DNA of 60,468 nucleotides from Candidatus Omnitrophota bacterium. GTDB taxonomy: Bacteria > Omnitrophota > Gorgyraeia > 2-01-FULL-45-10. Below the pieces are notes generated by a model. That model saw only the letters and a list, made by a program, of their open reading frames with translations. It was not told the DNA's origin and did not search any database. The position numbers were made by a program, and so were the translations under genes. This document shows, piece by piece, positions 1-60,468 of the stretch. The first letter of the stretch is position 1, and the number at the start of each line of letters is the position of its first letter. Location of the stretch: contig JBAZUO010000008.1 in assembly GCA_041661345.1 (NCBI GenBank), positions 1 through 60,468 of the forward strand. The letters run 5' to 3'.

Positions 1-1361
1 CCTTCATGAAATTTTACCGTGATCATCGTCGCTAGGATAAATGCGGTTAGTATCAGACCTATACCGTTGATTGAAAGTTTCTTGAGCCATCCCCTTGCTT
101 TATCCCGCTCGGCCCACCAGTGTCGAACCATGCCCAGCTGTGACAGGAAGAATGTTATAAAGACGTTTATTGCGTACAGAACCACAAGGAATTTAACGGA
201 ACCGCGGCTTAAGGTGATTAAGACGAGCGCCGCACCGCCCATTATCAAGACGCCGTTCTGGGTTACAAATCGCTCGCTTAATAAGGCGAATTGAAATGGG
301 AACCATCGATCCTGAGCCATATTTGCCAATACTCGGGGGCCGTCCAGAAAACCTGTCTGCGCGGCAACGCAAAGTAATACTGCTTCTGAAATTAAAGTGA
401 TTAAGACGAATATATAGCCCCACTGAGGATCCCAACCTGCAGTTACATTTTCAAGCAGAACAGCGTTCAAGGTCTTTCCGGGCGTGAGTTGTACCTTATA
501 TAATAGGTATCCTATCATAAGGCCGCCGGCCATGAATGCAAGTGATATTGCCATATAGCTCATGGTTTTTTTGGCTGTGTGGACCTTTGGCTCGCGAAGA
601 ATTGGTATGCCGTTGGAGACTGCCTCGATGCCTGTAAACGTTCCGGCTCCCATACTGTAAGCGCGCATTATGAGTAGAAGCATACCCACAATACCGAGCT
701 CAGCGCTGGTTGATTTGACCTCTACGCCGATCGAGCTTGAAATTGCGCCAAAATCCGAAAGGTGAGTTACCAGCGCATAAATTATAACAAAAACATGCGT
801 TGCTAAAAATATCAAAAATATCGGAACGAGCGGAAGGACGGATTCCTTAACACCACGAAGGTTCAATAGCACAAGCGCTAACAGTCCAATCATGGCAACA
901 GCGAGTTTGTAAGAATGGAAACTTTGCGGAAGGAAACTAAAGAGCGCGTCCGTGCCGCTTGCGATAGATAATGCTATCGTAAGGACGTAATCGACCAGAA
1001 GCGCACAGCCGGAGACCATGCCTAATGACGGAGATAGGAGTTTGCTGGCTACGAGGTAGCCTCCTCCCCCTGCGGGAAACAGTTCTATTATTTGAGAATA
1101 GCTTGCGCTTATTATAAAAATAGTAGCCGCAGTTGCAAGGGCGACAAATATCCCCAGAAATATGTGGGCTTTTAGCGCAAGGAACGCTTCCTCAGGTCCG
1201 TAACAGCAGGATGTAAGGCCGTCGGCCCCTAAGCCAACCCAGGCAAAAAATGCTATCAGCGAGATATTGTGAAAGAGGCCGGGTTCGTGAAGGCTTCTGG
1301 CCTTCCCTATGATCGCGCCTTTTATCCTGTTGAATGTGCTGTCGTCTTTTTTGCTATTCAT
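1..1361 (-). CDS. APC-superfamily amino acid permease/transporter; C-terminal end cut by window edge
   Basis: Absent from ORF track because no stop lies in the window. Manual reverse translation from ATG 1361-1359 gives MNSKKDDSTFNRIKGAIIGKARSLHEPGLFHNISLIAFFAWVGLGADGLTSCCYGPEEAF... This is an unbroken, strongly hydrophobic multi-TM frame down to nt 3. It lies 4 nt downstream of glnN on the same strand. Confidence 0.75.
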   Translation of the reverse strand, partial: MNSKKDDSTFNRIKGAIIGKARSLHEPGLFHNISLIAFFAWVGLGADGLTSCCYGPEEAFLALKAHIFLGIFVALATAATIFIISASYSQIIELFPAGGGGYLVASKLLSPSLGMVSGCALLVDYVLTIALSIASGTDALFSFLPQSFHSYKLAVAMIGLLALVLLNLRGVKESVLPLVPIFLIFLATHVFVIIYALVTHLSDFGAISSSIGVEVKSTSAELGIVGMLLLIMRAYSMGAGTFTGIEAVSNGIPILREPKVHTAKKTMSYMAISLAFMAGGLMIGYLLYKVQLTPGKTLNAVLLENVTAGWDPQWGYIFVLITLISEAVLLCVAAQTGFLDGPRVLANMAQDRWFPFQFALLSERFVTQNGVLIMGGAALVLITLSRGSVKFLVVLYAINVFITFFLSQLGMVRHWWAERDKARGWLKKLSINGIGLILTAFILATMITVKFHE

Positions 1362-1365
1362 GTTT

Positions 1366-3558
1366 TTACTTTATAAATAGCATTTCCCTGTATTTCGGCA
1401 GATCCCAATGTTCGTCGGAGACCACCTGTTCCAACTGATCTGCATGTTTACGGATATGTTCCATCATCGGCCTTAGTTTTTCGAAGTATATCGCCGCACG
1501 TTCTTCATGGTGTACCTTTTGGGCCTTCTCCACAAGCTTCATCATTTCTTTGGTGTTGTGCCGCACGTAATATATCTTAGTTGCTATTTCCACCAAGTGG
1601 TCTTTCAGATCATTGAATGCGGCCGTATTCGTTTTAAGGGCCGAGTTCTTTTTGAGGCTGGCTAGATCATTAAGATTGTCCGCAAGGAGTTTTTCATATT
1701 CATACCCGGCCGGAACGACGTTGGCATTGACCATTTCATTTAAAGTATTTGCCTCGATATCCAGGATCGTATCATAGGTATGCAGCCATATATGGTATCG
1801 TGCCACGATCTCTTCTTTCGAGAATACCTTATATTTTTCAAAGAGCCTTATATTTGCGTCTTTGGTTAACGCCTTGAGAGCCTGGGCGGTAGACGCTACA
1901 TTCGGCAGCCCTCGTTTCTTCGCCTCTTTTATCCACTCGGGGGCGTAGTTATTGCCCTCGAAGCGTATGTCTTTAGTCTCTTTCACTATCCGGGCTATTA
2001 CTTTTAAGGCAGCCGTATTAAAATCTTTATCCTTGGCGGCCTGTCTTATGTTTTCGGCAACATAATCGAGGGATTCGGCTATGATTGTGTTGATCACCGT
2101 AATGGGTGTGGATATGTTCTGAGATGACCCGACAGCCCTGAACTCGAACTTGGTTCCCGTGAACGCGAATGGCGAAGTCCTGTTCCTGTCGGTAGTGTCC
2201 TTGCTGAATTTCGGCAAGCGCGCGAGGCCAAAATCCATTATATCTTTTTTGGATACGGTTGTCTTTATGCCCTTCTCGAGCATATTTAAGATCCTGGTCA
2301 GTTGGTCACCAAGGAAGACGCTGATTATCGCCGGTGGCGCCTCGTTAGCACCCAGCCTGTGCTCGTTTCCCGCCATTGCGACACTGGCCCTTAAGAGGTC
2401 CGAATGAAGGTGCACGGCCCTGAGTACCGCCGCCAAGACCGCGAGAAACTGCAGATTCCCTTCCGGTGTCTCGCCCGGATTCAACAGATTATTCCCCTTG
2501 TCATCCGCCAGAGACCAGTTTATATGCTTACCGCTTCCGTTTATTCCCGCGAACGGTTTTTCATGAAGGAGACATACCATATTGTGTCTAAGCGCCACCT
2601 TTTTCATTATTTCCATCAATAGCTGATTATGGTCCGCGGCTATATTTGACTCCTCAAATATCGGCGCGAATTCATACTGGTGAGGCGCAACCTCATTATG
2701 CCTGGTCATCACCGGTATCCCCAATTTATATGCTTCTTCGGCTACTTCAAACATAAAATTGATGACGCGTTCCTTGATAGTACCGAAGTACTGGTCTTCT
2801 AACTGTTGGCCCTTGGGGGATGCCGCGCCGATGAGCGTGCGGCCGGTCATAACCAGGTCCTGCCTGAGATTATAGTAGTTCTTGTCTATGAGGAAATATT
2901 CCTGCTCCGGGCCGCAGGTCGAGAATACCTTCTTTGCATTTTTGCACCCGAAAAGTTTCAGAAGGCCTACGGCGGATTTACTGAGCGCGTCATCCGAGCG
3001 TAAGAGCGGCAATTTCTTGTCGAGCGCTTCCCCGTGATAGGATATGAATATCGTAGGAATGCACAGTGTCTTGCCGAGGCTGGACCCTATTATAAATGCC
3101 GGGCTGGACGGGTCCCATGCGGTATAGCCCCTGGCTTCGAAGGTTGCCCTGATGCCTCCCGATGGAAAACTTGATGCGTCGGGCTCGCCCTGTATGAGCT
3201 TGTTGCCGGAAAATTTCTCTATGACCTTTCCAGGGCCTGTTATCGATATGAAGCTGTCATGCTTTTCGGCTGTGAGCCCCGTCATCGGCTGGAACCAGTG
3301 CGTATAATATGTAGCGCCCTTGGACATTGCCCAGCTCTTCATAGCATCGGCTATCTCATTGGCCTGTTCGAGCGTTATTATAACGCCTTCGGACATCCAG
3401 CGTTTAAATGCTTCAAATGTGTTTTTGGAGATATGCTTCTTCATGGCTGACAGGCTGAACGTGTTCTCCCCAAAGTAAGAAGAAACTTTCTTCGGCAGCT
3501 CCTTATTCTGCAGATTAACGCTTTTGATTTTGAATAAGACCTTTTGTCTTACATTCAT
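1366..3558 (-). CDS. glnN: glutamine synthetase, type III
   Basis: 730-aa ORF. Length and sequence (YFGENTFS..., HWFQPMTG..., NGSGKHINWS) are characteristic of ~730-aa type III GS. Confidence 0.9.
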   Translation of the reverse strand: MNVRQKVLFKIKSVNLQNKELPKKVSSYFGENTFSLSAMKKHISKNTFEAFKRWMSEGVIITLEQANEIADAMKSWAMSKGATYYTHWFQPMTGLTAEKHDSFISITGPGKVIEKFSGNKLIQGEPDASSFPSGGIRATFEARGYTAWDPSSPAFIIGSSLGKTLCIPTIFISYHGEALDKKLPLLRSDDALSKSAVGLLKLFGCKNAKKVFSTCGPEQEYFLIDKNYYNLRQDLVMTGRTLIGAASPKGQQLEDQYFGTIKERVINFMFEVAEEAYKLGIPVMTRHNEVAPHQYEFAPIFEESNIAADHNQLLMEIMKKVALRHNMVCLLHEKPFAGINGSGKHINWSLADDKGNNLLNPGETPEGNLQFLAVLAAVLRAVHLHSDLLRASVAMAGNEHRLGANEAPPAIISVFLGDQLTRILNMLEKGIKTTVSKKDIMDFGLARLPKFSKDTTDRNRTSPFAFTGTKFEFRAVGSSQNISTPITVINTIIAESLDYVAENIRQAAKDKDFNTAALKVIARIVKETKDIRFEGNNYAPEWIKEAKKRGLPNVASTAQALKALTKDANIRLFEKYKVFSKEEIVARYHIWLHTYDTILDIEANTLNEMVNANVVPAGYEYEKLLADNLNDLASLKKNSALKTNTAAFNDLKDHLVEIATKIYYVRHNTKEMMKLVEKAQKVHHEERAAIYFEKLRPMMEHIRKHADQLEQVVSDEHWDLPKYREMLFIK

Positions 3559-5178
3559 TTATCGTTCCTCCTTGTATTTGTTGGTTATCGGCATTCTCCT
3601 GTCTTTGCCGAATGCCTTGGGAGTTATTTTTACGCCCGGAGGCGATTGTCTGCGTTTGTATTCGCTCTTATCTACCATATCGATCGTTTTTGTCACAACA
3701 TTTTTTTCGAACCCGAGTGCAATAATATCGTTTATACCCATATCCTCTTCTACGTAAGCCTTTAATATCTGATCGAGTGTTTCATACGGAGGTAAAGTAT
3801 CGCTATCTTTCTGGTCAGCCTTAAGCTCGGCAGTCGGTTCTTTAGTTAATATGGAATTCGGTATGACTTTGCCAATAGCGTTTCTGTATTTAGCCAATCT
3901 GTAGACTATCGTCTTTGGAACATCTTTGATCAAAGCAAACCCTCCGGCCATATCGCCGTAAAGGGTGGCGTAGCCGGTGCTCATCTCGGATTTATTTCCA
4001 GTCGTGAGAACCAGCCACCCAAACTTGTTCGACAATGCCATAAGTAGATTGCCTCTTATCCTGGCCTGCAGATTTTCCTCGGCGGTGTCCCTCCCATGTC
4101 CCTCAAATTTAGGCTCCAATGCCATGAGGTACAGTTTAAATATCTGCTCTATCGATATCGTGATGTATTTTACGCCCAGATCAGATGCTAATTCTTTAGC
4201 ATCGGCTTCAGATTGCGCGGATGAATATCTTGAAGGCATGTAAACGCCGATGACGTTGTCCTTGCCTAGGGCATCAACTGCAAGCGTTGCCACCAGGGCC
4301 GAATCGATTCCGCCGGATAGGCCGATCACGACTTTCTCAAATCCGTTTTTAGCGGTATAATCTTTAAGTCCTAAAAGAAGCGCCTGGTATATTTCCTCGG
4401 TGCTTTCAAGGGGCTTGATCTCTTTAAGCGGCTTGACGATGCCGGTATCGATGTTGATATCCGCCACCACCAGGTCTTCTCTAAAGGCCTCTGCCTTCGT
4501 CACCACCTTACCCGCCCTATCAACTATCATGCTCTGGCCGTCGAATACAAGCTCATCCTGTCCGCCAACCAGATTTGCGTAAGAAATAAATACCTTATTT
4601 GCCTTCGCCTCGCCCCTTATTACTTCTTCCCTCTCCTTTATCCTGCCGGCGTAATACGGAGAAGAGTTAATATTGACTATGAGTGCAGCGCCTTTCTTTG
4701 CCTGCTCGCGCACAGGGCCCTCGTGCCATATATCCTCACATATATTTACACCGAATGTAAGCTTGCCTACGCTGAAGACATTGTAACCATCCCCCGGACG
4801 GAAGTATCTCTTTTCGTCGAAGACGCCGTAGTTCGGTAAAAAAACCTTGTGGTATATTCCTACGATATCGCCTTTATAGATAACAGCGGCTGCATTATAT
4901 AGGCCGGATTTATCTCTATCCACGAATCCTATAACAACTATCATGTCGCCGACCGTTTTGGCAAGCCTCTTCAGTGCGGCGATATTGTCATCAACGAACC
5001 CTGTTTTTAGCAGCAGGTCCTCAGGAGGGTATCCTGTTATTGCGAGCTCCGGGAAAGACAATATGTTTACCCCGAGGCTATTCGCCTTGAGCATATTTTC
5101 GGTGATTTTTTTGCAGTTGCCTTCCAGACCGCCCACGGTTGTGTTGATTTGTGCTATGCCCAGTCTTATATTCTTCAT
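3559..5178 (-). CDS. nadE: NAD+ synthase (glutamine-hydrolysing)
   Basis: 539 aa. N-terminal carbon-nitrogen hydrolase domain plus C-terminal NAD synthetase with SGGIDS PP-loop. The stop abuts the glnN start. Confidence 0.92.
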   Translation of the reverse strand: MKNIRLGIAQINTTVGGLEGNCKKITENMLKANSLGVNILSFPELAITGYPPEDLLLKTGFVDDNIAALKRLAKTVGDMIVVIGFVDRDKSGLYNAAAVIYKGDIVGIYHKVFLPNYGVFDEKRYFRPGDGYNVFSVGKLTFGVNICEDIWHEGPVREQAKKGAALIVNINSSPYYAGRIKEREEVIRGEAKANKVFISYANLVGGQDELVFDGQSMIVDRAGKVVTKAEAFREDLVVADINIDTGIVKPLKEIKPLESTEEIYQALLLGLKDYTAKNGFEKVVIGLSGGIDSALVATLAVDALGKDNVIGVYMPSRYSSAQSEADAKELASDLGVKYITISIEQIFKLYLMALEPKFEGHGRDTAEENLQARIRGNLLMALSNKFGWLVLTTGNKSEMSTGYATLYGDMAGGFALIKDVPKTIVYRLAKYRNAIGKVIPNSILTKEPTAELKADQKDSDTLPPYETLDQILKAYVEEDMGINDIIALGFEKNVVTKTIDMVDKSEYKRRQSPPGVKITPKAFGKDRRMPITNKYKEER

Positions 5179-5894
5179 GACTTTTTTTTCATATTATCGA
5201 TAAGGATTATCGCTTCCGATATTTCACGCATAGTCTTTCTCATATCCATGCTCTGTTTCTGGATCTTACGGAAGGCCTCCTCCTCGGAGAGCTGTTCTTC
5301 ACGCATCAATATGCCCTTTGCTCTCTCTGTGGCTTTCCTGGTCTCAAGCTCTCCCTGTGCCGTTTTTGTCTTCACCATAAGCTCCGTATTTTCGATAACT
5401 ATTGCGGCCTGGCCTGCAACGGTTGTCATTATATCGATCTCTGTCTTGGTGAATTTATGCGGATAAGAGGTGTAGTTATTCAAAACGCCTATGACTTTTC
5501 CCTTTACGGCAAGCGGTACGGATAGCAGACTCTTTAACCCTTCCTTTGCGGCTATGTCTTTGTATCTGTATTCGCCTTCCTTGGATACATCGTATACGGC
5601 AAGCGGCTTATTCTCCATAGCGACCCTGCCGGCTATGCCATCGCCAATTTTAAGATTGGGCTTTTTATTATAAAGCTCGCTCATCGATTGCGTTGCCTTG
5701 AGGATCAGTTCCCGCGTTTTATCGTTAATTAGCATCAGCGAACATATCTTGGAGTCCATTATCTCCGCGGTTACGGTGACGATCAGCTTGAGTATGTCCT
5801 CAAGGTACAGGTTTGACGTGATCGTCCTGCTTACCCTTGATATCGCCTCAAACTGTTTAGCGTGCGATATCGTCCTTTTCTTTTTTTCAGCCAT
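5175..5894 (-). CDS. GAF and ANTAR domain-containing RNA-binding regulator
   Basis: 239 aa. GAF-like N-terminal two-thirds and a C-terminal ANTAR helical motif (ATERAKGILMREEQLSEEEAFRKIQKQSMDMRKTMREISEAII). 4-nt overlap with the nadE start. Confidence 0.8.
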   Translation of the reverse strand: MAEKKKRTISHAKQFEAISRVSRTITSNLYLEDILKLIVTVTAEIMDSKICSLMLINDKTRELILKATQSMSELYNKKPNLKIGDGIAGRVAMENKPLAVYDVSKEGEYRYKDIAAKEGLKSLLSVPLAVKGKVIGVLNNYTSYPHKFTKTEIDIMTTVAGQAAIVIENTELMVKTKTAQGELETRKATERAKGILMREEQLSEEEAFRKIQKQSMDMRKTMREISEAIILIDNMKKKS

Positions 5895-5898
5895 AAGT

Positions 5899-6852
5899 TC
5901 ACGTAGTGGGGTTTATATTTGTACCGAAGAATCTGCCTTTATCTTCTTTGTACATCTCCTGTATCCATCCATTATTTAAGCCCAAATCATGCGCTGCGTC
6001 AACTACATTCTTATATTCATCCTCGGTTACACCCCGAGAAATTTCCTTATAATTGCAGGATCTATAAGTAGGATAATATTGGCTCATTATGCTTAAACAT
6101 GTATCTGTCGAAATGTTTTCCTTGATAAATTTTAGCGACTCTATTGTACCCGATATGTTTTCAGGCAATGCCAGAAGCCTGATTATAAGTCCTTTTATGG
6201 CTATCCCATCATCGTCCAATATGAGGGTGCCTGTCTGCCTTTGCATTTCCAGCACGCTTTGCCTGTTATATTCCGTATATTTAGGGGCGCCTGAATACCT
6301 CTTTGCCATCTCATCGTCGGAATAGCGCATATCCGGCAGATATATATCAATGATCCCCCCAAGAAGACGTATCGTCTCGGCCAAATCGTAGCCGCTTGTA
6401 TTATATATTATGGGTATTTTAAGCCCCTTCTCGATCGCGATCTGGAGAGCAAGAAGTATCTGCGGTACGTAATGGGATGGGCTGACCAGGTTTATGTTGT
6501 GGCACCCGGATTTTTGCAGGTCGCACATTTTGGCCGCAAGCTTTTCTATTGTCATCTCCTGCCCCTGGTCAAGCTGACTAAAGTAATAGTTCTGGCAATA
6601 AACGCACTTCATGTTACAGTGCGAAAAGAATATTGTGCCGGATCCCTTACTGCCGGATATCGGGGGTTCCTCTCCGCGATGAACCATTGTGCTGTATATC
6701 TTTGGATTATGCCCTGCTCTGCAATAACCCAGCTTGCCGCTCATCCTGTTAACGCCGCATTTGCGCGGACATATCTTGCAATTTTTAAGCGAATCCGCAA
6801 ATAGCCCATTCGCTTTTTTTAAAAGTTCGATTTTATTATTTATTGAGGGCAC
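5899..6852 (-). CDS. radical SAM protein, PflX/COG1313-like activase family
   Basis: 317 aa with a GTG start. N-terminal CKICPRKC...GYC cysteine motif plus the CNMKCVYCQN radical-SAM CX3CX2C motif. Confidence 0.75.
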   Translation of the reverse strand: MPSINNKIELLKKANGLFADSLKNCKICPRKCGVNRMSGKLGYCRAGHNPKIYSTMVHRGEEPPISGSKGSGTIFFSHCNMKCVYCQNYYFSQLDQGQEMTIEKLAAKMCDLQKSGCHNINLVSPSHYVPQILLALQIAIEKGLKIPIIYNTSGYDLAETIRLLGGIIDIYLPDMRYSDDEMAKRYSGAPKYTEYNRQSVLEMQRQTGTLILDDDGIAIKGLIIRLLALPENISGTIESLKFIKENISTDTCLSIMSQYYPTYRSCNYKEISRGVTEDEYKNVVDAAHDLGLNNGWIQEMYKEDKGRFFGTNINPTT

Positions 6853-6902
6853 TTTTAATTACCTTGTGGGCATACGGCTGAAAGGGTGCGCAAAACAGCG
6901 CT

Positions 6903-7616
6903 TCATAATGAATCTGCTCTGTGGGTGATGTTCTTATCGATGAATTCCGCTATCGCCTTTTCTTTTTCCGGGGTGAGATGTATGAAGGATATACCCATAC
7001 CGGGATATGCGTGAGGCTGTATCTCTTTGTCGGCAAGCCACGAGACCTTACCGGCGGCTTCCAGCATAGTTGTTTGACCGGGGATGCCGAACTCCAGATC
7101 AAGGATGCTATTGATCGGAAATATATATGGGGTATAGATATACAGACCGGCGGCGCTGAGGTTTAACACGCTGCCGTCAAAGAGTTTCGGTTTACCCTGG
7201 CCTCCGACTATCCTGTATTTGACGCTTATATGTATTTCCAGCCGTTGAAATCTTCTTCTTAAATGGAGCTTGTCGACGCCCTCTTCACTGAAGCTGTTCA
7301 CGGCGGCTTCCTCGTCCGCGTATACTTCGAATACCGTTTCCAGTTTAACCGCCCTGAATAGTTCTATGACCGAAACAGGGACGTTTACGAATTTGAATTT
7401 TCCTTTGTGATTGAGGACGTTCTTATATGCTATTGTCAGGATCGACAGCCCATTATAGTCAACCATATCGGCATTCTCAAGATTGACTATTATGTTAATC
7501 TTCCCGGAACTGATCAGCCAGCCGACCATCTCGATTATGTCGGACGAGTTTATATCGATCTTCCCATCGATATCCATTATGTTTATGTTGTCAATTTCAC
7601 GTATGCGTATGGCCAT
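6903..7616 (-). CDS. STAS (anti-sigma-factor-antagonist-like) domain fused to a PilZ domain
   Basis: 237 aa. The N-terminal ~110 aa have a STAS/SpoIIAA-like pattern (MDIDGKIDINSS...VNLENADMVDYNGLSIL...). The C-terminal half carries PilZ motifs RRRFQR and NLSAAG. Confidence 0.7.
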   Translation of the reverse strand: MAIRIREIDNINIMDIDGKIDINSSDIIEMVGWLISSGKINIIVNLENADMVDYNGLSILTIAYKNVLNHKGKFKFVNVPVSVIELFRAVKLETVFEVYADEEAAVNSFSEEGVDKLHLRRRFQRLEIHISVKYRIVGGQGKPKLFDGSVLNLSAAGLYIYTPYIFPINSILDLEFGIPGQTTMLEAAGKVSWLADKEIQPHAYPGMGISFIHLTPEKEKAIAEFIDKNITHRADSL

Positions 7617-7634
7617 ATATCCTTTTGATGGAAG

Positions 7635-7772
7635 CTATTGTCTGAAGAAGAACGTGCTTACTCCCCGGCCCATCCTATTAACGTCTTTCCCCACACCGGA
7701 AACCGTCTCACCGCAGCCTGTCAGATAAACCGAAGTCATAAGCAATATCACGGCCAGAATAATTTTTTTCAT
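7635..7772 (-). CDS. entericidin EcnA/B-family small lipoprotein (45 aa)
   Basis: Below the ORF-track cutoff. Manual translation gives MKKIILAVILLMTSVYLTGCGETVSGVGKDVNRMGRGVSTFFFRQ*. It has an LTGC lipobox and an entericidin-like G.GKD...G motif. A GGAGGA Shine-Dalgarno lies 6 nt upstream of the ATG. Confidence 0.7.
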   Translation of the reverse strand: MKKIILAVILLMTSVYLTGCGETVSGVGKDVNRMGRGVSTFFFRQ

Positions 7773-7798
7773 ATACCATCCTCCGTATGATTGTAATG

Positions 7799-8317
7799 CT
7801 ACTTCATTAATTTAAGCGGCTCCTGCGGCTCACCGTCTTTCCTTATCTCAAAGTGAAGATGCGGTTGAATAAGTTTGTTTTGGGCGTTGCCGGTTTTACC
7901 GACAAACCCTATTAGCTCTCCCCTATGGACATTTTTTACGCCTTTTCCATTCCAATTAAGAAGGTGCCCGTAAATCGACTGACACCCATCCGGATGGTAG
8001 ATCATAACATATTTGCCGTAACCTGTCGGAACATTCCCGAAGAATGCCAGGCCGCTTCTTGCCGCATATACCGGCGCTCCGATCGGCGCAAAGATATCAA
8101 CTCCGGCATGGACGCGGCCGTTTCTTCTTTTGGCGCCGTAGTCACCGTCCCCAAATGAGTCATTTCTAACGACCAATTTATTGACCGGGCTATCTATCGG
8201 GCTTCTAAAATACGATTCGGTGGTTTTGAAGTATAGCACCGATACCGGCTGATATAACAATACTGTCGTCGCTACCGTTAGAAGTAATAGTATGAATATA
8301 ACGAAAAATGATCTCAT
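7799..8317 (-). CDS. M23 family metallopeptidase
   Basis: 172 aa with an N-terminal TM/signal region. HAGVDIFAP...GYGKYVMIYHPDG...PHLHFEIR zinc-binding motifs. Confidence 0.85.
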   Translation of the reverse strand: MRSFFVIFILLLLTVATTVLLYQPVSVLYFKTTESYFRSPIDSPVNKLVVRNDSFGDGDYGAKRRNGRVHAGVDIFAPIGAPVYAARSGLAFFGNVPTGYGKYVMIYHPDGCQSIYGHLLNWNGKGVKNVHRGELIGFVGKTGNAQNKLIQPHLHFEIRKDGEPQEPLKLMK

Positions 8318-8348
8318 GACCTTTGAATGAAGTTATTTATTATTGCAG

Positions 8349-8380
8349 AAAAAGCCATACCCCTCTTGAAGAATATGGCT
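8349..8380 (-). terminator. intrinsic terminator downstream of the 128-aa secreted protein gene
   Basis: 7-bp stem agccata (8353-8359) / tatggct (8374-8380), followed on the minus strand by a U-run (plus-strand A-run 8349-8353). Confidence 0.5.
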
Positions 8381-8398
8381 TTTTCTTTCTTTATTAAT

Positions 8399-8785
8399 TT
8401 ATTTCTGCGCAGCCTGTGGAGTCTCCGAGTTGGTAGTCTCGACCGCTTTTGCGTGAACGTTTACCGTCTCCTCTACCGCTTTCACAGTCGTATCGGCTGT
8501 GCCGGTAACAGGCTCGGTTACAAGTTCTTTCGTCTTTGCGATGTCTCCTGACGTAACCTGACCGACCGTTTTCACCTCTTTGGTGACTACGCTCGTCGTG
8601 CGCTTCGCAGTATCTACAACTACGCTAGCCGATTCGTTCGCTACATTGGCCGGATAGTTGAAGAGCTTCTGCCAGAAGTTCTTTGCCTTCGCTCCGGTTG
8701 TCTCATCGGCAGAATAAGAAACTGCGCTTAATACGAAACAAAAGGCCAGGGCGATACTTAAACATACTAACAATTTGGTTTTCAT
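8399..8785 (-). CDS. secreted hypothetical protein
   Basis: 128 aa with a signal peptide (MKTKLLVCLSIALAFCFVLSAVSYSA). Thr/Val/Ala-rich low-complexity mature part. AAGGAGG SD upstream. Confidence 0.6.
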   Translation of the reverse strand: MKTKLLVCLSIALAFCFVLSAVSYSADETTGAKAKNFWQKLFNYPANVANESASVVVDTAKRTTSVVTKEVKTVGQVTSGDIAKTKELVTEPVTGTADTTVKAVEETVNVHAKAVETTNSETPQAAQK

Positions 8786-8809
8786 TCTTTCCTCCTTTCC
8801 TATACATTT

Positions 8810-8838
8810 ATATTACTATAGTTTAAAATCTAATTCAA
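8810..8838 (-). promoter_or_regulatory. candidate sigma70 promoter (TTGAAT-17-TAATAT)
   Basis: On the minus strand, TTGAAT (8838-8833), a 17-nt spacer, then TAATAT (8815-8810). About 25 nt upstream of the ATG at 8785, with an intervening AAGGAGG. Confidence 0.3.
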
Positions 8839-8855
8839 CTAAATTATTCACTTCC

Positions 8856-9302
8856 TTATTTAAGCAGCCTCATTACGAGCTGGTTAATGGTCTTGCCGTC
8901 AGATCTACCCTTAACCTTTTCCATCACTGCCTTCATTACCTTTCCGGTCTCCGATTTTGTGACGGCTCCGGTAGTGCTGATCACCTCGCCGATTATCTTC
9001 GCCAGTTCCTCTTCACTAAGCTGTTTCGGCATATAGGAAACGAGTATTTCAAGCTCTGCCTTTTCTTTCTGAACCAGGTCGGGCCTATTACCTTTCTCAA
9101 ACTGTTCGATTGAATCCTTGTGTTGATTTACCTGTCTCTGCATTATCTGCAGGACGTCACCCTCAGATGCCTTTTTAAGCTTTTTGTTAATCTCATGGTT
9201 TTTTATCTCTGATAGCGCCATTCTCAGTACGGATAACTTTTTTGAGTCGCCGGATCTTAAGGCGGATTTAATATCCGCCTCTATTTTATTGTATAAGTCC
9301 AT
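8856..9302 (-). CDS. GatB/YqeY domain-containing protein
   Basis: MDLYNKIEADIKSALRSGDSKKLSVLRMALSEIKN... is a typical YqeY N-terminus. I chose the internal ATG at 9302, preceded by a GGAGGAG SD, over the track start at 9341. Confidence 0.8.
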   Translation of the reverse strand: MDLYNKIEADIKSALRSGDSKKLSVLRMALSEIKNHEINKKLKKASEGDVLQIMQRQVNQHKDSIEQFEKGNRPDLVQKEKAELEILVSYMPKQLSEEELAKIIGEVISTTGAVTKSETGKVMKAVMEKVKGRSDGKTINQLVMRLLK

Positions 9303-9371
9303 AGAAACACTCCTCCCCCCGCAGCTTGCCAAGCATTCCAAATATATATTATCAGAAAGGTGATAAGGGTA

Positions 9372-9575
9372 TTAGGAAACTTTAGCTACTTTTGTAGCCT
9401 GCTCACCCTTAGGTCCGTTTACGATATCGAATTGGACTTTGTCGCCTTCTTTTAAGGATTTATAGCCTTCGCCTTCTATAGCAGAATGATGTACGAACAC
9501 ATCTTTGCCAGTATCAGCTACTATGAACCCAAATCCCTTCTTGTCGTTGAACCACTTTACTGTGCCCTGCGCCAT
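9372..9575 (-). CDS. csp: cold-shock protein, CspA family
   Basis: 67 aa. [15 protein letters not shown] (RNP1) and VFVHHSAI (RNP2) motifs. Confidence 0.95.
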
Positions 9576-9602
9576 CTTTACTTCTCACCCCCTTTCTAAT
9601 AC

Positions 9603-9643
9603 AAAAAAAACCATCCATAGCTTCTCTTTCAAGCTTTAGATGG
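9603..9643 (-). promoter_or_regulatory. terminator-like hairpin plus U8 inside the csp 5' leader
   Basis: Minus-strand RNA reads ccatctaaagctt-gaaagag-aagctatggatgg (11 of 13 bp) followed by UUUUUUUU. It lies ~30 nt upstream of the GGGGGTGA SD and the ATG at 9575. Confidence 0.45.
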
Positions 9644-9704
9644 TAGTATTTTTTAACCCAGTTTCGATCTTCAATAAATAGCTCATCCGCAAATAAGTTT
9701 GGCT

Positions 9705-9733
9705 AATATAACATACTAGTTGTTTTCTGTCAA
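9705..9733 (-). promoter_or_regulatory. sigma70-type promoter of csp (TTGACA-17-TATATT)
   Basis: On the minus strand, TTGACA (9733-9728), an exact 17-nt spacer, then TATATT (9710-9705). This predicts a ~120-nt 5' UTR, as is typical of cspA genes. Confidence 0.55.
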
Positions 9734-9743
9734 TATAATTTGC

Positions 9744-10229
9744 CTATTTGCCGCGTTTCGAAAGCCTGTTCCTAACGAGTATCTTCTCTATCGGATTTAT
9801 ATAGTCGATTATAAGCTTACCTAACAGATGATCTATTTCGTGCTGAATGGCCCTGGCCAAAAGTCCATCGGCCTTGAGCTGTATTACCTCACCATCCTCG
9901 TTTAAATAGTTTGCCGTCACAGATTTTGCCCGCCTTACATTTACGATAGTCCCGGGGACGCTTAGACATCCCTCTTCAGCCGTTTCCTTACCATGGCTCT
10001 TTACGATAGAGGGGTTTATCATCTTTATCAAGCCATCACCTACATCTATCACCACGAGCTGTTTGTCTATGCCGACCTGCACTGCAGCAAGGCCTACACC
10101 GCCGGACAGGTACATCACCTTAGCCATTTCGGTAAGGTCTTTCTTTTCGCCGACAGTTACGCTGGCTATTCTTTTTGCCTTCTTCCTTAGGATCTCTTCC
10201 GGGAATATCTTGATTTTAAGGTCGGACAT
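9744..10229 (-). CDS. def: peptide deformylase
   Basis: 161 aa. GVGLAAVQVG, EGCLSVPG and QHEIDHL motifs. Confidence 0.95.
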   Translation of the reverse strand: MSDLKIKIFPEEILRKKAKRIASVTVGEKKDLTEMAKVMYLSGGVGLAAVQVGIDKQLVVIDVGDGLIKMINPSIVKSHGKETAEEGCLSVPGTIVNVRRAKSVTANYLNEDGEVIQLKADGLLARAIQHEIDHLLGKLIIDYINPIEKILVRNRLSKRGK

Positions 10230-10235
10230 TATTTC

Positions 10236-10586
10236 TTATTTGGTGGGCATATTTTTTGAATCCACATGTACAACTTTGAGTTTTGATTTTTTCGATTTTT
10301 CATCTTCCATGAGGGTATATGATAGAATTATAACCAGATCTCCGGCCTTGCCAAGATGAGCTGCGGCGCCATACAGGCCGATTTTTCCGGATCCGGCTCT
10401 CTCTTTAATGGCATAGGTCTCAAACCTGGCGCCGTTATTGACATTCACGACCTGGACTATTTCGCCGGGGATAATATCCGCTTTCTCTAATAGATTCTTA
10501 TCTATGCCTATACTGCCTTCGTAGTGGAGATCAACCTTGGTCAGGGTTGCCCTGTGTATTTTTGACTTGCACATCATCCTGTACAT
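10236..10586 (-). CDS. panD: aspartate 1-decarboxylase
   Basis: 116 aa. KSKIHRATLT...HYEGSIGID contains the Gly-Ser self-cleavage site. Confidence 0.93.
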   Translation of the reverse strand: MYRMMCKSKIHRATLTKVDLHYEGSIGIDKNLLEKADIIPGEIVQVVNVNNGARFETYAIKERAGSGKIGLYGAAAHLGKAGDLVIILSYTLMEDEKSKKSKLKVVHVDSKNMPTK

Positions 10587-10594
10587 GAACAGCC

Positions 10595-10960
10595 TTAATC
10601 TCCTATCTCGGTCAGATTTTCGCCGTCAAAATAGAGCTTCTTCGTCTTAGATAGATACCCTGCGTCTAAAGGTATAGATCTGTATTGAGCGCTGTATGTC
10701 CATACCTCACGCTTGTTTTGCCACTTTTCTTTGTCTTCCACGGTCTTTACGCTATCCGGCTTGCCCCATATAGACTCCACCTGCTGCTTTGTCATGCCTA
10801 TCTTTATAGATTCCGTTCCAAGCGGATGCTGTAATACATCGTCGGCATCCGGTACGCTTATCGCCGAACAGCCGCACAGTACGGCGCATGACAATAATAA
10901 AATAGCAGAGACTAATATACCGCTGCGAATTGATCTAATTCTTATTCTTAAACTTTGCAT
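10595..10960 (-). CDS. lipoprotein with SmpA/OmlA (BamE-like) domain
   Basis: 121 aa. LCGCS lipobox and a GMTKQQVESIWGKPDSV motif typical of BamE/SmpA_OmlA. The start overlaps the upstream PilZ gene by 26 nt. Confidence 0.55.
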   Translation of the reverse strand: MQSLRIRIRSIRSGILVSAILLLSCAVLCGCSAISVPDADDVLQHPLGTESIKIGMTKQQVESIWGKPDSVKTVEDKEKWQNKREVWTYSAQYRSIPLDAGYLSKTKKLYFDGENLTEIGD

Positions 10961-11345
10961 TATTTTTATCCTCCGTTAGGCTATATATGAGATCACAAAC
11001 GAATTTAAGAAATGTATTTTTATTATCCTCTTCTATTTCGACGAGTTCGACCCCGACGCTCAGCGGCGATGCGTCCTCCAGTGACAATTTTCGTTTCCAT
11101 ATTACCCTGCCATTTGCGTGGACCGGATTATTGCCGCCCGGGATTTCAAGCTTCATCTCGAGAGCATCGCCCTCTTTTAAGGATTTGTCGGACGCTACTA
11201 ATCTTAAGCCCTCTGCAGATATGTCCTCCGCAGCAGCCTTATGTATCCTATTACTGCCGGTAACCGTGTACGTCGTGTTTAACGCGGTCTTCAGCCTGAG
11301 ATACGATCTTCTCTCTATGATCTGCTCTTTGATTGTTTTCACCAT
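10935..11345 (-). CDS. PilZ domain-containing protein
   Basis: 136 aa. RRSYLR (RxxxR) and DISAEG ((D/N)xSxxG) c-di-GMP-binding motifs. Confidence 0.8.
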   Translation of the reverse strand: MVKTIKEQIIERRSYLRLKTALNTTYTVTGSNRIHKAAAEDISAEGLRLVASDKSLKEGDALEMKLEIPGGNNPVHANGRVIWKRKLSLEDASPLSVGVELVEIEEDNKNTFLKFVCDLIYSLTEDKNNAKFKNKN

Positions 11346-11390
11346 AAGCTTAAAAGGCCTCGCAGGCTAAAATATAGCATATACGCATAA

Positions 11391-13052
11391 TCACGTCAAA
11401 TCTATTTTTTTATCGGGTTCGGCTAGGGCCTTATTTAGCCAGCCCAGTATATTGCCAAGAGCCTCTTTGTCGGCCTCATGGCGCAGGCCATGGGTGCCGT
11501 CATTGATAATCTTTCCGAAGAAATTACCCAGATATTCACAATATGTCAAAATGTGCGATGTGTTGCCGCTATCCGAGAGTATCTTGTCAATATTCGATGC
11601 CCATTCCATGGGCACAATTTTATCTTCCTTACCCTGTAATATCATTACCGGGATTTTTATATTTTTAGCGACCTCGTCAACATTATCGGCTATCTCTTCC
11701 TTCAGTTTTTTTGCAAAGCACCTTCTCCATAATATATATATCCAGTTGCCTTTGGCGCTTAAGGCCTTTTGTCTTGTCTCCTCGACTGCCTTTGAAACGA
11801 GTTCGCAATAGCTTGCGCTCCAATTTTTATTATCGACGAAGTAGGTTTCGGCGGATTTTAAGTATACCTGGGGGGCTAACAAGACGAGCGCCTTTACTGT
11901 GGGGAGTGATCCGGCCGTCTTTAGCGCATAAAAGGCGCCTCTCGCATGACCCAGGACTGCTATCCTGTCAGCGTCAACCTCTTTCTGACCCGCCAGGCAT
12001 TCCAGGGCTTTGCCGAGATCATCTATGCAATCGCTTTCTGCGTACGCATCAGGATTACCATCGCTAGAGCCTATTCCGCGTTTATCAAACCTTAATACGC
12101 AATAACCGTTCGCGGATAAATAATCGGCAGTCGAACTGAATAGACCTCTGTAGTTCCGGTCTTCAGGGCCATCTCCCCAAACAAGTAGCACGGCAGGAAA
12201 CTTGCCATCACCATTGGGTACCGTCAGAGTTCCCGATAATCGTACTTTGTCATTATTGAAAACCACATCTCGCGATGTATACGCGTCGGATTTTGGCATA
12301 TATGGCGCTGGCGTCAAGGCCTTCGGCGCGGAAAAACTTCTGGTGACCTTTAGTCCGCGCCCGGGCAGGTCTATGGCTATCAGGCTTCTGTCCGACTTTG
12401 CCACCCAAATACTTCCCTGCGGGCAATTTTTTGTCTTGAATATAAGGTTTTCTGTTTTTATTTTTCTGCGCCCTATTTTCAAATATTCATTTTTTATTGA
12501 TGTCAGCATGAGATATCTTTTCATTGGCGGCAACTCGGATCGCCCAAAGAATACGAGAGTTCCGAATCCCTGCGACTTACCTATTTTGAAGTTGTAATTT
12601 TCTATTACGGGTAGATATGTTATCGGCAAACCCTCGTCGAATATTAACGTATCTCTTGTTATGGGCACATCTTTTGCTATGGCGAATTTTGAATTATATC
12701 TGGATATATATGACGCCGTGTTACCTGCTGTCTCTAGATAAACGAATTCTGCTGCACCGTTCGGCGAGGAATCCATCACATAACTCTCTAGGTCGAATTT
12801 CCGGCCAAAAGTCATTCTTGTACGCGACTCCGTCGGCATCTCGTCATACGGCATGGAAGCGATAGATTTATATATGAATTTATCTTCGGTTACAAATTTA
12901 TCTATGCGTATTGTGCCGACATCGTGCCCCGCGTAACTTACCGTGTAGTAGTATACTTTATGTTTATTCTTGTCCAGATAGATGAATGAGGATAGAAAAA
13001 TTACGATGCTTAAGGCAAGCAGCGCAAATACGATTATGTAAAGCTTTTTCAT
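11391..13052 (-). CDS. alpha/beta-hydrolase-fold protein with N-terminal extra domain; nucleophile position is Ala
   Basis: 553 aa with a signal/TM N-terminus. The C-terminal half has VLRFDKRGIGSSDG, then the nucleophile elbow LGHARGA (Ala codon GCG at 11943-11945 where G-x-S-x-G is expected). QGKEDKIVP (Asp) and DGTHGL (His) follow. Confidence 0.7.
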   Translation of the reverse strand: MKKLYIIVFALLALSIVIFLSSFIYLDKNKHKVYYYTVSYAGHDVGTIRIDKFVTEDKFIYKSIASMPYDEMPTESRTRMTFGRKFDLESYVMDSSPNGAAEFVYLETAGNTASYISRYNSKFAIAKDVPITRDTLIFDEGLPITYLPVIENYNFKIGKSQGFGTLVFFGRSELPPMKRYLMLTSIKNEYLKIGRRKIKTENLIFKTKNCPQGSIWVAKSDRSLIAIDLPGRGLKVTRSFSAPKALTPAPYMPKSDAYTSRDVVFNNDKVRLSGTLTVPNGDGKFPAVLLVWGDGPEDRNYRGLFSSTADYLSANGYCVLRFDKRGIGSSDGNPDAYAESDCIDDLGKALECLAGQKEVDADRIAVLGHARGAFYALKTAGSLPTVKALVLLAPQVYLKSAETYFVDNKNWSASYCELVSKAVEETRQKALSAKGNWIYILWRRCFAKKLKEEIADNVDEVAKNIKIPVMILQGKEDKIVPMEWASNIDKILSDSGNTSHILTYCEYLGNFFGKIINDGTHGLRHEADKEALGNILGWLNKALAEPDKKIDLT

Positions 13053-13066
13053 CTATTTCCCGCTTT

Positions 13067-13660
13067 CTAAAACTGGACCAGCATGGGTTCGAAGTCGACC
13101 TTACCTTGCCATCGCCCTGAAGTTTTTGTGAACGCTCCGCCGGTTTTAAGCTCCGATAATATTTCTTTCGGACAGGACGTGAGGATCTTTTTGAATGGCA
13201 GCGATTCCCCCGGCTTTATGATTGCCCTATGGTTGGAGCCTGATGCATATGGAATGGCGATCTGGGTAAGGCTCACCGTCCCTAGGGACGGTTCCTGGGG
13301 ACGGAAGACCACCTCGTATATTATAGCTCCATCGGTGTCGAGGAATTTCACTTTCGCAAGCATATCGACTATGCCCCTGTTACCCGTGTTTTTAATAACG
13401 CCCTCGACTATCGCCTCCCCTTTAAACGTGCCGTAACTCCCAATCCTTGCGTCGAACTTTGAAAGCTCTATATACTTTGCGTAGTACCCTGCATTAAGCC
13501 TATCCATTGCCGTGATATAGGATCTATTGGAATTTTCGTTCTTCAGCTCAAGGTAGGCCGCGTATGCTATCAGTGTCAGGACCAGCACCGAGGATATGAC
13601 ATATCCCGATACAAGCGCTACTATCATGCTCTTTTTCTTCATCATAATTTTACCCGACAT
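13067..13660 (-). CDS. membrane-anchored hypothetical protein
   Basis: 197 aa with a single N-terminal TM and a beta-rich C-terminal domain (possibly DUF3426-like; weak recollection). 11-nt overlap with the upstream gene. Confidence 0.5.
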   Translation of the reverse strand: MSGKIMMKKKSMIVALVSGYVISSVLVLTLIAYAAYLELKNENSNRSYITAMDRLNAGYYAKYIELSKFDARIGSYGTFKGEAIVEGVIKNTGNRGIVDMLAKVKFLDTDGAIIYEVVFRPQEPSLGTVSLTQIAIPYASGSNHRAIIKPGESLPFKKILTSCPKEILSELKTGGAFTKTSGRWQGKVDFEPMLVQF

Positions 13661-14171
13661 CTTTCTTATATAACGATCTTATCTCATTAAAGATACCGAC
13701 ATACTCGGCCGTCTTGTAATCAGGGTATGTCCATGGCCATGGATGGAAAGAATTATCTTTATAGTAAAGAGTTACCTCTGCGTGTATTCCATTATCCAGA
13801 TATATTCTGTGAGTATAATCTTTAGTTGAAAACAGTACAAGCTTTGACAGGTTCAGATAGCCTGGATCTATGTTAATGGTCCGAAACCCGTTTTTTTCAC
13901 ATCTCTTTTCAAGGGCATTCGTTTTCAATTTGACTGCGCATATATTTTTAAGATCTACCGGTTTTTTAAAACTTAAAAACTTCCTCTTTAGATCCGGCCC
14001 CATTTCTTCCCTGTAGTAATTCGTATGGAAGAAATCCGATATCCGGCTTTCGTAATCGATCGGGCCGAATAGTTTTCTTAATTTATCGGTGGCCTGCCCG
14101 ATAATCTCAATATCGTTTGAAATGAGCCCTGTGATAAGCTTCACTTTTTCCGGATGGCTTGCGGTGCCCAT
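13650..14171 (-). CDS. DUF4416 family protein
   Basis: 173 aa. INIDPGYLNLSKLVLFSTKDYTHRIYLDNGIHAEVTLYY resembles the DUF4416 core as I recall it. Confidence 0.55.
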   Translation of the reverse strand: MGTASHPEKVKLITGLISNDIEIIGQATDKLRKLFGPIDYESRISDFFHTNYYREEMGPDLKRKFLSFKKPVDLKNICAVKLKTNALEKRCEKNGFRTINIDPGYLNLSKLVLFSTKDYTHRIYLDNGIHAEVTLYYKDNSFHPWPWTYPDYKTAEYVGIFNEIRSLYKKDVG

Positions 14172-14191
14172 ATCGAATACCGTTATCTATT

Positions 14192-14674
14192 TTATTGTCG
14201 TGAAGCGATCGAATGAAGGTAATTCGTAAAGTTCCTGCCGGAAGGCTCCCTGATCGCCGTGAGCTTTATCCCGTGGTAGAAGAATCTTTTGCCGGAGGCG
14301 TCTTTATTTTTATCTTCTTCGCACCACATGACCTTTCCCTCCAGATCTGCCTCGTTTTTTGGATCGGGTAACAGAACCTTCAGGCTCAAAATGCTATTTG
14401 GGGATAGCTTCTGATCTAATAGTAGCTTAAGCCCCCCTTCCGAGATATCTATGGTTTTGCCGTTCTTCTTGATTTGGGCGCTTTTAATCACAGTGTAGAT
14501 AACATCCAAGCTATCCCTGAATCTCTCGTGCACCCTTCTTTCCTTCCCGTTCCAGTATTCCTCAAGCCTTGCATGATGATGGCCGTTCCTTATTCTGATA
14601 CTGTCGTTTTTGTAAAGCATATAAAGTATTACGGAGAGTAAGGCCAGAAATAACAGTCCGACTATTGTAAACAT
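14192..14674 (-). CDS. membrane-anchored PilZ domain protein
   Basis: 160 aa with an N-terminal TM helix. RRVHER and DISEGG motifs. Confidence 0.8.
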   Translation of the reverse strand: MFTIVGLLFLALLSVILYMLYKNDSIRIRNGHHHARLEEYWNGKERRVHERFRDSLDVIYTVIKSAQIKKNGKTIDISEGGLKLLLDQKLSPNSILSLKVLLPDPKNEADLEGKVMWCEEDKNKDASGKRFFYHGIKLTAIREPSGRNFTNYLHSIASRQ

Positions 14675-14683
14675 AAATAACGC

Positions 14684-15022
14684 CTATCCTTCCCTTTTTC
14701 TTGCTATATAGTTCATTATGGTATCTCTGCTTCTCTGGGAAAGGTTGTCAAAGAAAATGGCCGCGTCATAATGTTTTATCGCGCCGTCTATGATGACCGG
14801 GTGTTCCCTAACCACCACTCCGTCAACCTCGAGCCGTTCCGGCATCATCAATACAAGCCTGACCCTTGACATGAGCGGTATCTCCTTGCTGATCTTACAG
14901 TACAATCCCGACGCGCTTATATCCAGCGTATGCGTGGCCATGTCGAAATCTCCCGCGTTAAGCTTTAACGGCAGGCCTTCGTCCTTTATTCGCGGGAAAG
15001 CCCTTCTCTCATTTGTTGACAT
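14684..15022 (-). CDS. PilZ domain-containing protein
   Basis: 112 aa. RRAFPR and DISASG motifs. Confidence 0.8.
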   Translation of the reverse strand: MSTNERRAFPRIKDEGLPLKLNAGDFDMATHTLDISASGLYCKISKEIPLMSRVRLVLMMPERLEVDGVVVREHPVIIDGAIKHYDAAIFFDNLSQRSRDTIMNYIARKREG

Positions 15023-15081
15023 TTTATTTCGCTCCTTAAGTTATTTTCAATATCCATAAAAGCATTCTACCATTTTATGTG

Positions 15082-15531
15082 CTACGATTTCAAGCATTTC
15101 ACTCCGGATAGCTTAAGGATCGCTGCCGTTACGCCGTCCCCTTTTATTGGGATATTCCTGAACGTGCCGTTATAGATCTGCCCTAAGCCGCAAGATGGGC
15201 TATTCGATTTCAGTACGGCTTTTTTTATATGATATTTTTTTATTAATGATCTGGCCTTTTTGGCGCCGCTTACAAAATTTGCGGTAACATCGCGGCCGGA
15301 GAGGGTGACGACACGGGCCTTTTTCTCTAGAACATCTTTACCATTGCCGCCGATGATCTCCGATTTTTCACGTGGTATTCCCAGGCCGCCGAGCACTTCG
15401 GGGCAAGCGGGAATAGCTAACCCTTCGTTGACCATCTTTAGTATTTTGGGATTTAAATTATTATCGCCGCGATAAGTACAGTTTGCGCCTGCAAGGCATG
15501 CGCTTACTAGTATTTTGTATTGAGAAGGCAT
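15082..15531 (-). CDS. DUF523 (YbbK/TudS-like) domain protein
   Basis: 149 aa. SACLAGANCTYRGDNN...PACPEVLGGLGIPR...SPSCG cysteine pattern typical of DUF523. Confidence 0.75.
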   Translation of the reverse strand: MPSQYKILVSACLAGANCTYRGDNNLNPKILKMVNEGLAIPACPEVLGGLGIPREKSEIIGGNGKDVLEKKARVVTLSGRDVTANFVSGAKKARSLIKKYHIKKAVLKSNSPSCGLGQIYNGTFRNIPIKGDGVTAAILKLSGVKCLKS

Positions 15532-15552
15532 GTTTGAGGAGCGATGTTCTGC

Positions 15553-15834
15553 CTAGCCTTTAGGTGCAGGTGCTTCCTTAGGCTCTTCCTTCTTCTTACT
15601 TATCGTGGTCCAGCACCGCTTTGTGCAATAAAATTGTCCATTTCTGTAATATCGACGCCTGTTCTTTATCGATTTTTTACAGCCGGCGCAATTGGCCGGT
15701 TTCTCTTTCTTCGGTTCTTCCTTCTTCGCGCTTGGCGCACCTTGCGCTGGAGCGGCCGGAGCAAGCGGCGCGGGTGGCTGCGCGCTAACTTCCGGTTTTG
15801 CTTCCTGCTTCTCTTCTTTCTTTTCTTCGCTCAT
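15553..15834 (-). CDS. small low-complexity protein with C-terminal TRASH/FCS-like zinc-ribbon
   Basis: 93 aa. Glu/Lys and Pro/Ala-rich N-terminal part, then CAGC-x19-CTKRC (C-x2-C-x19-C-x3-C spacing). Confidence 0.5.
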   Translation of the reverse strand: MSEEKKEEKQEAKPEVSAQPPAPLAPAAPAQGAPSAKKEEPKKEKPANCAGCKKSIKNRRRYYRNGQFYCTKRCWTTISKKKEEPKEAPAPKG

Positions 15835-15853
15835 AGCTCTACCCTAAAGTGTC

Positions 15854-16207
15854 CTATTTTTTATCCAGCAATCTCAACCACTGCATATATATGTACTCGA
15901 GCAATCTTCCCTTATCCTGCCCGTCTATACTCTTAAATTTAACACCGGTTTCAAATTTACTCTCATCATTGCTTAGGCCCTTCTGCCATGCAACCTCAGC
16001 CGATGCGAATATGGGGACATTGTCACCCGGTACATCCATTGACAGATTGATCTCGGTTCCTTCTCTGAGTTTCTTATCCAGAATAAGTAGGGCGCCCTCT
16101 TTTGATATATTCCGTACTTTGTAGGGTGCCTTGCACCGCTCGCTGATTATCTCGCAGATCGCATTCAACGCGGTTTCAAACCGTAAAAATTTTCTTCTTT
16201 CCGTCAC
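15854..16207 (-). CDS. PilZ domain-containing protein
   Basis: 117 aa. RRKFLR and NISKEG motifs. Confidence 0.8.
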   Translation of the reverse strand: MTERRKFLRFETALNAICEIISERCKAPYKVRNISKEGALLILDKKLREGTEINLSMDVPGDNVPIFASAEVAWQKGLSNDESKFETGVKFKSIDGQDKGRLLEYIYMQWLRLLDKK

Positions 16208-16222
16208 GTCAACCCCTCTTCT

Positions 16223-16262
16223 AAAAAATAAGGGGATAAAAAAGGTTTTTTTCTATCCCCTT
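16223..16262 (-). terminator. intrinsic terminator after the TIGR04073-like gene
   Basis: Perfect 9-bp stem aaggggata (16230-16238) / tatcccctt (16254-16262). It is followed on the minus strand by AUUUUUU (plus-strand A-run 16223-16228). Confidence 0.6.
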
Positions 16263-16290
16263 ATTTCTATCCTGTAATTCCGGATACAAC

Positions 16291-16626
16291 TTACTTCGTC
16301 TTATTGAATACAAATTCTGGTTCCAGAACCGGTGCATAGCCTTCTGGAATCGGGAACGGGAATGTAACTGTCTCATACACTCCAGCGCCTGTGCGCACGA
16401 TCGTCATCCCAACGCCTTTTGCCAAGCCGATTGTTAAACCAGAGAGAGGATTATCTTCTACGCTAGTGTCGTATATGTTTTTAGGAAGCTCAACCCATCC
16501 CGTGACTATATTTGCTAAACCTCTGTAAATCTTCTTGCCCATATCCTGAGCATAACCTGCGTTAGCTATATTCAATATCATGAATACAGCAACACATATA
16601 ATAATGCCCTTTAATAAGTTTTTCAT
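16291..16626 (-). CDS. exosortase system-associated protein, TIGR04073-like
   Basis: 111 aa with a signal peptide. KIYRGLANIVTGWVELPKNIYD...GLAKGVGMTIVRTGAGVYETVTFPFPIPEGYAPVLEPEF matches my memory of the TIGR04073 signature. Confidence 0.7.
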   Translation of the reverse strand: MKNLLKGIIICVAVFMILNIANAGYAQDMGKKIYRGLANIVTGWVELPKNIYDTSVEDNPLSGLTIGLAKGVGMTIVRTGAGVYETVTFPFPIPEGYAPVLEPEFVFNKTK

Positions 16627-16663
16627 TTTATATTGTCACCCCCTTCCGCTTTTAATTTATGCA

Positions 16664-16692
16664 AGTATAACACAAGTTTGGTGATTTGTCAA
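16664..16692 (-). promoter_or_regulatory. sigma70-type promoter (TTGACA-17-TATACT) for the TIGR04073-like gene
   Basis: On the minus strand, TTGACA (16692-16687), a 17-nt spacer, then TATACT (16669-16664). The leader contains a GGAAGGGGGTGA SD before the ATG at 16626. Confidence 0.5.
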
Positions 16693-16716
16693 GCTCACAG
16701 CTGGCTTTTTACCTGC

Positions 16717-17091
16717 TTACGCCGCCTTACGCCGTTGATTTTTCAGTATTTGTTCAACAAGCCCAGTTATTTTTTCCCTGTCCTCAGACCTCATATCTAT
16801 GAACTCTATGCCTGTATCGAAAAGATAGCTGCCCTTCTTCGAAGACGCCTTTTTTACGACCCAAACCACAGTTCCGCCGCATTTTGTAGGCGGATTCTTC
16901 TCGTCCATAAAAAGCTCAAGATCCACGCCTTGGAAGAGGCCCAGGTCATCTTTGATGATTACGCAGATGCCGCCAGCCCCGATATTCTCGGTCTGTGTCG
17001 ATATGGTCTTCGATGTCAGGTGCCTTTTTATACTGATAAGGCATTTGTAATTTGCCCTTGGAAATTTTCTTCTATTAATTCCGTCCCACAT
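16717..17091 (-). CDS. PilZ domain-containing protein
   Basis: RRKFPR and a variant NIGAGG motif. I chose the ATG at 17091 (AAAGGAGA SD 7 nt upstream) over the track start at 17151. Confidence 0.7.
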   Translation of the reverse strand: MWDGINRRKFPRANYKCLISIKRHLTSKTISTQTENIGAGGICVIIKDDLGLFQGVDLELFMDEKNPPTKCGGTVVWVVKKASSKKGSYLFDTGIEFIDMRSEDREKITGLVEQILKNQRRKAA

Positions 17092-17122
17092 GGCTATTCT
17101 CCTTTGACAGTCAACAGGGACA

Positions 17123-17151
17123 AGTATACATAATGGGCCGGGGAATTGCAA
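17123..17151 (-). promoter_or_regulatory. candidate sigma70 promoter (TTGCAA-17-TATACT)
   Basis: On the minus strand, TTGCAA (17151-17146), a 17-nt spacer, then TATACT (17128-17123), upstream of the PilZ gene starting at 17091. Confidence 0.35.
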
Positions 17152-17177
17152 GCCAAATATAAAAAATAAAATTTGAT

Positions 17178-17206
17178 TTGCATGTGAGTATGCGTGCGTG
17201 TATAAT
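17178..17206 (+). promoter_or_regulatory. candidate sigma70 promoter (TTGCAT-17-TATAAT) abutting the exeA-like start
   Basis: TTGCAT at 17178-17183, a 17-nt spacer, TATAAT at 17201-17206. Only 9 nt separate the -10 element from the ATG at 17216, and there is no SD. Confidence 0.45.
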
Positions 17207-17215
17207 TACTACGAT

Positions 17216-18028
17216 ATGTACAGAGAATTTTTCGGCCTGAAAGAGAAACCATTTAACGTTACGAGCGACCCCGGCTTCCTCTTCTTAAGCCGTGTCCACA
17301 AGGAAGCCTTTTCCCATCTTCTGTATGGTATTAAAGAGCGCAAAGGATTTTTGGAGATAACCGGTGAGATAGGTGCCGGTAAGACGACCATATGCAGGGC
17401 AATATTGAATCAACTAGATTCGAAGACCAGGACTGCCTTCATATTCAATTCAAACCTTCCCGAGCTTCAACTGCTTCAATGCATACTTGAAGATTTCGGC
17501 CTCGAGGTCCACAAGAGAAACAAAGCCTCGATGCTGCGGCAGCTTAATAATTTTCTGCTCGAAGAGCTTTCCAAGGGTAATAATATCGTGCTGATAATCG
17601 ACGAGGCGCAGAACCTCAAGCCTTATGTCCTGGAGGAGATACGCATGCTTTCGAATCTTGAGACCGATAAAGAGAAACTTTTTCAGATCATTCTGGTCGG
17701 ACAGCCGGAGCTCAAAAAGAAGATCGATTCGCCGGCCCTTGTCCAGTTGAAGCAGCGTATCGCTGTGAAGTTTCATATAACCGCGCTTGAAAAGGACGAA
17801 GTGGATAAATATATTTATCACAGGCTTTCGGTTGCCGGCTCCAGGGGGGATATACAGTTTCCGCAGGACGCCATCGATGCCATATACAGATTTTCGGGCG
17901 GAATACCCAGGCTGATAAATATGATATGCGATAAGTCATTGCTTGCCGCTTACGTCATGGAGACGAAGGTCGTCGGGTTGCCAATAATTGAGAAGTCCAT
18001 AAACGAGTTGGAGGGCCAAAAGGCATGA
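17216..18028 (+). CDS. ExeA/GspA/MshM-family AAA ATPase (PEP-CTERM-locus secretion ATPase-like)
   Basis: MYREFFGLKEKPF is a typical ExeA N-terminus. Walker A GEIGAGKTT and Walker B VLIIDEAQ. The track start at 17198 (GTG) lies inside the predicted -10 region, so I prefer the ATG at 17216. Confidence 0.8.
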   Translation: MYREFFGLKEKPFNVTSDPGFLFLSRVHKEAFSHLLYGIKERKGFLEITGEIGAGKTTICRAILNQLDSKTRTAFIFNSNLPELQLLQCILEDFGLEVHKRNKASMLRQLNNFLLEELSKGNNIVLIIDEAQNLKPYVLEEIRMLSNLETDKEKLFQIILVGQPELKKKIDSPALVQLKQRIAVKFHITALEKDEVDKYIYHRLSVAGSRGDIQFPQDAIDAIYRFSGGIPRLINMICDKSLLAAYVMETKVVGLPIIEKSINELEGQKA

Positions 18029-18474
18029 GTATAGTTCAGGATGCGGTTAAAAAGGCGCAGAACCTTTCCGGCTATAAAGGAAGCGGCGATAAGAAACCAG
18101 GCAAAAACAAGCTTCTATTATTTCTTGTGATCGGCGGCGCATCGCTCGCATTGATAGCGCTTGTCATGATGAAGAGTCCCAGGACGTCGGCATCCATTAG
18201 CCTGAAAGATGTGTCGCTCGCAGAAACCATATATAAACCTATGTCTACTGTGGCGGCCAGGCCGGATAACACAAAGAGAGTTGTCAGGAGGCGCTCGCCG
18301 CCGGACTTGATTTTGAGCGGTATAATGCAGCTTGTGGACGGCCCCAGGGCAATAATTAACGATGTCATGGTCGGCGCCGGAGATGTCATAGGTGGAGCCA
18401 GGATAATCAAGATAGAAAATGACACCGTCACGCTGAAAGATAAAGACAGGGAATTGGTATTAGGGATGGAATAG
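18025..18474 (+). CDS. GspB/MshK-like single-pass membrane protein
   Basis: 149 aa with a 4-nt overlap with the exeA-like gene. One TM helix. C-terminal LSGIMQLVDGPRAIINDVMVGAGDVIGGARIIKIENDTVTL resembles the T2SS GspB C-terminal domain. Confidence 0.5.
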   Translation: MSIVQDAVKKAQNLSGYKGSGDKKPGKNKLLLFLVIGGASLALIALVMMKSPRTSASISLKDVSLAETIYKPMSTVAARPDNTKRVVRRRSPPDLILSGIMQLVDGPRAIINDVMVGAGDVIGGARIIKIENDTVTLKDKDRELVLGME

Positions 18475-18852
18475 GTTCCTTACTTCTTCAGGAATTCTTC
18501 TTGGCCTGCCTTCGCTGTTCGTAAATACGTGAATTGAATCGCCGGTGGCGATGAGCTTGTCTCCCACGAATAGCTTATATTCGAACTTCAAGCTGGAATT
18601 TTTTAATTCTGAGATCCACGCCTGCATCCTGACGATGTCATCGTACTTTGCGGGCGATTTATATTTACAGCTTATGGCGGCGACCATCAGATATATGCCC
18701 TTCTCCTCAAGCTTGCGGTATACCAGGCCGAGCGCGCGAAAATATTCGGTCCTCGCGATCTCAAACCAGACCAGGTAGTTCGAGTAATACACCACGCCCA
18801 TATTATCCGTTTCCTGATATCTGACCCTGACTTCAGATTCGTGGATTTTCAT
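18460..18852 (-). CDS. acyl-CoA thioesterase, YbgC/FadM family
   Basis: 130 aa. VRVRYQETDNMGVVYYSNYLVWFEIARTEYFRALG hot-dog fold signature. Confidence 0.85.
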   Translation of the reverse strand: MKIHESEVRVRYQETDNMGVVYYSNYLVWFEIARTEYFRALGLVYRKLEEKGIYLMVAAISCKYKSPAKYDDIVRMQAWISELKNSSLKFEYKLFVGDKLIATGDSIHVFTNSEGRPRRIPEEVRNLFHP

Positions 18853-19314
18853 TTATAAAGCGAGCTCCAGTTTATGTATTTTAAAACCGCCGACCTCAAG
18901 TTTTTCCGTTTCCTTAAAACCTTTCTTCGTGCAAAGTCTCATCGCGTCCGACATCCTGTCAGTACACCTGAAGTAGATATGCTTATAGCCGTTATCTTTG
19001 CAGAATCTGATAACCTCATCCAGCAACTGGCTGCCATACCCGCGCTTCCTGTGTTTTAAGTCTACAAACAGTCTTCTTAGTAACGCTTCGTTGGCAGATT
19101 CCTCTTTTATGCCTACCGTGCCCGCGATATCTTTGCCCTCCTCGATCACGAAAAATGACTCTCTTTTCCCCCCGTACGTCTGGGCGATCTTGTCGAGATC
19201 GCTATCCGAATAGGCACTCCTGTCAAAGGGATATTCTTTTGACAATATCCCCAGAATCAGTTCCTTGACCCCTTTAGCGTCTTCATTCTTGAACCGTCGT
19301 ATCGCGTGATCCAT
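18853..19314 (-). CDS. GNAT family N-acetyltransferase
   Basis: 153 aa. LFVDLKHRKRGYGSQLLDEV acetyl-CoA binding motif (R/Q-x-x-G-x-G/A). Confidence 0.8.
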   Translation of the reverse strand: MDHAIRRFKNEDAKGVKELILGILSKEYPFDRSAYSDSDLDKIAQTYGGKRESFFVIEEGKDIAGTVGIKEESANEALLRRLFVDLKHRKRGYGSQLLDEVIRFCKDNGYKHIYFRCTDRMSDAMRLCTKKGFKETEKLEVGGFKIHKLELAL

Positions 19315-19332
19315 ATCTGATCTCTCCTTAAA

Positions 19333-20421
19333 TTAAATGTATTTTTTTAAAATTCGTGTGATCACGGCATTACCTACTCCCCCTACGACCTTGGCTCTTC
19401 CGATAGAAGTCGGCAGGATGAGCCTGGGTTTACCGTGAATAAATTTTTTGTCATGCTTGAGCGACTCATATACCTTATTAAACTTAAGCCCCGATGTTTT
19501 TACCGGAAGGCCGGATTTCTCTATCAAATTCTTGATGCGTGCGACATCCTGCGGTTTGATCAACCCCGCCTCGAGGGCGATCTCCGATGCCGCGCACATC
19601 CCTATTGCTATAGATTCGCCGTGATTGTATTTACCCGAGTATTCGTCAGCCGCTTCGATGGCATGGCCGATCGTATGGCCGAGATTTAATATTGCCCGTA
19701 AGCCTGTCCTGTCGAGCTCGTCACGCTCGACCACCTTTGTCTTTATCAGGCTTGAGGCCGCCACGATATATTCCAATGCCGCGGGATCATGTTTAAGTAT
19801 CTTGCCCAGATTATTCTCAAGAAATTCGAAGAGCCTCTTATCTTTTATTACGCCGTACTTGATTATTTCTGCAAGGCCGCTTCGCATCTGCCTGGGTGAA
19901 AGCGTCTTCGTGACGGATATATCGGATATGACCATTCTCGGCTGGCTGAAAGCGCCGACCAGGTTCTTTGCCACGGGTAGGTCAATCGCGGTCTTTCCCC
20001 CGATCGCGGAATCCACCTGAGCTAGGAGTGTCGTCGGGATCTGGACGTACGGGGTGCCTCTCTTATATATAGCCGCTACAAAACCGGTAAGATCTCCTAT
20101 CACCCCGCCGCCAAAAGCGATGATGAATAACGTCTTTGCCTTATCGTACGCGGCGATTTTGTTAATCAGGTTTAAAGAAATATCCGCCGTTTTCGCTTTC
20201 TCGGAATCGGGAACCATCTCAAACTTAGCCGCGATACCGCTCTTCGCGAGCGAGGCCTTTATCTTTTTACCATAGAACCCGAATAGGCGCTTATTGGTGA
20301 TTACGATGGCATGATCACCCAAATGTAATTTCTGCAATAAGGCACCGACTCTTTTGATTAAATCGGTGCCTATAGCTATATCGTAAGACCGCTCTTTAAG
20401 ATGAACTCTTATAGATCTCAA
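19333..20421 (-). CDS. aroB: 3-dehydroquinate synthase
   Basis: 362 aa. GGGVIGDLTGFVAA, IPTTLLAQVDSAIGGKTAI and GHTIGHAIE motifs. Confidence 0.93.
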   Translation of the reverse strand: MRSIRVHLKERSYDIAIGTDLIKRVGALLQKLHLGDHAIVITNKRLFGFYGKKIKASLAKSGIAAKFEMVPDSEKAKTADISLNLINKIAAYDKAKTLFIIAFGGGVIGDLTGFVAAIYKRGTPYVQIPTTLLAQVDSAIGGKTAIDLPVAKNLVGAFSQPRMVISDISVTKTLSPRQMRSGLAEIIKYGVIKDKRLFEFLENNLGKILKHDPAALEYIVAASSLIKTKVVERDELDRTGLRAILNLGHTIGHAIEAADEYSGKYNHGESIAIGMCAASEIALEAGLIKPQDVARIKNLIEKSGLPVKTSGLKFNKVYESLKHDKKFIHGKPRLILPTSIGRAKVVGGVGNAVITRILKKYI

Positions 20422-20757
20422 TTATTTTGATTCCTTCTTCCCTTCCTGTCCTGCTCCTTTGGCCGGTGCGCCTGCGCCCTTAGCGGCAGCGCCTTTAGCC
20501 GGGGCGGCCTTTGACTGTCCTGCGGCCGGGGCTGCAGTTCCAGCGGCTGTAGCTGTGTCTTCCGTACCTTCAGCAGCAACTGCCTTCTCTTTCTTTATCT
20601 TAAACTTCACGATCTTAATCTTCGGGAGGCCGTATATCGAATCGCCGTCTTTCCATTTTTCTTTGTCCTTAAGCTGTTTGATCTTTTCATATCTTTTTAA
20701 TACGGATCTGTGAGCCTTATCTTTATCGGCTGAACCCAGGCTTGGATGTTGAGACAT
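20422..20757 (-). CDS. small basic protein (TIGR04137-like) with Ala-rich tail
   Basis: 111 aa. MSQHPSLG...HRSVLKRYEKIKQLKDKEKWKDGDSIYGLPKIK resembles the small basic protein family. The stop abuts the aroB start. Confidence 0.55.
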   Translation of the reverse strand: MSQHPSLGSADKDKAHRSVLKRYEKIKQLKDKEKWKDGDSIYGLPKIKIVKFKIKKEKAVAAEGTEDTATAAGTAAPAAGQSKAAPAKGAAAKGAGAPAKGAGQEGKKESK

Positions 20758-20770
20758 CTATTGATACCCC

Positions 20771-21343
20771 CTATTTTAAGTATGCGTCCTTACGGACATT
20801 TTTTATTCTCTTCAATTCCGCCAGCGCATCAGCGCCGGTTTTATTTGCGAATGCACCCACATATACCTGGTACAAAGGATATGTCTGGCCTATGTAGGCG
20901 TTGAAGCCCCGCCTTCTCAACTGAGCGACTTCTCCGGCAGCGTTCTCTCTCTTCGTAAATGAGCCGGTTACTATCGTGTACGACTTCGAATAGCTTTGGA
21001 CGCTTGCCGGCGCCTTATTTACTTGCACTGATACCGGAGCGATCTGTCGCGGCGTCATGCTGGCATTCGATGCTGGAGCCTGCGGTCCGACCTCTTTTTT
21101 AACGGCAGATTGCGAAGCTATCTGCTCGGCCATGCGTGATCTTCCGGCTTCCACGCCCAGTGCGTATATCACAACCATAAGCATAACTATGCCTATGGAA
21201 ATGAATATTACCTTTTCCAGGGTAAGTGTTACGGCAACATTTCTTTCGAAATCCCGTTTTGGCAGGATGCTGCCCAACCCCGGAAAGCCCTTCCTGGGTT
21301 TTTCAAATTCAAATAATTCTTTTTGATCTCTATCCTCTTCCAT
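20771..21343 (-). CDS. SPOR domain-containing membrane protein
   Basis: 190 aa with one TM. C-terminal YTIVTGSFTKRENAAGEVAQLRRRGFNAYIGQ...YQVYVGAFANKTGADALAELKRI SPOR repeat. Confidence 0.75.
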   Translation of the reverse strand: MEEDRDQKELFEFEKPRKGFPGLGSILPKRDFERNVAVTLTLEKVIFISIGIVMLMVVIYALGVEAGRSRMAEQIASQSAVKKEVGPQAPASNASMTPRQIAPVSVQVNKAPASVQSYSKSYTIVTGSFTKRENAAGEVAQLRRRGFNAYIGQTYPLYQVYVGAFANKTGADALAELKRIKNVRKDAYLK

Positions 21344-21352
21344 ATGCTAATT

Positions 21353-22063
21353 TTACCGCATTATATCAGATGACGAGCGGATATTCAACCTGAAAAGTTT
21401 GCTCGACAGCTGAATTGAGGGTTTGGAGGAATCGCCTGACAAGTGTACGGAAAGGCTCTTCCAGCCACCCCCCTCGCTTGTCAGCATGATCTTGGACATA
21501 TCTTCCGGAATTTTTTTTGTCAGTCCTTCGGCAAAATATATTTTTATATCCGCGTCCATCGATTTGTCATTATACAGGATGCCGGTTATTGAAAGCTTGA
21601 TCTCATCGCTTACGGCATCTAGTTTATTTATCTTGACGCCGTTTTTACATGGGGCGATCTGCCCGCTTATACTGCGGTAAGACCAGTTTCCGCTGAACGG
21701 GGCCGACACCAACCCTGTGAGGCTATCGTACGAGCCGCCCTCCGGCAGGCTTTCGCACTTTACGAAGCGAACATTATGAAGATCGAAATCTACAGTTGCC
21801 TTTTGCATGTCGAAACCGTGTATCGTCGGCTTGATGGTTGCGTCTCTTGACTCAATCCCCAACCCGGCCTGGTTATTGACGATCTTGAGGTCACTAAAAA
21901 CGAAAGATACGATCCCATCCTTATGCAGGCTGCCGTAAGATAATTTAAGATGAGCTGTCCTCTCAAATGCGAAGATCGCCATTCTATCGAACGATACGTA
22001 AAAAATTGCTGTTGCGCATATTAAAACTATTATTATTCCCAGCAGAACGTTTCGAAATCGCAT
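21353..22063 (-). CDS. membrane-anchored hypothetical protein
   Basis: The ATG at 22063 (MRFRNVLLGIIIVLICATAIFY, TM helix) is preferred over the track start at 22129. It still overlaps the helicase 3' end by 31 nt. Confidence 0.5.
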   Translation of the reverse strand: MRFRNVLLGIIIVLICATAIFYVSFDRMAIFAFERTAHLKLSYGSLHKDGIVSFVFSDLKIVNNQAGLGIESRDATIKPTIHGFDMQKATVDFDLHNVRFVKCESLPEGGSYDSLTGLVSAPFSGNWSYRSISGQIAPCKNGVKINKLDAVSDEIKLSITGILYNDKSMDADIKIYFAEGLTKKIPEDMSKIMLTSEGGGWKSLSVHLSGDSSKPSIQLSSKLFRLNIRSSSDIMR

Positions 22064-25000
22064 TTCCTGCACCTTTCTTCGTCCCTTTCGGGTAATTTTT
22101 CGAACCTCAGGCTCTTGATCTTGGCCCATACATCCTTTATTATATCTTCCACCTCCGCGACCATCTCGTCGGATATTTTTACGGTCTTGGCAACATATTG
22201 CCCTTTCTTGTAACCCTCTTTGCGCAGGTCGGCATAAACCGGTTCTGCGAATACGAGCGAGCCGCAGGATACCTTACGCCCCTTAGGCTGTTTTTTGTCC
22301 CTCTCGAATAGAAGTTTGTAGCATACCAGCTGTCTTAAGTATCCGTCGCATTCGGCGCTTGCCAGATCGTCGTATCTGGATATTTTTTTCAGATGATCGT
22401 CGGGCTTGCCGGTTTTGTAATCTATTATCCTGACAAGCCCCTTACTCTCATCATCCCATTCGACCTTATCGTACTTGCCCGTGAATATGATATTATCGCC
22501 GATCGTTATCAGCAGTTTCTTCTCCAGACTTATCGGCATGATCGGATCTTTTGCCAGCATGCCAAACCAACCCTTTAGCGTCTCCATTTTATTGAGGCAG
22601 TCCTGCCCGATGATCTTGTCAACGCCCTGGAATTTCAGTTCTCTGGAGAAATATTTTCTGAAATAATCAAAGCTCGGAAACCGTTTCTTCTCCATATAAT
22701 CCATGTATGTATCTTCGAGCGCTTTGTGGACGCAGTTTCCGAATATGAGGCTCTTCTTCTTCGAACCGGGTAGCTTTAGCAGGTCGTTATATAGGAATTT
22801 TCTACCGCATGTTATGTAGGTATTGAGCCTTGTGGGGTTAAGGGTCAGGTTGTAGACCATATCTTTTAAGATACCCTCCGTTCCTGCGAACGGATCCTTA
22901 AGATCTGTAACCTCCAGCGATTTTGATATCAGATCTTCTTCGTTGGCATATTCAGCGGACTCGGTGTGTATACCGAGCTCGTTTAGATATAGGCTTGAGA
23001 CCGATGCCTCCGTGGGGCTTGCCGTAAATATCAGGTTCGATTTTGCCCTTGTCGCGGCTACATAGAAAAGCCGTGTCTCGTCATACAGGGCAAGTTCTTT
23101 CAGCGCCTCTTTCTCGGCCTTCTTCGTCTTAAATAGATCGGACGGAAGCCGAATCTTGTCAGGAATGGGCCGCGCAGGCCAGTTCTTGTTATGAAGACAG
23201 AATGGTATTATAACGGAGTGAAACTCAAGCCCTTTCGAGCCGTGTGCCGTATAGAGGCGCACGCCGGTTTGTGTCAGTGTGACAAGGTTACCCTGGATCG
23301 GCAGGCCGTGGTCTTTCCGCGTCTTGATGTCGAGCATGAAGTCATCGAGCCTCGCCGCGGGCTTTGCTATGTCGCTTGCCTTGATGAGATTTACAAATGA
23401 GCCCAGGCTTCTCAATTGCCTGATCCTCAAGATGTTGTTATCGGCGTATTCCTTTAATATGTACTTATATATGCCGGAGTCTTTGATGTAATCCAGAAGC
23501 ATGGAATGGACAGACCTGGTCCTCGCGTCCACGAGAAGGCGCCTTATTATTTCGCAGGCATGGCTAAGGGCATCCGGTTTATCGAATTGGATTTGCCGGG
23601 CAGGCTTTGAGCTGAAATAATCAAGGAACGCCTCGAGGACGGTTAAGCCACCCTCGCCCCCAGGGCTCTTTCTATTATTATTGACGAAACTTAAGAATCT
23701 TAAAATATCTGCCTGTGGTATCGAAAGATAATCCGCGCTTAAAACCTTATAAAGCGCAAGGTCTTTTAATTCATGCTCTTTCGGGTCTATGTGCGCCAGA
23801 TCAAGGACGTCGAGCATCTGCCGCACACGTGTCTCGCCGCCTATATCTTCCTTGCCGTCCGTAGCATAGGGTATCCCGGAGCGTAAGAATGCGTCCGCCA
23901 CTTTTAATATATCGGCCCTTTTGCGCACTAGTACGGCGATATTATCGTAAGGATGCGACCTCTCGTATTCCGTCAGATTACGATCGGCCTCTATTGCCTC
24001 TTTCAGGCTCTTTATCTTGTCCACTATATAGATCATCTCTTCTTCGGGCGCGCTGAACTCCCTGAATGTGATCTCCTTATCCTTATAATCGAAAACCGCT
24101 TCAAGTTTCTTTTCGGAGACCCTCTCTTCCTGCGGGATCATTTTAATTATCCTGGCGGATATATCTATGAGCTCTTTTGCGGAACGGTAGTTGCTTTTCA
24201 GATTGAGAGTTTTGATCTCTGGGAAGCGCCTTGACAGCTCCTTGAAATTTCCGACGCTGGCTCCCTGAAATCTATATATCGACTGGTCGTCATCGCCGAC
24301 ACACATAAGATTGGGGTTCTTATAATCGAGGAGCTCGAACAACAGGTCCATCTGGGCGCCATTGGTATCCTGAAATTCATCCACCATCACGTACTTATAT
24401 AGATCGCGGTACTCCTTTTTAAGTGACGGCTCGTTCTTCAGGACCTTTATTGCGAACAGTATCATGTCGTCGAAGTCATATCTGCCGCGTTCATCGAATA
24501 TATCTTTATTCTTGCCCTCCTTGAGCTCCTCGTATTTTTTATATACGATGGAGAACGCGTTGAGTCTCGAGGCATATTTTTCCTCGAACAGCTTGTGCTG
24601 TCCTTTAGGATTTTTAATGTAGTTATTCAGGCCCTCGGGCGAAATGCCGTCTTTCTTCAGCTCGCTTATCTTGTTGAGGATCTCTTTTAGATATGTGTAC
24701 GGCGCGCGGAATGGGCGTATCTCATCGATCTTATCGGTATTATTCAGGATGTACTCTATGACCCTCATCCGCTCTACGTCATCCATCTGGACTTTGTCGC
24801 CTATGTATATTGCCGCCTCTTCGGATTCCTGGATCACGGAGTTGGCGAAGCTGTGAAAGGTTGCCACCTCGACACCGTATCCCGCTACACCGATAGTTTG
24901 CGCAAGTCTTTCTTTCATTGTCTTGGCCGCGGAGTTCGTGTAGGTGAGGATAAGGATGTTTTCAGGCAGGGCTTTCGTTCTTTTCAATATAGCGCCGGCG

Positions 25001-25128
25001 CGGACCGACAGAAGCTGTGTCTTACCTGTACCCGGCCCCGCCAACACAAGAAGAGGCCCATCGATAGTGTCGACGGCCTCTTTCTGCAGGCTGTTTAACT
25101 CACCGTAGAAATCAGAGTGTTTTTTCAT
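22033..25128 (-). CDS. UvrD/PcrA-type superfamily-1 helicase fused to a C-terminal PD-(D/E)XK nuclease with AddB/Cas4-type Fe-S cysteines
   Basis: 1031 aa. Walker A AGPGTGKT, and VDEFQDTN (motif II). Nuclease core RIIDYKTGK. Cys pattern C...(far)...CRKCDFETFC (C-x2-C-x5-C). Confidence 0.85.
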   Translation of the reverse strand: MKKHSDFYGELNSLQKEAVDTIDGPLLVLAGPGTGKTQLLSVRAGAILKRTKALPENILILTYTNSAAKTMKERLAQTIGVAGYGVEVATFHSFANSVIQESEEAAIYIGDKVQMDDVERMRVIEYILNNTDKIDEIRPFRAPYTYLKEILNKISELKKDGISPEGLNNYIKNPKGQHKLFEEKYASRLNAFSIVYKKYEELKEGKNKDIFDERGRYDFDDMILFAIKVLKNEPSLKKEYRDLYKYVMVDEFQDTNGAQMDLLFELLDYKNPNLMCVGDDDQSIYRFQGASVGNFKELSRRFPEIKTLNLKSNYRSAKELIDISARIIKMIPQEERVSEKKLEAVFDYKDKEITFREFSAPEEEMIYIVDKIKSLKEAIEADRNLTEYERSHPYDNIAVLVRKRADILKVADAFLRSGIPYATDGKEDIGGETRVRQMLDVLDLAHIDPKEHELKDLALYKVLSADYLSIPQADILRFLSFVNNNRKSPGGEGGLTVLEAFLDYFSSKPARQIQFDKPDALSHACEIIRRLLVDARTRSVHSMLLDYIKDSGIYKYILKEYADNNILRIRQLRSLGSFVNLIKASDIAKPAARLDDFMLDIKTRKDHGLPIQGNLVTLTQTGVRLYTAHGSKGLEFHSVIIPFCLHNKNWPARPIPDKIRLPSDLFKTKKAEKEALKELALYDETRLFYVAATRAKSNLIFTASPTEASVSSLYLNELGIHTESAEYANEEDLISKSLEVTDLKDPFAGTEGILKDMVYNLTLNPTRLNTYITCGRKFLYNDLLKLPGSKKKSLIFGNCVHKALEDTYMDYMEKKRFPSFDYFRKYFSRELKFQGVDKIIGQDCLNKMETLKGWFGMLAKDPIMPISLEKKLLITIGDNIIFTGKYDKVEWDDESKGLVRIIDYKTGKPDDHLKKISRYDDLASAECDGYLRQLVCYKLLFERDKKQPKGRKVSCGSLVFAEPVYADLRKEGYKKGQYVAKTVKISDEMVAEVEDIIKDVWAKIKSLRFEKLPERDEERCRKCDFETFCWE

Positions 25129-25144
25129 AAAAACGCATGAGGGG

Positions 25145-25405
25145 TTATTTCTGATTCAGGAGCTTGTCTATCCTGGAGATGATCTTCTCATTCTGCGTGT
25201 AGCTGTAGCCGTTTGTGGATGTGGCGCGGTGGGCTACCAGGATCTTTGCTTTAACGAGATCTTCCAGGCATGCCGATACTTTGGCCCTTTCTTCACCTAT
25301 CCAGGTGGCCACTCCGCGCGGCGTATCTATCGAGGCCTGATTTTCGTGGAAAAATCTTATAATTTTAAGATGTATTGGTGATTCAAATATATCAACTTTA
25401 CCCAT
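25145..25405 (-). CDS. small winged-helix-like hypothetical protein
   Basis: 86 aa. A predicted wHTH-like segment (PRGVATWIGEERAKVSACLEDLVKAKILVAHR). 8-nt overlap with the HD-GYP gene. Confidence 0.45.
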   Translation of the reverse strand: MGKVDIFESPIHLKIIRFFHENQASIDTPRGVATWIGEERAKVSACLEDLVKAKILVAHRATSTNGYSYTQNEKIISRIDKLLNQK

Positions 25406-26918
25406 AGATCTCCTTCTCCAGAGCGCCCCTGACGTCTTTTCTTTTGATCACCTTAAGGAATACGTCTACCACCTTCGGATCAAACTGTGTCCCTGCATTG
25501 CTCTTAATTTCATCGATCGCTTCATCTATCTTCTTTATGTTTCTGTACGGCCTCTTCGTTATCATCGCCTCGAAGGCGCTTACGACCGCCATGATCCTTG
25601 CGCCTATCGGTATCTGTTCCTTCTTCAACCCCTTAGGATAGCCCGATCCGTCGTAGTGCTCGTGATGATACAGGATTATGGGCGCTACCGTTTTCAATGC
25701 CTTCATATGCTTTATCAATTCAACGCCGGCTTCGGGATGGCCCTTGACTATCTCATACTCCTTGCCGGTCAATTTTTCAGGCTTGGTCAACACCTCATAT
25801 GGGACCACTATCTCGCCTGCGTCGTGTAAAATCGACGCATATTCGAGGCTCTTCATGCTATCCGCATCGAGGTGTATTTCCTGCCCCATGGCGAGAGCCA
25901 CCTTTAGGAACGAGGCTTTGGGAACGTATGTTCCCGGCGCGCGCGTGTCGAGAACCTTCGCCAGGGTTTTTATGCTGCCTATCATAAGCTTTTCCTGCTC
26001 TTTGTAGAGCTGGGCATTCTTGATCGCTATTACGGCCTGTTCAGCCATTGTGGACATTATTTCCTGATCAAAGGATGTAAATGGTTTTCTGTCAACTTTA
26101 TCGTAGATCGTTATAACCCCGATCACATCCTCGTCTATCAGCGGAACTGCAAGGAAGTCCTGTCCTCGTATTGGGCGGCCGTATTTGAATGCTCTTCCGG
26201 GGGCATGTTTTCCCACTCTTACCTTCTTAAGCCTCACGCTTGTCTTTCTTAGGTCCACCGTGGCCTTTGGCAAAAGTATCATATGCCTCGAATCGACAAG
26301 TTTTATCGAGCATCTGTTCGCCCTCATGACCTGCAGCGATAGCCGCGCTATACGCGGTAAAAGCTCGCTTAAGTCAAGCGTAGAGCTTATCAGCCTGTGT
26401 ACCGTATGAACCGTGGAGAGCGCAATCGCACGGGGGCGTATGGTTTCGTAAAGCTTCGACAATTCTAATTCCTTCTGGATCTCCCTGACGACCGTATCGG
26501 TAAATGAGGAAAATACATCCAATATTTGCGGCGCCGCGTCCTTCTTCTTATAGCACGATCCGATATAACCGTATAATTTATCGCCCTGGGTAATGGGATA
26601 GATGAAGCCGTGCAGCCCCTCGATGCAGTTGAATCTGGCCAGGGCCTTCGTCTGCCCGGCCTTTTCGATTGCCGTGTATATATCTTTTAAGCACTTGTTT
26701 TTTTTGGCCGGGGGAAATTTTTTGTGGTGCGGGCACGTGCAGGAGACGAGCTGTTTCAAGTCCTGCATCTTCGGATTAGGCTTCTCTATAAGCCACCATG
26801 CGGCGGGTTTAATGAGGCAGCCTATGCACTCCTCTTCCTTCTTCAGGCCTGCGCTCTTCTTTAAACGCTCGAAAAGCTCTTTCTGATATATATTATTGTT
26901 CTTCTTCTCTTCTTCCAT
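25398..26918 (-). CDS. GAF domain-containing HD-GYP phosphodiesterase (c-di-GMP turnover)
   Basis: 506 aa. Cys-rich N-terminal region, central GAF (FLAVPLIDEDVIGVITIYDK), and C-terminal HD (ILHDAGE) plus HHEHYDGSGYPKGL HD-GYP signature. Confidence 0.85.
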   Translation of the reverse strand: MEEEKKNNNIYQKELFERLKKSAGLKKEEECIGCLIKPAAWWLIEKPNPKMQDLKQLVSCTCPHHKKFPPAKKNKCLKDIYTAIEKAGQTKALARFNCIEGLHGFIYPITQGDKLYGYIGSCYKKKDAAPQILDVFSSFTDTVVREIQKELELSKLYETIRPRAIALSTVHTVHRLISSTLDLSELLPRIARLSLQVMRANRCSIKLVDSRHMILLPKATVDLRKTSVRLKKVRVGKHAPGRAFKYGRPIRGQDFLAVPLIDEDVIGVITIYDKVDRKPFTSFDQEIMSTMAEQAVIAIKNAQLYKEQEKLMIGSIKTLAKVLDTRAPGTYVPKASFLKVALAMGQEIHLDADSMKSLEYASILHDAGEIVVPYEVLTKPEKLTGKEYEIVKGHPEAGVELIKHMKALKTVAPIILYHHEHYDGSGYPKGLKKEQIPIGARIMAVVSAFEAMITKRPYRNIKKIDEAIDEIKSNAGTQFDPKVVDVFLKVIKRKDVRGALEKEIYG

Positions 26919-26931
26919 AAATGTGTATTGA

Positions 26932-26960
26932 TTATAAAGCTATTCCGTTTAAGTGTCAAG
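26932..26960 (-). promoter_or_regulatory. perfect-consensus sigma70 promoter (TTGACA-17-TATAAT) abutting the HD-GYP start
   Basis: On the minus strand, TTGACA (26960-26955), an exact 17-nt spacer, then TATAAT (26937-26932). Only 13 nt lie between the -10 element and the ATG at 26918, with no SD. Confidence 0.6.
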
Positions 26961-26985
26961 GACGCTACTCGCCCATTCTGCTTAT

Positions 26986-28137
26986 CTAAACCCTCTCGTA
27001 AGGCTCAAAAAACTTCTTATATTCGTCGAGCGCGTACCGGTCTGTCATGCCGGCTATATAATCGCAAATTACGCGCCGCTCGCCTTCTTTTTTCAAGCGC
27101 GCTTGAGTTGTCGGAGGAAGTTGTTCGCTTTTATCCAGATATATATTGAACAGGCTTGTAATAAAACGGTATGCCTTATTCGACATTCGCACGACCCTGT
27201 AATGCTGGTAGAGATTGGCTTTAAGAAATTCTCTCATGGTTTTTCGGGCTGCCTGCATCGAAGGTGACATCGTTACGATCCGCTTCGGGATCTTCCCCGT
27301 GTCCTGTGGGCGCCGGATATTAAATTTCCTGATGTTAGATTCTGTCTGATTCAATAGATCCGTTACCTGTGCATTGATAAGGGACCGGATGATCTGGTAC
27401 TTTTTCTTCTCTCCCTCAAGGCTATGATAATTTTTTTTGATTTCCTTTTCTTTGTCTGCCCACAATTTCACGTTTCTCAGGTCGCTTTCCTTTATAAGGC
27501 CGCTTGTGATTCCGTCATCCAGGTCATGATTATCATAGGCTATCTCATCGGCTATATCGACCGCCTGGATCTCCAGGATAGGCGATCCATTGGATTCGAA
27601 AGGTATCGCCGGCCTCGGCCGGTCAAACGGGGTGGAGTGTTTTATTATGCCTTCCCTCACCTCGTATGTGAGGTTTAGCCCGGGGAAGTTCGGATATCTT
27701 TCCTCCAGAAAATCGACGACCCTTAAACCCTGGGTGTTATGATCGAACCCGCCGTGATCTTTCATCAGTTCACAAAGCGCATCTTCTCCGGAATGGCCGA
27801 ACGGCGTGTGCCCGAGGTCGTGGGCCAGGCTTATAGCCTCGACGAGGTCTTCGTTCAGCCTCAATGCCCTGGCTATAGATCTTGCGATCTGGCAGACTTC
27901 AAGCGTGTGGGTGAGCCTGGTGCGGTAGTAATCCCCTTCGTGGTTTACGAATACCTGGGTTTTGTATTCGAGCCGCCTGAAGGCGGTCGAGTATATTATC
28001 CTGTCCTTGTCACGCTGATAACAGGATCTGTAATCGTGCTCCTCTTCTTTATAGCACCGGCCTTTCGAATGTTTGGATTTTTGCGCGTAAGGCGCCAGAG
28101 ACTCTTCTTTCTTTTCCAGATCCTTGCGTTTAAACAT
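26986..28137 (-). CDS. dgt: deoxyguanosinetriphosphate triphosphohydrolase-like protein (HD domain)
   Basis: 383 aa. YYRTRLTHTLEV...AHDLGHTPFGHSGE HD motif, typical of the short dGTPase-like family. Confidence 0.88.
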   Translation of the reverse strand: MFKRKDLEKKEESLAPYAQKSKHSKGRCYKEEEHDYRSCYQRDKDRIIYSTAFRRLEYKTQVFVNHEGDYYRTRLTHTLEVCQIARSIARALRLNEDLVEAISLAHDLGHTPFGHSGEDALCELMKDHGGFDHNTQGLRVVDFLEERYPNFPGLNLTYEVREGIIKHSTPFDRPRPAIPFESNGSPILEIQAVDIADEIAYDNHDLDDGITSGLIKESDLRNVKLWADKEKEIKKNYHSLEGEKKKYQIIRSLINAQVTDLLNQTESNIRKFNIRRPQDTGKIPKRIVTMSPSMQAARKTMREFLKANLYQHYRVVRMSNKAYRFITSLFNIYLDKSEQLPPTTQARLKKEGERRVICDYIAGMTDRYALDEYKKFFEPYERV

Positions 28138-28143
28138 TAGCTC

Positions 28144-28608
28144 TTAGGCCTTTAACAGTTTATACATCGCCTCGAGTGATTCCGATACAACTTTCGTATT
28201 GCCGAGTATGGGCATGAAGTTCGTATCGCCCGCCCACCGCGGAACTATGTGAATATGGACATGTCCGGCGAACCCTGCGCCGCCGATCCTGCCTATATTC
28301 ACACCTATATTATATCCGTCGGGTTTAAGCTTTTTATCGATCGAGCGTTTAGTTTTATTTACGAGCCTCATGAGGTCGAGGAGTTCATTATCTTTTAATA
28401 ACTCCAGGCTTTTGACATGCTTGTGCGGCGCTACCATGACATGGCCGTTATTATAGGGATAAAGGTTCAGCATCGAGAATGAGTACTTCGTGGATTCAAG
28501 AATGAATTTAGATTTGCGCACAGCCTTTTTATTGCCGCAGAATATACACTTCTTATTTGCCCTTAAGTATATATACTTGCTTCTCCACGGTGCCCATAAT
28601 TTATCCAT
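28144..28608 (-). CDS. HIT family protein (Ap4A phosphorylase-like subgroup)
   Basis: MDKLWAPWRSKYI...KCIFC N-terminus and HVHIHIVPRW histidine triad. The ATG at 28608 (GGAAGGGG SD upstream) is preferred over 28650. Confidence 0.8.
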   Translation of the reverse strand: MDKLWAPWRSKYIYLRANKKCIFCGNKKAVRKSKFILESTKYSFSMLNLYPYNNGHVMVAPHKHVKSLELLKDNELLDLMRLVNKTKRSIDKKLKPDGYNIGVNIGRIGGAGFAGHVHIHIVPRWAGDTNFMPILGNTKVVSESLEAMYKLLKA

Positions 28609-29434
28609 TTCGGAGCCCCTTCCGCTCGTTCTCCAACTTAACCTTTGCATCCTCGAAATCCTGCCTTGCGAAATCCGTATTCCACGTCTTTTCCTCGAAC
28701 GATCTTCCGGTCACGATCTTAAGGAAATTTTTGAAATCTTCATGGTAACTGCCGTAGATGTGGAAGCTGTCACTTATATCTACATATCTTCCTACGGAAA
28801 CATCCGTGTGGATCCTCTTGGATATTTTTTCAGCCATGACCCTCTGAAGGTCCGTGAGCGCAAATATATTCATGAAGCTCGCCTTGTAGGCATCCCTCGA
28901 GCGCCAATGCGTATTCATGTCGAGCGAATATTTATTGCCATCCTGTTTGACGAGCCTCGCCCAGATCCTTTGCAGGCACGGGGGGTCATCCGTTACGGGA
29001 TCTGATTTCGGATTCCACGTTATACCCTGAGCTCTGCGAGAATAAGGCGTCTCGGATAATTTTTTTATCATGTAATCGATCTGATCGATAGACTGCCCTT
29101 CGATATTATAGCCGGTCAACCTCTGATGATACGTGTAAGTCCATTTTCCTTCCTCGGGTTTTATCCAGTGATCATGAATACCATCGACCACCTCCTGCCT
29201 GTAGACTTCCAAGTCTTCGAGGCCGCCGGGAAATGCCCTGTGTATGCGGGGCTCTTTCATCGGATCATTGACAATCATGATCATCGTGCAATCCTTACTT
29301 GGCGGGTCATCCTTTTTATCGTATTCGGTCTTTATATCAAGCCCGTCCTCCCAGGTAGCCACAACTGCTTTCTCCCAGGCTTCCGGAAGCGTTGCGCCTT
29401 CCGCTTTTATTACGGGTATCTGGTTTATCTTCAT
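28601..29434 (-). CDS. thymidylate synthase family protein (archaeal-type/divergent ThyA-like)
   Basis: 277 aa. SRRAQGITWNP, DPPCLQ (catalytic Cys context), HWRSRDAY and FHIYG motifs fit the ThyA-fold family. The substrate (dUMP versus other) cannot be fixed from sequence alone. Confidence 0.65.
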   Translation of the reverse strand: MKINQIPVIKAEGATLPEAWEKAVVATWEDGLDIKTEYDKKDDPPSKDCTMIMIVNDPMKEPRIHRAFPGGLEDLEVYRQEVVDGIHDHWIKPEEGKWTYTYHQRLTGYNIEGQSIDQIDYMIKKLSETPYSRRAQGITWNPKSDPVTDDPPCLQRIWARLVKQDGNKYSLDMNTHWRSRDAYKASFMNIFALTDLQRVMAEKISKRIHTDVSVGRYVDISDSFHIYGSYHEDFKNFLKIVTGRSFEEKTWNTDFARQDFEDAKVKLENERKGLRNG

Positions 29435-29913
29435 ATTTTTATTATCTTTCCTTCTATCCCTGCATCCGTTACATCTAGGATGCCGTACGAATTGGTCTTA
29501 GCAAATATCTTGTCCGTAGGGCTGCCCGGGTTAAAGAACAATACACCGTCTTTAACTACATTGACGCTCGCATGAGAGTGCCCAAAAATTATCACATCCA
29601 CATTTTTGAATTCGCCTTTTACCGTATCCATAAGGTCTGCCGGCGCACCATAACCGTGAATGACCCCGATCTTGAATTTACCCACCTGAATTATCTCCTT
29701 CTGATTCAGAGTGTGGCTTATGTCGCTTGGATCCATATTTCCACAAACAGCGGTTGTGGGCCTTAAGCTCTTCAATTTCTCCAGGACATCCTTATCCACA
29801 ATATCGCCTGCATGGATTATCATATCGACCTGCCCTATAGCTTCATATATCTCCTTGGGGAGGTCGTGTGCTGCCCTCGGGATATGCGTATCGGATATAA
29901 CCAGTATCTTCAT
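29431..29913 (-). CDS. YfcE/MJ0936-family metallophosphoesterase
   Basis: 160 aa. MKILVISDTHIP, HAGDIVD, GNMD and GHSH motifs. Confidence 0.85.
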   Translation of the reverse strand: MKILVISDTHIPRAAHDLPKEIYEAIGQVDMIIHAGDIVDKDVLEKLKSLRPTTAVCGNMDPSDISHTLNQKEIIQVGKFKIGVIHGYGAPADLMDTVKGEFKNVDVIIFGHSHASVNVVKDGVLFFNPGSPTDKIFAKTNSYGILDVTDAGIEGKIIKI

Positions 29914-31545
29914 TTACAGTACCACCATCTTTTTTTTGCCATAAAAACCGAAGATCGAATTCAGGATACCTATATCCCAAATGGCGAGCTTGAGTTCTTT
30001 GGCAAGCAGCTTAGCGTTCTCATCTATACCCCTTAGCGGGATAATCACCCTGTTCGATGCCTTCACCGACAGTGATTTAACGTTCTTTATATAATTAACG
30101 ATGTCGTTTTCGTTAACGCAATTTTTATATGTTTCAGCTATCCAGTAATTACCGCGAAAAGACGCGGCCACGGCTTTTGATGAATCGGCGAATGTCTTTA
30201 CCTCGACCTTCGTGAAGCGGGGCAGCCTCGCGTTCTTTCCGTCTATTGCAACGAGTTCGCCGCAGAAGATATTGAATAACTCCGCTATCCTTTCCTCCGG
30301 GGCAAGCCCAAAATCATGTTCGAAGCCGGCGATATGGCTCACTACCTCTTTCTTGAATAGCGTCATCTTGTCAAAAGTCCCGTCGATCAACAGGTCCCTG
30401 CGTCGTTTGTATACGTTCTTAAGCCAGAATTCGAGCATAGCGTCTTCTATCTCGTAGAATATACCGTTTTTAGATATCAGGCCGATCTCCGACAGGTGCG
30501 CCACGGCTTTAGATGTGTCCTGGAGTTTCGTTTTTAATGCGCGAGCTATCTCCTGCTGTTTATTGATCCCGCTGGCTATCGATATCAGTACATCCATGTG
30601 GAAATTCTTATCTTTTGTATCGAGTATGCTTAAGAGGTAATTGATGAGGTATTGATGTATCGCTCCGTTCGCGTTATATACAAGCTCTATGATGGCATCG
30701 GCTATCGCGTCGGCCTCTATGTGGCCCGACATTTTTCCCGCGGCGATCTCCTTAATCTTCAACGTGATCCTGTCCAAGTAGAATGGGTTTCCGCCGGTGA
30801 ATGCGGTGAGGAAACTTCTTATTACCTCAGGGACATCAAATCCGGAAAATCTTATGCCGAGGAATGCGGCGGATGTTTTAAAATCGAAGTTCCTGACCTT
30901 CACGACCTCAAAATTACCGAAAAGAAGCGATAACTTCTCGGATATTATCTTCTTGATCGCCTCATTCCTGGAGCTCGAAACGATATACATAGTATCCTTC
31001 TGGACCATGATGATCTTGCCGAATCCCAGGAATGGATTCTTAATACCTAAATTTTCGAGATTGTCGAATTCGTCCAATATCACAACGCATGAAAGGGCGG
31101 TCTCAGACTTAAGCGTCGAGGTAAGGGCCAGGAGCCCCAGGTATGCCTCGTCAAGCTCGCCGTTGCCTACCAAGGAGAGCACCTGTTTTATAGCGGCGTG
31201 CGTTTTCGGCAGCATCCTTTGCGCACGCTCCAATAGGTCGGATATATCTATGCTTACGTCTTCTCCGAGTCTTTGAAGCGTGTTGTATAAAAGGGTTGCT
31301 ATGAACTTATTGGCGAATGAATCAAACCCTTCCTTGACGATCTCGACATAGACCGGCACAAAGCCTTCGTTTTTAGCCATGTGCAGGAAGTGGAGTATAA
31401 TAGAGGATTTTCCGGCAAGGCTCGGGCCGGTTAACGCTACGTTCTGCCGGTAGCCTTCCTTGAGGGCCAGCACGCGTTTATTCAGAAGCTCGAGAACTTC
31501 TTCTCTTCCGAAAAATTTCTCCCCTACAGCTGGTTCACTGAACAT
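29914..31545 (-). CDS. archaeal-type ATPase (PF01637-like) with winged helix and DUF234-like C-terminal domain
   Basis: 543 aa. FFGREEVLELL..., Walker A GPSLAGKSS, Walker B VVILDEFDNL. A wHTH-like segment (QQEIARALKTKLQDTSKAVAHLSEIGLISK) is followed by a ~170-aa C-terminal domain. Confidence 0.6.
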   Translation of the reverse strand: MFSEPAVGEKFFGREEVLELLNKRVLALKEGYRQNVALTGPSLAGKSSIILHFLHMAKNEGFVPVYVEIVKEGFDSFANKFIATLLYNTLQRLGEDVSIDISDLLERAQRMLPKTHAAIKQVLSLVGNGELDEAYLGLLALTSTLKSETALSCVVILDEFDNLENLGIKNPFLGFGKIIMVQKDTMYIVSSSRNEAIKKIISEKLSLLFGNFEVVKVRNFDFKTSAAFLGIRFSGFDVPEVIRSFLTAFTGGNPFYLDRITLKIKEIAAGKMSGHIEADAIADAIIELVYNANGAIHQYLINYLLSILDTKDKNFHMDVLISIASGINKQQEIARALKTKLQDTSKAVAHLSEIGLISKNGIFYEIEDAMLEFWLKNVYKRRRDLLIDGTFDKMTLFKKEVVSHIAGFEHDFGLAPEERIAELFNIFCGELVAIDGKNARLPRFTKVEVKTFADSSKAVAASFRGNYWIAETYKNCVNENDIVNYIKNVKSLSVKASNRVIIPLRGIDENAKLLAKELKLAIWDIGILNSIFGFYGKKKMVVL

Positions 31546-31554
31546 ATCCTTATC

Positions 31555-32214
31555 CTATCGTGACAGATAATACATCGGATTTCGAGGTTTTCCGTCTTTG
31601 CGTATCTCGAAATGAAGCGACGCTTCTTTAGCCCTGCCGCTCCTGCCCACTCTCGCTATTATATCACGCCGTGACACGTTGTCTCCGACTTTTACTAGTA
31701 TTTCGGAATTGTATGAATATACGGTCTGATAATTATCACCGTGATCCAGTATTACGGTCTTACCAAATCCCTTGAGATGAGAATCGCAGTAGACCACGCG
31801 TCCCGACCTCGAAGCCGTTACGCTCGCCCCATCCGGCGCTTGTATATCTATGCCCTTATTTATAGCGTTGTCTATTTTATCACCATAGGATGCGATCGTA
31901 CAGCCCTTTACCGGCCAGATGAAGGATTCACTTGAATATGAAAGATTGCGAGGTTCTTTAGGTTTTAATGTCGCAGGTATAATAAGGACCTGTCCGCGCT
32001 CTATGGCGCTCGAGTCATGGATAGAATTGGCTTTTAATATCGTGTCCATGTCTACCCCGTACATCCTGGAAATACTCCATACCGTATCGCCGGGCCTTAC
32101 GGTATAATGAATCCCTCTGATATTGGATGTAGGCGGCGTTGCAATCGGACGCGTAGGCGCGCTGGCGCATCCGGAGAGAAATGAAATAAAAAGCATTGTC
32201 AATAATACTTTCAT
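31555..32214 (-). CDS. LysM domain-containing M23 peptidase lipoprotein (NlpD-like)
   Basis: 219 aa. LSGCAS lipobox, LysM (YTVRPGDTVWSISRMYGVDMDTILKAN), and M23 motifs GIDIQAP...LHFEIR. Confidence 0.85.
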   Translation of the reverse strand: MKVLLTMLFISFLSGCASAPTRPIATPPTSNIRGIHYTVRPGDTVWSISRMYGVDMDTILKANSIHDSSAIERGQVLIIPATLKPKEPRNLSYSSESFIWPVKGCTIASYGDKIDNAINKGIDIQAPDGASVTASRSGRVVYCDSHLKGFGKTVILDHGDNYQTVYSYNSEILVKVGDNVSRRDIIARVGRSGRAKEASLHFEIRKDGKPRNPMYYLSR

Positions 32215-32225
32215 ACGATACTTTC

Positions 32226-32299
32226 TGGAGCGGGTGAAGGGAATCGAACCCTCGTATCTAGCTTGGGAAGCTAGCGCTCTGCCATTGAGCTACGCCCGC
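32226..32299 (-). tRNA. tRNA-Gly (anticodon CCC), CCA encoded
   Basis: Reverse complement GCGGGCGTAGCTCAATGGCAGAGCGCTAGCTTCCCAAGCTAGATACGAGGGTTCGATTCCCTTCACCCGCTCCA folds as a cloverleaf. The anticodon loop is TTCCCAA. It is very similar to E. coli tRNA-Gly(CCC) apart from a C6-A67 mismatch. Confidence 0.9.
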
Positions 32300-32375
32300 G
32301 ATTTGCTGCTGTTTGCCCGTAGGCAAATCGTCCCGAGGATGCAGCAGTCTTTCTGCTAGCATCCGAGGGACTACC

Positions 32376-33278
32376 TTAAAATTTTGTTATCTCCTTAAAA
32401 TGATTATAACGTTCGTCGATCTCTCTTGTTGTAATATCCAGTAGCCTGTTGACACTGAAGTCCTCGACCGCGAAAGACGCCAGTATGCTGCCGTACACTA
32501 CACTCTTTCTGATACTGGGCTCATCTATTTTCTTCTGCCTGCTTAAGAATCCGACCATTCCGCCCGCGAACGTATCGCCCGCGCCTGTCGGATCGTAGAC
32601 GGATTCCAGTAAATACGCAGGCGCGATAAAATGAGATTTTTTCGAAAAATATATGACGCCGTGTTCGCCCTTCTTTATCACTACCGCCTTGGGCCCCATC
32701 GATACTACAAGGCGAGCGGCCTTCATAAGATTCGACTCACCCGTAAACTGGCGTGCCTCGGCATCATTCAATAGCAGTACGTCTACTTTATCCAGCAACA
32801 ACTCGAAGTCGCGCCTCTTGTGCGTTATCCAATAGTTCATCGAATCGCATGCGATAAGCTTGGGACGTTTGATCTGCTTTAGCACGTTATATTGCAGTAC
32901 CGGATCGATATTTGCAAGGAATACGAATTCGGACTCTCTTAAACTTTTTGGGATCTCGGGTTTGAAATTTTTAAAGACATTCAGATGCGTATAGATGGTG
33001 TGGGCGGTATTGAGATCGTAATTATATTTTCCCTTCCACCTGAACGTCTTCTGCCCCCGGGCTACGTGCAAGCCCGCCGTACCGATACCTTTATTCTTAA
33101 ATAGCGTCATATATTTTTTTGGGAAATCCGATCCGACCGTGGCTATTATGTCCACCTTATTGAAGAAGGACGCCGCCATCGAGAAATAAGTCGCGGACCC
33201 CCCGAGCGCCTCATCCCTTTTGCCGAACGGCGTCTCGATCGAATCTATAGCAACCGAACCGACTACTAAGATACTCAT
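32376..33278 (-). CDS. PfkB-family carbohydrate/nucleoside kinase
   Basis: 300 aa. N-terminal GG dipeptide context and C-terminal DPTGAGDTFAGG signature. Confidence 0.85.
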   Translation of the reverse strand: MSILVVGSVAIDSIETPFGKRDEALGGSATYFSMAASFFNKVDIIATVGSDFPKKYMTLFKNKGIGTAGLHVARGQKTFRWKGKYNYDLNTAHTIYTHLNVFKNFKPEIPKSLRESEFVFLANIDPVLQYNVLKQIKRPKLIACDSMNYWITHKRRDFELLLDKVDVLLLNDAEARQFTGESNLMKAARLVVSMGPKAVVIKKGEHGVIYFSKKSHFIAPAYLLESVYDPTGAGDTFAGGMVGFLSRQKKIDEPSIRKSVVYGSILASFAVEDFSVNRLLDITTREIDERYNHFKEITKF

Positions 33279-33285
33279 TTATACC

Positions 33286-33618
33286 TCAATGGTTTCTACG
33301 GGCGGCATACGTGAAGCATGAAAAATACCTTCTCCACAACGCTTCCGTAGACCTAAACTGATTATTTCCAAAAAAGTAATCTACCACCGCTTCGCGCAAT
33401 CGAGCAAGCTCTTTCAAGCGAGCAAGGCTCGTCGCGCCTTCCAAAGTTAGATCCAATAACTCAAGGCCGCGCTCAAAGGCCTTCTGGCAATAGGCGGAGT
33501 TATTCTTCACCTGCCAGTTTAATGCGCGCTCCACTTCGCTGCCAATATTCGCCATCTGTTCGACAAATGGCATTTTGTTCCAGCGTCCCGCGGCAAGATC
33601 TTTGTGCTGATAGCTCAT
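33286..33618 (-). CDS. conserved hypothetical helical protein
   Basis: 110 aa, helical by eye with no motif I can name. 4-nt overlap with the upstream DUF5674-like gene. Confidence 0.5.
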   Translation of the reverse strand: MSYQHKDLAAGRWNKMPFVEQMANIGSEVERALNWQVKNNSAYCQKAFERGLELLDLTLEGATSLARLKELARLREAVVDYFFGNNQFRSTEALWRRYFSCFTYAARRNH

Positions 33619-33956
33619 TGCTTAACCTTCTTCGCGGCTACTTCAATGATCTTCTTCCGCAGCGCCTCATTCTCTACGCCGCGGCTTCTATTGCCCTGAG
33701 ATGGGCGCATATTTATCATGGAATCAAATTCAATAAAATTGTCCCCACTCATATCCGGGTAAAAGTTTATTCCCCAAAGGCTTTTTTGTTTCGACCCATT
33801 ATCTAATAGCAATGCTTCCAGGTCAGAATGAAGCTCAGCGTCCACTGCAATAATTTGCCTGTCAACATCGACAACCGCTTTTACCATGTTCCCAAACAGG
33901 TTGGTAGCCATTTGCTTAAGCTCGCCGATTGTTATTGTTTCAGTTATTATTTTCAT
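33615..33956 (-). CDS. hypothetical protein (possibly DUF5674 family)
   Basis: 113 aa. The family assignment is from memory of similar CPR/candidate-phylum proteins and is tentative. Confidence 0.45.
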   Translation of the reverse strand: MKIITETITIGELKQMATNLFGNMVKAVVDVDRQIIAVDAELHSDLEALLLDNGSKQKSLWGINFYPDMSGDNFIEFDSMINMRPSQGNRSRGVENEALRKKIIEVAAKKVKQ

Positions 33957-33959
33957 TTG

Positions 33960-34370
33960 TTATTTTTTCACCTTAAACGTACTGTAACTACGTCTGCTTT
34001 TCCTGCCCTCATCGTAAACTTGTTTCAGTGTCCAGGTGTAAGTCTTTCCATTCTCGAACGTCTTCGAGGGAAGGCTTTTCGCGTATTGTTCCGAAGGAAC
34101 CTCTTCCTTATATACGAGCGCGGATTCAACGAGGTTTGAACCTTCATATAATCTGAAATCATAAAATCTCCTAAAGCCTCTGGTGCTTTCGTGCGAGCTC
34201 CATTTGAATTCAAGCGAATCTTTTCCGGTAAGATCGACCGAATCATTTACCGGTGATATGAGAACCGGCTCCGGTACTTCCTCCGCCCCTCTTTCGCGCC
34301 CCATCATTCTCGGCATCGCAATGGGCGCCCACAAACAAATTATAGCCAGAATTATGATAGCCGATTTCAT
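33960..34370 (-). CDS. secreted hypothetical protein
   Basis: 136 aa. Signal peptide MKSAIIILAIICLWAPIAMP and a beta-rich mature domain. Confidence 0.5.
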   Translation of the reverse strand: MKSAIIILAIICLWAPIAMPRMMGRERGAEEVPEPVLISPVNDSVDLTGKDSLEFKWSSHESTRGFRRFYDFRLYEGSNLVESALVYKEEVPSEQYAKSLPSKTFENGKTYTWTLKQVYDEGRKSRRSYSTFKVKK

Positions 34371-34552
34371 TTACACTCTCCTCGAGCATGGCCGCAGGAG
34401 CAGGAGGTATGGCACAGCTTGTGCTCTACTTCGCCAAGCCTATGGCATAGATCCGCCTGTATTATGCACGAACCTACGATATACGCGGCAATCGCCGCGG
34501 CCAGCAGTTTCTTATAAACCGGCCTGATGGTAGTTCCTTTCAGATATTTCAT
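34367..34552 (-). CDS. small membrane protein with Cys/His-rich C-terminus
   Basis: The start at MKYLKG (34552) avoids overlap with the upstream gene. One TM helix, then CHRLGEVEHKLCHTSCSCGHARGEC. Confidence 0.4.
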   Translation of the reverse strand: MKYLKGTTIRPVYKKLLAAAIAAYIVGSCIIQADLCHRLGEVEHKLCHTSCSCGHARGECK

Positions 34553-34556
34553 AAGC

Positions 34557-34982
34557 TCATTTCTCCTTATCTGCATCGTATATAGCGGCGATTATTATTC
34601 CTTTAATAGGTAATTCGATCAAGCCCGTAATAGTCCAATAGATAATAACGCCTGTGGCCACCGTCATAAAAGCATGGGTTACGAACATTCCCGGCAATGT
34701 GCTAACCGCCCATAGGCACAATCCAAAGATGAGCCCCTTAGCAATTTTATTCTTGCCGGGGATGCCTTTACTGAGAAGGGCGTAAACAATCGCTAGAACG
34801 ATATTGACTAAAAAGCTTCCTATGTAATATCCCACTCCCGGGGGGCCATCCATAGTTCTCCAGACATTTGTCGGTTCAATTTTGTAAACCCAATTAAACA
34901 GCCATCCGCATGTAACTGCCCCAAAAATCGCGCCGAATATCGACACTGCCAGTGAAGCGATAAGTACTTTTCCTATCTTCAT
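34557..34982 (-). CDS. integral membrane protein (4 predicted TM)
   Basis: 141 aa, hydrophobic throughout, with no recognisable motif. Confidence 0.5.
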   Translation of the reverse strand: MKIGKVLIASLAVSIFGAIFGAVTCGWLFNWVYKIEPTNVWRTMDGPPGVGYYIGSFLVNIVLAIVYALLSKGIPGKNKIAKGLIFGLCLWAVSTLPGMFVTHAFMTVATGVIIYWTITGLIELPIKGIIIAAIYDADKEK

Positions 34983-35000
34983 ACCACGTTTCCTTTTATA

Positions 35001-35501
35001 CTAATCAACCATAACCTTAAAGGCTGTTAATTCGGATTTTCCAGTCCAGTCACCCTTGCATTGCACTTTGTAGCCGCAGGCAAATAATTCAATCGGTATT
35101 ATGACGTGACCCGGCCCTTCCAGCCAGGCATTAGCCGTAATTTTTATAACAATTCCTCCGATGGCAAGCTCCCTTTTTTTGGTGTCTACAGCCGTTATTT
35201 TGCCTTTGATGGCCCCGCTCTCAGCCTGCTTTCTATCTATTTTTTGTGCCTTCATCTCCGATAGGCCGGTAAATTTTCCGTCCACCTCGACATAATCTCC
35301 CGATACGATATTCTCAAGCGCAAGAGGGTAGTCTTGTTCATTCTCTATCCATGCGTCGGCCGCTTTTATTGTTACGCCGGAAATCTGCAGTTCCTTTTTA
35401 GAGGAATCCACAGAGCTTACCTTACCCCTAATTTCGTCCGCTAAGCAGGTTCCCGCTGCTACAAAAACCATTAAAAATATCATCGCTGTCTTTTTATCCA
35501 T
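35001..35501 (-). CDS. secreted protein with two DUF5666-like repeats
   Basis: The ATG at 35501 (GGGAG SD, signal peptide MDKKTAMIFLMVFVAAGTCLA) is preferred. There is an internal duplication: GKVSSVDSSKKELQISGVTIKAADAWIE versus GKITAVDTKKRELAIGGIVIKITANAWLE. Confidence 0.55.
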   Translation of the reverse strand: MDKKTAMIFLMVFVAAGTCLADEIRGKVSSVDSSKKELQISGVTIKAADAWIENEQDYPLALENIVSGDYVEVDGKFTGLSEMKAQKIDRKQAESGAIKGKITAVDTKKRELAIGGIVIKITANAWLEGPGHVIIPIELFACGYKVQCKGDWTGKSELTAFKVMVD

Positions 35502-35523
35502 ATAGCTCCCACTTATTTTCATT

Positions 35524-35763
35524 TTATTTAAGCACCTTTAAAATAACGAGAACCATAGTTATTCCAGCCACAACTGCCATAAACTTGCCCATCATCCGAG
35601 TGTTCTTCAATTCCTTCGCTACCGATATAGGTTGTATCCTCCAGTTTATTTTTGCATAAAATTTTCTCTGCATCTCAATAGCCCTCTCCGGCACCTTAAT
35701 ACACAATATCCCGAATGCCAATATAAGCCCTGTCATTACCAACGCCGCAATCGCCGCCATCAC
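35524..35763 (-). CDS. small two-TM membrane protein
   Basis: 79 aa. ATGA start/stop overlap with the cupin gene. Confidence 0.5.
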   Translation of the reverse strand: MMAAIAALVMTGLILAFGILCIKVPERAIEMQRKFYAKINWRIQPISVAKELKNTRMMGKFMAVVAGITMVLVILKVLK

Positions 35764-36077
35764 GCTTTCCCGTATAAGCTTAGTAAGATCGCAAGGTCCT
35801 CGTTTGCGCTCAATGAGTGAGGCGCATTTTTCGGCATAAATATGAATACGCCGGGCTTCATCTTGATCGATTTATCGAATAAAATAAACGTTCCTTCGCC
35901 TTTAAGCACTGTCACAACTCCTTCGCGCGCCGATGTATGTTTCGAGATGTCAGTTCCTTTCTTAAGACACATAAGCGTGTGGTCCGACAGCTCACCCTTC
36001 GCAATAACGGTGCTGAATATTCCCTCCTTTGGGAATTCCATAAGTTTATTCAGATCTCTTACTGCCGATTTTACCAT
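35760..36077 (-). CDS. cupin domain-containing protein
   Basis: The track start at 36095 is TTG. The ATG at 36077 with a GAGGGA SD 11 nt upstream is preferred. Cupin-like GVVTVLKGEGTF...FMPKNAPHSL. Confidence 0.65.
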   Translation of the reverse strand: MVKSAVRDLNKLMEFPKEGIFSTVIAKGELSDHTLMCLKKGTDISKHTSAREGVVTVLKGEGTFILFDKSIKMKPGVFIFMPKNAPHSLSANEDLAILLSLYGKA

Positions 36078-36196
36078 AATTAAGGTATCCCTCAAGGGGC
36101 TCGTGCCGGCAGGAACAGCGCTCCCCGGCAGGATGCCCTTGCCTGCCTATCCTCCCGGCTAAATTTTTTGATCCTTCAGCAATGTGATGTGGCGAC

Positions 36197-36319
36197 GTGG
36201 TGAACAGGGCCTTAAAATTTTTTATGGCTCGGTCCGCTGCTGCTAACTGGCGGCGGCATAAAAAATTTTACTGGAGCGAGGTTTTCCGCTGGAGAAAACC
36301 GAACGTCCCTGTGAACCAC
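36197..36319. ncRNA. candidate structured RNA (three-way junction), class and strand unknown
   Basis: P1 is 36197-36209 / 36307-36319 (13 positions, 11 Watson-Crick pairs plus a tandem G-A/A-G on plus). There is a 14-bp perfect AT stem 36213-36226 / 36257-36270, capped by 36234-36241 / 36249-36256 (two G-U on plus). A hairpin lies at 36280-36286 / 36294-36300. Confidence 0.35.
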
Positions 36320-36355
36320 TCGACACAGCACATTCTCTTGCTGTATTGAAAAAAT

Positions 36356-37696
36356 TCAAATAACGACTTTGTGGGACAGTCCCCTACGATTAGCAACTTT
36401 GGACGCTGGGGACAGTCCCTTCAAACATTGCTCCGAAACTTTGATAGAACAGTACTCACCGCACATTGTGCATACGTCTTTCGCACCTGGTGTCGACATC
36501 TTCCTGTACTTCTTCGGTTTTGACTTATCTAACGCAAGCTTGAATTGCTCATCCCAGTTTCTCGCTTTTCTCGCCTTCGATATTGCTATATCCCAATCGA
36601 GGGCGCCTGCTACACCCTTTGCAATATCGGCCGCGTGAGCCGCGATCTTCGATGCTATTACGCCTTCTTTAACGTCGTCTAGCGTAGGAAGCCTTAGATG
36701 CTCCGATGGCGTTACATAGCAGAGGAAATCAGCGCCCTTACTTGCCGCGAGCGCCCCGCCTATTGCGGCCGTTATGTGGTCGTATCCGGGCGCAACGTCC
36801 GTAACGAGCGGGCCCAGGACATAAAATGGTGCGCCGCTGCATATCGATTTTTCGAGAAGTACGTTAGCTTCTATCTGGTCTATCGGAACATGCCCGGGCC
36901 CTTCTATCATCACCTGGACGCCTCTCTTAAGCGATGCCTTCTGCAGTTCTCCCAATGTGATCAGCTCTGAAATTTGAGGCCCGTCGGTTGCGTCGGCTAC
37001 AGAACCCGGCCTTAAACCGTCTCCAAGGCTCATAGTAACGTCATATCTCCTGGCGATATCCAAGACTTTATGGTAGTTTTCGTAAAAAGGATTTTCCCGG
37101 CCATTTTCCGTCATCCACTGCGCGATGAGCGCGCCGCCGCGGCTGACGATATCGAGGACGCGGCCATTTTTCGCAAGCATCTTAACTGCGTTTCTCGTTA
37201 CGCCCGCATGAATGGTGAAAAAATCAACCCCGTCGGAAGCCTGCTCTTCGAGCACATCGAGCATGAATTCCACAGGTATCGATTTGATGGAGCCGAATTT
37301 TTTAACGCCGTTTATTACGATCTCGTATAGCGGGACTGTGCCGACCGGTACACCGGACGCCCTAAGGACCCTGCGCCTCGTCTCCTTAATATCGCGGCCC
37401 GTCGAAAGGTCCATGACGGCATCCGCTCCGGCATCTATGGCCGCAAGGGTCTTAACGATCTCTTTTCCTATATTGGAAGAATCCGCGGATGTGCCTAAGT
37501 TCGCGTTCACCTTGGTCTTCAGGCCCTGGCCGATACCGCAAGGCGCGGTTAGCCTATGTTTAATATTCTTTGGGATTACGATGCGGCCTTTGACGATTAA
37601 TTTGCGGATGGTTTCCGGATCGGCGCGTTCGCTTTTGGCGACGAACTTTACCTCTTTGGATATCAGGCCGTTCCTGGCGATTTCAACTTGCGTCAT
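36356..37696 (-). CDS. thiC: phosphomethylpyrimidine synthase
   Basis: 446 aa (short anaerobe-type ThiC). C-terminal CTMCGEYC Fe-S motif and a conserved core (GPGHVP, LGPLVTDVAPGYDHI). Confidence 0.93.
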   Translation of the reverse strand: MTQVEIARNGLISKEVKFVAKSERADPETIRKLIVKGRIVIPKNIKHRLTAPCGIGQGLKTKVNANLGTSADSSNIGKEIVKTLAAIDAGADAVMDLSTGRDIKETRRRVLRASGVPVGTVPLYEIVINGVKKFGSIKSIPVEFMLDVLEEQASDGVDFFTIHAGVTRNAVKMLAKNGRVLDIVSRGGALIAQWMTENGRENPFYENYHKVLDIARRYDVTMSLGDGLRPGSVADATDGPQISELITLGELQKASLKRGVQVMIEGPGHVPIDQIEANVLLEKSICSGAPFYVLGPLVTDVAPGYDHITAAIGGALAASKGADFLCYVTPSEHLRLPTLDDVKEGVIASKIAAHAADIAKGVAGALDWDIAISKARKARNWDEQFKLALDKSKPKKYRKMSTPGAKDVCTMCGEYCSIKVSEQCLKGLSPASKVANRRGLSHKVVI

Positions 37697-38118
37697 TTGA
37701 CTCTTCTTAATCTTTTAAATGATCTTTGTTCGATATTGTAAACTTTAAATCTTAACCTGGAGAATCTCACGGAGCATTTCTTGTCGATAAGCTTGAAAAA
37801 TTCTTCCAGTACCCTTAGAGATTCTTTAACGCGCTCTATGTTAGCGCCGAATATATCCGATGAATCGACCCTTTTAAGTTCGCTGGGCTTACGGGATACG
37901 CGCCCCACATCCTCCGTGGAATTCCGCGATCCAATAATATTACCGGATTTGGTCAGATAAGGTTTTGCGATATTTGATATCGAGTGCCTTATCGACTTCA
38001 GTTCTTTGGTAAGCGCTTCTGAATTGAGCGCAAACCGCGTGATCTCCTCGCAAACCCTTAAGCCCTCCCTCGACCTATTCAGGTTCGCATCGATTATCCG
38101 AAATACCGCCTTCTTCAT
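37693..38118 (-). CDS. stand-alone homolog of the N-terminal domain found on long-form thiamine-phosphate synthases
   Basis: 141 aa. FRIIDANLNRSREGLRVCEEITRF resembles the N-terminal extension of cyanobacterial-type ThiE (recollection). 4-nt overlap with the thiC start. Confidence 0.45.
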   Translation of the reverse strand: MKKAVFRIIDANLNRSREGLRVCEEITRFALNSEALTKELKSIRHSISNIAKPYLTKSGNIIGSRNSTEDVGRVSRKPSELKRVDSSDIFGANIERVKESLRVLEEFFKLIDKKCSVRFSRLRFKVYNIEQRSFKRLRRVK

Positions 38119-38127
38119 ATTGAAAAA

Positions 38128-38598
38128 CTAACCCTTTATCTTGTTGATCAAATACGTGGTCGAGTACCCATTAACGAATGGTATAGTCGCGACCCTGCCT
38201 CCGCAGCATTTTACGAAATCACTGCCGACTATGTCACGCTTCTTCCAGTCGCCGCCCTTCACGAGCACGTTCGGCTTTAATCGCTGAATTAATTTTTCCG
38301 GCGTTGTTTCACCGAATATCGTAACGTAGTCGACAAAGCACAGGCTTGATAGTATCTTTGCCCTGTCATACTCTTTATTTATCGGCCTATCCAGGCCCTT
38401 TATCTTACGCACAGAGCTGTCACTATTAAGTCCTACGACCAGGATATCGCCCAGCTTCCTGGCTTTGGAAAGATAGTCGACGTGGCCTACGTGAAGGATG
38501 TCGAAACAGCCGTTCGTAAAGACTATTCTTTTGCCTCTCGCCTTGAGTAATGATAATTTTCTGGCGAGGGCAGTGGAACTTATTATTTTGGAATTCAT
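38128..38598 (-). CDS. hldC: D-glycero-beta-D-manno-heptose 1-phosphate adenylyltransferase (RfaE domain II)
   Basis: 156 aa. [17 protein letters not shown] cytidylyltransferase HxGH motif. Confidence 0.88.
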
Positions 38599-39164
38599 TT
38601 TGACAACCCCTCTTCTATCAATTCACAAAGTATGTGGCCGATCATTATATGCGATTCCTGGATCCGGGGTGTGTCTCTGGAGGCAACGACTATGGATATA
38701 TCGCACTCTTTCTTCAACATACCTCCGTCGCAACCCGCCAACGCGATCGTTCTGATCCCGACAGCCTTAGCCTTTTTTACAGCCTCGAGAACATTCTTTG
38801 AATTACCGCTCGTCGAGATGGCAAGCGCGACATCGCCCTTTTTGCCAAGCGCCTCCAGCTCGCGCGAGAAGGTTTCAGAATAACCGTAATCATTGGCTAT
38901 CGCTGTCAATAGGGGTGTGTTCGTGCCGAGCGCGATTGCCGCAAACGGCCGCCTCTCTTTTTTAAAGCGGCCGACGAGTTCTCCTGCGATGTGCTGGCTG
39001 TCTGCGGTGCTGCCGCCATTACCGAAAACGATAAGCTTACCGCCTGTCTTGAGCGATCCTATGATAGCCTTTGCCGCGCTTTCAATATTAAGAGCCTGAT
39101 CTCTCGCGAGAAACTCTTTGACTGAAATGCTTTCGGTAATCCTCTTCCTTATCGTATCTTTCAT
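38595..39164 (-). CDS. gmhA: D-sedoheptulose 7-phosphate isomerase
   Basis: 189 aa. SIS domain [11 protein letters not shown]...ISTSGNS. Confidence 0.9.
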
Positions 39165-39167
39165 GGT

Positions 39168-40202
39168 TTATCCAAAGAATTTTGTAGCCAGCCCGTAAAG
39201 TTTCATATCGACGGTCTTAAGTGTGCCGACCGCCTCTTCAATAAGAACTTCTTTTATCTCTGTTCCGCGCAGGCTTGTCATATATCCGAATTTACCTGCA
39301 AGCGCCAGCTCCATCGCCTTAACGCCGAACCTTGTGCCAAGGACCCTGTCGGCGGCTGTTGGAGTTCCGCCCCTCTGTATATGGCCCAGGACTGTAACGC
39401 GCGTCTCGAATTTAGTCCTCTTCTCGACCTCTTCGGCAAGTATTTCGCCTATTCCACCCAGTCGCACATGCCCGAACGAGTCAAGCTTTTCCTCTTTCGT
39501 AACTACCTGGCCGGCCTTAAACTCGGCGCCTTCAGCGACAACCACAATAGAGAAACTCTTCCCTCTGGCGTGGCGCTTTTTCAATATCGCGCAGACTTCG
39601 TCTAGGTCGATCTTCACTTCCGGTATCAGTATGATGTCCGAGCCGGTTGCAAGCCCCGAATAGATGGCGATCCAGCCTGCATGTCTTCCCATGACCTCGA
39701 CTACCATGATTCTGTGATGGCTCTCAGCCGTAGTGTGAAGCCTGTCGATGGCCTCCGTTGCTATATTTATCGCCGTATCGAAACCAAATGTAAAGTCTGT
39801 GGCATTGAGATCGTTGTCTATGGTCTTCGGAACGCCGATCACGTTTATCCCCTTACCCTCTTTGTAAAGTTTATTTGCGACTCCGAGCGTGTCTTCGCCG
39901 CCGATAGCTATAAGCGCATCCAATTTCAGTTTTTTATAGTTCTCAATGACCTTTGCTACATCGTCTTTGTTTTTGAATGGGTTAGTTCTCGATGTACCAA
40001 GTATCGTTCCGCCCTTAACGAGTATTCCCGATACGGAATTGATATCCAGTTCCACGGTGTCAGCGTTGATCAGCCCCTTCCATCCGTTTTTGATCCCGAT
40101 AACCTTAACATTACTCTGATGGGCAATCCTGACAACTCCTCTTATTACTGCATTTAAACCCGGGCAATCTCCCCCGCCCGTCAATATTCCAACACGTTCC
40201 AT
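39168..40202 (-). CDS. pfk: 6-phosphofructokinase (ATP/PPi-dependent PFK family)
   Basis: 344 aa. GILTGGGDCPGLNAV, IGGEDTLG, PKTIDND and MGRHAG motifs. The phosphoryl donor cannot be decided by eye. Confidence 0.88.
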   Translation of the reverse strand: MERVGILTGGGDCPGLNAVIRGVVRIAHQSNVKVIGIKNGWKGLINADTVELDINSVSGILVKGGTILGTSRTNPFKNKDDVAKVIENYKKLKLDALIAIGGEDTLGVANKLYKEGKGINVIGVPKTIDNDLNATDFTFGFDTAINIATEAIDRLHTTAESHHRIMVVEVMGRHAGWIAIYSGLATGSDIILIPEVKIDLDEVCAILKKRHARGKSFSIVVVAEGAEFKAGQVVTKEEKLDSFGHVRLGGIGEILAEEVEKRTKFETRVTVLGHIQRGGTPTAADRVLGTRFGVKAMELALAGKFGYMTSLRGTEIKEVLIEEAVGTLKTVDMKLYGLATKFFG

Positions 40203-40222
40203 CTCTTTACTCCTCCTTGTTT

Positions 40223-40828
40223 TTAAAAATTACCGTATTCTATACTGCCCCTGTACTGAGCGTTCTTATCATCCGGTTTCTTATCTTTTGGCGCGTCCTC
40301 TTTATGCGCGATCTTCACCACATGAACTTTTATATTGATTGGCTCTTCGACGCCCAGCATATCCTGCACCCGGCCCTTCACGATATTCTGTATCTTTTCG
40401 GTAGTCTCCGGTATGTGGATGTCGGAATACAAAGTGACCCTATTGACGATCGATATACCCTTTTTGCCGGCACGCACGCTTGGCCGCAACTCCTTGACCT
40501 CGGGCAGCTGTTTTATTGCCCTCTTTATGAAATCCTCTATGGCGGATAACGATATCGTCACCTGGCCGTCCGGGTTTTCGAAGGCTATCGTCTTTTCTCT
40601 CTGGATCTTTCCCATAGCTATCTGGATCACCGTCAGGCTTATGAATATAAGCAATATCCCGGTTATGCCGAGGATGAGCCGCGTATTGGTCGCCGCGTAT
40701 ATCATATTGATGGTTTCGCTTACGGCGTCCTGGGTTATTATATTAAGCGAGATGGCTATTAAAACACCGCCTATCAGTATAAATACGATCGTATAAAATA
40801 AAAGCGTCAGTCCGTTTAATATTTTCAT
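40223..40828 (-). CDS. amaP: alkaline shock response membrane anchor protein AmaP-like
   Basis: 201 aa with two N-terminal TM helices. It sits immediately downstream of, and overlaps, an Asp23 gene. Confidence 0.65.
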   Translation of the reverse strand: MKILNGLTLLFYTIVFILIGGVLIAISLNIITQDAVSETINMIYAATNTRLILGITGILLIFISLTVIQIAMGKIQREKTIAFENPDGQVTISLSAIEDFIKRAIKQLPEVKELRPSVRAGKKGISIVNRVTLYSDIHIPETTEKIQNIVKGRVQDMLGVEEPINIKVHVVKIAHKEDAPKDKKPDDKNAQYRGSIEYGNF

Positions 40829-41217
40829 ATCTTCTTCTCCTTCTCTTGGGCGCTTGGGGCCCGAACGCCTTCGACCACAACATCGACTTCTGCCAGGACG
40901 AGGCCGGTCATTTTTTCGACCGCCCTTTTCACGTTCTCCTGCACTTCATCCGCGACCCTGGGAATATCCACCGCGTATTCGACTATTACGTAAACCGTAA
41001 GTTTTACCTCGTTCTCTTTCATGCAGATCTTGACACCCTTGGAGTTCGGGGCGTTAAATAAAATATCGTAAAGCGCCTTTCGTAATCCCCCGCCCATCTT
41101 ATGGACGCCCCGTACCTCAAGGGCGGCGATGGAAGCGATCGTCATGATAGCCTCGTTATTGATCCTGACGACCCCGAGGTCGGTCGATCTTTCCCTATGC
41201 GTTTGCTCTTTATTCAT
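40825..41217 (-). CDS. Asp23/Gls24 family envelope stress protein
   Basis: GVVRINNEAIMTIASIAALEVRGV is typical of Asp23. The track start at 41232 is GTG and lies inside a GAGGGGG SD, so the ATG at 41217 is preferred. Confidence 0.8.
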   Translation of the reverse strand: MNKEQTHRERSTDLGVVRINNEAIMTIASIAALEVRGVHKMGGGLRKALYDILFNAPNSKGVKICMKENEVKLTVYVIVEYAVDIPRVADEVQENVKRAVEKMTGLVLAEVDVVVEGVRAPSAQEKEKKI

Positions 41218-41244
41218 ATGCATCCCCCTCACAAAAAACTTATA

Positions 41245-42594
41245 TTATTTTGCCGTTTCGAAAAGCTTCTCCACGAAATCCGTCGAATATTTACCGCGGA
41301 TGAACGCGGTATTGTTCATGACCTTCTTGTGGAATGGTATAGTCGTTTTTATCGGCTCGATCGTGAACTCATCCAGAGCCCTTTTGCAGATACTGATCGC
41401 CTCCTGCCTGTTCTTACCATGGACTATCAACTTGCCTATCATCGAATCATAATACGGTGATATGTCGTAGCCTGTATAGGCATGCGTATCGATTCTTACG
41501 CCGCGTCCGCCGGGCGTATTGAATGTAACGATCTTACCCGGCGAAGGCATAAAATCATTGTCCGGATCCTCGGCGTTTATTCTGCATTCGATCGCGTGGC
41601 CGTAAAATTTGATATCGTCCTGTTTGTAGGATATCTTTTCGCCGGCGGCGATCCTTATCTGCTCTTTGATCACGTCGATCCCCGTAACAGCCTCCGTGAT
41701 GGGGTGTTCGACCTGGACCCTCGTGTTCATTTCCATGAAATAGAATGAGCCGTCGCTATCCAATAGAAATTCGATTGTTCCGGCATTGACGTAGTTTATG
41801 GCCTTGGCGCACTTTATTGCCGCATCGCCCATCTTCTTGCGGAGCTTGGAATCCAAAATGGGAGACGGGGTTTCCTCGACAAGTTTCTGGTGCCTGCGCT
41901 GGATCGTGCAGTCTCTCTCGCCGAGATGGACTATGTGCCCGTGCGAATCACCCAGGATCTGGATCTCGATATGCCTTGGCTCTTCGATATATTTTTCGAT
42001 ATAGACGTTCGGATTGCCGAATGCCGCCTCGGCTTCGCGTTGTGCCGTCAGGAGCGCGCTTATGAGCCTTACGTCATTATGGCATATCCTCATTCCCTTG
42101 CCGCCGCCGCCTGCCGCGGCCTTCACTATGACTGGATACTTAAGCTCTTTGGCTATTTTTAACGCCTCTTCCTTAGTCTTTATGACCGCTTTACTGCCGG
42201 GGATAGTTGCCACGCCCGCCTTCTTGGCGCTGTCTTTGGCCGCCATCTTGTCACCCATCCTGCGTATGTTCTCTGGCGTCGGGCCGATGAATTTTATCTT
42301 GCAGGATTCGCAGATCTCCGCAAAGTGCGCGTCCTCTGCCAGGAAACCGTAGCCCGGGTGTATCGCCTCCACGTCCGTTATTTCGGCGGCGCTGATCACA
42401 CTGGGTATATTGAGATAACTATTGGCACTGGCCGCACTGCCTATGCATATAGCTTCGTCGGCTAGCCTTACATGCATGGAATTTATATCCGGTTGGGAAT
42501 ATACGGCAACCGTGCGGATGCCAAGCTCTTTGCAGGCCCTTATGACTCTCAAGGCGACCTCGCCCCTATTGGCTATCAATATTTTGGTAAACAT
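41245..42594 (-). CDS. accC: acetyl-CoA carboxylase, biotin carboxylase subunit
   Basis: 449 aa. [21 protein letters not shown]..., ATP-grasp motifs, [14 protein letters not shown]. Confidence 0.95.
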
Positions 42595-42598
42595 ATGT

Positions 42599-43048
42599 TT
42601 AAGCCGGCTCCACTACAAATAATACTTGTCCGAACTCTACCGGTTCGGCGTTGTCAACCTGTATGTCGATGATCTTACCCTTAACCTCGGATTTTATTTC
42701 ATTCATCAGCTTCATCGCCTCAATGATGCATATAACCTGCCCGGGCTCGATCTTATCACCTACGTTCGCATAGGCCGGCGCTTCCGGCGATGGCGCCCTG
42801 TAGAACGTTCCAACCATCGGTGCCTTTATTTCCACGATATTTTTTTGCGATTTTTCCGCGGCTGCGGCCTGCGCTTTTTCTGCCGGCGTTGCCTGGGCCT
42901 GCGGCGCAATATATTCTATTGCCTTCTCGTAAACACCGCTCCCGCCTTTCTTAAGCCGGATCCTTACGCCCTCTTTTTCGATCTCGAGCTCGGTAAGGCC
43001 GTTCTCGTTCATCAGGTTTATCATGTCTTTTATTTCTTTTATGTACAT
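42599..43048 (-). CDS. accB: acetyl-CoA carboxylase, biotin carboxyl carrier protein
   Basis: EAMKLMNEI biotinylation motif. The ATG at 43048 (GGAGG 11 nt upstream, just after the pepP-like stop) is preferred over 43087. Confidence 0.9.
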
Positions 43049-43068
43049 ATTTTTGAAACCTCCGTTTA

Positions 43069-44124
43069 TTATGAAAGCACCGCGCACCCGTTTTTGGTGA
43101 CGAGAACCATATCCTCTATCCTTACACCGCCGAAACCGGGGATATATATAGCCGGCTCTATCGTAAAGACCATTCCGGGCCTTAATAGCTCTTCGCTCGT
43201 CCTCGATATCGAGGGCTCTTCATGAACATCCATCCCGACCCCGTGGCCGAGAGAATGGCCAAAGCATTTGCCGAACCCCCTGGACTGTATATGAGTACGC
43301 GCCCTTCGATCGACCTCGGCTATCCTTACGCCGGGTTTTATCATCTCGATAGCCATATCGTGTGCCTCGCAGACGATTGCGTATATCTTTCTAAATCTGG
43401 CGTCGGCCTTGCCGATCATAACCATTCTGGTTATGTCGGAGCAGTAGCCATTAAGGTTACAGCCCATATCTATCATGACAAAATCATTTTTTTTAAAGAC
43501 CAACTTGCCGGGCCTGGCGTGCGGCATCGATGAATTTGCGCCGCCTGCCACTATCGCGTCAAATGCGTTCCTGGCGCCGCGCCTGATAAATTCTATCTCA
43601 ATTCTTTTGCTTATAGATTCTTCCGATATCCCGGGCTTAATGTAACCGGCGGCGTATTCAAATACCTCTTTTGCCAGGCTAACGGACTTCTTTATAAGGC
43701 TTATCTCGCCCTCGTCTTTTATTGCCCTTAAACTTTCTACGAGCCCCTTGACCGGGACGAGCGCCGATTTCCCAATATAACCTTTAAGCCGCAGCGCAAC
43801 TTCGTACGGCAGATTCGATGATTCAAACCCTATTCTTTTGAAACGGCCTTCTCTTACGATCTCTTCGATCGTATCGTAAGTGGATGTTTTTACAAGCCTG
43901 ATATCGAATCCTTTTATATTCTTCCTGGATTCCTCGATATATCGCGAATCGGTAATAAAAAAGTTGCGCTTCGATCCTGCGATGATGATTGCATCATGGC
44001 CGAGAAATCCGCTTAAGTACGACGCGTTCGCCTGGTTCGTGACCAGGAATCCGTCGAGCCGCCTCTTCGCGGCCTCTTTATTTAAAAGAGCGATCCTGTT
44101 ATTAATATCAGAGCCTGCCATCAT
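43069..44124 (-). CDS. Xaa-Pro aminopeptidase (M24 family)
   Basis: 351 aa. [28 protein letters not shown] and TIEPAIY metal-ligand motifs. Confidence 0.88.
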
Positions 44125-44558
44125 TTACTCGTAAGCTCGATGGCCGCTTCAAGGCCCAGAATATAACTCATCTTCCCAAAACCGGAGACCTGTCCCTTCG
44201 CGACGGGCGCGATCAGGGATGTGTGCCTGAATTCCTCACGGCTGTATATATTAGATAAGTGTACCTCGACCGTGGGTACGTTTACGGCGCTTATAGCGTC
44301 CCTTATAGCGACACTTGTGTGAGTATAAGCAGCCGGATTTATAAGGATCGCATCGAATTTACCGGATGACTTTCCTATCGCCTCAACGATCGTGCCTTCA
44401 TGGTCAGACTGCACTATCTCGAGAGAGACTTTTTTCGCCTTTGCGCATTTTTTTAAGTCCTCGTTTATTTCATCTATCGTCACCTCTCCATAGACATTAA
44501 CTTCTCTTTTGCCTAGAAGGTTAAGGTTTGGCCCGTGTATGACAAGGATTTTTTTCAT
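44121..44558 (-). CDS. aroQ: type II 3-dehydroquinate dehydratase
   Basis: [19 protein letters not shown]..., [15 protein letters not shown]. The ATG at 44558 with a GAGAGG SD is preferred over 44600. Confidence 0.92.
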
Positions 44559-44559
44559 A

Positions 44560-44739
44560 TCAGCCCTCTCTCTTATTCGAAGCGGGATCCTCCGCCTCAT
44601 CTATGATCATTATCGGTATCCCGTCTTTGATCGGATAGCGTTTAAGGCATTTTTCACAGACTATTTTATCATTCTCGAGTTTTACGCCGGACTTGCACGC
44701 CGGGCAGGCCAGAATATCCAGTAGTTCTTTATTTATCAT
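44560..44739 (-). CDS. Trm112/YcaR (UPF0434) family zinc-ribbon protein (59 aa)
   Basis: Below the ORF-track cutoff. Manual translation gives [59 protein letters not shown]. This carries the classic LACP.CK...L.C..C...YPI.DGIP.ML motif. Confidence 0.85.
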
Positions 44740-44745
44740 AATTTT

Positions 44746-45714
44746 TCATACCTCACTTATTTTTTTAAATTTAATCTTAAACTGGGGGCTTAGCAGATAG
44801 ATGAGTCCGCCGATTATACTGATCATGAACAGGATAACGAGCCAGAGTATACTGACCGCGCAGGCGTTCTCCTTCCCTATCAATGGGCCAAATAGAAGTA
44901 CCGTCGAGCCCTCTCTCAAGCCCAGGCCGTTTATAGAAGGAAGTATGCTCATAGCGCTTATCAGGGGTATCCTTAGCAGAAGTTCGCTGGGAGCTATCCT
45001 GGAACCGATACTTAAGGCAAGAACCCCGTAACTTACGAAAAAGGAGAGCTGGCTTATGACCGAAATGACCACGGATTCAAGCATTAAGCGTGTGTGGTGC
45101 TTGTAAATATGTATCGCATTATAAGCCTTTTTGAGGCGTTCTTCCAACGGACGCACTAAAAATAAAAATATTGAAAATTTTCTGGCGATATTTTTATTTG
45201 CCATGAATATTACGAAAGCGAGCGAGGCGAGGGTGATCATATATATCAGCACCCTTACTTTTGCATCGATAATTCTCGCCGGAACAAAAAGAAGGGCTAT
45301 CGATGCGATGAATATCATCGTAAGAAGGCCTATCGCCCTGTCTATAAAAACGGATGTAAACGACTGCATTTTGTTGGAGCTTTTTTTAGACAGATAATAC
45401 GCTTTTACGACATCGCCGCCGATGGACGTGGGTAAAAAATTATTGAAGAAATATCCTATAAATGTCAGGGAAAATGAGTCAAGAAAGGTGATCCCAGTAT
45501 CGCCGGATGCCCCTACTATCAGCTTTAGCCTGTAAGATGCGATAGCGATCGCGGCGATGAATATGAGCACCGCCGTAATGAATAACAACGAATTTGTGCC
45601 CTTTAACGCGGCAAGTATCTGGCTGTACTTACCCCTCATAATATATAGTAATATTGATATGAGGGCCAGGCTTACAAGCGTCCGCAGACATACCGATACT
45701 ATTTTATTTTTCAT
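44746..45714 (-). CDS. flippase-like (UPF0104 / lysylphosphatidylglycerol synthase TM region) membrane protein
   Basis: 322 aa, ~8 TM. FFNNFLPTSIGGDVVKAYYL motif typical of UPF0104. Confidence 0.7.
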   Translation of the reverse strand: MKNKIVSVCLRTLVSLALISILLYIMRGKYSQILAALKGTNSLLFITAVLIFIAAIAIASYRLKLIVGASGDTGITFLDSFSLTFIGYFFNNFLPTSIGGDVVKAYYLSKKSSNKMQSFTSVFIDRAIGLLTMIFIASIALLFVPARIIDAKVRVLIYMITLASLAFVIFMANKNIARKFSIFLFLVRPLEERLKKAYNAIHIYKHHTRLMLESVVISVISQLSFFVSYGVLALSIGSRIAPSELLLRIPLISAMSILPSINGLGLREGSTVLLFGPLIGKENACAVSILWLVILFMISIIGGLIYLLSPQFKIKFKKISEV

Positions 45715-45759
45715 GGAAGTAATAATTTAGCATACGCCTTGCCGGTTGTAAAGAGGAAT

Positions 45760-46692
45760 TTACGCTTGCTTCTTGTGCTCGAGGTTCGATATGTGCTGTT
45801 CGACCTTGGCCATAGCGCCCTGGGCCTCATTATTGTGCTTGGAGTGAGCGTTTTCAACGTGGCTTATGATGATATTGTATATACTCCTGAACCTGTCATA
45901 GTCGTTGCGAAGAGCTGTCACTTTATTCAATATATCTTTTGCATTTTCCTCTATTCTCAATGCCTTCATGCCCTGTAAGATGGTCATGAGATACGGATAG
46001 ATCGTCTGCGGGCTTGTCGGATAGACTTTTTTTCTCAACGCGTAATCCACGAGCGCGTTATCTTCACCGAACTGCCTGTTCTTGACGAATGCCTCATAAT
46101 AGACAGCCTCGGAGGCTATATACATGAGTGCGAAATCGCATGTTCCCTCATTGGGCAGGATATATTTGGATGTTTCGTCAATTCTCTTCTTAACCGCGAT
46201 TGAGAATGATCTCCAGCAGGCCTTTTTTGTATTATCATCCCCGGCTGCCAGCATCCTATTGAAGTCTTCCAGGGATAATTTAGAGTCTATCGGCACCATG
46301 TAATCTTTGAATTTAATTACGAAATCTACCGTGCCGGAGCTTAAGCGGTACTGCGTTTTAAACATGTCGTTCGAAAGAACATCGGAGAGCGCTTTTTCAA
46401 GCAGGCGTTCACCGGCTGCACCCGCGCCTTTCGGCATGATGAATAGGTTTTTCAGGGTTGTGACCTCTGTCATCACATCCTTTATCTGCATTGCCTTCTG
46501 ATTAAGGCCGCCCATCCTCTCGTTAAGGCTTTCGATCGTGGCCGATGCCTGACGTCTTAGCTCATCATTGACGGGCATTTTCTCGTTCAAATTCTTCAGG
46601 TGATCCGCCATATCGCGCATACGGATGATGAGGTAAAAGACGGCGAGTCCCAGGCAAATCATTAATGCCATCAGTGCCAAATTAAATACCAT
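45760..46692 (-). CDS. rmuC: DNA recombination protein RmuC (short form)
   Basis: 310 aa with an N-terminal TM/coiled coil. VDFVIKFKDYMVPIDSKLSLEDF resembles the RmuC core. Confidence 0.7.
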   Translation of the reverse strand: MVFNLALMALMICLGLAVFYLIIRMRDMADHLKNLNEKMPVNDELRRQASATIESLNERMGGLNQKAMQIKDVMTEVTTLKNLFIMPKGAGAAGERLLEKALSDVLSNDMFKTQYRLSSGTVDFVIKFKDYMVPIDSKLSLEDFNRMLAAGDDNTKKACWRSFSIAVKKRIDETSKYILPNEGTCDFALMYIASEAVYYEAFVKNRQFGEDNALVDYALRKKVYPTSPQTIYPYLMTILQGMKALRIEENAKDILNKVTALRNDYDRFRSIYNIIISHVENAHSKHNNEAQGAMAKVEQHISNLEHKKQA

Positions 46693-46706
46693 CTTTTAAT
46701 CCCCTT

Positions 46707-47495
46707 TTACAAGCCTAAATCTTTCTTAAGTTGCGCGACTTTGAATTCCGCAGCCTCAGCGCCCTTTTCGATCGCCTCGGCCCCCCGCTCGAATGATGCC
46801 TGATCGATATCACCTAAGTCAACCTTTATCACCATATCTGCCTCCCCCGACTGATATTTATTCAACTCTTCACCCGTTATCTGGAAGGCTTGCAATATTA
46901 TCTGGAATATGTTATTTATTTCGCCCCTCTTTATACAAAATCCTACGTCGACGGCCAGTATGTAATCAGCATGGCCTGCGTTCGCTATCTTCGTGGGTAC
47001 GCTATTCTTGATGCCGCCGTCGCACAGGAGCTTGCCGTCGATCTTTACAGGATTGAATATCGCCGGCCAGGAGCAGCTTGCGCGTACTACTTTTACAAGG
47101 TCGCCATTACGATAGACGATCTCTTCGCCTGTCTCGATGTTTGTTGTTACTACCGCCAGGGGTATTTTACAGTCATTAAAACCTTTACTGTCGATCAAAG
47201 CCCTGATCGACGCCTCCAGTTTAGCTCCTTTGAGAAGCCCCATTTTGGGAATTGTCGGATCGAGCAGTTGATTTGCGGTATATTTAAGCGCGTCATTCTC
47301 CATCTGCTTAACGGGCACACCCACCGAATATGCGGCGCCGATCAGGGCGCCCATGCTCGTCCCGACTATGCTGTCTATGGGGATCTTTTCACGCTCAAGG
47401 ACCTTCAGTACGCCGATGTGCGCTATGCCGCGAGCTGAGCCCCCGCCAAGCACAAGGGTTAATTTTCTTTTCTTTTTGAAGGCATCAAATAGCAT
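46707..47495 (-). CDS. patatin-like phospholipase
   Basis: 262 aa. GGGSARG oxyanion motif, GTSMG nucleophile elbow, DGG catalytic Asp. Confidence 0.88.
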   Translation of the reverse strand: MLFDAFKKKRKLTLVLGGGSARGIAHIGVLKVLEREKIPIDSIVGTSMGALIGAAYSVGVPVKQMENDALKYTANQLLDPTIPKMGLLKGAKLEASIRALIDSKGFNDCKIPLAVVTTNIETGEEIVYRNGDLVKVVRASCSWPAIFNPVKIDGKLLCDGGIKNSVPTKIANAGHADYILAVDVGFCIKRGEINNIFQIILQAFQITGEELNKYQSGEADMVIKVDLGDIDQASFERGAEAIEKGAEAAEFKVAQLKKDLGL

Positions 47496-47505
47496 CTTAT
47501 CTCCT

Positions 47506-48321
47506 TTACGAAATTATTATGCCGGCGTAACCGACAACGGACGAATAATCGCCTGAGACATCGCCGCTTGTTGCGTATTTTATCAATTGCGCTTTTTTTG
47601 CGCCGAGCTCTTTGGCGGCTGCGATCATGATAGCCGTAGGGGCAAAGCCGCACATCGTGATACCCATTTCGGATATGCGGTCAACCAGCTTCCCCTCGTC
47701 CAGGCTAAGTATAGCGTCTATTGCCTGCGAATCCTTATTTTTGGCTTCGGCCTGAGGCTCATAATGCGTCATATCACTTGACGCGATTATCGTGACATTA
47801 CCTTCGACCTTCAGCTCTCTTATCGAATCCGCTATCGCCTTACCGATCTTGCGGTATGTGTTGATATCCGCGTATGAAATAACTATCGGGACAAATTTAA
47901 ACGGCTTGCCCGGGTATTGCAAAAATGGGAGCTGTACCTCTATTGAATGCTCCTGGATATTTGAAAGCTCGTCGCTTTTAACGAGGCCGCAATGTTTCTT
48001 TATGGCGCTGGCCAAATCCGAATCTATCTCGGCATCCCCGAGAGGAGTATTCCAGGCGCGGCATGATGACATGCCGAATTGTTTTCCCAGGCCCGTGTGG
48101 TTAGGCCCCATGATGATGTATGATTTTTTGATTCTGATCTCCCGGAAGACGCTTCCCGCCACGGCACCCGAGTACATATATCCGGCATGAGGGGACACGA
48201 TCCCTATGGCATCCAGTTTATCGGATCGAACGCCTACCAGGGAATCCAGCTCTTTGGTTAGAGATTCCTTTGAATCGGAATAGAATTGCCCTGCTACCAC
48301 AGAATTGCGGACTGATTTCAT
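47506..48321 (-). CDS. AmmeMemoRadiSam system protein B (Memo-like)
   Basis: 271 aa. VSPHAGYMYSG..., HSIEVQLPFLQ, SSDMTHY motifs. Confidence 0.85.
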   Translation of the reverse strand: MKSVRNSVVAGQFYSDSKESLTKELDSLVGVRSDKLDAIGIVSPHAGYMYSGAVAGSVFREIRIKKSYIIMGPNHTGLGKQFGMSSCRAWNTPLGDAEIDSDLASAIKKHCGLVKSDELSNIQEHSIEVQLPFLQYPGKPFKFVPIVISYADINTYRKIGKAIADSIRELKVEGNVTIIASSDMTHYEPQAEAKNKDSQAIDAILSLDEGKLVDRISEMGITMCGFAPTAIMIAAAKELGAKKAQLIKYATSGDVSGDYSSVVGYAGIIIS

Positions 48322-48324
48322 GCT

Positions 48325-49227
48325 TTACCCTAACATCTTTTTAAGGTATTCGGCACCCCTTAATATCTGATTTGCCGTCGCCGGATGATGCACCTCGATC
48401 ACCTTTATCGTGTCTTTTTTTATGTAAGGCTTAAGCATCTTGAAATCGAATGTGCCAAGGCCCGGAACCTTATGATCGTCGATGGCACCCATTATATCAT
48501 GCAGGTGTATCCCTATCAAGCGGCTCGAGAATTTGTCGAGCATCTCCTTGTGGCTAACGAGGCCCAACCTATCAAAAACCTCACCATGGCCGACGTCGTG
48601 CCAGTAGTAAAGGCCGCCATCTGCAAAGTTTTTAAATATCTCGGAAAACTCATCCATGAGGGGTATCTCGCGGTAATAATATCTATTCTCTATTCCAAGC
48701 GCCACATTCATATCCTTGGCAAAAACGGAAAGCTCCATCAGGCTCTTTATCACATTGTCGAGGTATCCGTCTTTTTTCTCATCTCTCTCTCGTACCATAT
48801 CCTCTTTGATTGCCTTGAATTTTTCAGCTTCGCCTATACTATTAGCGAGATCTCTCGTTTTATCCTTCATCTGAACTCTGCCGGCGTGAAGCACGACGGC
48901 CCTGGCACCGAACATTCTCGCGTAACGTATCGTATTCTTTGCCGCATCTATCGCCAGAGACCTCTCTTCCCCGTCTGACGAGGCAAGCGAGTAAAAATCA
49001 GGGGAGGCTTCGTCGCGGTCTATCTCTTCCGGCAGAGGGCATATATTGTGCAGGCTCGAGACGTGTATTAGGCCGCGCTGCTGCATGGCGAGGATATCCT
49101 TAACCATCATTTCGGTGAGCGCGAAATTTAATTCTATCGTGTCAAATCCCATCGACTTTATTTCATCCACGAGGTCGCTTCCGTTGTCATGCCTGAATGA
49201 GTTCCATGAGGTAGAAAGACTGAACAT
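48325..49227 (-). CDS. sugar phosphate isomerase/epimerase (xylose isomerase-like TIM barrel)
   Basis: 300 aa. GFDTIELNF..., VVLHAG, GIENRYY, GIHLHD pattern. Confidence 0.7.
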   Translation of the reverse strand: MFSLSTSWNSFRHDNGSDLVDEIKSMGFDTIELNFALTEMMVKDILAMQQRGLIHVSSLHNICPLPEEIDRDEASPDFYSLASSDGEERSLAIDAAKNTIRYARMFGARAVVLHAGRVQMKDKTRDLANSIGEAEKFKAIKEDMVRERDEKKDGYLDNVIKSLMELSVFAKDMNVALGIENRYYYREIPLMDEFSEIFKNFADGGLYYWHDVGHGEVFDRLGLVSHKEMLDKFSSRLIGIHLHDIMGAIDDHKVPGLGTFDFKMLKPYIKKDTIKVIEVHHPATANQILRGAEYLKKMLG

Positions 49228-49243
49228 TATATTGTTTTGTGGC

Positions 49244-51811
49244 CTATTTTGGTGTGATGATCAATTCCGCGCACGAGTCAAGATCGTAATACTTACGGCA
49301 GACCCTTCTTACGTCGTCCTTCGTAACCTTATCGATCATCGATTTGTATTTATAAAGATTATCATAGCCCGTGCCGTATAATTCATCCAGCGCGCTATTG
49401 TGAGAATAAAAAAGGTTGGTCTGCGAGGCTATTTCGTAATTGGTGATCAACTCCCTCTTTGCCAGGGTCAGCTCTTCGTCACTTATATAATCGTTCTTAA
49501 TGCCTTTTATTACTTCAACGAGCCCATTTTTTGCATCCTCGACTCTATTTACGGAAGTGGCTATGTAAATAATCGAAAATCCGGTATCCCTGCAGTATTT
49601 TTGAATAGAGCCAAGGGCATAGGAAAGATGCGCCTTATCGCGCAGTTCGCTAAATAGCCTTCCGGAATACCCCGATAGTATCGAACCTATAACATCGAGA
49701 CAGTACCTGTCCGGATTTTTCACATTCGCGGTTTGAAAACCAATAGATACCAGGCTTTGCTCCTTATCCATCTTAAGCGTTTTGGCTATAGTTTTATCGA
49801 TCCTTGTGATCTCTTTCGCCGGGGAAATATCGATTTTACCTGATTTTAATTCTGAAAAAACTTTTGTAAGTTTATTAATGACATCCGCAGTATCGATGTC
49901 GCCGGAGACTGATATTACCATGTTTGAAGGCATTGTGAACTTTTTATAGAAGGACGCAATCATATTTCTGTTAAGCGCTTTAATCGAACCGGCTTCTCCC
50001 AGAATCCGAAGTCCGTAAGGCGAGGGCGCGAAGAGTTCGCTCCTGACGGCCTCGAAACCTTTTCTGAATATATCGTCCTCCTCCTGTCTTATCATCGCAA
50101 GGACAATACTTTTTTCTTTGTCGAGTTCTTCTTCGGAGAAGGTGGAGTTAAAAACTATGTCTCCCAGCATATCGATGCCCCTATCCAGATCACCCTTCAA
50201 TACCTCCAGATTTAATCCGAAGGCATTAAATCCACTGAAGGCCGAAAGATTTCCGCCCATCGCCTCTACTGCCCCCACGATATCCTTCTCCTTGCGGGCG
50301 GCGGTCCCTTTTAGAAGCATTTTGGATACGATATTTGATATTCCGTTATTGGCGCTGTTTTCTTCGGCGACACCTCCCCCAATGACCATGGTTAAGGAAA
50401 CGATTGGCGCTTTTGTGTTCTCTCTGACGATAATCTTAAGGCCGTTTGCGAGTGTTGTCAGCTTTAGGGGCGATTCGCGAAAAGCGCTGGATGTCTCGCC
50501 TGATTGCAAAGGCTGATAGCCGCGCGGCATAAGCCTTATTACGGTAAGGTTGTCAATCTTTAAGTATTTATCGGCAACTCTCTTTAAGTCTTCCCGGGTA
50601 ACTTTTTCTATTCCAGTAACATACCTTTTGGAAAAATCGATGGAGCCGGTTAATATATAGTCCTGCGAAAGATCGGCGGCTTCATCGTCAATATTTTCGC
50701 GTGAAAATATGTAGTCGGCCAGAACCATTCGCTTCGCCCCCTCGATCTCTTCATCGCTTATCGCCCCCCGCTTCAGCTTCTCGATCTCATCGAGAATTGT
50801 GCTTTCGCAGGAACCCACATTTTCCTTGTCTAGGACAGCCATTATGACAAAGAGTCCTGGATCTTTGGGCGTGTAGTTCCAACAGGATATCGAGTAAGCT
50901 ATTCTTTTATTTTTTTTAAGTTGCGTGTTAAGCCTGGAGTTGTCCCCACGCCCGAGGATCATGGAAAGAAGGTCCATCGCGAAAAGGTCCTCGTCAAGAA
51001 CGCCTGTCGAATGAAACGCATATGCGGCGTAAGCCAGATTGATATCCGCGCTCTCGTCACGAGCTCTTTTGCCTATCTGCTTGGGCTCGCTCAAATACTG
51101 GCTTGAGACAGCGTAATTGGGCCGTCTGAAATTACTAAAAATTTTTCCCGCAGTTCGTAGGGCGTCGGTAGTCTTTATATCGCCTACGATCGATATGACC
51201 ATTTTGTTCGGAACATACATTCTGTTGTAATAACGTAGGGCATCATCCACCGATAACTTATTAAAATTTTCTTCGTATCCGATCGGCGGATACCTGTACG
51301 CATGATACAGGTAGGCGGTCTCATTGGTTAACCTGAATAGCTGTCGTTCGGGTTCATCTTTATTTAAACGGACCTCGCTTAATATGACATCCTTCTCTTT
51401 GTCGAACTCCCGCTTATCAAAGTTTGCATTAAGCAGCATATCCTGCAATATTGTTAAGCCCTTATCAAGATATTGCGATGGGATCGTCACCCGGTAATCC
51501 GTAATATCCTGGGAAACGGAACCGTTAATTAAGCCTCCGTAAGACTTTATCTCCTTCTCTATCTGTCCGGCTCCCCTCGTCTCGGTTCCCTTAAACACCA
51601 TATGCTCAACCAGGTGGGAAATGCCGCTAGCCAGATATTCTGCTTCATCGCCTGAGCCCGCTAAAATCTTAACATCTATCGCGACGAGGCCTTCCGGTGG
51701 GCGCTCTTCCACCAAAAGAGTAAGGCCGTTATCCAGTGTCGTCCTGGTAACGGCCTTATCCGGTAAGCCCACATTAGCTTGTGCAGCCAGCGCCGCACCC
51801 GCAAAAAACAT
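49244..51811 (-). CDS. tandem M16 (pitrilysin/insulinase) family peptidase; true start probably upstream non-ATG (51844)
   Basis: 855 aa. HLVEHMVFKGT inverted zinc motif in the first half, and a second inactive-type M16 module. See the finding on the start codon. Confidence 0.85.
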   Translation of the reverse strand: MFFAGAALAAQANVGLPDKAVTRTTLDNGLTLLVEERPPEGLVAIDVKILAGSGDEAEYLASGISHLVEHMVFKGTETRGAGQIEKEIKSYGGLINGSVSQDITDYRVTIPSQYLDKGLTILQDMLLNANFDKREFDKEKDVILSEVRLNKDEPERQLFRLTNETAYLYHAYRYPPIGYEENFNKLSVDDALRYYNRMYVPNKMVISIVGDIKTTDALRTAGKIFSNFRRPNYAVSSQYLSEPKQIGKRARDESADINLAYAAYAFHSTGVLDEDLFAMDLLSMILGRGDNSRLNTQLKKNKRIAYSISCWNYTPKDPGLFVIMAVLDKENVGSCESTILDEIEKLKRGAISDEEIEGAKRMVLADYIFSRENIDDEAADLSQDYILTGSIDFSKRYVTGIEKVTREDLKRVADKYLKIDNLTVIRLMPRGYQPLQSGETSSAFRESPLKLTTLANGLKIIVRENTKAPIVSLTMVIGGGVAEENSANNGISNIVSKMLLKGTAARKEKDIVGAVEAMGGNLSAFSGFNAFGLNLEVLKGDLDRGIDMLGDIVFNSTFSEEELDKEKSIVLAMIRQEEDDIFRKGFEAVRSELFAPSPYGLRILGEAGSIKALNRNMIASFYKKFTMPSNMVISVSGDIDTADVINKLTKVFSELKSGKIDISPAKEITRIDKTIAKTLKMDKEQSLVSIGFQTANVKNPDRYCLDVIGSILSGYSGRLFSELRDKAHLSYALGSIQKYCRDTGFSIIYIATSVNRVEDAKNGLVEVIKGIKNDYISDEELTLAKRELITNYEIASQTNLFYSHNSALDELYGTGYDNLYKYKSMIDKVTKDDVRRVCRKYYDLDSCAELIITPK

Positions 51812-51837
51812 GATAAATGTAAAGTACAGGCACTTCT

Positions 51838-52008
51838 TTAAAATGACTTATACCCCATTTTTTTCTTGCGGCGTTTCCGCTCGCTGGGTTTTTCGTAGTG
51901 CTTTCTTGCCTTGAGCGTCTTAAGTATTCCTTCGATCTCTATCTTCTTCTTGAAACGCCTCAACGCCTTTTCCAACGGTTCGTTCTCGCCCACGTTGATC
52001 TTCGGCAT
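51838..52008 (-). CDS. rpsU: 30S ribosomal protein S21 (56 aa)
   Basis: Below the ORF-track cutoff. Manual translation gives MPKINVGENEPLEKALRRFKKKIEIEGILKTLKARKHYEKPSERKRRKKKMGYKSF*. GGGGTGA SD upstream. Confidence 0.92.
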   Translation of the reverse strand: MPKINVGENEPLEKALRRFKKKIEIEGILKTLKARKHYEKPSERKRRKKKMGYKSF

Positions 52009-52069
52009 TATTTTATCACCCCTTCAGATTATTATTTTGTCTTATTCTAACAGCAAGATGGATCGTTTG

Positions 52070-52453
52070 TCAAGTTTTTAGCTTAGACCAGAACTCCTCC
52101 GACTTTACAGGGGTAGCGTAAGAGCTTCTCGCGTAATAGTAGATATCTTTATCTGAGCTTACAACCCTCAAATTTCTCCTCTGTCTCTCCGGGGTCTTAT
52201 CTATATACCTCTTTATATATTTGTCGGCATCCCTGGCTGCCACAATAGATAACTGCTCGTGGTTTTTATGATCGAGCCCCAAGAATTCGTTTGTGCTGTC
52301 GAAGACAAGTATGACCGGGTCTTTACGCTTAACCTGAAATTGCACCAGGCGCGATATCAACGCCGCGGCGGACTCGAGAGAGTCGCCTTCATCATCGTTG
52401 ATATCCGACGCATCGCTTCTTATCAAATTCCATCCATCGATTATTATGGGCAT
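52070..52453 (-). CDS. NYN/PIN-like (YacP-like) domain protein
   Basis: 127 aa. MPIIIDGWNLIR...ILVFDS...VVSSDKDI acidic-residue pattern of NYN ribonuclease-like domains. Confidence 0.6.
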   Translation of the reverse strand: MPIIIDGWNLIRSDASDINDDEGDSLESAAALISRLVQFQVKRKDPVILVFDSTNEFLGLDHKNHEQLSIVAARDADKYIKRYIDKTPERQRRNLRVVSSDKDIYYYARSSYATPVKSEEFWSKLKT

Positions 52454-52456
52454 ATA

Positions 52457-52705
52457 CTACTGCATCGCGCCCTTCAACTGGCTCATTTCGATCTTGAAGA
52501 GCCTGTAGATTTCAACCGAAGCATGGAACATCCACATGGTCATCAATATAAGCAGGATCGTGAGAACGATCTTATGCCATTTTTTAAAACCGGGGCTTAT
52601 CCATACAAGCGGTAAGGCGAATGGCCCAGCTACGAATATCCATACGATCACCATCGCCGGCTTAAGATACCACTTTATACTCGGTTTATCAATCTCTACG
52701 CTCAT
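52457..52705 (-). CDS. small two-TM membrane protein
   Basis: 82 aa with two clear hydrophobic helices. AGGAAA SD ~9 nt upstream. Confidence 0.55.
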   Translation of the reverse strand: MSVEIDKPSIKWYLKPAMVIVWIFVAGPFALPLVWISPGFKKWHKIVLTILLILMTMWMFHASVEIYRLFKIEMSQLKGAMQ

Positions 52706-52722
52706 ATTTTAAATTTCCTATT

Positions 52723-52955
52723 AAATTTTCCGGGTCCTGCCGCGACCTCGTCTTTTCTTTCTAGGGCTCGCACGGGGTTCACAATAGATAAGGTAAATCA
52801 CACGTTGTGTCTGTATGCCCGCTAGGATTGCCTACAACAGAACCAGCGTAACTGGGGCGCGGGCTTACTATTATGCAATCCTAAACGGCGGGCACCCCCA
52901 TCCCATGCTCACCTCTCATCAATAAAAGCCTTCGGTCGCGTCACCCGTAAAATTT
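52723..52955. ncRNA. candidate structured element, domain 1 (nested long-range helices)
   Basis: Outer pairing: 52723-52729/52949-52955, 52731-52735/52943-52947, 52741-52747/52934-52940. Inner pairing: 52817-52822/52888-52893 and 52825-52831/52875-52881. All are Watson-Crick. Confidence 0.35.
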
Positions 52956-52992
52956 CCTGCTCTCCTCAATAAATTTTTCGCTTCTTAGTATT

Positions 52993-53232
52993 GGCGGAAC
53001 TTTTGTACGCCGCGGCGTTATTCTATAGCCGCCCGGCCAGTGGGGTTGAGCCGTGAAATTTTGCTGAGGTTTAACTTACTCCCCACATAGATTGACGAAA
53101 CTGTGAACGAAAGAGCAGATATATACGAAATAACTAAAACAAAATACAAATATCCTGGAAAAGCAAAATTAGGCGAAGCCCCCTGGCCGGGTGACTAACA
53201 GCATATGAGACGGATAGTGCAAAAGTTCCGCC
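52993..53232. ncRNA. candidate structured element or MITE-like inverted repeat, domain 2
   Basis: 13-bp perfect pairing 52993-53005/53220-53232, and 9-bp perfect pairing 53032-53040/53183-53191, separated by spacers of 26 and 28 nt. Local hairpins 53040-53045/53081-53086 and 53045-53052/53068-53075 (two G-U on plus). Confidence 0.35.
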
Positions 53233-53263
53233 TACTTGTCCAACACGAAAAATTTCAGCCTTC

Positions 53264-54070
53264 CTACTTCCCTCCGAAGGGATTATTAAAAACGTTCTTG
53301 AGCTTATCAGCCGTCTCTTTAACCGTTTCCTGGGTTTTCGCTACGGACTCTTTTGCGGCTGTGGTTGCCCGGGCCGCGGCTTGCTGCGCCCCCGCGAGCG
53401 TGTCTGAGACCGAAGATTTCATGCTGCCGATATCAAAGTTCGCCATGCCGGCTATAGAGGTATTCGCTAATGCCTTGACGACGATCAGGCTTACCAGCGC
53501 ACTGGGATTATCTATGTTCGTATAGGTTTCATCTATATTGATATTGAATTCTTTGACGTCAGGGGCTCCACCCTTCGAATAATCTTTATAAACGGCCTTA
53601 CCTATCTTAAGCCTTAAACTGTCGATCTTTACATTAGGTGCTTTTCCTGCAGAAACGCGCTTCTCGGGCTTTTTTGCTTCACCTTTCTTCCCGGCCTGTG
53701 CGACCTTCAGCGAATTCAGATTTAACTCACCCTTTTCATTCTTCACAACAGTAAATTCTTCCATATCTATGCGCACATCAGATAAATGAACGGTACCGCC
53801 GAATATCGCGGGCAGATCGTAGTGTACATATATCTGCGGCATATCAAGCATTACCCTGTCCTTAAAGCCGGTTGGATTATAGAGTTTCAATCCTCCTATG
53901 TTAACCGCCGTTCTCAGTATACCGACATTGAAGTTTCGTATGCTTAGCTTTAACCCGGTTACGATCTCGACACCCTTCTCCACCGAAATCTTAACGATAG
54001 CATCTTTTATGAAACCGAAAGCCACGATTGCTACTATAATACCTATCACAATCACTAGCTTCTTATTCAT
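53264..54070 (-). CDS. membrane-anchored hypothetical protein
   Basis: 268 aa with an N-terminal TM. Beta-rich region followed by an Ala/Lys-rich C-terminal tail. No motif I can name. Confidence 0.5.
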   Translation of the reverse strand: MNKKLVIVIGIIVAIVAFGFIKDAIVKISVEKGVEIVTGLKLSIRNFNVGILRTAVNIGGLKLYNPTGFKDRVMLDMPQIYVHYDLPAIFGGTVHLSDVRIDMEEFTVVKNEKGELNLNSLKVAQAGKKGEAKKPEKRVSAGKAPNVKIDSLRLKIGKAVYKDYSKGGAPDVKEFNINIDETYTNIDNPSALVSLIVVKALANTSIAGMANFDIGSMKSSVSDTLAGAQQAAARATTAAKESVAKTQETVKETADKLKNVFNNPFGGK

Positions 54071-54097
54071 GATGCCTCCCCTCTCTTTTGTTGCTTA

Positions 54098-54655
54098 TTA
54101 AAATTTTACCTCCGGCGCTGTTTTCGCCCTCTCCTCCGATTTAAAATATTCCGTGGCGGGTTTATAGCCAAAACCGCCCGCAACGATATTTGCCGGGAAC
54201 TGCCTGACTGCTATATTGTAATCCTTAACGGCCTCATTGTAACGCATTCTTTCCACCGCGATACGGTTTTCCGTTCCGCTCAATTCGTCCATAAGCTTAA
54301 GGAACGTCTGGTCCGCCTTTAACTGCGGATAATTTTCCGCTACCAGTAGCAGTCTCGACATCGCGGAATCCATCGCGGAAGCCGCCTTGACTTTATCGTC
54401 CATCGTCGCTGCGCCGGTCCACGCCGAACGGGCCTTCGTTACTTCCTCGAATACCGTTTTCTCATGCGCGGCATAACCTTTTACAGAATTGACCAGATTG
54501 GGGATCAGATCCAGCCGCCTCTGCAGCTGGCTTTCAACCTGAGCCCATTTAGCGGTGATCGTCTCGTGTTTTATAACAATACCATTATAGAGCGATATCA
54601 CCATAATACTGATAACTACCACTACTACTACCAACCCTATTAGAAATCCTTTCAT
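54098..54655 (-). CDS. lemA: LemA family protein
   Basis: 185 aa with an N-terminal TM. RRLDLIPNLV...YAAHEK...ENYPQLKA...ENRIAVERMRYNEAV. Confidence 0.9.
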   Translation of the reverse strand: MKGFLIGLVVVVVVISIMVISLYNGIVIKHETITAKWAQVESQLQRRLDLIPNLVNSVKGYAAHEKTVFEEVTKARSAWTGAATMDDKVKAASAMDSAMSRLLLVAENYPQLKADQTFLKLMDELSGTENRIAVERMRYNEAVKDYNIAVRQFPANIVAGGFGYKPATEYFKSEERAKTAPEVKF

Positions 54656-54691
54656 AGTACAACCCTCCGGTTTGCTTACAACTATCTTATT

Positions 54692-55603
54692 TTAAAATCC
54701 GCCGCCCCCACCACCGCCGCCTCCGCCGCCCCCACCACCGCCGCCGAACCCACCGCCCCCGAATCCACCGCCGCTCCATCCGCTATCGCTGGAGCCACCG
54801 CTCGAGCCGTAAGTTAAAAAATTACCTCGTTTGTCACGCGGAAGTCTGTGCCAACTGCCTAGGCGAAACGCTGAGACGATCATATAAATTATAAAGAGCA
54901 CGCAAGCCAAAATACGGGATAGCTTAAGAAAAATAATTGCACATGCCGAAATAACTAAGAATACACCGGCGACAACAGGTGTAAATAGGCTGGCAAAAAA
55001 AAGCATGAACGCCAGCTTAAAGATCTCATCCGGGTGTTTTCCCTCTCCTGCGTAATTATCAGCGGGCCTTATATTGACGCCATTCAGGCTATCGAGGGTT
55101 ATTCCGGCGTCCTTGGCAATTACGCCGGAGATGAAAGATATTCCGTAATATAGCCCCTTTTCATAGTCGCCTGCCTTAAAGCTTGGCACCATATAATTGC
55201 GGCCGATCTCACCGCAAAGGCCATCCGGTAATATTCCTTCCACGCCGTAACCGGTTTCTATGCGCCAGCGCCGCTCTTTAACGGCAAGAAGAACCAACAC
55301 ACCGTTATCTTTCCCTTTTTTTCCCGGTTTCCAATTATCAAAGAGCAGTCGCGCGTAATCTTTTTCGTCGTAAGGCGTAATCGATTGAGCCGTAATTACA
55401 AAGATCTCCGCCGAGGTCTTCTGTCTCAACTCTTCAATGAGCGCCGTCAGCTTATCGCGATATTCCTGCGAAATTACACCGGCATAGTCATTGACCCACC
55501 CACCGGGCTTTGGCAGATCTTCCGCGCCGAAAGCCGCGCAACAGCAGACCGTAACACTGAACAGCGCAGTAAATAAAAATTTCTTTATCATTTCTAAGAT
55601 CAA
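54692..55603 (-). CDS. TPM domain-containing protein (YgcG-like) with C-terminal poly-glycine tail
   Basis: 303 aa. Signal peptide, TPM domain (WVNDYAGVISQEYRDKL...), TM helices, then GGGFGGGGFGGGGGGGGGGGGGGGGF. This is the typical LemA-TPM gene pair. Confidence 0.85.
   Translation of the reverse strand: MILEMIKKFLFTALFSVTVCCCAAFGAEDLPKPGGWVNDYAGVISQEYRDKLTALIEELRQKTSAEIFVITAQSITPYDEKDYARLLFDNWKPGKKGKDNGVLVLLAVKERRWRIETGYGVEGILPDGLCGEIGRNYMVPSFKAGDYEKGLYYGISFISGVIAKDAGITLDSLNGVNIRPADNYAGEGKHPDEIFKLAFMLFFASLFTPVVAGVFLVISACAIIFLKLSRILACVLFIIYMIVSAFRLGSWHRLPRDKRGNFLTYGSSGGSSDSGWSGGGFGGGGFGGGGGGGGGGGGGGGGF
54695..54784 (-). repeat. GGN-codon low-complexity tract encoding the poly-Gly tail
   Basis: The plus strand is a near-continuous run of ccgccg/ccacca triplets at the 3' end of the TPM gene. 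Confidence 0.8.
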
Positions 55604-56343
55604 AGCCTGTCCACCGCATCCGATATTTTTTCAAGTCCAGCGGCAAAATCGAAAAATAAATTCTCCATCTCCCGGGGTTTTAATTGCAAGCTTCCGTTTT
55701 TCATATCCAGGATTTTTTTAGAAACCGATATGTCCAATCCGAATGTCACAAAGGCATCCTTGATGATCTCCTCGCTGGAGTTCGCGGATACACGGCCCGT
55801 AAGCCTTAAGATGTTTTTTAATATATGTAGGCTGGATGTGAAGAATCTAAATAAGAGCTTTTTCCTGTCGGAAGCGGTTCTGTAAGACAGATAAGCGGTT
55901 TTTATATTTATAAGTTTCGACTTTAATTCCTGCTCGCACTGAAACCTCAAGTTTTTTACATCAACCGAAACACTGCTCAGGATATCCTTGCCATAGATGA
56001 CGATGTTATTCTCTTTCATGTCGAGGAATTCCAGCGGAAAGACATCGATCGAACTTGTGATATATTTTTCAGTCAGGAATACCGGTCTAATAGATCCGAA
56101 CTTACGCTTATTGACGAGCGACGAAGCCCTGGCCACGTTGGCAAGGGCAAAGCTATCCAGGATTATGGCAAGATTTACGTTCGAATTCGCGCCCGAATAT
56201 TCGCCGCTCGCGGCACTGCCGTAAAGTGCAACTGAAACCAACCCTTCGTTGTAAATGGATTTTAGCCCTTTTACGAAATCGCCGCACATTTTTGCTATTT
56301 TTATGTCCGGCTCCGCTTTTTTCATAATCCTCCCGCCTCCCAT
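55600..56343 (-). CDS. nucleotidyltransferase-fold protein with substituted catalytic carboxylates
   Basis: 247 aa. LYGSAASGEYSGANSNVNLAIILD has the G-S...h-x-h pattern of Pol-beta NTases, but NVN stands where DxD is expected. An alternative start is the ATG at 56325 (GGGAGG SD). Confidence 0.55.
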   Translation of the reverse strand: MGGGRIMKKAEPDIKIAKMCGDFVKGLKSIYNEGLVSVALYGSAASGEYSGANSNVNLAIILDSFALANVARASSLVNKRKFGSIRPVFLTEKYITSSIDVFPLEFLDMKENNIVIYGKDILSSVSVDVKNLRFQCEQELKSKLINIKTAYLSYRTASDRKKLLFRFFTSSLHILKNILRLTGRVSANSSEEIIKDAFVTFGLDISVSKKILDMKNGSLQLKPREMENLFFDFAAGLEKISDAVDRL

Positions 56344-56349
56344 GCGTAA

Positions 56350-57003
56350 TTATTTGAGTTCGAGTTCGATCCTATTGATCAGATTTGACACTTCCTTTAT
56401 CGTGCCTGCGGGGAGCATCTTGGACGTCTCGATGTCGGTTCTCAATGTCTTAAGCGCTGTCAGCAGGCGTTTGATCACAGCGGCCCTGCGTTTTCGCCTC
56501 GCCTCTTCCGGCTCGAGCTCTTCCCTCTGGCGCATCAGCGTCGTAAGGTCTTTCTTCACCTCGCGCGCGTCCTTACCCATCTCAAGGACGGACTCCTTAA
56601 TATTGGCGTAGTCGTTCTTGTCGAGCGTGCTTTTATTTTTGGCAAGCCTCAACAGATTTACCGTTTCATACGTGGGTAATTTCGAAGGGTCGGAGGAAGT
56701 GTTATAGTCCTTCTGCAAATATAACGGTTCCTCTTTCTCCAGGAAAAAATAAGATTTGAGAAGCTTCATCGCGGTCTGTTTCTTTATACCTATCTCCTTC
56801 GAGGTGTAGGCCTCGAAAGTAAGATACCCCCATTCCTTATACGCTTTATCCCTCCACACCGAGTAAAGCGCCTGCCCGAGCTCAACCCACGATGTCTTAA
56901 AGCCTTTTGCGCTTTCCAATATCTTATACCTTATCGAACCCTCGGAAACCGACGACATCCGATCCTCGATCCTGTCAATAGATTTAGTCCTCGTGCCATG
57001 CAT
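56350..57003 (-). CDS. hypothetical protein
   Basis: 217 aa, helical, with a C-terminal coiled-coil-like Arg/Glu/Lys-rich region. GAAAGGA SD upstream. No family recognised. Confidence 0.5.
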   Translation of the reverse strand: MHGTRTKSIDRIEDRMSSVSEGSIRYKILESAKGFKTSWVELGQALYSVWRDKAYKEWGYLTFEAYTSKEIGIKKQTAMKLLKSYFFLEKEEPLYLQKDYNTSSDPSKLPTYETVNLLRLAKNKSTLDKNDYANIKESVLEMGKDAREVKKDLTTLMRQREELEPEEARRKRRAAVIKRLLTALKTLRTDIETSKMLPAGTIKEVSNLINRIELELK

Positions 57004-57066
57004 CTGTTATTCCTTTCGTTTGAGTTATGATTATAACCCATAATAGCCATTTTTTAAACGATTTTA

Positions 57067-57095
57067 TTGACAATCATACCCCATCGCAATATCAT
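57067..57095 (+). promoter_or_regulatory. sigma70-type promoter (TTGACA-17-TATCAT) abutting the plsC start
   Basis: TTGACA at 57067-57072, an exact 17-nt spacer, TATCAT at 57090-57095. Only 8 nt lie before the ATG at 57104, with no SD. Confidence 0.5.
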
Positions 57096-57103
57096 ATTCG
57101 TTA

Positions 57104-57820
57104 ATGAAGAACATGGCTATATCAATATTTGTCTGGACCGTAGGAGCGATCTTTACAATACTAGTATTCTTCGCGATGCTATTCTGGACTGTCGTGCTCT
57201 ATCCATTCGACAGGAAGAGAAAGATGGCGCACAGGCAGTGTTTTTGGTGGGCCGACGCGATCATTGCGCTTAACCCATACTGGAAAGTTACAGTTTCAGG
57301 CCTTGAAAATATCGACAAGCATAAAACTTACGTTATAGTGGCAAACCATCAAAGCCTCGCCGACATAGCGATTATTTACAAGACGCGGATGCAGTTCAAA
57401 TGGGTGGCCAAGGAAAGCCTATTCAGCGTCCCATTCATAGGGTGGAATCTGTCGCTTGCCAAACATATAAAGCTGGAGCGCGGCAATCTCGGAAGCATAA
57501 AGAAAATATACCGGGAAGCGGCGGTATGGCTTAGGGACAGAATGTCGGTGCTCCTATTTCCTGAAGGCACTCGAAGCCTGACCGGCGAGATCGGTGAATT
57601 TCAGAACGGGGCATTTAAACTGGCTATCAGGGAAAAGGTCCCGATTCTGCCCATATTGATCAAAGGTGCCGGACAGGCCATTCCGAGAGGCAGCTGGATA
57701 TTCAGGACCAACGTGCCGGTGACCCTTACGGTACTGCCGGCAATAGATACATCGCATTTGAGGGAAGCGGATTTTGCCGAGCTAAGAGATATGACCCGCT
57801 CTCGCCTTATGGCTTCTTGA
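57104..57820 (+). CDS. plsC: 1-acyl-sn-glycerol-3-phosphate acyltransferase
   Basis: 238 aa with an N-terminal TM. NHQSLAD (HX4D) and FPEGTRS motifs. Confidence 0.9.
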   Translation: MKNMAISIFVWTVGAIFTILVFFAMLFWTVVLYPFDRKRKMAHRQCFWWADAIIALNPYWKVTVSGLENIDKHKTYVIVANHQSLADIAIIYKTRMQFKWVAKESLFSVPFIGWNLSLAKHIKLERGNLGSIKKIYREAAVWLRDRMSVLLFPEGTRSLTGEIGEFQNGAFKLAIREKVPILPILIKGAGQAIPRGSWIFRTNVPVTLTVLPAIDTSHLREADFAELRDMTRSRLMAS

Positions 57821-60304
57821 CCCATTTTCATTGATAGGCACGCCCCATATATCCTTGGCGTACTCCCCTATCGTCCTATCGCTCGAAAACTTACCCGATT
57901 TCGCCACGTTCACTATCGACGATTTTGTCCATTTATTATTATCCAGGTACGATTTGGACACGATCTCCTGCATATCGTAGTATTTGTCAAAATCCGCACA
58001 AACACAAAAGTAGTCGGTCTCAACAAGAGATCTGATTATCGGATCAAATAGGCCAAACTCAACTGGAGAAAGGAAATTGCTTTCTATTAAGGCCAGGACC
58101 TCCCTTAACGCAGGAGATCTGTCTATGTAATTACGCGGGTTATAGCCTTCGCGCCTTATTTTAAGGATCTCGTCTGATGTGTGACCGAATAGAAATATGT
58201 TATCCGCGCCTGCCTCTTCGGCTATCTCGATATTGGCGCCGTCATTCGTGCCGATGGTCAGGGCGCCGTTCATCATGAATTTCATGCAGCCCGTCCCGGA
58301 TGCCTCGGTCCCTGCGGTAGATATCTGTTCGGAAAGCTCGGCTGCAGGGAATATCCTCTCAGCCAGGGAAACCCCGTAATTTTCCAGGAACACAACCTTT
58401 AACTTGTCGTCTATACCTTCATCCTTATTTACCACATCGGCAATGCTATTGATAAATTTAATTATGAGTTTTGCCATGGCGTAGCCCGGTGCCGCTTTGC
58501 CACTCAATATGAATGTCCTCGGAAGTATTAGCGACGAGGGGTCTTTCTTAAGTTTAAGATATTGGGACAGTATGTAGAAACTGAACAGGAGCTGTCGCTT
58601 ATATTCATGCATCCTCTTAACCTGGACGTCGAATAGCGACTTTGGATCTACGCTTATGTTATAGGTCTTATGTATAAATTCCGCAAAATCAATCTTGTTT
58701 TCCAGTTTCGCCTTTTGCCAATTTTGCTTGAAAATTTTATCGTCTTTAAGCGGAAGCAGTTTTTTAAGCTCATAAAGATTTGTCGTCCATTTGTCGCCTA
58801 TCGCCTCACTTATCAGGCCGGAGAGCCGCGGATTCGACTTTTTTAGCCATCTCCTCTGCGTAACGCCGTTCGTCTTATTGTTAAACTTCTCAGGCATTAA
58901 CTCATAAAAATCTTTGAAGAGATGGGTTTTTAAAAGCTCGCTATGGAGCTCGGATACACCGTTTATTGAGTGACTGCCGATGACGGCCAGGTAACCCATG
59001 CGTATCTTCTTTTGATCTGACTCTTCCACTATGGACATCCGCCTCAGGCGGTCATTATCTCCAGGAAATGCCGCGGCCACCTGCTTTAAGAAGCGTAAGT
59101 TGATCTCGTATATTATCTGCAGGTGCCTGGGTAGAAGATGCTCGAACAGGCTGACCGGCCACGCCTCAAGCGCCTCCGGCATGATGGTGTGATTTGTGTA
59201 GGCAAATGTGCTCTGGGTTATACTCCACGCGGTATCCCAATCGAACTTTTCATCATCGACTAGTATACGCATCAACTCCGCTATAGAGATTGCGGGATGG
59301 GTGTCATTAAGTTGTATAGCTGCCTTTTGCGGTAATTTTTTTAAGTCGGAATTTTCGGTTTTAAAACGCCGAATGATGTCTGCTATCGAAGCCGCTGTAA
59401 AAAAATATTCCTGCTTAAGCCTCAATTCTCTACCCTGGCTAACGTTGTCGTTCGGGTAGAGAACCTTCGATATATTCTCCGTCAGCACTTTGTTATAGAC
59501 TGCATGTTCGTAGTCACCGTCATTAAAATAGCTCAGGTCGAACTCCTCGCTCGATCGCGCAGACCAGAGGCGCAGCGTGTTGACGATATCGTTTCCATAC
59601 CCAGGAACCGGAATATCGTAAGGCGTGGCAAGGACGTCCTCCGTGTCTACCCAGTGGGCTCTCACGGCGCCGCTCTCATCCTTCTCTACATACGCCCGAC
59701 CATAGAAACGGACTTTCACGGTGTACTCCGACCTCTGGAATTCCCATGGATTACCCAGCCTCAGCCACTCATCGGGAGATTCTACCTGGTAGCCGTTGAT
59801 TATCTTCTGATTGAATATGCCATACTCGTACCTGATCCCATATCCGTGGGCAGGGATCCCCAGTGTTGCCATCGAATCGAGAAAACAGGCTGCCAGCCTG
59901 CCGAGGCCTGCGTTACCAAGCCCGGCATCGATCTCTTTTTCGCAAAGGGTCTCGAGATCAAACCCGAGCTCTTTTAAGGCGGTCTTCGTTTGCTCCTCGA
60001 GCCTCAGGTTCAATATATTTGAGCCGAGCAGCCGGCCGATGAGAAATTCCATGGAAAAATAGTAGACCCTTTTAAGGTTCTCGTCGTGATACCTCTGCTG
60101 AGTCACCATCCATCGCTCGACCAGCCTGTCCCTTACGGCGATTGCCGTTGCCATAAAATCGTCATGAAGCGTAGCCGTGTACTTATCTTTAGCAAGATTG
60201 TATTCCCTGTTGGCAACGAACGACAGCTTGACGCCGTTTTTGGACATATCTTTATAGAACTTCTTGACGGAGGCCATGTCCTCCGCGCAGGATTTTTTTT
60301 CCAT
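57782..60304 (-). CDS. glgP: glycogen/starch/alpha-glucan phosphorylase
   Basis: 840 aa. EASGTGCMKFMMNGALTIGTNDGANIE pyridoxal-phosphate Lys region and typical GT35 length. Confidence 0.95.
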   Translation of the reverse strand: MEKKSCAEDMASVKKFYKDMSKNGVKLSFVANREYNLAKDKYTATLHDDFMATAIAVRDRLVERWMVTQQRYHDENLKRVYYFSMEFLIGRLLGSNILNLRLEEQTKTALKELGFDLETLCEKEIDAGLGNAGLGRLAACFLDSMATLGIPAHGYGIRYEYGIFNQKIINGYQVESPDEWLRLGNPWEFQRSEYTVKVRFYGRAYVEKDESGAVRAHWVDTEDVLATPYDIPVPGYGNDIVNTLRLWSARSSEEFDLSYFNDGDYEHAVYNKVLTENISKVLYPNDNVSQGRELRLKQEYFFTAASIADIIRRFKTENSDLKKLPQKAAIQLNDTHPAISIAELMRILVDDEKFDWDTAWSITQSTFAYTNHTIMPEALEAWPVSLFEHLLPRHLQIIYEINLRFLKQVAAAFPGDNDRLRRMSIVEESDQKKIRMGYLAVIGSHSINGVSELHSELLKTHLFKDFYELMPEKFNNKTNGVTQRRWLKKSNPRLSGLISEAIGDKWTTNLYELKKLLPLKDDKIFKQNWQKAKLENKIDFAEFIHKTYNISVDPKSLFDVQVKRMHEYKRQLLFSFYILSQYLKLKKDPSSLILPRTFILSGKAAPGYAMAKLIIKFINSIADVVNKDEGIDDKLKVVFLENYGVSLAERIFPAAELSEQISTAGTEASGTGCMKFMMNGALTIGTNDGANIEIAEEAGADNIFLFGHTSDEILKIRREGYNPRNYIDRSPALREVLALIESNFLSPVEFGLFDPIIRSLVETDYFCVCADFDKYYDMQEIVSKSYLDNNKWTKSSIVNVAKSGKFSSDRTIGEYAKDIWGVPINENGSRSHKARAGHIS

Positions 60305-60468
60305 TATTTTGCCTTAAAGGATACGAGCGCCCTTTCGTTATCGCTTGTCGACAACACTATCCGCGCCGGGCAGCCCCCGGAGCAGGCCGTCCCGTATGCA
60401 TACAGGATATCTATCTTCTGATCAGCAAGCTTTGCCGTGACGCTCTTCATTGCGCCCGATTTATTAAA
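60304..60468 (-). CDS. C-terminal fragment of an ACT-domain-like protein (N-terminus outside window)
   Basis: Manual reverse translation gives FNKSGAMKSVTAKLADQKIDILYAYGTACSGGCPARIVLSTSDNERALVSFKAK*. The stop overlaps the glgP ATG (TAATG). Confidence 0.5.
   Translation of the reverse strand, partial: FNKSGAMKSVTAKLADQKIDILYAYGTACSGGCPARIVLSTSDNERALVSFKAK

Follow-up and report, generated by a model that had tools for sequence, protein, structure and literature searches.

A proposed uncatalogued RNA family of Omnitrophota: a two-module structured RNA whose conserved core is paired with exchangeable peripheral modules

The largest non-coding stretch in the window, the 60,468-nt sequence from a Candidatus Omnitrophota bacterium analysed here, probably (about 60%) serves as the minus-strand template for a ~535-nt, two-module member of an uncatalogued family of structured RNAs, one that combines a conserved core with swappable peripheral modules and is co-transcribed with its operon. 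This 558-nt gap (52706-53263) lies, as the original prediction had stated, between the stop codon of a 268-aa DUF748 gene (53264) and the ATG of an 82-aa membrane-protein gene (52705). Read 5′ to 3′ on the minus strand, the structured region (52723-53256) consists of Domain 2 enclosed by the two strands of helix P0, a 14-nt linker and Domain 1; it is followed by a spacer (52706-52722, minus strand) in which inspection of the sequence showed the Shine-Dalgarno motif AGGAAA of the 82-aa gene. The same two-part architecture was found at loci L098, L085, L094, L095, L093 and L001 on other contigs. Folding of the gap beat chance, with MFE z-scores of -4.1 (minus strand) and -4.0 (plus strand) and 0 of 100 shuffles equal, and the structure is supported more decisively by the retention of helices through compensatory changes in relatives than by these z-scores. 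All the helices listed in the original prediction were present, and its reading of the gap as a multi-domain structured RNA held, both domains being structurally conserved and covarying; it had overlooked P0, helices P3, P4 and P6, the minus strand of the RNA and a second module at 36151-36360.

Homologues of Domain 1 were sought with an exact 20-mer (52885-52904) lying in the conserved core and overlapping helix P5. This pattern gave 18 matches in 241 million JGI contigs, only 11 of which were real sites; the remaining 7 were discarded as chance matches in high-GC coding DNA, and viral contigs scanned with the same 20-mer gave no match. Ten Domain 1 homologues were obtained on other Omnitrophota contigs. 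Among 80 Omnitrophota DUF748 loci compared with the gap by nhmmer and BLASTN, only L001 matched while the other 79 did not, and Domain 1 was found in none of the macro-Nudix orthologue loci L102-L107. At all loci, Domain 1 occurred once per contig. Such sporadic occurrence is more in keeping with an accessory or mobile element than with a housekeeping gene for an RNA.

The window and its 10 homologues were aligned (11 sequences in 5 clusters), yielding a Domain 1 consensus of 55 pairs in which 95.7% of cells are paired. Covariation in relatives, one of the checks that had been proposed for the gap, was clear: compensatory changes were present in 19 of the 55 pairs, compared to 8.2±1.8 in shuffles (0 of 500 reached 19) and 3-8 in slid controls. 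Since G·U combinations (35 cells) far outnumber A·C combinations (3 cells) in the consensus pairs, the minus strand is the RNA strand, and the strand-specific G·U excess extends even to the bracket helix. Consistent assignments came from a covariance model. In the window, this model gave 247 bits for the minus strand and no more than a partial match of 17.5 bits for the plus strand; across sequences, one strand scored 193-254 bits and the opposite strand 36 at most.

The conserved core of the family, Domain 1 (52723-52956, minus strand; ~235 nt), folds into a rod built from helices P1-P5, with P4, P5 and P6 meeting in a three-way junction. All 5′ strands given here are on the minus strand. P1 is formed by 52943-52955 and 52723-52735 (13 nt, 92% complementary; compensatory changes in 4 of 12 pairs), and P2 by 52934-52940 (CGCGACC) and 52741-52747, with compensatory changes in all 7 pairs. 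The listed inverted repeats of the P2 region (52738-52747/52934-52943) and the P5 region (52823-52834/52872-52883) were both present. The consensus fold adds P3, in which 52925-52930 (GGCUUU) pairs with 52750-52755, and P4, in which 52902-52913 (GGUGAGCAUGGG) pairs with 52765-52776; inside P4 the window has a tandem G·A, with Watson-Crick pairs at the same position in L095. P5 pairs 52875-52895 (GUGCCCGCC-GUUU-AGGAUUGC) with 52815-52831 and is near-invariant in the family, in part because hits were selected by a search pattern overlapping this helix. In the alignment, P5 is capped by a variable apical hairpin (52832-52874, minus strand). The P6 hairpin (52780-52809, minus strand) lies in the 3′ strand of the three-way junction, shows compensatory changes in 2 of 3 pairs and is flanked by the conserved sequences AUACAGACAC and GUGAAC. 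The sequence CAUGGGAUGGGGGUGC may resemble the start of 16S rRNA helix 44.

Several further features of Domain 1 favour a structured RNA. First, its junction sequences are near-invariant, and loops and junctions are better conserved than stems, while the outer helices covary. Second, Domain 1 is 84% identical to that of L001, where the flanking DUF748, membrane and NYN genes reach 67-71%. Third, insertions are tolerated at fixed points (L084, L095) with P1 and the GCAGGACCC joiner kept, a tolerance that is typical of functional RNAs. Lastly, the conserved blocks are not protein-coding: an antisense ORF ('MPARIA...') and the sense frames are interrupted by shifts or stops from one homologue to another. 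A protein database search for further copies, with the ORFs overlapping Domain 1 ('MPARIA...ILNGGHPHPML' and 'GRAWDGGARRLGLH...') as queries, found no match at E<=10.

Domain 2 (52971-53255) is a variable hairpin module whose helices covary while its sequence is poorly conserved. It is closed by the A/U-rich helix P0, a 10-bp perfect inverted repeat between 53246-53255 (5′ strand, AAAUUUUUCG) and 52971-52980 (3′ strand, CGAAAAAUUU), both on the minus strand as are the arms that follow; the P0 bracket is also kept in L001, L093, L086, L090 and L110. Within it, helix A joins 53217-53232 (GGCGGAACUUUUGCAC) to 52993-53008 (GUACAAAAGUUCCGCC) over 16 nt at 94% complementarity, with a 13-nt core, GGCGGAACTTTTG, that is exact on both arms. 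Helix A covaries in L093, L094, L095, L085 and L102; in L001 and L098 the 3′ arm alone is kept, as a local hairpin GGCGGA...UCCGCC. Helix B follows (53176-53197 with 53026-53047; 22 nt, 82% complementary, including a 9-bp perfect stretch), with compensatory changes in L098 and L085, and then helix C (53162-53170, AAUUUUGCU, with 53057-53065, AGCAAAAUU), an inverted repeat kept in the same two loci. The A/U-rich apical region (53066-53161, minus strand) is variable in sequence, and the 43-aa ORF inside it is not conserved. P0, A, B and C are kept with differing sequences in L093, L094, L095, L085, L098 and L102.

The original prediction had recognised no known RNA family, and none emerged here. 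At the gathering threshold, the sole Rfam 15 match in the entire window was a tRNA at 32229-32299; at E<=10, the gap and four homologues gave scattered microRNA- and snoRNA-type hairpin matches, none recurring, and no family match. Our literature searches for an Omnitrophota RNA motif or a 6S RNA found nothing relevant. Group I and group II introns were rejected, there being no Rfam intron family match and, by eye, neither a domain V-like hairpin nor a GUGYG 5′ end. RNase P, tmRNA, SRP RNA, HDV-like ribozymes and retron RNA were also set aside, and so were transposon guide RNAs, no TnpB, IscB or reverse transcriptase gene being adjacent.

Because Domain 1 is a rod closed by its own ends, we considered whether it could be a 6S-type RNA that binds RNA polymerase holoenzyme at an open region and has diverged too far for the Rfam model. 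The likeness lies in a long closing stem formed by the 5′ and 3′ ends, an asymmetrically open interior and then a terminal stem; Domain 1 is also single-copy, occurs in varied contexts and sits at times inside an operon, and the window has no Rfam 6S match. 6S RNA can likewise be processed from an mRNA, that of E. coli coming from a dicistronic transcript. However, searches of four homologues with RF00013 and related models at E<=10 gave no match. The 5′ side of the 'bubble' measures just 6-7 nt, and a three-way junction describes the region better than a symmetric bubble; 235 nt plus an attached Domain 2 also exceeds the 6S length of about 150-200 nt. A near-invariant P5 sequence would not be expected of 6S, and the sporadic distribution, with absence at the junction in close relatives, speaks against a near-universal regulator. 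We judge a 6S identity to be very improbable.

The genes around Domain 1 bear on whether it acts in cis. A leader, which the original prediction had raised for the gap, or a riboswitch acting on the downstream membrane protein-NYN-bS21 genes would account for the position of Domain 1, whose end lies 17 nt ahead of the 82-aa gene's ATG and close before its ribosome-binding site. Yet among the homologues, this gene recurs downstream only in L001. Nearly all of the 10 homologues have different flanking genes, often on the opposite strand; the other homologues precede unrelated genes or opposite-strand genes, and relatives have the same operon without any gap. From their translations we take the neighbours to include UvrA/ABC ATPase, ComF/CspA, helicase/macro-Nudix, HU and LpxB genes, among others. 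The unrelated, housekeeping-type character of these neighbours, together with four loci in which our reading of the ORF tables places both on the other strand, argues against a cis-regulator, and we regard a leader as very unlikely. Domain 1 is instead probably the core of an RNA family without an Rfam entry that occurs sporadically, at shifting positions, in Omnitrophota.

The DUF748/membrane-gene junction differs among relatives. It is empty in L081, L082, L083 and L111; L081 and L082 are the nearest relatives, with 80% nucleotide identity in the flanking genes, and lack the entire insert. The same junction is filled with different module sets in the window, L001 and L110, those of L001 and L110 being parts of the composite, and L108/L109 carry a different 85-nt palindrome there. 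The place of Domain 2 is taken in other genomes by hairpin modules that differ from it in type and size. Domain-2-type modules also occur alone, in L102, L110 and the window itself, where a second one ('type B'; 36151-36360, minus strand) stands without Domain 1 directly after the stop codon of a 446-aa ORF (36356-37696), presumably ThiC. This module is 80.6% identical over 196 nt to the L110 module at the DUF748/membrane-gene junction and is homologous to the L086 module 5′ of Domain 1. Comparison of L095 with L102 shows one module inverted relative to its flanking genes, which are the same at both loci. Modules are thus gained and lost as units.

The reversal between L095 and L102 and the 13-16-bp inverted repeat of helix A would also suit an invertible DNA switch, in which site-specific recombination inverts the stretch between the GGCGGAACTTTTG repeats. 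This third reading of the original prediction fared poorly: relative to Domain 1, the interior points the same way in the window, L098 and L085, the arms covary like an RNA helix instead of being conserved like a recombinase site, and the L095/L102 difference takes in the whole module, including sequence outside the helix A arms. With no invertase or other recombinase gene nearby, we consider such a switch extremely unlikely.

A more serious rival is that Domain 1, Domain 2 and the module at 36151-36360 originated as transcribed mobile repeat DNA of the bacterial MITE kind, like ERIC, Correia/NEMIS or CIR elements. They would then be non-autonomous insertion modules with shared A/T-rich terminal inverted repeats (GAAATTTTNCG...CGNAAAATTT) that land at gene junctions and are co-transcribed, at most modulating mRNA stability via their hairpins, and the conserved fold would reflect a need for spread or a side effect. 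Filled and empty sites at one junction among close relatives, modules that occur alone and in different combinations, and the reversed module of L095 and L102 all favour this origin. So do the bracket repeats, which are common to several module types and have 5 of their 17 motif matches in the window within the gap; the terminal inverted repeats comprise P0, P1 and, in L110, a 13-bp perfect pair (TAAAATTTTTCGC/GCGAAAAATTTTA). The L110 and L086 modules end in TA...TA, and the insert directly follows a co-oriented stop codon in six loci (window, L001, L086, L095, L102, L110). In L001 and L110, the Shine-Dalgarno spacer GGAGAAGGCTGA is found on both sides of the insert as an imperfect repeat, and TAGGAA flanks the insert in the window; this can be explained equally well by the downstream gene's need for a ribosome-binding site. 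Bacterial MITEs have been described as A+T-rich sequences with TA ends that fold through pairing of the 5′ and 3′ ends, are transcribed together with neighbouring genes and serve as substrates of RNase III or RNase E, and ERIC and CIR repeats are conserved between species (PMC2229807). Like ERIC/IRU, Correia/NEMIS, CIR, RUP and BOX elements, the modules fold end to end between A/T-rich inverted repeats, some ending in TA, and lie in transcribed gaps right after genes, in either orientation and variably among relatives.

The modules differ from such repeats in other respects. MITE-like repeats are described as under 200 bp with many similar copies per genome, whereas the modules are 200-290 nt, Domain 1 being above the described size, and each type occurs once per contig, its conservation being seen across genomes and not inside a single one. 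BLASTN and pattern searches of the 60-kb window located the gap sequence only once, and no similarity was detectable between the window's two Domain-2-type modules. The many near-identical copies with target-site duplications that had been named as the mark of a MITE did not appear, there being no near-identical copies in the window or on the homologues' contigs and no clear duplication, and bracketed modules were absent from ~540 kb of other Omnitrophota DNA. Two extra bracket-pair matches (L094 7675-7958 and L037 746-877) look like coding DNA and were dismissed as chance. No transposase, integrase or reverse transcriptase was found near any copy. Domain 1 is moreover a multi-helix junction, and its conserved unpaired joiners, three-way junction and strand-specific G·U excess argue for selection on the RNA. 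The original MITE reading was right in that Domain-2-type modules behave as insertable units and wrong about their ends, since the GGCGGAACTTTTG repeats form the internal helix A and the module is bracketed by P0. Taken as a whole, a mobile-repeat origin is possible but, in our view, rather unlikely.

We favour a structured two-module RNA, whose expression would follow that of its surroundings. No terminator was found between Domain 1 and the 82-aa gene, and a promoter/terminator scan of the gap gave counts not above shuffles. As no promoter or terminator stands out and all neighbour genes in the window share the minus strand with the RNA, it is most likely transcribed within a DUF748-RNA-membrane protein-NYN-bS21 message. 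Each module would fold independently, and the long closing helices (P0 with A, P1 with P2) could plausibly be cut by a double-strand-specific RNase. Such cuts would free a stable Domain 1 RNA and split the operon message in two; Domain 1 could then function in trans, most likely bound to protein.

It is also conceivable, though we think it improbable, that the modules are a new kind of protein-free mobile RNA element, in which folded units bracketed by A/U helices move between operon stop/start junctions and Domain 1 would be the active part, serving as a ribozyme or providing guidance or recognition to a factor whose gene lies elsewhere. ORF-less group II introns and orphan transposon guide RNAs offer an analogy. 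Such an element would jointly explain junction conservation, a single copy per contig, clean filled and empty sites, and placement in either orientation.

Among known systems, the proposed two-module RNA is comparable to OLE, GOLLD, ROOL and the raiA motif, which likewise span hundreds of nucleotides, have many covarying helices and highly conserved unpaired nucleotides, are lineage-restricted and are not bound to one downstream gene. GOLLD combines a conserved core with a variable modular remainder, like Domain 1 and Domain 2. The RNA described here differs from all four in having no Rfam 15 match and in coming from a different phylum, Omnitrophota, and from OLE and raiA in its separate modules and their polymorphism of presence, absence and orientation at orthologous sites, which is not described for those RNAs.

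Large, highly structured bacterial RNAs that lack a known function are, to our knowledge, rare, and earlier ones have led to new biochemistry, including riboswitches, ribozymes, RNA-only assemblies and guide RNAs. The present case comes from an uncultivated phylum that is thinly covered in RNA family databases, has an unusually well-conserved 235-nt core, and combines signatures of functional RNA with gain, loss and reorientation of whole units at gene junctions. The covariance model now available can be used over all Omnitrophota genomes, and Domain 1 is a compact, well-defined core for structure determination and pull-downs. The family also lends itself to testing whether modules of structured RNA can spread in the absence of a protein of their own.

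The gap at 52706–53263 was confirmed to be the largest non-coding stretch of the 60-kb window, which carries almost all its genes on the minus strand and whose proteins have their closest named homologues in Candidatus Omnitrophota MAGs. It is flanked upstream by a 268-aa DUF748 gene and downstream by an operon encoding an 82-aa membrane protein, a NYN/YacP-type protein and bS21. All pairings listed for the gap in the original prediction were found, and its folding was ~4 standard deviations better than that of shuffled sequences, on both strands. That no known RNA family is present was borne out by an Rfam search, which gave no match even at E≤10, and in a promoter and terminator scan of the gap none stood out. 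On the minus strand the gap contains Domain 2 (52971–53255) followed by Domain 1 (52723–52956), and the ribosome-binding site of the 82-aa gene begins 4 nt past helix P1 of Domain 1. Several other features of the window were observed. The second-largest apparent gap (354 nt; 15937–16290, minus strand) opens with a strong terminator-like hairpin (AAUAAGGGGAUAGAAAAAAACCUUUUUUAUCCCCUUAUUUUUU), and the remainder may largely be a PilZ-like reading frame that escaped annotation. A sigma-70-type promoter close to consensus (TTGACA, 17 nt, TATATT) lies at 9700–9740 (minus strand) within a 168-nt gap (9576–9743), and a TPM-domain protein with a long glycine-rich C-terminal tail (...GGGFGGGGFGGGGGGGGGGGGGGGGF) is encoded at 54692–55603 (minus strand), where local GC and skew spike.

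To compare the gap with its relatives, 80 Omnitrophota loci around DUF748 homologues were fetched, and only one, L001, contained gap-like sequence. The two share Domain 1, at 84% identity (67–71% for the DUF748, membrane-protein and NYN genes around it), together with the outermost bases at both ends of Domain 2, the bulk of which is missing from L001. When JGI metagenome contigs were scanned with 20 nt from the core of Domain 1, 18 matches were obtained, comprising 11 true homologues and 7 chance matches in high-GC coding DNA. None of the 11 had a DUF748, membrane-protein or NYN gene beside it. Judged by their translations, the adjacent genes appear to be housekeeping genes with no relation to one another, which we take to encode UvrA and an ABC ATPase, ComF and CspA, a helicase and a macro-Nudix protein, HU, LpxB, RlmN and DprA. 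At four loci both neighbours were on the strand opposite to the RNA, as read from ORF tables, and the one neighbour protein checked was 90% identical to an Omnitrophota protein. These gene contexts exclude a cis-regulatory role, and the proposal that the gap is a leader was not supported. Genes for a transposase, an integrase or a reverse transcriptase were not found near any Domain 1 copy. Two contigs of one metagenome (L099 and L091) end and start within Domain 1 and overlap by ~85 nt, an assembly break inside the element that could stem from either strain variation or a repeat. The genes for the membrane protein, NYN/YacP-type protein and bS21 (51838–52705, minus strand) form a trio conserved in Omnitrophota whether the RNA is present or not. 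OLE RNA, too, involves a membrane protein, and, by the title of a 2025 paper (PMC12054373), bS21 is reportedly part of the OLE RNA-protein complex. The parallel is probably coincidental, since the RNA occurs without linkage to the trio in other genomes.

The fold of Domain 1 was supported by covariation. An alignment of 11 sequences in five clusters (55–94% identical) gave a consensus of 55 base pairs with 95.7% of cells paired. Nineteen pairs were changed on both sides, a number reached in none of 500 shuffles (8.2±1.8), while controls with partners slid gave 3–8; in P2, compensatory changes were found in 7 of 7 pairs. G·U cells numbered 35 against 3 A·C cells, and covariance-model scores were 193–254 bits on the RNA strand compared to ≤36 bits on the other. 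Domain 1 forms a rod, in which a closing stem (P1–P4) leads into a three-way junction of P4, P5 and a small hairpin, P6, with a variable hairpin capping P5; the five helix segments of the original prediction match P1, P2 and P5. The joiners AUGGGGG, AUACAGACAC, GUGAAC and GCAGGAC were near-invariant, as was helix P5, though the invariance of its 5′ strand is partly by construction because that strand was the search pattern. Despite insertions of ~50–170 nt at a single position in the 3′ strand, L084 and L095 keep P1 and the GCAGGACCC joiner. Taken together, the evidence is strong that Domain 1 has a functional, strand-specific RNA structure, read on the minus strand. A small protein gene was rejected for this region, since reading frames over the conserved blocks are not preserved among homologues. 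Antisense to the core lies a 36-aa ORF (MPARIA...ILNGGHPHPML; 52815–52925, plus strand), the ATG of which is retained only through conservation of the RNA sequence; its frame is broken in other homologues, so automatic annotation may wrongly call it a gene.

The helices predicted in Domain 2 are also real, being kept with different sequences elsewhere (helix A in L093, L094, L095, L085 and L102; helices B and C in L098 and L085). Beyond them we found a closing helix, P0 (53246–53255/52971–52980), which joins the very start of the gap to the stretch just ahead of Domain 1 and whose bracket is also present in L001, L093, L086, L090 and L110. The bracket motif GAAAUUUUNCG also opens Domain 1, and of the 17 places where it matches the window, 5 lie in the gap. 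Every homologue has a hairpin module 5′ of Domain 1 on the same strand, varying in size and type: small in L001 and L090, of a different type (type B) in L086, and several in a row in L093. Domain 2 is a variable module, and the evidence that it, too, has functional, strand-specific RNA structure is good; the structured-RNA reading of the gap was supported for both domains.

A type B module stands alone at 36151–36360 (minus strand), directly after the stop of a 446-aa ORF (36356–37696, presumably ThiC) and before the next gene. This long hairpin, closed by an A/U-rich helix, is related to the module in L086 and is 80.6% identical to one at the DUF748/membrane-gene junction of L110, where Domain 1 is absent. 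In most other DUF748 loci the two genes abut or overlap. Nothing separates the overlapping genes of L081, L082 and L083; in L081 and L082, the closest relatives of the window (DUF748 80% nucleotide identity), the stop codon shares bases with the start codon that follows. The junction holds only a 12-nt spacer in L111, 24 nt in L002, an unrelated ~85-nt near-perfect palindrome (TATATAGGGACGTTTTCA...TGAAAACGTCCCTA; L108 1451–1553) in L108 and L109, the type B module and a small hairpin in L110, a small module and Domain 1 in L001, and Domain 2 and Domain 1 in the window. The palindrome at exactly that site indicates that the junction collects palindromic inserts. In a DUF748 protein tree the window groups with empty-site genomes and L001 falls in another clade, a pattern that requires gain or loss to have happened repeatedly. 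In L001 and L110 the insert is flanked by imperfect repeats of the ribosome-binding spacer, either an ancient target-site duplication or simply a requirement of the downstream gene. One flanking gene pair (DUF167, macro-Nudix) is shared by L095 and L102, with a homologous module in opposite orientations, and in L102 another conserved palindromic module, "X", stands where Domain 1 would be. Module X, also closed by GAAAUUUUUUG/CAAAAAAUUUC and without a match in Rfam, occurs in L102 and L093 (4160–4435, plus strand, and 1961–2182, respectively; original coordinates), following the Domain-2-like module in the former and lying upstream of the RNA in opposite orientation in the latter. The modules behave as units. 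Near-identical module copies were absent from the window and the contigs examined, Domain 1 was single in every contig, and ~540 kb of other Omnitrophota DNA contained no bracketed modules.

Filled and empty sites, free-standing modules and orientation change are as in ERIC, Correia and CIR, transcribed bacterial repeats that pair end to end, are co-transcribed with their neighbours and are cut by RNase III/RNase E (PMC2229807). A mobile transcribed repeat would account for this behaviour, though we consider it rather unlikely. The MITE-like element of the original prediction was only partly supported: the modules behave like such repeats, while a classical MITE is a poor fit to the copy number, size, conserved joiners and G·U bias; an invertible segment between the 13-bp repeats was not supported. 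We favour, with a probability of roughly 60%, an uncatalogued structured RNA whose core is conserved and whose peripheral modules can be swapped, a reading not fully exclusive of the mobile repeat. A 6S-like role for such an RNA is possible, if weakly supported. The most economical mechanism would be that the RNA is co-transcribed with the operon and then released at its double-stranded closing helices.
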